Shown piece by piece: positions 1 through 32,000 of a DNA stretch of 32,000 nucleotides; positions within the stretch are counted from its first letter, which is position 1, and each line of letters opens with the position of its first letter. The notes under the pieces were generated by a model. It searched no databases, had not been told where the DNA came from, and saw nothing but the letters and a program-made list of their open reading frames with translations. The DNA lies in assembly GCF_004376175.1 (NCBI RefSeq), contig NZ_SNUY01000001.1, positions 94,383 to 126,382 of the forward strand. The letters are read 5' to 3'. Source of the stretch: Halalkalibacterium halodurans (GTDB taxonomy: Bacteria; Bacillota; Bacilli; Bacillales; Bacillaceae_D). A program made the position numbers and the translations under genes.

Positions 1-139
1 AATTCATTTATAATAAATAGTATATCACTTTTATTCGAAAAGGACGATTATTTCTTTAAATTTTTTTGAAATCCACTAAAACTTGGCGAATGCAGAGAGG
101 ATAGGAATAAGACCTGACGCCAAAGATAAATTTTTTCTT

Positions 140-177
140 AAAATAAAAAGACCCCTGAAGACTATTGATCTTCAGGG
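140..177 (-). terminator. Rho-independent terminator after coaE
   Basis: 9-bp stem ccctgaaga (153-161) / tcttcaggg (169-177) overlaps the coaE stop. On the minus strand it is followed by GUCUUUUUAUUU. Confidence 0.6.
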
Positions 178-767
178 ATTACCTTCCAACGTTTTAAAAT
201 GTCAATAAGCTGCCTTTTTGTTGCATCCAATGTGCCCGAATTATCAATGATTGCATCGGCACGATCCCGTTTTGATTCAAGGGGGCGCTGTGAGCGAATC
301 CGGTGAATCGCATCGTCCTTTCCCGCTTGATCTCGATTCATTAATCGCTGTAACTGTGTGTGCTCATCTACATAAACAAGGAGCACTTTTTCAACAAGAT
401 AAAACAAATTGCTTTCATATAGCAAGGGAATATCGAATACGATTGTCTTTTCCCCTGAACGAATCAACTGTTCTTTTTGCTGCTGCATTTGCCTCCGTAC
501 AGCTGGGTGGACGATTTCATTTAGGACGCGACGCTCTTCCTCTTGTTGAAACACAATCGATCCAAGGGCTTTGCGATTTAGCGTCCCGTCATCGTTTACA
601 ACCCCTGTGCCAAAATGGGCGACAATGGCCTCATAGGCTGGCATACCTGGTTCTACAACGTCACGAGCCACTTGGTCTGCATCGACAATTGGAAGACCTA
701 ACTCCTCCATCATTTTCGCTACACTGCTTTTTCCACTGGCAATGCCCCCAGTCAACCCAATCATCAT
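162..767 (-). CDS. coaE: Dephospho-CoA kinase
   Basis: 201-aa ORF with N-terminal P-loop GLTGGIASGKS. It occupies the same position (after ytaF-mutM-polA) as B. subtilis ytaG/coaE. Confidence 0.93.
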   Translation of the reverse strand: MMIGLTGGIASGKSSVAKMMEELGLPIVDADQVARDVVEPGMPAYEAIVAHFGTGVVNDDGTLNRKALGSIVFQQEEERRVLNEIVHPAVRRQMQQQKEQLIRSGEKTIVFDIPLLYESNLFYLVEKVLLVYVDEHTQLQRLMNRDQAGKDDAIHRIRSQRPLESKRDRADAIIDNSGTLDATKRQLIDILKRWKVIPEDQ

Positions 768-792
768 CTTGATTCGCTCCTTCTACATCCAC

Positions 793-1434
793 CTACATCA
801 TAAGATTAAAAACACCAATGAGAACTAATAACAAACCCGGTATGAAGGAAAAGCGCTTGATCCAATAAGAATCAGCAAAGCGATAACCACTTTTCATGCC
901 AAGGCTTACGAACAGAGCACTCATCACCGCTACACTCACTGCCATATACAGTGGGTGGAACCCGATTAATGCCGCTCCGATTCCTGCACCGAAGGCATCA
1001 AGAGAGAGAGCGATGCCTAAAATAACCGCTTCTCTACCTGTAATGGCTCCTGAATTATCAAAATCTGCGACCATCGGCTTGCGTAAGATGCGAATCACGA
1101 CACCAAGCATTTTAATTTCAAAATTTAAAATGACGTGATCGTCCTTCGTTTCATGCCCGTTCTTTGCAGGACGAAACGCTTGATAAAGCGCCCAGCAACC
1201 GATCAAAATTAAAATGATCCCGCCGAGAGACTCTGCTATAGCCGGTGATAAATACTGCTGAATCGTCATCCCGAAGCCCATCGCAATCAAAATGGAAACG
1301 GCGGAACATCCAGCAATAAATAGCAACGATTTAAAAGGGATTTTCATCTTCCTCAAACCGTATGTCAAGCCGACTCCAAAGCTGTCTAAACTAACAGCAA
1401 ATGCAAGAGCTAGCAAGGAAACTAAATGGATCAT
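793..1434 (-). CDS. ytaF: Sporulation membrane protein YtaF (MntP/DUF204-like)
   Basis: 213-aa polytopic membrane ORF with two repeated halves (AVSLDSFGVG and ALSLDAFGAG). Syntenic with B. subtilis ytaF. Confidence 0.85.
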   Translation of the reverse strand: MIHLVSLLALAFAVSLDSFGVGLTYGLRKMKIPFKSLLFIAGCSAVSILIAMGFGMTIQQYLSPAIAESLGGIILILIGCWALYQAFRPAKNGHETKDDHVILNFEIKMLGVVIRILRKPMVADFDNSGAITGREAVILGIALSLDAFGAGIGAALIGFHPLYMAVSVAVMSALFVSLGMKSGYRFADSYWIKRFSFIPGLLLVLIGVFNLMM

Positions 1435-1501
1435 GACATGAGCTCCTTCCTCTACTACTATCAGCTACGATAGTATATGGCAAGAGCCTATCCGAGGTAC
1501 G

Positions 1502-2326
1502 TTATTTTTGGCATACAGAACAGAAATGTGTACCTCTTCCCCCAACGACCGTCTTCGTAATTGGGGTTCCGCACTGGCGGCAAGCTTCGCCCTTGCGTCC
1601 GTATACATCGAGTCGCTGCTGAAACATGCCCATTTCCCCTTGTCCGTTGACATACGATTTGATCGAACTACCACCAAGGTTCACCGCTTCCGTCAATGTA
1701 TTTAAAATCGCTTGGTGGAGAACCTTCACCTCAGCAACGGTTACATCTTTCGCTAATCGTTCTGGGTGAATTCGCGCCCGAAATAGCGCCTCATCCACAT
1801 AGATGTTTCCCAGTCCAACAATGATTCCTTGATCGAGCAAAGCCGATTTGATTTTGCGGGATGTTTTAGATAAGCGCTCGGTTAGAAGCTTGGCGGAAAA
1901 CTGATCAGAGAACGGCTCCACTCCTAGTTTGGCCAAAGGCGGCTCCATTTGTTCCCTTCCGCTCTGAAAGAGGTGCATCGTTCCAAATTTACGGACATCT
2001 TGGTAGCGAAGCTCGGTGCCATCTCCAAAGACGAATCGAACGTGGGTATGCTTGGCTACACTTTCATTTTGTTGATACAACCCGTAGCGCCCTTCCATTC
2101 GCAAATGGCTCACTAGGGTATAGTCATCTAAGTGAAACAGAAGAAACTTTCCTCGTCTCCCCATGGAACGGATCGTTTGCCCTTTGAGCAACCACTTAAA
2201 TTGATCCACATCGTCAGGTTTTTTGATCATTTTCGCCCACCCGACATCGACTTGTTCAATTGTTTTCCCAATTACTAACTCGGCGAGGGTTCGCCGCACC
2301 GTTTCCACCTCTGGTAATTCTGGCAT
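1502..2326 (-). CDS. mutM: Formamidopyrimidine-DNA glycosylase
   Basis: 274 aa with catalytic N-terminus MPELPEVE and C-terminal zinc finger CRQCGTPI...HFCSVCQ. It starts 22 nt downstream of polA. Confidence 0.95.
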   Translation of the reverse strand: MPELPEVETVRRTLAELVIGKTIEQVDVGWAKMIKKPDDVDQFKWLLKGQTIRSMGRRGKFLLFHLDDYTLVSHLRMEGRYGLYQQNESVAKHTHVRFVFGDGTELRYQDVRKFGTMHLFQSGREQMEPPLAKLGVEPFSDQFSAKLLTERLSKTSRKIKSALLDQGIIVGLGNIYVDEALFRARIHPERLAKDVTVAEVKVLHQAILNTLTEAVNLGGSSIKSYVNGQGEMGMFQQRLDVYGRKGEACRQCGTPITKTVVGGRGTHFCSVCQK

Positions 2327-2348
2327 CTTCGTATCTCCTTACTCCAAG

Positions 2349-4979
2349 TTACTTTGCATCATACCATGTGTCACCGCAAGCCACGTCCACCTTTAGGGGC
2401 ACGCGTAATTCCACAGCTTGCTCCATAACAGAAGTCACAAGCTCTTTCATTTGCGCCACTTCTTCCTTCGGCACCTCAAAAATTAATTCGTCATGCACTT
2501 GCAACAGTAATCGGCTTTGCAAGTCTTCTTCGTCCATCCGACTCGCCATCTGAACCATCGCTTGCTTTATAATGTCAGCAGCTGTTCCTTGGATCGGTGT
2601 GTTCATGGCTGTACGCTCTGCAAAGCTACGTTGATTGAAATTGCGACTCGTTAAGTCAGGCAAATAACGGCGGCGCTTCAACAGTGTTGTCACATAACCC
2701 TTCTCTCGAGCTTCATCGATGACGTGATCGAGGTACTCCTTTACCTTCGGGTAGCTAGCAAAATAACGCTCGATGAACGTTGCCGCTTCCTTCCTAGTGA
2801 TGCCAAGGTTTTGGCTCAGTCCATAATCGCTAATGCCATACACAATTCCGAAGTTGACCGCTTTCGCACTGCGACGCATGTTGGACGTTACTTCTTCCTG
2901 GCTAACATGAAATACGTCCATCGCCGTTTTCGTGTGGACATCCATATCTTCACGGAACGCTTCCATAAGCTTTTCATCTTCGGCAAAATGGGCAAGGACG
3001 CGCAATTCAATTTGCGAATAATCAGCAGCAAGAATGAACCAGTCCTTTTCCGATGGAACGAAGGCTTTGCGAATTTTACGTCCTTCCTCTAAGCGAATCG
3101 GGATGTTTTGTAAATTCGGATCTGTCGAGCTTAAGCGACCGGTTTGAGTTAGAGCCTGATTGAAGCGGGTATGAACCTTCCCAGTCCCCTTGTGAACAAC
3201 TTTCAGCAATCCGTCAATATACGTAGAATTTAGCTTACCGAGCTGCCGATAGTGAAGTATGTGATCAATGATCTCGTGTTGCCCAGCTAGCTTCTCTAAC
3301 ACATCAGCAGACGTTGAATACCCTGTCTTCGTCTTTTTAATGACTGGAAGCTGTAACTTCTCAAATAAAATTTCACCCAGTTGCTTAGGTGAGTTTATAT
3401 TGAATGATATGCCAGCTAATTCGTGGATCGTTTGCTCAAGCTCCTCAAGACGAGCATTTAAGTCCGCACCCATTTGCTCAAGCTGCTCAACATCGACTTT
3501 TACACCTGTTGTTTCCATTCGTCCTAAAATGACCGAAAGCGGCATCTCCAATTCGTTGAACAACCCTAGCTGCTCATTTTCTTTCAGCTTCTCTTCAACG
3601 TGCTCCTTTAATTGAAAAATCGCGTCCGCTTTCCGCGCCAGGTGTTCTCCTAGCTCTTTCTCGTCAGGAATCCGGCGTTTAGCCCCTTTCCCATAAACCG
3701 CCTCATCTTCATGTACGTGACCTTTCCGGTGATGTTTCGTCACATCGCTCACTTCATGAAACGATGTGGACGGGTCTAATAAATAGGAGGCCATTTGCAA
3801 GTCAAATGTACTACCAGCTAGTTCAATGTTTTTCCAGCCTAACGCAACGACCGCACGCTTCGCATCAAACAACCACTTCTCCTTGCGTTCATCCTTTAAC
3901 CATTGAATAAGCGCTTCCGATCGGAGAGCTTCATCTGTTGGAATGTAATAGCAACCATTGTTATGGGCGATCGCCAGCCCTAAAATGTCGCCTTGATGGT
4001 AGTTCTCATCCAACACTTCCACAACAAGGGCAGCTTTATCCGCTAAATGCGCCTTTTTTACCTCACGAAGCGTTTCATAGTTCAAAGACTGGAGTTCTTC
4101 CTTTTCAATCCCTTCTCCGTCTGCATCGACTTTGTCGAGCAATGAGTTAAAATCAAGCTCTTTGAACAATTTCACAACTTCTTTTTTATCATATTCACCA
4201 AACGTAAACGAATCTGCGTCCAGCGTCACTGGGGCTTCCAGATAAATCGTCGCCAACTTCTTGCTCATAAGGGCTTGGTCACGATGTTCTTCCAGTCGCT
4301 CCTTCATCTTTTTCCCTGAAATTTCGTCGATGGACTCTAGTACTTTTTCAACCGAACCATATTCCTTTAACAATTTCAGCGCTGTCTTTTCTCCGATGCC
4401 TGGAACGCCCGGAATATTATCCGAACTATCCCCCATGAGACCTTTCATATCAATAATCTGCTCTGGTGTAATTCCATATCGTTCTTCAATGCCTTTTTCA
4501 TCATAGACATCAATCTGTGTAATTCCTTTTCTCGTCAAAGCGACCGTCACATGGTCAGACACGATTTGCAACAAGTCTTTATCACCGGTAAAGATTTTCA
4601 CTTCAAAGTTTTCTTGACTCGCCTGTTTTGCCAATGTACCGATGAGATCGTCCGCTTCAAAGTTTTCCACTTCAACACGGGCAATGTTAAACGCATCCAA
4701 GAGCTCGCGAATGAGCGGAAATTGCTCTGAAAGCTCTGGCGGCGTTTTTTGCCTTCCACTTTTGTACGCATCATATGTATCATGCCTAAATGTGGTCTTA
4801 CCCGCGTCAAAAGCAACAACCATGTGAGTTGGCTTTTCGTCTTCCAACACCTTTAACAGCATCATTGTAAATCCATACACGGCATTCGTATAAACACCTT
4901 TATCGTTATTAAGCAATGGCAATGCAAAAAATGCGCGATACGCAATACTATTTCCATCGATCAGTACTAGTTTTTTCAA
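2349..4979 (-). CDS. polA: DNA polymerase I
   Basis: 876 aa with TTG start 9 nt after AGAGAGGGG. Has a 5'-nuclease N-domain (LIDGNSIAYRAFFA) and Pol A motifs DYSQIELRVLAH, RRSAKAVNFGIVYG and QVHDEL. Confidence 0.97.
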   Translation of the reverse strand: MKKLVLIDGNSIAYRAFFALPLLNNDKGVYTNAVYGFTMMLLKVLEDEKPTHMVVAFDAGKTTFRHDTYDAYKSGRQKTPPELSEQFPLIRELLDAFNIARVEVENFEADDLIGTLAKQASQENFEVKIFTGDKDLLQIVSDHVTVALTRKGITQIDVYDEKGIEERYGITPEQIIDMKGLMGDSSDNIPGVPGIGEKTALKLLKEYGSVEKVLESIDEISGKKMKERLEEHRDQALMSKKLATIYLEAPVTLDADSFTFGEYDKKEVVKLFKELDFNSLLDKVDADGEGIEKEELQSLNYETLREVKKAHLADKAALVVEVLDENYHQGDILGLAIAHNNGCYYIPTDEALRSEALIQWLKDERKEKWLFDAKRAVVALGWKNIELAGSTFDLQMASYLLDPSTSFHEVSDVTKHHRKGHVHEDEAVYGKGAKRRIPDEKELGEHLARKADAIFQLKEHVEEKLKENEQLGLFNELEMPLSVILGRMETTGVKVDVEQLEQMGADLNARLEELEQTIHELAGISFNINSPKQLGEILFEKLQLPVIKKTKTGYSTSADVLEKLAGQHEIIDHILHYRQLGKLNSTYIDGLLKVVHKGTGKVHTRFNQALTQTGRLSSTDPNLQNIPIRLEEGRKIRKAFVPSEKDWFILAADYSQIELRVLAHFAEDEKLMEAFREDMDVHTKTAMDVFHVSQEEVTSNMRRSAKAVNFGIVYGISDYGLSQNLGITRKEAATFIERYFASYPKVKEYLDHVIDEAREKGYVTTLLKRRRYLPDLTSRNFNQRSFAERTAMNTPIQGTAADIIKQAMVQMASRMDEEDLQSRLLLQVHDELIFEVPKEEVAQMKELVTSVMEQAVELRVPLKVDVACGDTWYDAK

Positions 4980-5238
4980 ACGAAACGTACCCCTCTCTTG
5001 ATCATGTTCAAGTCGTTTATCCGCTTAACTGGCGCTAAGGCTCCCGCTTCAAGCTTTGAGGCAACAAGAAAGCCGAAGATCGTCAGTCTGTGCAACCAGC
5101 ATCTTTCTGGCGTCAGTTACAAGTGAGTGAAAAACAGACTACACTCTCCACGTCCTATGAAAATTTCTGTGTAACCACATCGTGTGTGTCACATTTAGTG
5201 AGGGGACAACAACCCCCACTGAATGAAGTTTTCACCTT

Positions 5239-5247
5239 ATTTTATCA
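5239..5247 (-). promoter_or_regulatory. Candidate extended -10 (TGaTAAAAT) for polA
   Basis: The minus strand reads catgTGaTAAAATaagg directly after the hflC terminator. The -35 is weak (TTCTTT). This would give a ~250-nt leader. Confidence 0.3.
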
Positions 5248-5260
5248 CATGAAGGATTTG

Positions 5261-5297
5261 AAAGAAAAAAGCTAGCAAAGAACAATCTCCGCTAGCT
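5261..5297 (-). terminator. Rho-independent terminator after hflC
   Basis: 7-bp stem agctagc (5270-5276 / 5291-5297) starts at the hflC stop. On the minus strand it is followed by UUUUUUCUUU. Confidence 0.65.
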
Positions 5298-6229
5298 CAG
5301 TCTGTGTACCCCATCAAGATTCTTGCGTAAGGGGAATCGGCTGGTAACACGATAACCGTCTGATCCCCGATCGTTTTTTCATAGGAAAGCAACGTGCGGT
5401 ACAGTTGGTAAAACTCTGGATCACGTCCGAAGGATTCGTTGTAGATTTCTGCAGCCTCGGCCTCACCAGCACCGATAATTTCTTCAGCATCCGCTTTAGC
5501 CTTGGCTAAGATTTCCGTTACTTCCTGATCGGTTCTTGCTCGAATCCGGTTCGCTTCAGCATCCCCTTGAGACAAGTAATCTTGGGCGATGGACTCCCGC
5601 TCCGAAATCATCCGCCGATAGACCGCCTCTTCGTTTTCCTTCGGTAAGTCCGTTCGCTTCATACGTACATCAAGTAAGACAATGCCTAAATCTTGGCGTT
5701 CAAGTGAACTGTTTACTCGTTCCTTTACTTGCTGATTGAAGTCTCCCCTAGAGTTTTCCTCTTCGTTAATGATCTCATCAAACTCTAACTGTCCAAGCTC
5801 AGCCCGAATCGCTGAAAAAATTTGCTCCCCTAAAATAGCTTCCGCTCCTTGGAGAGATCCTACATTGGAAATCATTCTGAGCGGATCCTCGATGCGCCAT
5901 AGAGCGTAATGATCTGCCAGCATCCGTTTTTTATCGCGCGTGTTAATTTCCGCTGGGGGAATGTCATAGATCATTTGATATTTTGGCAGTGTACTGACAC
6001 TTTGAATGAACGGAATTTTAAATTTTAGCCCTGGCTCGCTTTCAACACGAACGACTTCTCCGAACTGACGCACCACTTTATATTCGCCCTGCTCGACGAT
6101 AAATAAGTTGGAGAGGATAATTCCAACAATCCCGATTAACAAAACGGCGACAGACCCTAGTTGAACATATTTACGAAGTTCCACCGGTGGCCGCTTTTCA
6201 TCGAAGTTAATGATTTTGTCATCACTCAT
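5297..6229 (-). CDS. hflC: SPFH/band-7 protease modulator HflC
   Basis: 310 aa with an N-terminal TM, an SPFH domain and a coiled coil. Blocks align with E. coli HflC as recalled (PGLKFKIPF, RMISERESIA, DPEFYQLYRTL). Overlaps the hflK stop by 8 nt (ATGAGTGA). Confidence 0.88.
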   Translation of the reverse strand: MSDDKIINFDEKRPPVELRKYVQLGSVAVLLIGIVGIILSNLFIVEQGEYKVVRQFGEVVRVESEPGLKFKIPFIQSVSTLPKYQMIYDIPPAEINTRDKKRMLADHYALWRIEDPLRMISNVGSLQGAEAILGEQIFSAIRAELGQLEFDEIINEEENSRGDFNQQVKERVNSSLERQDLGIVLLDVRMKRTDLPKENEEAVYRRMISERESIAQDYLSQGDAEANRIRARTDQEVTEILAKAKADAEEIIGAGEAEAAEIYNESFGRDPEFYQLYRTLLSYEKTIGDQTVIVLPADSPYARILMGYTD

Positions 6230-7181
6230 TGTTCGTCCCCTCCTCTACAGGTGCTTGTTGCTGACGTTCCAACGGGCGGATCGGCAAATAATTAATCGTA
6301 TCGTTATTGCTATCCATAATGTAAATTTCCGTGTCCGGTAAAATGGACTCTAACGTTTCAAGAACGAGACGTTGACGGGTAACGTCAGGATTCACTAAAT
6401 ATTCTTCGTATAAAGCATTAAAACGGGCCACATCCCCACGGGCGGTCTCGATCCGGTCCGCTCTCTGCCCTTCCGCTCTTGAAATAATTGCGTCTTTTTC
6501 ACCCTCCACTTCGTTCGTTTCTTGATTTCGGTAACGATTAGCCTCGTTAATTTTCGTTAAGCGTTCTTCACGAGCATCCGTTACATCGGTAAACGCACGT
6601 CGTACTTCTTCCGTCGGTAGCTCTACGTCTTGTAGCTTCACATCTGAGATGCTGATGCCAATTTGATAAAGGTCCATAAGTTCAACTAACGATTCAAAAA
6701 TATCAGCTTCAATGGTCGGACGTTCGTCGGTTAATGCTTCATCAACAGATGCACTTCCAATAACGCTGCGCAAAGCTGAAGAGGTAGCATTATATAATAG
6801 CTCTTTCGGATCCTCTGTGCTATATAAGTATTGCTCTGGGTCTGTGATTCGCCATTGAACAGCTAAATCGGCAAACACGATATTTTCATCCCCAGTGATC
6901 ATTTTCGCCTCATCTGTAAATTCAACGACTTCCCCTTCATCTTCTTTATAACCGACTTGCAAGTTAAAGGTTCCTCTTGGTAATATCTCAACCTTTTGAA
7001 TCGGCCACGGCATTTTGAATTTAAGTCCTGGCTCGTCAATGGTTTCCTCTACTTTTCCGAACGTGATCAAAGCAGCTTGTTCCGTTTCATCGACTATGTA
7101 CCAACCTGTGACGAGAAATAGCCCAAGAATCGCGGCGCCGATAAGCGAGAAAAAACCTACTACTAATTGCCGAATCGTCAT
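6222..7181 (-). CDS. hflK: SPFH/band-7 protease modulator HflK
   Basis: 319 aa with an N-terminal TM, an SPFH domain (PGLKFKMPWPI) and an HflK-like C-terminal helical region. The SD AGGGGGGA lies 7 nt before the ATG. Translationally coupled to hflC. Confidence 0.88.
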   Translation of the reverse strand: MTIRQLVVGFFSLIGAAILGLFLVTGWYIVDETEQAALITFGKVEETIDEPGLKFKMPWPIQKVEILPRGTFNLQVGYKEDEGEVVEFTDEAKMITGDENIVFADLAVQWRITDPEQYLYSTEDPKELLYNATSSALRSVIGSASVDEALTDERPTIEADIFESLVELMDLYQIGISISDVKLQDVELPTEEVRRAFTDVTDAREERLTKINEANRYRNQETNEVEGEKDAIISRAEGQRADRIETARGDVARFNALYEEYLVNPDVTRQRLVLETLESILPDTEIYIMDSNNDTINYLPIRPLERQQQAPVEEGTNNE

Positions 7182-7417
7182 GTTGCAGTCCCCCCTGTAA
7201 AATCATTTTCTATATGTACGTATGAAACGAACACTTTGTTTCATGTTTGGAAACTTGGCGGTGGCAAAGCCTTATCTCTAATAACTAGTGAAAATTGCTT
7301 CTTCTTTCTACCATGGACCCTATATGATAAGCAGCTGCCAGTGCCTTCCCAATTCTATTATAATACAACTTTAGAAAACCGGGGGATAGAAGTGATGTTG
7401 TGAAGGAAAGTTTATAA

Positions 7418-7458
7418 GCGAAAAGAGGGACGAAAGCTTCAGGGGGTGCTTTCGTCCC
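7418..7458 (-). terminator. Rho-independent terminator between phoR and hflK
   Basis: 11-bp perfect stem gggacgaaagc (7458-7448) / gctttcgtccc (7437-7427) with 10-nt loop ACCCCCUGAA, then UCUUUUCGCUU on the minus strand. Confidence 0.7.
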
Positions 7459-7545
7459 AACACAAGGGGATGTGTTATTGCTTGTAAACCAATTGCAGGG
7501 ATGAGAAGAGCAATCAGCTTACAACGGCATTGATGAAACCGTTCA
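7418..7545 (-). ncRNA. Candidate ~125-nt PhoP-dependent small RNA (or hflKC leader)
   Basis: ORF-free and SD-free segment between a Pho-box promoter (predicted +1 near 7545) and the 7427-7458 terminator. Hairpins at 7523-7543, 7477-7482/7509-7514 and 7459-7476 (loop AUCCCCUU), plus the terminator hairpin (loop ACCCCCUGAA). Confidence 0.35.
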
Positions 7546-7551
7546 ATGGTT

Positions 7552-7605
7552 ATCATAAGGTATCAAAGTTAACCTTGCATAAAGGACTTGTAAAAAATGT
7601 GTAAA
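7552..7605 (-). promoter_or_regulatory. Pho box (4 direct TT(A/T/C)ACA-like hexamers, 11-bp phasing) plus -10 TATGAT
   Basis: The minus strand, starting 2 nt after the phoR stop, reads TTTACA-cattt-TTTACA-agtcc-TTTATG-caagg-TTAACT-ttgatacct-TATGAT. The hexamers then span about -60 to -22, which is the known PhoP~P core-binding geometry in B. subtilis. Confidence 0.55.
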
Positions 7606-7607
7606 GC

Positions 7608-9377
7608 TCATGACTTTTCTTCATCATCACGGTAGCGATGGAACTGAATCGTAAAGGTTGTCCCTTTTCCGAATTCGCTCTCCACGAGGATTTTTCCTTG
7701 ATGGGCTTCTACAAGGTGCTTCACGATCGCAAGTCCAAGTCCAGTTCCTCCAGAGTTTCGACTTCTTGCCCGGTCCACCCGATAAAAACGTTCAAAAATA
7801 CGTGGAATTTCAGACTCTCTGATGCCAATGCCTGTATCGTTTACCTCAAATTCGACCACATCCCCATGATCTTTCAGGGCCAAATCGATTCGTCCCCCAT
7901 TCGATGTGTAAGTGATCGCATTGTTGACTAAATTAATCGCAATTTGCTTTAATCTTTCGGGATCCCCTTCGAGATCAAATGAACCCTCTGCCGAGAGGGA
8001 GATGTCAATCCCTTTCTCTTCTGCTTTCCCTTTCAACAATGTCATAACTTCACTAACCACTGCAAACAAATTTGTCTGTTGCCAATTTAACTGAAAATAG
8101 TTTTGCTCGATTTTGGAAAGCTCTAATAAATCGTGAATGAGGCTTTGAAGTCGCTCACTTTCCTTCCAAATAATGTGAAGAAACTGATCTCTGAGCTGTT
8201 CATCATGCATTGCCCCATCGAGCAGTGTTTCCGTAAATCCTTTGATGGAAGTCACTGGAGTTTTTAACTCATGAGATACGTTCGCTACAAAGTCTTTTCT
8301 AACTTGCTCAAGCTTTTTCAATTCGGTAATGTCATGGAAGACAAGAGCAATTCCTTTTAATTTTCCATTTTCCCTAACAATGGGGGCTCCGTGTACATCA
8401 AAATGTCGGTATTCCAGATGGATCGGCAGTTTCACTTGTCGCCGTTGCCGCTTTTCTGTTAAAAAGATATCTTGGACGATTTTAATGATTTCTTTATGCT
8501 TGATCACATCATGATACAACTGGTGGAGCCAAAGATCCGTATCTTCTTGGAAAATATCGTGGCATGTCTTGTTAATTAGAGAAATATCGCCTCGCGTGTT
8601 AATTAAAATAAGGCCGCTTCCCATATTTTCAATGAGCGTTTCTAGACGTTCTTTTTGGACTTGATGGCGCTTCGTCAACTGCTCCAAATTATAGGCCAAC
8701 ACATTGATGGAGCGATTTAATTGTCCAACTTCATCACGACTTTCCTCTGACGTCCGCGCTTGGTAATCCCCTTCGGCTAATTTGTTGGCCACAACTGTCG
8801 CACTCTCAATCGGGCGAATCATTTGGTTGGCAATGCGATAGGTGACAGAAACGATCACTAAAAACGCGATCGTAAAGCTCACAATGAGGATGGCCCAAAG
8901 CGTGCGATTAACAGAGTTCACCGCTTCAATTGGGAGCCCTAAGCGCACATAGCCAATGGTTTCATTCGCTTCATTTTGAATCGGAACAGCATAGAACAAT
9001 AATTCCGTTTCGACGGTCGTGCTGTAACGGACAATGCCTTCCTCAAGCTCAGTGAATTCCGGTCGATCGGCATGGTTTTCCATTTCCGCAGGGTCAGCTG
9101 CTGATTCCCCAACGACCGTACCATCTGCTAAAATGATCGTTACACGAGCATCTAGCTTTTGACTAATTTCCTCTGTTAGCGTCTGAACTTCATTGAATAA
9201 GACTGCCTCATTTTCAACCATCGAAGCTGCTAGGTACGTCTCCTTTTTGAGCCGATCAGTCAAATTTTCTAAATAAACATTTTTAAAGATTTGCCCGATG
9301 ACAAGACCTAGTCCTGCCATCACAAGAAGGGTGACGGTAAGCACAGCCAACACAAGACGGTAGCGAAATTTAGTCAT
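7608..9377 (-). CDS. phoR: Phosphate-sensing histidine kinase PhoR
   Basis: 589 aa with 2 TM, HAMP and PAS domains, H-box SHELKTPVTSI, and HATPase motifs DTGIGI and GGTGLGLAIV. Overlaps the phoP stop by 8 nt. Confidence 0.95.
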   Translation of the reverse strand: MTKFRYRLVLAVLTVTLLVMAGLGLVIGQIFKNVYLENLTDRLKKETYLAASMVENEAVLFNEVQTLTEEISQKLDARVTIILADGTVVGESAADPAEMENHADRPEFTELEEGIVRYSTTVETELLFYAVPIQNEANETIGYVRLGLPIEAVNSVNRTLWAILIVSFTIAFLVIVSVTYRIANQMIRPIESATVVANKLAEGDYQARTSEESRDEVGQLNRSINVLAYNLEQLTKRHQVQKERLETLIENMGSGLILINTRGDISLINKTCHDIFQEDTDLWLHQLYHDVIKHKEIIKIVQDIFLTEKRQRRQVKLPIHLEYRHFDVHGAPIVRENGKLKGIALVFHDITELKKLEQVRKDFVANVSHELKTPVTSIKGFTETLLDGAMHDEQLRDQFLHIIWKESERLQSLIHDLLELSKIEQNYFQLNWQQTNLFAVVSEVMTLLKGKAEEKGIDISLSAEGSFDLEGDPERLKQIAINLVNNAITYTSNGGRIDLALKDHGDVVEFEVNDTGIGIRESEIPRIFERFYRVDRARSRNSGGTGLGLAIVKHLVEAHQGKILVESEFGKGTTFTIQFHRYRDDEEKS

Positions 9378-10089
9378 TCAACTGCGGCTCCTCTAGCTTA
9401 TAGCCTAAGCCACGAATCGTTTTAATGTAAATCGGCTTTTTCGTATTTGGTTCAATCTTTTCTCTTAAATGACTAATGTGCACATCCACAATTCGAGTAT
9501 CACCAACGAATTCATAATTCCAAACCGCATTCAGCAGTTGATCCCTCGTAAGCACTCGACCTTTATGATTCGCTAAATAAAGAAGAAGTTCAAATTCTTT
9601 TGGTGTTAACTCAAGAGGCTGACCTTTTAAGTAGACTTCGTAATTATCAGGGTAAATTTCCACGTTGCCGAATGATAGGGTTGAAGTGGAACGGCTATTG
9701 TCTTCATGGTTATTTTGAGCATGTCCCACTCTCCGTAAAATGGCGCGCACTCTCGCCACAACCTCTCTGGGACTGAAAGGCTTTGTCATATAATCATCGG
9801 CTCCTAGCTCCAGCCCAAGAACTTTATCAAATTCGTCGTCTTTTGCAGTCAGCATAAGGATCGGGGTCATCACTTTACTTTGGCGGAGTTGTTTACATAC
9901 ATCGAGTCCATCCATTTCAGGTAACATGAGGTCTAAAATAATAAGATCGAACGTTTGCGTCTTAGCTAGTTGTAGCCCAGAAGCTCCATCCATTGCTGTC
10001 ACGACCTCGTAGCCTGACTGTTCAAGATTAAACTGCAATAACGTCACAATTGATTCTTCATCGTCTACTACTAACAATCTTTGTGTCAT
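9370..10089 (-). CDS. phoP: Response regulator PhoP (OmpR/PhoB family)
   Basis: 239 aa with a receiver domain (VVDDEESI, ILDLMLPEMDG, LTAKDD) and a winged helix (TIRGLGYKL). SD GGAGG upstream. Confidence 0.95.
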   Translation of the reverse strand: MTQRLLVVDDEESIVTLLQFNLEQSGYEVVTAMDGASGLQLAKTQTFDLIILDLMLPEMDGLDVCKQLRQSKVMTPILMLTAKDDEFDKVLGLELGADDYMTKPFSPREVVARVRAILRRVGHAQNNHEDNSRSTSTLSFGNVEIYPDNYEVYLKGQPLELTPKEFELLLYLANHKGRVLTRDQLLNAVWNYEFVGDTRIVDVHISHLREKIEPNTKKPIYIKTIRGLGYKLEEPQLND

Positions 10090-10151
10090 TCACTCAAATC
10101 CTCCATCAGCATATTTGAACGGTTTCCCCAAATCCCCTCTATCTAACACTT

Positions 10152-10160
10152 AGTATACCA
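10152..10160 (-). promoter_or_regulatory. Candidate extended -10 (TGgTATACT) upstream of phoP
   Basis: The minus strand reads tttatttgGTATACTaag about 65 nt upstream of the phoP ATG. No good -35 and no obvious Pho box here. Confidence 0.3.
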
Positions 10161-10220
10161 AATAAACAGATGCGATCCCATGAAGGCTTTTCTCACCTTA
10201 TAGAAAATATCTTTTATACT

Positions 10221-10252
10221 AGAAAAACTCCTGAAGTGATTTCCTTCAGGAG
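10221..10252 (-). terminator. Rho-independent terminator after mdh
   Basis: 9-bp stem ctcctgaag (10228-10236) / cttcaggag (10244-10252) followed on the minus strand by UUUUUCU. Confidence 0.75.
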
Positions 10253-10272
10253 CCTCTCTCTATACGCTACTA

Positions 10273-11217
10273 TTATTCTTTTGGTAGTGCCGACATGACG
10301 TTGCGAACAGATTCAATGGACTTAGCAAAGGTCGCTTTCTCTTCATCGGTTAGATCAAGCTCAATAACCTTTTCAATGCCGTCTCCGCCAAGAATCGTCG
10401 GAACTCCAACATAGATATCTTCATATCCATACTCACCTTCAAGGTAAGCAATCGTTGGAAGGACGCGTTTCTTATCTTTCAGAATGGCTTCGACCATCTC
10501 TGCAAGTGAAGCGGCTGGTGCATAATAAGCACTGCCATTTCCAAGCAAGCCGACAATTTCACCGCCGCCTTTGCGCGTACGTTCCACAATCGCATCGATG
10601 CGCTCTTGTGGAAGGAGTTTTTCAAGCGGAATCCCACCTGCATAGGAGTAACGAATCAATGGCACCATGTCATCCCCGTGCCCCCCAAGAACAAAACCTG
10701 TAATATCTTCAACAGATAGGTTAAGCTCTTGGGCGACGAACGTACGGAAGCGTGCCGTATCTAGAACGCCCGATTGACCGATGACGCGGTTTTTCGGGAA
10801 ACCAGATTCTTTATAAACGGTATAGGTCATCGCATCTGCTGGGTTCGTTAAAACAATAATGTAGGCGTTTGGTGAATGTTTCACCACTTCTTTCGTAACA
10901 GCCTTCATAATTCCCGCATTTGTTGATACGAGATCATCGCGGCTCATACCAGGCTTACGAGCAATTCCAGCCGTAATGACAACCACATCAGAATCCTTCG
11001 TATCTTCATAGCTAGACGTACCTGTGATGTTCACATCAACCCCTTGAACCGGCGTTGACTCGAGCATATCTAACGCTTTTCCTTTAGTCGGACCTTCCAT
11101 TTGCGGAATATCCACAAGAACGACATCACCTAATTCCTTTTGAGCAACCATTAGCGCTGTCGTAGCACCTGTGAAACCCGCCCCAATAACGGAGACCTTT
11201 CTGCGTTTAATTGCCAT
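10273..11217 (-). CDS. mdh: Malate dehydrogenase (LDH-like)
   Basis: 314 aa with Rossmann motif VIGAGFTG and LDH/MDH-family organisation. Third gene of citZ-icd-mdh. Confidence 0.96.
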
Positions 11218-11239
11218 CTTCCATCACTCCTAGATCAGA

Positions 11240-12508
11240 TTAAAGGTTCTTGATCAATTCATTCGCAAACTCTGAGCATTTGACTTCTGTAGCCCCATCC
11301 ATTAATCGAGCAAAGTCGTATGTGACAACTTTACTTTCGATCGTTTTGTCCATGGAAGCCATAATTAAGTCAGCAGCTTCATTCCAACCAAGGTGACGAA
11401 GCATGAGCTCACCAGATAAAAGTACAGAAGATGGATTCACTTTGTCGAGGCCTGCATATTTCGGCGCCGTTCCGTGAGTGGCCTCAAAAATGGCGTGACC
11501 TGTATCATAGTTAATGTTCGCTCCCGGCGCAATTCCGATACCGCCTACTTGAGCCGCGAGTGCATCGGAAATATAGTCACCGTTCAAGTTCATTGTTGCT
11601 ACAACATCGAACTCTTTCGGACGCGTTAAGATTTGTTGGAGGAAAATATCGGCAATTGAATCTTTGACGATAATTTTGCCTGCTGCTTCCGCCTCTGCTT
11701 GCGCTTTATCCGCAGCTTCCTTTCCTTGTTCTTCAACAATTTTGTCGTACTGTGCCCACGTGAATACTTTATCACCGAACTCGCGCTCAGCTACTTCGTA
11801 CCCCCAGTTTTTGAACGCACCTTCTGTAAACTTCATAATGTTACCTTTATGAACGAGGGTGACGCTCTTACGTCCTTCTGTAATCGCATATTGAATCGCT
11901 GCACGAACTAGTCGGTCTGTTCCCTCTTGAGAAACAGGTTTGATGCCAATACCAGAAGTTTCAGGGAAGCGAATTTTCTTAACGCCCATTTCTTCCCGTA
12001 AGAAGTTGATTACTTTCTTCACTTCATCCGTTCCAGCCTGATACTCAATTCCTGCGTAGATGTCTTCAGAGTTTTCACGGAAAATAACCATGTTCGTATC
12101 TTCCGGACGTTTGACTGGAGATGGAACCCCATTAAAATAACGAACTGGACGCAAGCAAACATAAAGGTCAAGTTCTTGACGTAATGCCACGTTTAAAGAA
12201 CGAATGCCTCCTCCAACTGGAGTCGTAAGCGGTCCTTTAATAGCGATTGTATACTCGCGAATCGTTTCAAGCGTCTCATCTGGAAGCCATTGGCCTGTTT
12301 GATTGAACGCTTTCTCACCTGCCAAAATTTCTTTCCAGACAATTTTCTTTTCTCCGTTGTACGCTTTCTCCACAGCCGCATCGATCACCCGATGTGCAGC
12401 CGCCCAAATATCAGGACCTGTTCCATCCCCTTCGATAAATGGGATAATTGGATTGTTTGGTACTTCAAGTACCCCTGCACTTACTTTAATTTTCTCTCCG
12501 TTTGCCAT
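11240..12508 (-). CDS. icd: NADP-dependent isocitrate dehydrogenase
   Basis: 422 aa with the conserved loop [30 protein letters not shown] upstream. Confidence 0.96.
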
Positions 12509-12584
12509 GAATGTTACCTCCTATGCGTTCGTCTTCCTCTCTTACTTCTATGTACACGGAGGACACACCTCCGACTGTACTCGT

Positions 12585-13703
12585 TTAGTTGCGCTCTTCC
12601 AAACGTACATATTGTCGCTTGTTCGGTCCAACATATTCTGCCCGAGGGCGAATCAAGCGGTTGTTGCTGTATTGCTCTAAAATATGAGCCAACCATCCGC
12701 TCATACGGCTAACAGCAAAAATCGGTGTAAATAAGTCGTGTTTGATTCCAAGACTATGGTAAACGCTAGCGGAATAGAAATCAACGTTTGGCAATAGTCC
12801 TTTTTCATTTGTTACGATTTCTTCAATTTTCACAGACATCTCGTACCACTTGCTTTCGCCCGTAATGCTCGTTAATTTCTTAGACATTTCCCGTAGGTGT
12901 TTAGCACGTGGATCGCCATTTTTATACACTCGGTGACCGAAGCCCATAATTTTTTGTTTGTTGTCCAAAGCTTTGCGGATGTAAGGTTCAACGTTTTCAA
13001 CATCGCCGATTTCCGTGAGCATGGCCATTACCTGTTCGTTGGCCCCACCGTGAAGAGGTCCCTTTAATGCCCCAATCGCTGCTGTAATACCAGAGTAAAC
13101 GTCAGAAAGAGTCGCAACACAGACTCGTGCTGTGAATGTAGAGGCGTTTAGCTCGTGATCAGCATGCAGAACAAGTGCTTTATTAAATGCATTAACCGCT
13201 ATTTCATCTGGCTCTTCTCCTGTTAGCATGTACAAGAAATTCGCCGCAAAACTTAAATCTGTACGAGGAGCAACAGGCTCTTTTCCTTCGCGAATGCGAG
13301 AAAACGCTGTCACAACCGTTGAAACTTGCGCTTGAAGCTTCAATGCCTTTCGCTTGTTTGCTGCTTCATCCATAAGATCCGCTTCCTCATCATACAAGCC
13401 TAAGCTTGAAATCGCTGTGCGAAGAGCGCCCATTGGGTGTACGCGATCTAACGGATAAGCTTTCATTTGCTCAATGACTTCTTGCGGGATTTCAGCGTTA
13501 TTTGCAAGTTCATCTGCAAGTTCTTTAAGCTCTACTTTATTTGGGAGCTTTCCATTCCAAAGAAGGTATATTACTTCTTCAAAACTTGCATGTTCAGCAA
13601 GTTCATCAATATCGTATCCTTGATACGTTAATACACTTTCAATAATCGAACTTACGCTAGATGTCGTCGCAACGACGCCTTCAAGACCACGAGTGACACT
13701 CAT
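12585..13703 (-). CDS. citZ: Citrate synthase II
   Basis: 372 aa from ATG 13703 (SD GGAGAGGG), the same length as B. subtilis CitZ as I recall it. Motifs HADHE and GFGHRVYK. The ORF-track start at 13745 adds 14 residues with no SD. Confidence 0.94.
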   Translation of the reverse strand: MSVTRGLEGVVATTSSVSSIIESVLTYQGYDIDELAEHASFEEVIYLLWNGKLPNKVELKELADELANNAEIPQEVIEQMKAYPLDRVHPMGALRTAISSLGLYDEEADLMDEAANKRKALKLQAQVSTVVTAFSRIREGKEPVAPRTDLSFAANFLYMLTGEEPDEIAVNAFNKALVLHADHELNASTFTARVCVATLSDVYSGITAAIGALKGPLHGGANEQVMAMLTEIGDVENVEPYIRKALDNKQKIMGFGHRVYKNGDPRAKHLREMSKKLTSITGESKWYEMSVKIEEIVTNEKGLLPNVDFYSASVYHSLGIKHDLFTPIFAVSRMSGWLAHILEQYSNNRLIRPRAEYVGPNKRQYVRLEERN

Positions 13704-13870
13704 ACTACCCTCTCCTTTTCCTATTACTTTTACTCTTAAATGCAACGGATTGATCAGGGGCTTTATCGATATGTATCTTTTCCCTGTCCCGTTTTTGAAA
13801 AGCTTTTGGAAAACGTAACAAAATCACATTTTCCTCTATTGTTGTACAGGAAGGAAGTCAACCAATTCTT

Positions 13871-13899
13871 ATTATAAACATTATTTCAACTTTTGTGAA
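13871..13899 (-). promoter_or_regulatory. Candidate sigmaA promoter of citZ (TTCACA-17-TATAAT)
   Basis: -35 at 13899-13894 and -10 at 13876-13871 on the minus strand, implying a ~165-nt leader. Confidence 0.35.
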
Positions 13900-13987
13900 T
13901 GTTTAAGAGCATTTTTCGACAAGAAGGTTTCTCCAGCGAAGAGCGAAATTCCTTTTAAAATAAAGGTGTTTGCGCAGAACGGCATGA

Positions 13988-14461
13988 TTATCCCCAAAAC
14001 GAACCGAGCCACTGGACAACCTTCATTGTCAAATAGGCAATCCCAGCGCCAATTAAAGGCCCTACAGCCACACCATTAAATACGGCAACAGCAAGAATCG
14101 TACCGAGCACGAGTGCTGTCGTAATATGAGGGTCATTCTTTAACAAATCAATTCCACTTGCTGCAATGAGCGCAACGACAACGCCTGAAAGAAGAGCAAC
14201 CCATGCATAAGATGAACGGATCGCTTCCCCCATTTGCTTAAACCCGATTTCTCCCGTCGCAATCGGTGTTAGTACAGCAATTGTAATAATGGTTACACCA
14301 AGACTGATACCTTTTTGCTGAAAAAATGGGAAAACCTTGTCCCCAACGCCAATAAATTTAATGACGAGGAGCACAAGTACTGCAATAAGTAGCGATTGAT
14401 TTTTTGCTAGTAGTGCAATCACTAACAAAACAAGCATAAAAATAGTCGCTTGAGATATCAA
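13988..14461 (-). CDS. ytwI: UPF0756 (DUF441) membrane protein YtwI
   Basis: Polytopic membrane ORF aligning with B. subtilis YtwI (LLAKNQSLL, VTIITIAVLTPIATGEIGFKQ). The probable start is TTG 14461 after AGGAGGAAGGAAGG. The ATG at 14530 lies inside the predicted -35 element. Confidence 0.8.
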   Translation of the reverse strand: MISQATIFMLVLLVIALLAKNQSLLIAVLVLLVIKFIGVGDKVFPFFQQKGISLGVTIITIAVLTPIATGEIGFKQMGEAIRSSYAWVALLSGVVVALIAASGIDLLKNDPHITTALVLGTILAVAVFNGVAVGPLIGAGIAYLTMKVVQWLGSFWG

Positions 14462-14500
14462 CTTTTGTTGTCCTTCCTTCCTCCTAAACAATCCTCGTTC

Positions 14501-14530
14501 ATCATACCATAAATGTAAGCGCTTTGTCAT
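14501..14530 (-). promoter_or_regulatory. Candidate sigmaA promoter of ytwI (ATGACA-18-TGgTATGAT)
   Basis: -35 ATGACA (14530-14525) and extended -10 TGGTATGAT (14509-14501) on the minus strand. Confidence 0.45.
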
Positions 14531-14599
14531 GTTTCATAGTATTTGCTCAGCGGCTAGGACATATCATAAAACAAAATCCAGAACGACCTCGCTTCTCGG

Positions 14600-14633
14600 C
14601 CAAACCATGCGAAAAAGCCCTATGCTGCTAGTG
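14600..14633 (-). terminator. Rho-independent terminator after fxsA
   Basis: 10-bp stem (two G-U pairs) at 14607-14616 / 14624-14633 with a 7-nt loop, followed on the minus strand by UUUUUC. Confidence 0.6.
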
Positions 14634-14659
14634 AGCACAAGGCAACTAACTTTAACGGA

Positions 14660-15055
14660 TCACCGTCTTGAAATGAAGACGAATGAACCATTTCGAGCCA
14701 TTTTATTGAACAGTTTAAGAATGAAGCCCTTCGCAATTCCTCTCGTTTGTGGGATCAGAAGAAAGAACCCAAGGGCATCTGTAATAAATCCTGGTTTAAG
14801 TAACACAACACCGCCTATCAGGATACAAATGCCGTCAAGAAGCATGTCACTTGGAACTCGGCCTTGCTCTACCTCAAGCTGCGCTAAGCGAATCGTTTGT
14901 AATCCTTCTCGTTTCGCAAGCCATGCTCCCAGAACACCTGTGAGCAAAATCAACCCAATGGTAGGCCAAAGGCCAATCGCTTGGCCAAATAAAATCAAAA
15001 GGGCAATTTCAGCTGCAGGGACAATGATAATGAGCAACAATAAGATTCGAAACAT
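14660..15055 (-). CDS. fxsA: FxsA-family membrane protein (YtzA-like)
   Basis: 131 aa with an N-terminus typical of FxsA (MFRILLLLIIIVPAAEIALLILFGQAIG). SD AAGGGAG upstream. Confidence 0.85.
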   Translation of the reverse strand: MFRILLLLIIIVPAAEIALLILFGQAIGLWPTIGLILLTGVLGAWLAKREGLQTIRLAQLEVEQGRVPSDMLLDGICILIGGVVLLKPGFITDALGFFLLIPQTRGIAKGFILKLFNKMARNGSFVFISRR

Positions 15056-15075
15056 CGCACATCTCCCTTATCATA

Positions 15076-15105
15076 GAGAAAAAGAGAAGGGATTTTCCCT
15101 TCTCT
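15076..15105 (-). terminator. Rho-independent terminator after pyk
   Basis: 9-bp stem agagaaggg (15083-15091) / cccttctct (15097-15105) followed on the minus strand by UUUUUC. Confidence 0.75.
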
Positions 15106-15110
15106 TTTCA

Positions 15111-16865
15111 TTATAGTACACTTGCTTGCCCTCTGTAAATGTCACCGCGGCTCGTATCGACCGTTATTTCTTCCCCATCTTTAAAGAGCGCAGACGCATT
15201 TTGTACACCGACGATCACAGGTGTATTAAGACTTAGACCAACAACTGCGGCATGGGATGTAATCCCACCTTCTTCGGTAATGACGGCGGCTGCTTTTTCA
15301 AAGGCTGGCATCATATCCTTATCCGTGCTGAAAGTAACTAAAATCGACCCTTCTTCAACCTTTGCATTTGCTTCCTCTGCATTAGCAGCAATGACGACTT
15401 TGCCGTTCACCGTGACGCGTCCAATGCCTTGACCTTTCGCGACCACTTCACCAATGACGTGAACTTTCATAATGTTCGTCGTTCCTGTCTCTCCCACTGG
15501 AACACCTGCCGTGATGACGACAAGATCCCCTTGTTTCACCAATTGGGACTTTAACGCTGTCTCAACGGTCACTTGAAGCATATCATCCGTCGTCTCTGCC
15601 TCTTCTCCAAGGATTGAATACACTCCCCAAACGAGAGCGAGTTGACGAACAACTGTTTCGTTACTTGTAACTGCTACAATTGGTGATTTCGGGCGGTATT
15701 TCGCTACTACGCGAGCTGTATGGCCGCTTTCAGTCGCCGTCAAGATTGCACTTGCATTCAAGTTGAATGCTGTGTGGCCAACCGATTGACTAATAGCACT
15801 CGTAATCGTCGTTCTCGCTTCTTTTGTATGCTTGGACAAGATTTCTTGATAGTTTAGGGCTTGCTCTGCACGCTCTGCAATTCGGCTCATCGTCTGAACC
15901 GCCTCGACTGGATAATCCCCAGCTGCGGTTTCACCGGAAAGCATGATCGCATCCGTTCCATCAAAAATCGCATTCGCTACATCACTAGCTTCGGCTCGAG
16001 TTGGACGTGGGTTACGCTGCATCGAGTCAAGCATCTGTGTCGCTGTAATAACAGGTTTAGCTACAAGGTTGCATTTCTTAATAAGCGACTTTTGCACAAG
16101 TGGAACTTCCTCAGCAGGAATCTCTACCCCTAGATCTCCGCGGGCCACCATCAAACCGTCTGATACTTCAAGAATTTCCTCGATGTTATCAACGCCTTCT
16201 TGATTCTCGATCTTAGGGATGATTTTAATATGCTCTGCCCCGTGCTGCTCAAGCAATTCGCGAATTTCTAGTACATCTTGCGCTCTGCGAACGAATGAAG
16301 CTGCAATGAAATCGACGCCTTGCTCTATCCCAAACTTGATATCCGCTGCGTCTTTTTCTGTGATTCCAGGCAGGTTGACGCTTACGTTCGGGACATTGAC
16401 ACCTTTTTTATTTTTCAATGTGCCGCTGTTCAAGACTTTTGTCAAAATCTCTTGATCGCGAACCTCAACGACTTCTAGCCCAATTAACCCATCATCTAAT
16501 AAAATTTTTGCACCTGGTACAACATCATGCACTAGGCCCGGATATGTGACAGAAATACGCTCACTCGTACCTACAACCTCCTTCATAGAGATGACAAGCT
16601 CTTGCCCTGCCTTTAATTCGGCCACGCCCCCTTCAAGGGTTTGGGTACGAATTTCCGGTCCTTTTGTATCAAGTAAAATCGCAACTGTTTTTCCGATACG
16701 TTTCGCTGCTTCTCGAATGTTTTTGATTCGTGCACCGTGCTCTTCAAAGTCCCCATGGGAAAAATTTAACCGCGCAACATTCATGCCTGCTTCCATTAAT
16801 TGTTCTAACTTTTCTACACTTTCACTCGCCGGACCGATCGTACAAACGATTTTTGTCTTTCGCAT
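15111..16865 (-). CDS. pyk: Pyruvate kinase with C-terminal PEP-utilizer domain
   Basis: 584 aa from ATG 16865 (SD GGGGAGG, 7-nt spacer). N-terminus [14 protein letters not shown] and a C-terminal swivel domain ([11 protein letters not shown]), as in Bacillus Pyk. Confidence 0.96.
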
Positions 16866-16915
16866 TTCATTGCCTCCCCTGTTTTCCTTCAACAGCTCTT
16901 TTATAAGAACCTTTG

Positions 16916-17947
<1,032 letters not shown>

Positions 17948-18069
17948 TCATCGTGAAACGTCTTCCCCAAGCAGATCTGCTCATTCTGAACACAAACTTG
18001 TGACCATTGGCCCTCATTTTTTAAAAATACCACTTTAACGAGCTGAATACAACTATGGACAAGACATAA

Positions 18070-18104
18070 TGAAAAGTGCTTCCTCTTAGGAAGAAAGCAC
18101 TTTG
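18070..18104 (-). terminator. Rho-independent terminator after accA
   Basis: Imperfect hairpin aaagtgc...gcacttt (18073-18103) followed on the minus strand by UUUUCAUU. Confidence 0.6.
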
Positions 18105-18107
18105 TCT

Positions 18108-19085
18108 TTAATTGACGCTTATGGCATCGTTTACATGGGAAAACTCCCCAATTTTCTTGTATTTTTCGTAACGCTTATTCAGAAGTTCTTCCGTCGTTAG
18201 GGATGACAATTGCTTTAACGATTTCTCTAGCACTTGATCAATAGCTTCGGCCTGTTCGGCTACATTACGGTGAGCACCGCCTCTAACTTCAGGAATAATG
18301 TCATCTATAATTTGGAGCTCCTTTAAATCAGGTGCTGTAATTTTCATCGTTTCTGCGGCCCGTTGTGCTTGGGATGCATCTTTCCAAAGCAAAGCGGCTG
18401 CTCCTTCAGGAGAAATAACCGAATAGGTGGAGTTTTCTAGCATGTGGATTCGATCCCCTACTCCTAACGCTAGCGCCCCTCCACTTCCTCCTTCACCGAT
18501 CACGATGCAAACAATTGGAACTTTCAATCCTGCCATTTCCAATAGGTTACGGGCAATCGCTTCACTCTGCCCCCGTTCTTCGGCCGCCTTTCCAGGGTAC
18601 GCTCCCTTCGTATCAATAAAACAGATGACTGGACGGTGGAACTTTTCCGCCTGTTTCATTAAACGTAACGCCTTACGGTAGCCTTCAGGATGAGGCATTC
18701 CAAAGTTGCGGCGAATGTTCTCCTTCGTATCTTTGCCCCGCTGATGGCCAATCACGGTTACAGGTTGGCCTTTGTATTTCGCAATCCCAGCAACAATCGC
18801 TTCATCATCACCATACAATCGATCTCCGTGCATTTCTAAAAAATCCGAGAACAATTGCTCGATATAATCCAACGTCGTTGGCCTCTCGCCATGGCGAGCA
18901 ATCTGTACCCGTTGCCACGGCTTCAAGTTACCGTAAATATTCTCTTCAAGGGCATGAAGTCGTTTTTCTAGCTTTTCAATCTCATCCGAAAGATCGATCT
19001 CTTTTTCTTCTGTAAATGTGCGCAATTCTTCAATCTTTCCTTTCAAGTCGCGAATCGGCTTCTCGAAGTCAAGCTCAGTTGACAT
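18108..19085 (-). CDS. accA: Acetyl-CoA carboxylase carboxyltransferase alpha subunit
   Basis: 325 aa from ATG 19085 (SD AGGAGG, 8-nt spacer). The SD sits immediately after the accD stop. Confidence 0.95.
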
Positions 19086-19097
19086 TGACCTCACCTC

Positions 19098-19946
19098 CTA
19101 TGAAACATGATGGATATCAAGGATTTTGGTCAAAGTGTCTTTCATCTCTGACCTTGGAATAACCCGATCTAGCTGTCCATGCTTTAACAAAAATTCTGCT
19201 GTCTGAAAGTCATTTGGTAATTCCTCACGGATGGTTTGCTCAATGATTCGACGCCCTGCAAACCCAATGAGCGCTCCAGGTTCAGCAAAATTGTAGTCAC
19301 CTAATGAAGCAAAGCTTGCCGATACCCCACCAGTCGTTGGATGGGTCATAACCGAAATGAACAAACCACCTACTCGGTCTAGACGTTCGAGAGCAGCACT
19401 TGTTTTTGCCATTTGCATTAAGCTTAATACCCCTTCTTGCATACGCGCCCCGCCCGATGCAGAGAAAAGGAGGAATGGCTGCTTGTTTTCGATCGCCCGC
19501 TCAATAGCACGGGTGATTTTTTCCCCAACGACTGATCCCATGCTCCCCATCCGGAAGCGAGCATCCATGACACCGATGACGAGCGGAAACCCGTTCATCG
19601 TTCCTTCTCCCGTCACAATCGCTTCATTTAAGTTCGTTTTCTTTCGATCCGCTTCCACCTTTTCACGATACGTCGGAAACGAAAGTGGATCTTCCGTCGT
19701 CATCCCTTTATCCAGCTCTACAAAGGTTCCTGGATCCAGCAAACTTTCGATCCGATCGAAAGCGTTCATTCTGTGGTGGAAGCCACATGAATCACATACG
19801 TATAAATTTTTTTTCAACTCTTTTGTATACATAATCGTCCGACATGAAGGACATTTTGTCATAATCCCTTCAGGTATATCATGCTTCGCCCGCTCAGAAG
19901 GGATCGTTGCATATCGCTTTTTCTTAGAAAAAAAGTCTTTTAGCAC
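19098..19946 (-). CDS. accD: Acetyl-CoA carboxylase carboxyltransferase beta subunit
   Basis: C4 zinc ribbon [26 protein letters not shown] plus a carboxyltransferase domain. GTG 19946 (SD AAGAGGTG, 6-nt spacer) aligns with the B. subtilis AccD N-terminus MLKDIFTKKKKYA. An alternative ATG at 20012 overlaps the upstream stop as TAATG. Confidence 0.9.
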
Positions 19947-20011
19947 ACTCGACACCTCTTTTTTCGCTATGTAATGAACTGGAAGTGCCTTTCCATCGCT
20001 TCCTTGATCCA

Positions 20012-20665
20012 TTAGTGCTGCAAATGCAGCGCCATGGTCAACGTCGCTTGCTGTTCATCTTTTTTCTTTAAAGCTTCCACAATCGTGCGATGCTCCTGCA
20101 CAATCGCCTTACGCTGCCTGCGCTGTACCACTTCATAGGTCATTGCCGTTTGATGATATTCTACGAGAGATGCCCACATATTGTAAAGAAGCCGATTTTG
20201 ACAAGCAGCAACGATGCGTTCGTGAAACCGATGATCATGTTTACGAAAGTCATCCTCGCTATGTTTCTCTATTTCCGATTCAAGAATGAGTTCATCCAAT
20301 TGCTGAATTTCTGTTTCAGTTATGCGACGACACGCTAAACGCAATGCCTCAATTTCTACAATTCTCCTCGTTTCCCCTAAATCCTTCAATGCTTGTTGAT
20401 CTTTTAATAAAAAGGATAAAATCACGCTGACGAGAGGATAACTATTGGCTGGACGAATAAACGTCCCTTCGCCCCTTCGTGTTTCAATCAAATCTAAGAG
20501 CTCCAAAGCTCGAAGTGCCTCGCGAACGGATGAGCGACCTACATGTAACCGGTCGCTCAATTCCCGTTCAGAGGGGAGCTTATCACCAGCAGAAAGTTGG
20601 TCAGCACGTATGATTTGATTAATCTGTTTAATGACCTCTAAATAGACTTTGTCACCAGCTGACAA
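20012..20665 (-). CDS. GntR-family transcriptional regulator, FadR subfamily (FCD domain)
   Basis: 217 aa with TTG start after AGGTGA. N-terminal winged [44 protein letters not shown] and an all-helical C-terminal FCD-like domain. Confidence 0.85.
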
Positions 20666-20705
20666 ACATTTCTCACCTGCACTCTCTTGTAGCCACTTTT
20701 ACAAA

Positions 20706-21938
20706 TTACTCAATGATAGCTAATTTCTTTGTCTTTGCTTCCACTTCAGCAGGATCAACCTTTCTTCTAGCAACTCCTGTTTCCATCGCCGTTTTCGCCA
20801 CAGCTGCCGCCACAGCTGGTGCGACACGCGGATCAAATGGAGCAGGAATGACATAGTCAGGATCTAAATCCTCTTCCGCTACAAGGTCAGCAATCGCATG
20901 AACAGCAGCAACCTTCATTTCTTCGTTGATGTGCGTCGCCCGTGCATCAAGCGCTCCGCGGAAAATACCAGGAAACGCAAGCACGTTATTTACTTGATTC
21001 GGGAAGTCTGAGCGTCCCGTTCCGATCACTTTCGCTCCTGCTGCTTTCGCCTCTTCAGGCATAATCTCCGGCACAGGGTTAGCCATCGCAAAAATAATAG
21101 GATCATCATTCATATTTTCAATCATTTCTTTCGTAAGTGCTCCAGCTACAGAAACACCGATAAAAACATCGGCTCCTTTGAGCACATCTCCAAGGCCACC
21201 ATCGATTTTGTCGCGGTTTGTCCACTTCGCCACTTCTGCTTTCATGTCATTCATGCCATACGGACGGCCGTCATAGATGGCTCCTTTTGAATCACACATT
21301 ATAATATCCCGTACACCCATTCGTTGCATCAGCTTAATAATAGCAATTCCGGCTGCACCTGCTCCGTTGGCCACGACTTTAATCTCCGACATTCTCTTTC
21401 CTGTTAATTTTAGCGCGTTAATAAGGCCCGCCAAAGTCACGATGGCTGTTCCGTGTTGATCATCATGAAAAACAGGGATGTTTGTTTCCTTCTTTAGACG
21501 CTCTTCAATTTCGAAGCAGCTCGGTGCGGCAATATCCTCTAAGTTAACGCCACCAAAAGTAGGCTCAAGCAGTTTCACCGTTTCCACAATTTGATCGACA
21601 TCTGTTGTCCGCAAGCAAATCGGAAACGCGTCTACACCAGCGAAGGATTTAAATAACACAGCCTTCCCTTCCATAACTGGAAGAGAAGCCTCCGGTCCGA
21701 TGTTTCCTAACCCTAGCACCGCCGTTCCGTTACTTACTACTGCTACCATATTGCCCTTCATTGTATATTCATAAACCGTTTCCACATCTTCAAAAATTTC
21801 TTTGCACGGCTCGGCAACACCCGGTGAATAAGCAAGGCTTAAATCTCTTGCATTTCGTACGGGAACCTTAGACTTCGACTCTAATTTTCCTTGATTTTCT
21901 CGGTGAATGTGTAAAGCTTCCTCTCTTGTCGTCGCCAC
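20706..21938 (-). CDS. ytsJ: NADP-dependent malic enzyme
   Basis: 410 aa from GTG 21938, 10 nt after AAGGAG. The GTG at 21947 is only 1 nt from the SD. Aligns with B. subtilis YtsJ (REEALHxH..NQGKLESKSKV, LSLAYSPGVAEPC). Confidence 0.92.
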   Translation of the reverse strand: MATTREEALHIHRENQGKLESKSKVPVRNARDLSLAYSPGVAEPCKEIFEDVETVYEYTMKGNMVAVVSNGTAVLGLGNIGPEASLPVMEGKAVLFKSFAGVDAFPICLRTTDVDQIVETVKLLEPTFGGVNLEDIAAPSCFEIEERLKKETNIPVFHDDQHGTAIVTLAGLINALKLTGKRMSEIKVVANGAGAAGIAIIKLMQRMGVRDIIMCDSKGAIYDGRPYGMNDMKAEVAKWTNRDKIDGGLGDVLKGADVFIGVSVAGALTKEMIENMNDDPIIFAMANPVPEIMPEEAKAAGAKVIGTGRSDFPNQVNNVLAFPGIFRGALDARATHINEEMKVAAVHAIADLVAEEDLDPDYVIPAPFDPRVAPAVAAAVAKTAMETGVARRKVDPAEVEAKTKKLAIIE

Positions 21939-21998
21939 AGTAGACACGCTCCTTCAAAGATAGTAGTTATTTTACAAAGTTTATATAATGGCTTTAGC

Positions 21999-22009
21999 TG
22001 GTCTGACCA
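21999..22009. promoter_or_regulatory. Candidate FadR/GntR-type operator TGGTCtGACCA
   Basis: Perfect 5+5 inverted repeat in agcTGGTCTGACCAcctgt, 11 nt upstream (minus strand) of a TATATAAA -10-like box and ~60 nt upstream of the ytsJ start. Confidence 0.4.
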
Positions 22010-22080
22010 CCTGTATAAAAACATCTTTTATTATAACAGACGAGCCCTTCTTGTACACCCTTGTTTCACTGAGCCATCAT

Positions 22081-25000
22081 TCAGCTCTCATCCTCGTATG
22101 TGCTCACAACGACATGTTCTTTTCCGACTAATTGTTCGAGTTCATGTAAGAGTGTAAAGGAGAGGGAAACGTGATATTTTTCCGGGAGCTGAATCGTTTT
22201 TCTTTGTTTCTCGTAGTACATGACAACAGGCGTTGGGCCATGGTGGACTTGAAGCAACCGCCGAATATCGTTTAACCGTTCCACTTCTTTCTCAACGTCT
22301 GCCGTTATTTTTAAAAACAGCTTTTCCTTTTCTTTTTTTAGCATGTGCTTTAGTGGCAAAACTTTATCGACTAATAGCTGCAGCTCTTCGGAGCGGCCCC
22401 GATCCATCTTTCCTTCGACAAAATAAAGCTCGCCTTCCTTTAATCCCCATTCGTACATCGCCCAAACGGCCGGAAAAACAACAGCTTCCCATTCCCCTGT
22501 TTCATCACTCATCGTGAGAAAACCCATCACCTCACCGCGTTTTGTTCGAATCCGGCGAATTCGATGGATCATGCCTGCCAATTTTACAAAACGTCGCTCG
22601 GCTCCTTCCAAATATGTTAACCGATCATATTGCCTGAGCGATTCGGTATAGGCAAGCAGTGGATGACCACTAAGATAAAACCCGACTGCTTCCTTTTCAT
22701 AAGCTAGCTTTTCTAAGTCGGTCAAGGGCTCTACCTTTATATACTCTGGCTCTTCTACACTTAGCTGAAACAGCCCCCCAGTATTTTCTTGGAACTCTTT
22801 CACTTGTTCAGCAAACTGAAAGGCTTCTTCAATGTTGGCTAGAAGGGTAGCTCGCTCCCCCAGCTCATCAAGAGCTCCTGCTTTAATCAGACTTTCCATC
22901 ACTCGGCTAGTAACGATACGGCCATCTACTCGCGAGCACAGGTCGAACAGACTGCGAACAGGCGCTTCACGTCGTGCCTTGATAAGTTCGCGGATCGCTC
23001 GAACACTCACATAGCGCAACGGTAAAAGTGGGAAGCGGACCCCTTCTTCCTCTTCGCTAAAATGGATATCACTTTTCGAAAGGGAAGGAGGAAGCACTCG
23101 GATTCCTTGTTGCTTCATCTCTTGAAGGAGCCGTTCCAATTTTTCAGGTTGATTCCAAATGGTTGAGGCAAGCGCCGCGTAAAATGATCTAGGATAATGG
23201 GCTTTTAAATAGGCAAGCTGATAGGCAAGCATGCTGTAGGCAACTGCATGGCTTTTATTAAATCCATAGTTGGCAAAACGAACGATCAGCTCATATATTT
23301 TTTTAGCCGTCTCTTGCTCATAGCCTTGGCGGACGGCTCCCGTAACAAATGCCTCCTCTTGCTGGCGTAACGCTTCTCCCTTTTTCTTACTTATTGCTCG
23401 TCGCAGCAAATCGGCCTCACCTAAACTAAAGCCAGCCATTTTTGCGGCGATTTGCATAATTTGTTCCTGATAAACAATGACACCATATGTTGAGCTTAAA
23501 ATCGGCTCTAAGTCTGGATGGAGATAAGTAATTTCCTTTGTCCCTTCTTTTCCTTGAATGTAATCAGGTATAAACTCCATCGGCCCTGGTCTGTAGAGGG
23601 CGTTGACAGCGACAATATCTGCGAAAGTATTTGGCTTTAACTCACGTAGCACTTTCCGCATTCCCCCAGATTCTAGCTGAAAGACACCTGTCGTTTCCCC
23701 CTTGGCAAGTAAGGCGAATGTTTTTGCATCGTTTAAGGGGAGCTGCTTTACATTGAGAGAATGGCCGTACGTTTCCCTCACTCGTTTGACGACCATTTCT
23801 AGCAATGTCAAATTACGCAATCCAAGAAAATCCATTTTAATTAAGCCAACATCCTCGACTGTTTCCATCGTCCCTTGCGTGAGAGGCACCTCTCCTTGCC
23901 CATGCTGTAAAGCAATGACCTCTGTCAACGGCTGTTCACTGATCACGACCCCGGCTGCATGGGTAGACGTATGCCGCGGCAGCCCCTCTACCTTGCGCGC
24001 GAGCTTCATCACTTTTTGCGCCTCATCGGAAGCGTGCACGAGCTGTCGGAGCCGTTCGTTCTCATTATAAGCTTTTACCAATGTCATCCCAGGTCTACCG
24101 GAAATCTCTTTGCTAATTTTTTCAATGACGTTTGGCGGGATCGCGAGTGCCTTTCCTACATCACGTACCGAGGCTCTTGCAGCCAACGTACCGAATGTGA
24201 GGATTTGCGCTACTCGATTCGCCCCGTACTTTTTCTTCACGTAAACAATCACTTCTTCGCGGCGATGATCAGGGAAGTCAAGATCGATGTCAGGCAAGGA
24301 AATACGTTCTGGATTTAAGAAACGTTCAAACAGTAAATCATAGTGGAGCGGGTCTACGTCGGTAATAAATAACACATACGCCACTAATGAGCCGGCGACA
24401 GAACCTCTTCCCGGCCCTGTTACAATCGACGCTTCCCGAGCGAATCGCATAAAATCCCACACGATTAAAAAGTAATCGCTAAAGCCCATTCTCTCAATAA
24501 CCGCCAATTCTTCTCCTAAGCGTTGCGCCTTCTCTTTGGTCCATTCTTCCCCATATCGCTCTTTCGCCCCTTGTTCACAAAGCTTGCGCAAGTAGTCCTC
24601 AGCTGATTGTTCATTAGGCGTTTGAAATTTCGGTAACCTTGGCTTACCAAGCGTAAGTTCAACATGGCAACGATCGGCTAGCTTTTTCGTATTTTGCAAC
24701 GCTTCTGGATAAGCTCGAAACGTTTGCTCCATCTCAGTCAACGTGAAAAAGCAAACATCCTCCTCTTGTTCGATTCTTAATTCTTCTACGAGAACACCTT
24801 CGCGAATCGCCTGAATCACTTTCCACGCGTCTAAATCTTCTCGCTCTAATACTTGAATATGCTGACTGCACACAAGGGGAATCGCTAGCTTTGCCGCCAA
24901 TTGATTGATCGGTTCAACTTTAGAACGGTCCGTGCCTTGAATTTCTAAATAAACGGATTCCCCTCCAAGATGATCTTTGAGAAACTGGATAAATCGCTCT

Positions 25001-25431
25001 CCTCGTTCTAGCGCTTCATCTTCGAGACAAGCGCGAACAAATCCTCCTGAATATGGAATGACGTACAACAAGTCGTCCTTATACGCGAGAAGCTCTTCCC
25101 ACGTCACATATTTTTCTTTTTCCTCGCGGCATTGAATGATCGTTGAAAGCTTCAAAAGGTGCTCATACCCTTTATTGGAGCGGGCATATAAGAGAAGGTC
25201 ACTCTCTCGATCCTCTGCAAATCGAACGGTGGTCTCCATCCCGATAATCGGTTTCAATCCTGATTCTTTACAAGCTTTGTAAAAAGGAACAGCCCCATAC
25301 ATGACATGGCGATCGGTTAATGCCAATGCAGAAAACTGGGCTGCTTTTGCCTTTTCTACTAGTGCTGGAATCCGACACATGCTTGAGAGAAGGGTGTATT
25401 CACTATGTACGTGTATATGAACACTTTCCAT
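22081..25431 (-). CDS. dnaE: DNA polymerase III alpha subunit (DnaE)
   Basis: 1116 aa from ATG 25431 (SD GAGGGAAG). N-terminal PHP domain (HIHVHSEYTLL), a Pol III alpha core and an OB fold. Confidence 0.96.
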   Translation of the reverse strand: MESVHIHVHSEYTLLSSMCRIPALVEKAKAAQFSALALTDRHVMYGAVPFYKACKESGLKPIIGMETTVRFAEDRESDLLLYARSNKGYEHLLKLSTIIQCREEKEKYVTWEELLAYKDDLLYVIPYSGGFVRACLEDEALERGERFIQFLKDHLGGESVYLEIQGTDRSKVEPINQLAAKLAIPLVCSQHIQVLEREDLDAWKVIQAIREGVLVEELRIEQEEDVCFFTLTEMEQTFRAYPEALQNTKKLADRCHVELTLGKPRLPKFQTPNEQSAEDYLRKLCEQGAKERYGEEWTKEKAQRLGEELAVIERMGFSDYFLIVWDFMRFAREASIVTGPGRGSVAGSLVAYVLFITDVDPLHYDLLFERFLNPERISLPDIDLDFPDHRREEVIVYVKKKYGANRVAQILTFGTLAARASVRDVGKALAIPPNVIEKISKEISGRPGMTLVKAYNENERLRQLVHASDEAQKVMKLARKVEGLPRHTSTHAAGVVISEQPLTEVIALQHGQGEVPLTQGTMETVEDVGLIKMDFLGLRNLTLLEMVVKRVRETYGHSLNVKQLPLNDAKTFALLAKGETTGVFQLESGGMRKVLRELKPNTFADIVAVNALYRPGPMEFIPDYIQGKEGTKEITYLHPDLEPILSSTYGVIVYQEQIMQIAAKMAGFSLGEADLLRRAISKKKGEALRQQEEAFVTGAVRQGYEQETAKKIYELIVRFANYGFNKSHAVAYSMLAYQLAYLKAHYPRSFYAALASTIWNQPEKLERLLQEMKQQGIRVLPPSLSKSDIHFSEEEEGVRFPLLPLRYVSVRAIRELIKARREAPVRSLFDLCSRVDGRIVTSRVMESLIKAGALDELGERATLLANIEEAFQFAEQVKEFQENTGGLFQLSVEEPEYIKVEPLTDLEKLAYEKEAVGFYLSGHPLLAYTESLRQYDRLTYLEGAERRFVKLAGMIHRIRRIRTKRGEVMGFLTMSDETGEWEAVVFPAVWAMYEWGLKEGELYFVEGKMDRGRSEELQLLVDKVLPLKHMLKKEKEKLFLKITADVEKEVERLNDIRRLLQVHHGPTPVVMYYEKQRKTIQLPEKYHVSLSFTLLHELEQLVGKEHVVVSTYEDES

Positions 25432-25473
25432 CGAAGCTTCCCTCATTTCTTATCTGTTTCGTTTCTATTTTCT

Positions 25474-25503
25474 ATTATAGTATGTCTTTTTCTCTTATGT
25501 CAG
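25474..25503 (-). promoter_or_regulatory. Candidate sigmaA promoter of dnaE (cTGACA-18-TATAAT)
   Basis: -35 at 25503-25498 and -10 at 25479-25474 on the minus strand, ~35 nt upstream of the dnaE ATG. Confidence 0.45.
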
Positions 25504-25521
25504 CTTTCCACCTTCGGGACA

Positions 25522-25552
25522 GCATATTCTTGTCCACTGACGACTATACATA
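25522..25552 (+). promoter_or_regulatory. SigmaE-like promoter upstream of ytrH-ytrI
   Basis: GCATATT-16 nt-TATACATA resembles the sigmaE consensus (kmATATT ... CATACAnT). ytrHI is sigmaE-dependent in B. subtilis. I could not verify the consensus spacer. Confidence 0.3.
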
Positions 25553-25603
25553 GTAACAGCATTTCATAGCGGGAATGATTTATACGACAAGGAGAGAGGG
25601 ACG

Positions 25604-25939
25604 ATGGACAGAGAATTCTTAGCAACATTAGTGATTGATTTTTTCGTCGCCTTTGGAGTCCTCATTGGGGGAACGTTAATTGGGGGGATGGGAGCGTATT
25701 TAATAGGCAAACCCCCGTTGCAAGTCATGCATGACCTGGCAGGAAGCTTAAAAATTTGGGCAATCGTTGCTGCGATTGGAGGTTCATTTGATGCGATTAC
25801 GAGCTTAGAGCGCGGACTATTCACCGGAGCTCATGATGATATTTTCAAAACATTGTTTATGGTGTTTTTCGCCCTTTGCGGTGCACACTCAGGTACGCTG
25901 TTAGTGCAGTGGATTGTTGGGGAGCAGCATGTCCTATGA
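25604..25939 (+). CDS. ytrH: Sporulation membrane protein YtrH
   Basis: 111 aa aligning with B. subtilis YtrH (FGVLxGGxLIGGxGA, LKIWAxVAAIGGxFDA). SD AAGGAGAGAGGG upstream. Confidence 0.82.
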   Translation: MDREFLATLVIDFFVAFGVLIGGTLIGGMGAYLIGKPPLQVMHDLAGSLKIWAIVAAIGGSFDAITSLERGLFTGAHDDIFKTLFMVFFALCGAHSGTLLVQWIVGEQHVL

Positions 25940-26442
25940 GAGTGCCTCCTTATTATCGTCGGCCCGGTTGGCAGCGTTTTTTCGCCGGATTGATCATTGG
26001 AATTTTGATCGGCTGGGTGTTTTTCTTATTGCAGTACGGACCGATCCACGATGAGCTCATTTTAGAACGGAGCAAACAGCAGGCAGAGGTCGCTCAACTA
26101 AAAGAGCGAATTGATGATCTCGTTCGTAAGCAAAATGAACAAAATGAGGAGAATCAAAAAAAATTAACGATTCAAGAAATCGAAATTTCCTTTACGAATG
26201 CACGGAGCCTTCGTTTAAACCAGCTTACCCTCTATGAGCTTCATCAGCAAGCGATAGAGGAGCTCCACTTTTTAGAACAGAGAGACATTGAAACGGTTGC
26301 TAACATGAAAGACCTTATGATCTCGACCCTTGAGAATAAAGTATTTTCCATCAACGATAGTCGCTACCAGCTGGACGTCGAAGAGGTTTATTTATTTACA
26401 ACCTTGCATATTTACGCGAAAATAGTCCCTGCTTCTTCATAA
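25936..26442 (+). CDS. ytrI: Sporulation membrane protein YtrI
   Basis: 168 aa from ATG 25936, overlapping the ytrH stop as ATGA. The N-terminus MRVPPYYRRPGWQRFFAG matches B. subtilis YtrI (MRIPPYYRKPGWQRFFAG). Confidence 0.82.
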   Translation: MRVPPYYRRPGWQRFFAGLIIGILIGWVFFLLQYGPIHDELILERSKQQAEVAQLKERIDDLVRKQNEQNEENQKKLTIQEIEISFTNARSLRLNQLTLYELHQQAIEELHFLEQRDIETVANMKDLMISTLENKVFSINDSRYQLDVEEVYLFTTLHIYAKIVPASS

Positions 26443-26558
26443 CGATCTATGACGTTTTTCTGAATATTTCTCCCTTTCCTTTCCAAGACAAACCGTTATC
26501 CTGTATACTATATAAAAGGAAAACTAACGCGATTTGTAAAAAGGAAGGAGTGAATGAA

Positions 26559-26783
26559 ATGGATGTAACCGGTAAAGAAATGATCATTAACCGTAAGGAA
26601 ATGGCCTTAAAAAAGGTGGAAAAGATCAAGGCAGGTTATTCTGCATTTGCCGAAAGCAAAGAAGTATCCGATTTCATTCGCAAAGAACTCAAACGATTAG
26701 GGATCGACGACGTATATGAGGACATAACTGAGCTTGGCTCTTGGTTCATTCCAGCAAACCAGCGGGATGAAGATCATAAGTAA
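26559..26783 (+). CDS. Hypothetical small acidic/helical protein (74 aa)
   Basis: ATG 26559 lies 8 nt after AAGGAAGGAG. Composition is protein-like and a strong terminator follows. I recognise no family. Confidence 0.55.
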   Translation: MDVTGKEMIINRKEMALKKVEKIKAGYSAFAESKEVSDFIRKELKRLGIDDVYEDITELGSWFIPANQRDEDHK

Positions 26784-26816
26784 ATCTAAGTAGCAAAGAG
26801 ACTGGGACAAACGTAT

Positions 26817-26861
26817 AAAAAGGTTCGGATCATCAAAATAAAATGATCCGAACCTTTTTTC
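26817..26861. terminator. Bidirectional Rho-independent terminator
   Basis: 13-bp perfect stem aggttcggatcat (26821-26833) / atgatccgaacct (26843-26855), flanked by AAAA upstream and TTTTTT downstream. Confidence 0.8.
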
Positions 26862-27371
26862 TGTTGATTCGTGGGATCGCCTGTTGTTTGATTTGCGTTT
26901 ATGGCCGTAAACGCAAACCCTCATTCATTTCTGACATTCTCGTTGCCTCTGACGGACATTCGAGTGACACGCAAATGAGCCTTCAGATAACTAAAAACCG
27001 ATTTTTACGTCGACCTTACACTGACCATAGATTGCCCCCCGTTTTCTCGTCTGAAAGCATCTGTTGAATCTTTATTTGTTGTTCCTATTTTTCATTGATT
27101 AAGATTTCCCCACTCACGGAGGAGGCCTTGAACTTCCGAATGAACACGGAACCGATAAATGGTTCGGTCAATAGGCTTATAAGCATACGAATACTGCTAA
27201 GGTATCCTTTTTGTGTATACGCATGACTAGACGGACGTTTCCAAGCTGATGGTCAAAATCACGAGACGCCTGCGGGAAAAGCAAGAACTGAAGATCCATC
27301 GGGGTGATTTTCCCCGATTAGCTAAAGCCTTGTCCGCGGCAAGGGAGTGGTTTTTGAAACAATCAACGCCA
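26862..27371. other. ORF-free, stem-rich region of unknown function (possible structured ncRNA or decayed gene)
   Basis: No SD-preceded or protein-like ORF. Perfect stems at 26892-26901/26908-26917 (10 bp), 27298-27304/27312-27318 (7 bp), 27328-27332/27340-27344 and 27151-27155/27164-27168. Bounded by terminators. Confidence 0.25.
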
Positions 27372-27412
27372 TATAAAATAAGAGTGGCACTCATCACCGT
27401 GGCGGGTGCCAC
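27372..27412 (-). terminator. Probable terminator downstream of nrnA
   Basis: 7-bp stem gtggcac (27412-27406) / gtgccac (27390-27384) with an inner CCG/CGG helix, followed on the minus strand by UCUUAUUUUAU. Confidence 0.45.
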
Positions 27413-27536
27413 CCCCATATGTTAGAGTATCCGTCTAACGACTGGAAGACAGACGACAAACTAGTATCGTGCAATTAAGTTTAACGTCATTGGTGGCTTC
27501 CTTGCAAAGAAGTTTTTGGCGGTAAGCCAAGCTTTC

Positions 27537-28481
27537 CTAACGTCTAAAATCGCTAGCCACCCGCCGGAGCTTCTCTACAATCTTATCTGTTTCCTCCCAG
27601 CTCTTCGCCTTCGCTCCTGCTGCCATCGGGTGTCCGCCCCCGTTATGTTCCATCGCCACCGTATTGATTACTGGTCCTTTTGAGCGGAGGCGCACACGGA
27701 TTGTCTCTCCATCTTCAACGAAAAATACCCATGTGAGTAACCCTTCCACATCGGAAAAGCTGTTAACAAAAGCCGCTGATTCGTTCGCCGTCACATCATA
27801 TTCAGCCAACAGTTCACTTGTCAGCTTCATGACTCCGACACAACCATCAATGATGGAAAAATGTTGAAGAATGTAGCCTTCTAACCTCGTTTGCTTTAAT
27901 TCACGACGATGGAGTCCGCTGTAAAAATCATTCGTCTCGATCCCTTGTTCAAGAAGAAGGGCTACATGGCGTAACGTTTTCGGTGTCGTGTTATCATAAC
28001 GGAATCTTCCCGTATCACCAACGATTCCAGCATATAGTAAAAGAGCACTCTCTTTGCTCAAGTTATACCCTTCCTCCTTTCCGGCAAGGAACAAGTCGAC
28101 AATCATCTCGCTTGTGGAGCTTGCCGATGGATCCACCCAGACAATATCGCCGTATGGCTCCTCATTTGGGTGGTGGTCGATCTTTACGAGCTTGTCGCCC
28201 CGTGCATATCGTTGATCGCTGATTCGTTCCTCGTTCGCTGTGTCACATACGATGACGAGCGCCCCTTCGAACTTTTCATCATCAAGCTCGTCCATGTTGG
28301 CTAAAAATCCGAGCGATGGTTCTTCATCCCCGACAACAAACACGTTCTTTTCTGGATATCGCTCGCGAATAAGTGTCGCTAGCCCAACCTGTGAGCCAAT
28401 GGCATCAGGATCTGGTCGTTCATGACGGTGGATTATGATTTGATCATAGGCCGCAATGGCTTGTAGAATGTCGTGCTTCAT
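27537..28481 (-). CDS. nrnA: Bifunctional oligoribonuclease / pAp phosphatase NrnA (DHH-DHHA1)
   Basis: 314 aa with motifs HRHERPDPDAIGS, VCDTAN, DHHPN and GGGHPMAAG. Syntenic with B. subtilis ytqI/nrnA. Confidence 0.93.
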   Translation of the reverse strand: MKHDILQAIAAYDQIIIHRHERPDPDAIGSQVGLATLIRERYPEKNVFVVGDEEPSLGFLANMDELDDEKFEGALVIVCDTANEERISDQRYARGDKLVKIDHHPNEEPYGDIVWVDPSASSTSEMIVDLFLAGKEEGYNLSKESALLLYAGIVGDTGRFRYDNTTPKTLRHVALLLEQGIETNDFYSGLHRRELKQTRLEGYILQHFSIIDGCVGVMKLTSELLAEYDVTANESAAFVNSFSDVEGLLTWVFFVEDGETIRVRLRSKGPVINTVAMEHNGGGHPMAAGAKAKSWEETDKIVEKLRRVASDFRR

Positions 28482-28586
28482 CTTCTATCCCCTTCTCTCT
28501 CGTCAATAGTTGCTGTACTGGCTTTTCCTTTCATTTCACGTTAGAATAAAAACAAATCACAATTGTTTTCGTGCAGGAGGATGTTT

Positions 28587-28874
28587 ATGGCTGTTTTATT
28601 TACCGCACTTGTGTTTATCTCGATCGGCTTGTTTTTATATTTTAAAATAAAAGCGTGGAGAACACCCGAATCGCTGCTCAAACGAATTCACGAATCAAAA
28701 GCGAGCATCGCCTCCGGTGTATTTCTTACCGCGTTTGGTATTAACCTGTTAGTCGGCCTGCGCGGCACGGTCGATTTAATTGTAGGGCTTGTCTTCGTAG
28801 GCTTCGGTGGTTTCATCCTCTACCACGGCATTCGTGCCTACCAACATTATGTACCACAACTGAAAAACCAATAA
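28587..28874 (+). CDS. ytpI: Small membrane protein YtpI
   Basis: 95 aa from ATG 28587, 6 nt after AGGAGG. Three hydrophobic segments. Same position and divergent orientation relative to nrnA as B. subtilis ytpI. Confidence 0.72.
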   Translation: MAVLFTALVFISIGLFLYFKIKAWRTPESLLKRIHESKASIASGVFLTAFGINLLVGLRGTVDLIVGLVFVGFGGFILYHGIRAYQHYVPQLKNQ

Positions 28875-28887
28875 CCATTTTTGCGTC

Positions 28888-28919
28888 AAAAGAGACTTGG
28901 ATAACCCAAGCCTCTTTTT
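28888..28919. terminator. Terminator between convergent ytpI and ytoI
   Basis: 10-bp stem (one mismatch) 28891-28900 / 28906-28915, then TTTTT on the plus strand. The U-tract on the minus strand is weaker (UUU). Confidence 0.65.
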
Positions 28920-28920
28920 G

Positions 28921-30228
28921 TTAATCGATGATTTGCGCCATAAACAAGGCCTTCCCAACAATTTCTCCTTCATGGTACATTTCCACATCTATTTTCCCAT
29001 GCTTACGACCAATTTCTAACACCCGTGGTCGTATCGTTAAACGGCTGTCAATCTGAACTGGCTTGAGGAAGTAAAGGGTGATGTTTTCGACGACGAGATC
29101 CCCTTTTTTATACTTTCGAAGAACCCGGCTACCGGACTCAATAACGAGAGACGTCATGACACCGTGCGAGATCGTTCCTAATTGATTCGTCATTTGCGGC
29201 GTAATTTCTACCTCATATGAATCCCCTTGGTCGGAACTACTTTCATTCAGGCCATTTGTCATCAAATCTTCAATCGTCTCTCCGACATGGGGCTGACGTT
29301 GAATCATTTGTAGCGCTTTTAGCACATCCTGACGACTGACCACACCGATTAACTTCCGGTGAGAGTCTATGACTGGGAGGAGCTCAATCCCTTCCCAGAC
29401 CATGACATGGGCGACGGCAGCTACGGACGTACGTTCACTGACCGTGATTGGATTTTTCGTCATGACCTTTTCGATCGGTGTATGCCGGCTCGCGTTCAGG
29501 ACATCTTTCGCAGCAACCATCCCTTGAATCTTCATGTTCTCATCAATTACAGGGTAGCGGCTATGTCCTGTCTTCTCATTTAATTCATGCCACTTCCCAA
29601 CGACATTTTCCGTTGTCATGTAGTACGTATCTTGTAGTGGGATTAAAATATCGTCCACAAGAGTGATTTCCTTTTTGATTAACTGATCGTAAATCGCCCG
29701 GTTAATCATGGTTGCAACGGTAAACGTATCATAGCTCGTTGAGATCACTGGAAGATCTAGCTCATCCGCTAATTTAATCGCTTCATCACTCGTATCAAAG
29801 CCCCCGGTAATTAACACTGCTGCGCCTGCTTCCAGGGCAATTTGGTGTACCTGATAGCGGTTCCCTACAATCAAAAGGTTGCCTGGCTCCACATACCGCA
29901 TCATCGCATCTAGCTTCATCGCTCCAATGACAAAACGATTGAGGGTTTTATGGAGACCGTCTCGACCACCGAGAACTTGTCCATCAACGATGTTTACCAC
30001 TTCTGCATAAGTCAGCTTTTCGATGTTTTCTTTCTGTTTCTTCTCGATTCGAATCGTACCAACCCGTTCAATCGTGCTGACAAGTCCTTGATTTTCCGCC
30101 TCTTTAATTGCACGATAAGCCGTTCCTTCACTCACTTGAAGATCCTTGGCAATTCGGCGGACCGAAATTTTTTCACCCACCTCTAAATTCGTAATATACT
30201 GCAAAATTTGTTCATGCTTTGTCGCCAA
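28921..30228 (-). CDS. ytoI: YtoI: wHTH + DRTGG + CBS pair + hotdog-fold protein
   Basis: 435 aa from TTG 30228, 6 nt after GAGGTGA. This start aligns with the B. subtilis YtoI N-terminus (MSTKHEQIL vs ATKHEQIL). Shares the segment AYRAIKEAENxGxVSTIERVGTIRIE. Confidence 0.9.
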   Translation of the reverse strand: MATKHEQILQYITNLEVGEKISVRRIAKDLQVSEGTAYRAIKEAENQGLVSTIERVGTIRIEKKQKENIEKLTYAEVVNIVDGQVLGGRDGLHKTLNRFVIGAMKLDAMMRYVEPGNLLIVGNRYQVHQIALEAGAAVLITGGFDTSDEAIKLADELDLPVISTSYDTFTVATMINRAIYDQLIKKEITLVDDILIPLQDTYYMTTENVVGKWHELNEKTGHSRYPVIDENMKIQGMVAAKDVLNASRHTPIEKVMTKNPITVSERTSVAAVAHVMVWEGIELLPVIDSHRKLIGVVSRQDVLKALQMIQRQPHVGETIEDLMTNGLNESSSDQGDSYEVEITPQMTNQLGTISHGVMTSLVIESGSRVLRKYKKGDLVVENITLYFLKPVQIDSRLTIRPRVLEIGRKHGKIDVEMYHEGEIVGKALFMAQIID

Positions 30229-30280
30229 TCCCTTCACCTCGCTTTCACTCGTTATCTGTACTTGTCTGTAAAATATAACT

Positions 30281-30309
30281 GTATTACTAAATTATACGAG
30301 TGATGAATT
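30281..30309 (-). promoter_or_regulatory. SigmaA promoter of ytoI (TTGAAA-17-TATAAT)
   Basis: Near-consensus -35 (30309-30304) and consensus -10 (30286-30281) with a 17-nt spacer on the minus strand, ~50 nt upstream of the ytoI start. Confidence 0.55.
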
Positions 30310-30321
30310 GGCGTTTCAACC

Positions 30322-30570
30322 TTATCTTACGTAGCGTTTAACCTTTTTTGCCTCCCGTTTGTGTTTTGATTGAAATTGAGCGTTTGTTTTCGTTTGATTT
30401 CTTTTATATAACAGTGCAGCTCCATTTCCACCGATTACGAGTAAGGCGAACCCCATCCACAAGACCGCAAACAAATAAGCAAGGCCGGTTTCATGGAGGG
30501 GTAGACGTGGCAGCCCATATATTATAAGAGCCAAACCTAATAAAAAACAGAGCAAATAGCGCTGATTCAT
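30322..30570 (-). CDS. Hypothetical small 2-TM membrane protein with lysine-rich tail (82 aa)
   Basis: ATG lies 8 nt after AAAGGGAG. Two hydrophobic helices, then KRNQTKTNAQFQSKHKREAKKVKRYVR. Confidence 0.55.
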   Translation of the reverse strand: MNQRYLLCFLLGLALIIYGLPRLPLHETGLAYLFAVLWMGFALLVIGGNGAALLYKRNQTKTNAQFQSKHKREAKKVKRYVR

Positions 30571-30721
30571 ATGACCATCTCCCTTTCGGACAAGTACAGC
30601 TCGTTACATTGTATGCTGCTTACTGCGGAAGAGAACGGAAAATCATTCGTATTTGATGGTCTAACAAAAAAGTCCCCAAAGAATCATCGTTACTTCTCCG
30701 GAGATCTCTCCTTACGAGTAT

Positions 30722-30931
30722 TCAGTGGCAAGTAAAAGAATAGCTGTTTGTCATTTGATTATGAACAATCGTTTCTACTTCTCCACCTACTTTCTCACAT
30801 CCAGATATTAACTGTTCTAACTCTTTATGATTCATAGCTCTAGCCGACAGCGTTAACAAAGAAAGAACAAGCAACGCCGTGCACAAAACGATGGACCTGT
30901 TAAATATATGGTTATTTTTCAATTTTCTCAT
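30722..30931 (-). CDS. Hypothetical small secreted protein (69 aa; signal peptide, 2 Cys)
   Basis: ATG lies after AAGGAG. N-terminal basic and hydrophobic signal sequence with an A-x-A site (SARA/MN). The predicted ~37-aa mature part has Cys at both ends. Confidence 0.5.
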   Translation of the reverse strand: MRKLKNNHIFNRSIVLCTALLVLSLLTLSARAMNHKELEQLISGCEKVGGEVETIVHNQMTNSYSFTCH

Positions 30932-31048
30932 TTTACATACTCCTTCTTTCGATTACCCTTGCTACCAATTGATGAAAACATTTATGCTAGCTCAAACAGG
31001 AAGAGGCTTTAACCTATAAAAAAGATTAAGCCCCTTTTACGTTTCACT

Positions 31049-31729
31049 TTATAATTCAATTACCTCGCCAACGGCTAATGCTCTTCCTTTTTTCCCTGAC
31101 AGTGACTCTGCAAATGCGACAGGGTCTTGCTCAATGACAGGGAATGTGTTGTAGTGGATCGGAACTACTGTTTTGGCTTGTAACCACTCTGCGGCGACTG
31201 CTGCATCTTCAGGCCCCATTGTAAAGTTATCGCCAATTGGTAAAAATGCTACATCAATGGTGTTCCGCTCACCGATTAACTTCATGTCAGAAAATAGCGC
31301 TGTATCGCCTGCATGGAAGATTGTTTTTCCTTCTGCCGTAAAAAGAATTCCACTTGGCATCCCGGTATAGACAATGGTTTGGTTTTCCTCTGTGTAAGAA
31401 GATCCGTGAAATGCTTGCGTTAATTTTACATGGCCGAACTCAAACTGATGGGCTCCGCCAATGTGCATCTCATGAACCTTGACTCCTTTCCAGCTAAGAT
31501 ATGTAGCTAATTCAAATGGAGCGATCACAAGAGCGTCATTTTGCTTTGCGAGTTGGAGAGTGTCGCCGACGTGATCATTATGACCATGAGTTAACAAAAT
31601 CACATCTACCTTCAAGTCATCGACTGATAGGTCTGTCAGCCCATTTCCTGTAATGAATGGATCTATCAGGATCGTCTTTCCTTCTGTTTCAATTTTGACA
31701 ACAGAATGCCCATGATAGCTTACTTTCAT
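31049..31729 (-). CDS. ytkL: UPF0173 metallo-beta-lactamase-fold hydrolase YtkL
   Basis: 226 aa from ATG 31729 (SD AAGGGAG). [15 protein letters not shown]... and HGHNDHVGD are near-identical in pattern to B. subtilis YtkL. Confidence 0.9.
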
Positions 31730-31956
31730 TGCACTCAACTCCCTTTCAATCATCAATCGTCTCTAGTGTCCTTCTTTCCCGGTCTCCCATTGTTTAAACA
31801 TCTGTTGTTTTATGGCTTTGGATGGTCCCCTCCTCCTACATCAACACGTGGTTGGAATACCTATCGATTTCCTTTCTAATTTTAACATAAGATGGTACGG
31901 TAAAAAGGAAGAATGCAGGTTTCGTTTTGAAGCCTAGAGAAAGGAAGCGATAAAAA

Positions 31957-32000
31957 ATGGAACGAATCAAACGCGTAATCGAATGGCTTAAAGACAATGA
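31957..32000 (+). CDS. 5' end of an unidentified gene (partial, runs off the window)
   Basis: ATG 31957 follows AGAGAAAGGAAG. Only MERIKRVIEWLKDN is visible, so the product cannot be called. Confidence 0.3.
   Translation, partial: MERIKRVIEWLKDN

Follow-up and report, generated by a model that had tools for sequence, protein, structure and literature searches.

The closest described system to the locus analysed here is PhoS (formerly Bas01), a 66-nt small RNA (sRNA) of Bacillus velezensis FZB42 and Bacillus subtilis that is encoded in the 3′ region of phoR, directly after the gene (Li et al. 2024, NPJ Biofilms Microbiomes 10:115, PMC11522486). In B. velezensis this RNA has its own promoter with four Pho boxes and ends at a rho-independent terminator. 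Its 5′ end is primary (TEX-resistant), its promoter is active in gfp fusions, and its expression depends on PhoP, with induction at 0.3 mM Pi and no detectable RNA above 1.8-3 mM (PMC11522486). The 17-nt C-rich 5′ seed of PhoS (GAACCCCUUCAUCCAAG), reported to be 100% conserved in Bacillus, pairs with positions +21 to +47 of the phoP leader and opens a hairpin that sequesters the ribosome binding site (RBS); phoP translation is thereby activated, creating a positive feedback (PMC11522486). According to the same article, the phoPR 3′ end of B. subtilis was already noted in 2015 to carry the four Pho boxes, and its need in autoregulation was known before any RNA was implicated (PMC11522486).

Here we describe the corresponding region of Halalkalibacterium halodurans, contained in a 32,000-nt stretch of genomic DNA (the window). 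A preliminary description of this DNA had stated that no Pho-regulon sRNA was described in Bacillaceae, a statement contradicted by the publication of PhoS/Bas01 at exactly this locus in 2024 (PMC11522486). A PhoP-activated sRNA after phoR is not new, and the H. halodurans element is very probably a homologue of the described PhoS that has diverged and grown longer.

Gene order around the element

The minus strand of the window carries, in order, mdh, phoP, phoR, the spacer that bears the element, hflK, hflC and polA (Table 1), and the mdh-phoP-phoR synteny is that of the B. subtilis locus. PhoR is 100% identical to a Halalkalibacterium (Bacillus) halodurans protein and matched the NCBIfam PnpS model at 507 bits (cutoff 400). 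The hflK and hflC genes are an insertion between the sRNA and polA; they are neighbours that lie outside the element.

Table 1. Features of the phoPR-hflKC region of the H. halodurans window (positions within the window)
Feature	Positions	Strand	Basis or remark
mdh	10273-11217	minus	
Extended −10 TGGTATACT of a phoP promoter	10152-10160	minus	Read from the sequence
Predicted sRNA binding site GAGGGGAUUUGGGGAAACCGUUCA in the phoP leader	10116-10139	minus	−50 to −27 from the phoP AUG
phoP, response regulator	9370-10089	minus	Pfam Response_reg and Trans_reg_C
phoR, PnpS-type phosphate sensor kinase	7608-9377	minus	Pfam domain architecture; NCBIfam PnpS
Four direct Pho-box hexamers	7567-7605	minus	Read from the sequence; 11-bp phasing
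−10 hexamer TATGAT	7552-7557	minus	9 nt past the last hexamer
Predicted sRNA, long-form PhoS homologue	7420-7544	minus	~121-127 nt; 3′ end in the U-tract 7426-7418
5′ seed region GAACGGUUUCAUCAAUGCCGUUG	7522-7544	minus	Core GAACGGUUUC at 7544-7535
Hairpin 2, 13-bp stem, loop motif CUCAUCCC (7505-7498)	7484-7522	minus	Fold
C-rich region ACAUCCCCUU	7464-7473	minus	Loop of a short hairpin here; single-stranded in relatives
Intrinsic terminator, 11-bp stem 7458-7448 / 7437-7427, loop ACCCCCUGAA, U-tract	7418-7458	minus	Fold
−10-like box TTGTATTATAAT of hflKC itself	7368-7357	minus	Similar ..TACTATAAT box upstream of hflK in four relatives
hflK	6222-7181	minus	NCBIfam HflK, 232 bits (cutoff 159)
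hflC	5297-6229	minus	NCBIfam HflC, 217 bits (cutoff 134)
polA	2349-4979	minus	

A Pho-box promoter and a predicted structured transcript follow phoR

The phoR stop codon TGA occupies positions 7610-7608 of the minus strand, and 2 nt further on begins the first of four hexamers, TTTACA (7605-7600), TTTACA (7594-7589), TTTATG (7583-7578) and TTAACT (7572-7567), separated by gaps of 5 nt. When both strands of the 32-kb window were searched for four consecutive TTHAY-N6 repeats (at most one mismatch), this site was the sole match, compared with 0.01 matches expected by chance (100 dinucleotide shuffles). The hexamers constitute a predicted core binding site for PhoP~P that would take the place of a −35 element. 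The −10 hexamer of H. halodurans lacks a TG, whereas the −10 of Bacillus PhoS is extended (TGnTAGGAT). Alignment of the GAAC start with B. velezensis and B. subtilis PhoS places the putative transcription start at G7544 (GAACGG...). The preliminary description had located the hexamers, their phasing and the TATGAT −10 on the minus strand without error, and its start site near 7545 lies one base from the G7544 given by this alignment.

The RNA spanning 7546-7418 (minus strand) folds into four hairpins with a minimum free energy of −46.5 kcal/mol, while dinucleotide shuffles of it reached −23.9 ± 3.0 (z = −7.5; 0 of 200 equally good). The stacked hairpins and the 11-bp terminator with a U-tract (7427-7458) that had been described earlier were both recovered in this fold. 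The terminator stem is followed by an interrupted U-tract (CUCUUUUCGC), so that some read-through toward hflKC is possible, and because no other terminator follows phoR, the 7458-7427 terminator probably ends phoPR transcripts too. A simple terminator scan did not pick up this structure on account of its 10-nt loop.

The transcript had also been called ORF-free. Mechanically this is not so, as a 61-aa ORF can be read at 7371-7556 (minus strand), but the description holds in practice: the ATG of this ORF falls within the −10 hexamer, ahead of the putative start site, and it has neither a Shine-Dalgarno (SD) sequence nor a Pfam match. Moreover, the ATG is missing in relatives in which the −10 reads TATAAT or TACAAT, and the frame passes through the conserved terminator stem. 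The ORF was therefore rejected as a gene, and we give the reading that it codes for a small protein a negligible chance.

The element is conserved across alkaliphilic and other relatives

The region downstream of phoR was taken from 13 other species, giving 14 with H. halodurans. The alkaliphile set comprised H. ligniniphilum, Alkalihalobacterium elongatum, Halalkalibacter krulwichiae, Alkalihalophilus pseudofirmus, Alkalihalobacillus alcalophilus, Anaerobacillus alkaliphilus, Salipaludibacillus and Alkalicoccus luteus; the others were B. subtilis, B. velezensis, another Bacillus, Anoxybacillus and Peribacillus simplex. A scan of genome contigs with 8-residue PhoR peptide patterns returned 80 loci, mostly distant kinases, and the patterns proved too specific, with A. 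luteus the only useful relative among the loci returned. Closer genomes were found by protein search and exact-protein look-up.

All 13 relatives carry four phased Pho hexamers, a −10 and a terminator-capped, ORF-free RNA directly after phoR. Across the 14-species alignment, TT.A of all four hexamers and TA...T of the −10 are invariant, and the GAAC start is in register in ten species, an alignment that includes B. subtilis and B. velezensis. Among the nine alkaliphile species, GAACGGTTTC is identical in five, the C-rich core CCC.T is invariant, ACATCCCCTT is identical in six, and a CCCCT terminator loop (CCCCU in the RNA) recurs.

Both major stems show compensatory changes. Within the terminator stem these were found at 8 of 11 pairs (seven species). 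For hairpin 2, changes on both sides of the stem occurred at 5 of 13 pairs (four closest species), while its loop motif TCATCCC is invariant. Taking the two structures together, 10 of 24 pairs are compensatory in the four closest species. The fold z-score, the compensatory stem changes and the conserved C-rich motifs establish that the sRNA is under selection, and the Pho-box promoter with its structured transcript after phoR is real and functional. The central proposal of the preliminary description, in which PhoP boxes drive a short non-coding RNA capped by a terminator, is supported, and the arrangement is kept in every relative examined (14 species).

A wider metagenome scan with the pattern GAACGGTTTC-N(34-64)-YACATCCCCTT gave 19 matches, none of them accompanied by Pho boxes or a terminator, and all were set aside as chance.

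A probable long-form counterpart of PhoS in H. halodurans

At the B. subtilis and B. velezensis loci, phoR is followed by TTTACA-5-TTAACA-5-TTCATG-5-TTAAAC, a −10 and then GAACCCCUUCAUCC. The +1 of Bacillus PhoS is the G of GAACCCCUUCAUCC, as deduced from the numbering of the mutants at C5, C7, U8, C10 and A11 (PMC11522486), and B. velezensis PhoS as extracted here is 67 nt long, consistent with the published length of 66 nt.

The H. halodurans RNA resembles PhoS in its position directly after phoR within the mdh-phoP-phoR context, in its four phased Pho boxes and −10, which align column for column, in its GAAC start, UUCAUC motif and rho-independent terminator, and in a 5′ end whose complement lies in the phoP leader, ~25-50 nt ahead of the AUG. 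It differs in length, being predicted at ~125 nt (121-127) as against 66 nt for Bacillus PhoS, and in its seed, where GAACGGUUUCAUCAAUG replaces GAACCCCUUCAUCCAAG and 12 of 17 positions are identical. The seed core is changed from CCCC in Bacillus to GGUU in H. halodurans, with CCC at positions 5-7 becoming GGU, so that C5 and C7, which are experimentally critical in Bacillus PhoS, are G and U. The phoP leader site of H. halodurans is altered to match its seed. Hairpin 2 (13 bp, CUCAUCCC loop), the ACAUCCCCUU stretch and the C-rich terminator loop are additions that the 66-nt Bacillus PhoS does not have, and hflKC is inserted downstream of the RNA, unlike at the Bacillus PhoS locus. Seeds of an intermediate kind, GAACGGUUCCCCUCAAUG in A. 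alcalophilus and ACAACCCCUCAUCCAAGG in Peribacillus, connect the two types.

When five PhoS sequences of the Bacillus type were used to build a covariance model, it gave no match to the window at E ≤ 10, and against the other alkaliphile RNAs it recovered terminator fragments at most. What speaks for homology at the RNA level is therefore the position, the promoter and the identity of about 12 of the 17 5′ residues. The Rfam 15 scan of the B. subtilis phoR-polA spacer returned no family, indicating that PhoS itself is absent from Rfam 15. A permissive Rfam scan of positions 6800-8000 gave two matches, ncr1241 and a snoRNA, both due to chance. The former (RF02451, a Bacillus sRNA) covered 7422-7486, essentially the GGACG...CGUCC terminator, at 21.5 bits (gathering score 60; E = 0.76); it was rejected because the score is below gathering and B. 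subtilis ncr1241 lies at yugI-alaT, an unrelated locus, and the match is terminator-driven. A literature search for transcriptome or sRNA papers on H. halodurans found none that were relevant. Taken together, we consider it probable, at roughly 80%, that the H. halodurans element is the counterpart of PhoS, a PhoP-activated sRNA encoded directly after phoR.

The 5′ end of the RNA co-varies with the phoP leader

The seed core GAACGGUUUC is perfectly complementary over 10 nt to GAAACCGUUC in the phoP leader (10126-10117), with weaker pairing extending to 10139. The sequence TGGTATACT at 10160-10152, which also precedes phoP in A. pseudofirmus and A. alcalophilus, puts the predicted binding site within the transcribed phoP leader. 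On its own, the seed region can form a weak hairpin (7543-7538 / 7528-7523).

Duplex predictions with the full-length sRNA were uninformative, being dominated by long spurious loops, and defined segments were used. The first 14 nt of the sRNA paired with the phoP leader at −42 with −17.3 kcal/mol, and 0 of 1000 seed shuffles were as good; in the same 14-nt test the validated B. velezensis PhoS-phoP pair gave −15.4 kcal/mol with 39 of 1000. With nucleotides 1-23/24 the energy was −24.8 kcal/mol (z = −4.4), and shuffles did as well in 1 of 500 and 0 of 500 cases in two runs. As a target of the seed, phoP ranked first among the 24 genes of the window (next, −19.0).

In relatives, the two partners change together. 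The first 24 nt of the H. ligniniphilum sRNA paired with its phoP leader at −29.6 kcal/mol (z = −7.7). The 5′ end ACGGUUCCCC of A. alcalophilus paired with leader sequence GGGGAACCGU (−21.0 kcal/mol, 0/1000 shuffles), GAACUGCUUC of Alkalicoccus luteus with GAAGCAGUU (−16.3 kcal/mol, 1/1000), and the GAACGGUUUC of A. pseudofirmus with GAAGCCGUUU (−15.0 kcal/mol, 1/1000). In Bacillus, CCCC..CAUCC faces GGAUG..GGGG at −15.4 to −15.6 kcal/mol. This co-variation of seed and leader across species supports a conserved PhoS-phoP interaction. The best-supported pairing surface is the 5′ end of the RNA against the phoP leader, a feature that the preliminary description, with its attention to the C-rich loops, had overlooked.

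The interaction is not uniform. A. elongatum and Anaerobacillus keep the RNA, and their phoP leaders showed no convincing site (414/1000 and 146/1000 shuffles as good, respectively); these two species have a differing phoP leader, with Pho boxes directly upstream. For H. krulwichiae the first 14 nt were unconvincing (101/1000) while the first 24 nt paired well (−22.3, 1/500). From the sequences of these three species, it follows that phoP cannot be the sole target of the sRNA.

In addition, the predicted fold of the H. halodurans phoP leader (−12.9 kcal/mol) contains no clear RBS-sequestering or anti-SD hairpin overlapping the site, so the "anti-antisense" activation step of Bacillus is not confidently transferable. 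The expected direction of the effect on phoP in H. halodurans is drawn by analogy from Bacillus only.

Conserved C-rich modules

Two C-rich loops had been pointed out previously, and both were found at the places given for them, ACAUCCCCUU at 7473-7464 and CACCCCCUGAA, the terminator loop, at 7447-7438 (minus strand); both are conserved. A third such loop, CUCAUCCC at 7505-7498, is conserved as well and went unmentioned in the earlier account. As the modules are conserved and exposed, they are probably functional, and the extra modules probably address additional G-rich targets such as SD regions.

Alternative readings of the locus

Several other readings were weighed against a PhoS counterpart. 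One, already raised in the preliminary description, is a PhoP-controlled attenuated 5′ leader of hflKC, and it has in its favour that the start of hflK lies on the same strand, 240 nt past the terminator, that the U-tract is imperfect and that the C-rich loops and the hflK SD are complementary. However, the fold offers no evident antiterminator alternative, the spacer between terminator and hflK is unconserved and varies from ~100 to 350 nt among relatives, and a −10-like box of hflKC's own lies within it. At 6 of the 14 loci (Alkalicoccus, Salipaludibacillus, B. subtilis, B. velezensis, the third Bacillus and Anoxybacillus), furthermore, the same promoter and RNA occur without hflKC, with polA directly downstream. 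Since the RNA is present without hflKC in other genera, the leader reading was rejected and is highly improbable; the RNA travels with phoR and not with hflKC. A different objection is that there is no independent sRNA, in which case the hairpins would be the terminator and 3′UTR of phoPR, and the Pho boxes would serve at the DNA level as a PhoP~P site, either modulating termination or read-through or titrating PhoP. The region between the phoR stop codon and the Pho boxes contains no terminator, meaning that phoPR transcripts would reach the terminator described here, and the requirement of the phoPR 3′ end for autoregulation, known before an RNA was implicated according to the article cited above (PMC11522486), would suit such a site. 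Yet a bare terminator leaves the seed conservation and its co-variation with the phoP leader unexplained, as it does the retention of a correctly spaced −10 in 14 species and of the GAAC start in 10 of 14. The same arrangement in Bacillus gives rise to a TEX-resistant primary 5′ end and to promoter activity in gfp fusions (PMC11522486), and promoter and RNA are retained in A. alcalophilus even though phoR there has a terminator of its own ahead of the Pho boxes. We consider it very unlikely that the element is a 3′UTR alone.

The C-rich loops had also been likened to those of RoxS/RsaE-type sRNAs, which occur in Bacillus and Staphylococcus. RoxS is transcribed under the control of ResD, which like PhoP is an OmpR-family response regulator, and the H. 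halodurans RNA shares with RoxS/RsaE several exposed C-rich regions (one in the terminator loop) with the potential to pair with G-rich SD sequences. It differs from them in its locus, in its regulator boxes, which are Pho boxes, and in that its best-supported pairing surface is a 5′ end that is not C-rich. Membership of the family was not supported, as the Rfam RsaE model (RF01820) gave no match at E ≤ 10 on either strand of 6800-8000. A functional version of this idea would have the RNA act as a RoxS/RsaE-like global regulator whose three C-rich regions mask SDs, possibly that of hflK, the match to phoP being secondary or incidental; it is compatible with the PhoS-counterpart reading, and both can hold. 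In keeping with it, all three motifs lie exposed in loops or unpaired stretches, their conservation spans the alkaliphile genera even as the adjoining stems vary, and they persist in A. elongatum and Anaerobacillus, in whose phoP leaders no seed site was found. The hflK initiation region (ACAGGGGGGAC, 7198-7188) was the best of the 24 window genes both for the ACAUCCCCUU region (−15.5) and for the terminator loop (−17.9; next, −13.6), and GGGG-type SDs precede hflK in most relatives. This ranking is weak evidence because G-rich SDs, including those bearing GGGG, are common in the window, and the predicted pairing with the hflK SD is a lead only. Against the phoP leader, the C-rich segments showed complementarity no better than that of their own shuffles, and among the pairing surfaces found, constraint and co-variation were strongest at the 5′ end. 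The RoxS-like reading is thus doubtful, and we regard as unlikely the further suggestion that the alkaliphile PhoS is a composite, two-function sRNA in which a fast-evolving seed for the phoP loop is joined to RoxS-like C-rich modules that bind SDs, including that of hflKC. If true, a composite PhoS would link phosphate starvation, via hflKC, with the FtsH-dependent quality control of membrane proteins.

A proposed PhoS-PhoP circuit in alkaliphiles

Returning to the H. halodurans element as a PhoS counterpart, the arrangement of the locus suggests the following model. Under phosphate limitation, PhoP~P would bind the hexamers (7605-7567) that take the place of a −35, and together with the TATGAT −10 would direct transcription from about G7544; low-phosphate induction and PhoP dependence would be expected as in Bacillus. 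The transcript would stop at the 7458-7427 terminator, yielding an RNA of ~125 nt, and its 5′ end (GAACGGUUUC...) would pair with the phoP leader at 10126-10117, extending to 10139. By analogy with Bacillus PhoS, this pairing would increase the production of PhoP, so that the circuit would feed back positively on itself.

The reach of the PhoS-PhoP circuit appears to be much wider than Bacillus sensu stricto, taking in Halalkalibacterium, Halalkalibacter, Alkalihalobacillus, Alkalihalophilus and Alkalicoccus. There the reportedly "100% conserved" seed has been replaced and the phoP leader changed to match, which amounts to a natural series of compensatory mutations backing the interaction. Alignments like these could seed an Rfam family for PhoS, and the conserved extra C-rich modules, missing from the 66-nt Bacillus RNA, point to additional targets.

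Gene neighbourhood downstream of phoS

The interval between phoS, the predicted long-form PhoS homologue that follows phoR, and polA holds an inserted hflK-hflC pair in H. halodurans, in most of its alkaliphile relatives and in Peribacillus simplex. The B. subtilis group, Anoxybacillus, Alkalicoccus and Salipaludibacillus lack the pair in this interval. Where hflK-hflC is present, most loci have an hflK Shine-Dalgarno sequence of the GAGGGG(G)A type, which could pair by complementarity with the conserved C-rich loops of the sRNA. In Halalkalibacter krulwichiae, a ~40-nt segment (AAAAGGCGCCTTTCCTTTTGGTTATAAAAGTAA) occurs twice, on either side of a further hairpin, in the stretch that separates the sRNA terminator from hflK (locus L083, 4950-5150); this duplicated segment may be a small repeat element.

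Coordinates of hflK-hflC and of phased boxes behind phoR-like kinase genes (L-numbers denote loci from other genomes)
Feature	Location	Strand	Remark
hflK-hflC pair	window 5297-7181	-	NCBIfam equivalogs above cutoff
hflK-hflC between phoS and polA, further loci	L081-L084, L089, L109, L110		
Phased TTAACA/TTAAAC boxes	L022 5759, L025 5782, L032 5753, L038 4135	+	MAG loci
Phased TTAACA/TTAAAC boxes	L050 5770, L055 5743, L058 5765, L071 3447	+	MAG loci

Transcript ends and phoP leaders

An extra terminator hairpin lies between the phoR stop codon and the Pho boxes in A. alcalophilus (L109 4797-4870), whereas in H. halodurans the boxes begin only 2 nt past the stop, so that phoPR transcripts there probably end at the sRNA terminator.

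In A. elongatum (L082 2200-2289) and Anaerobacillus alkaliphilus (L110 2170-2292) the sRNA after phoR is kept and the predicted seed site for its 5′ end is missing from the phoP leader, which is AT-rich and preceded by TTTACA-5-TTTACA boxes of its own. In Anaerobacillus the RNA has GUAAACUGUAAUUGUAAGC at its 5′ end (L110 4841-4860), a sequence that looks like Pho-box hexamers in reverse complement. A 10-nt exact complement of this end (TTACAATTAC) is located within the Pho-box promoter region upstream of phoP in the same genome.

Pho boxes behind other phoR-like kinase genes

A Pho-box promoter immediately after phoR seems to be a widespread layout with differing cargo. In Brevibacillus (L003, L005, L006 and L011), Pho-box-like repeats occur ~60-200 nt past the end of the kinase match, a PhoR homologue, and are followed not by a PhoS-like RNA but by a Shine-Dalgarno sequence and a PhoU-like ORF (MTRHVFEEQLD...). 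Four phased boxes also stand directly 3′ of a phoR-like kinase gene in Dehalococcoidia and Chloroflexi MAGs and in one Eisenbacteria MAG, where a protein-coding gene lies downstream, in contrast to the sRNA of PhoS loci. The ORF in several of these MAG loci starts with MKKVLFVCVHNSGRSQMAE, and its predicted product resembles ArsC or a low-molecular-weight phosphatase.
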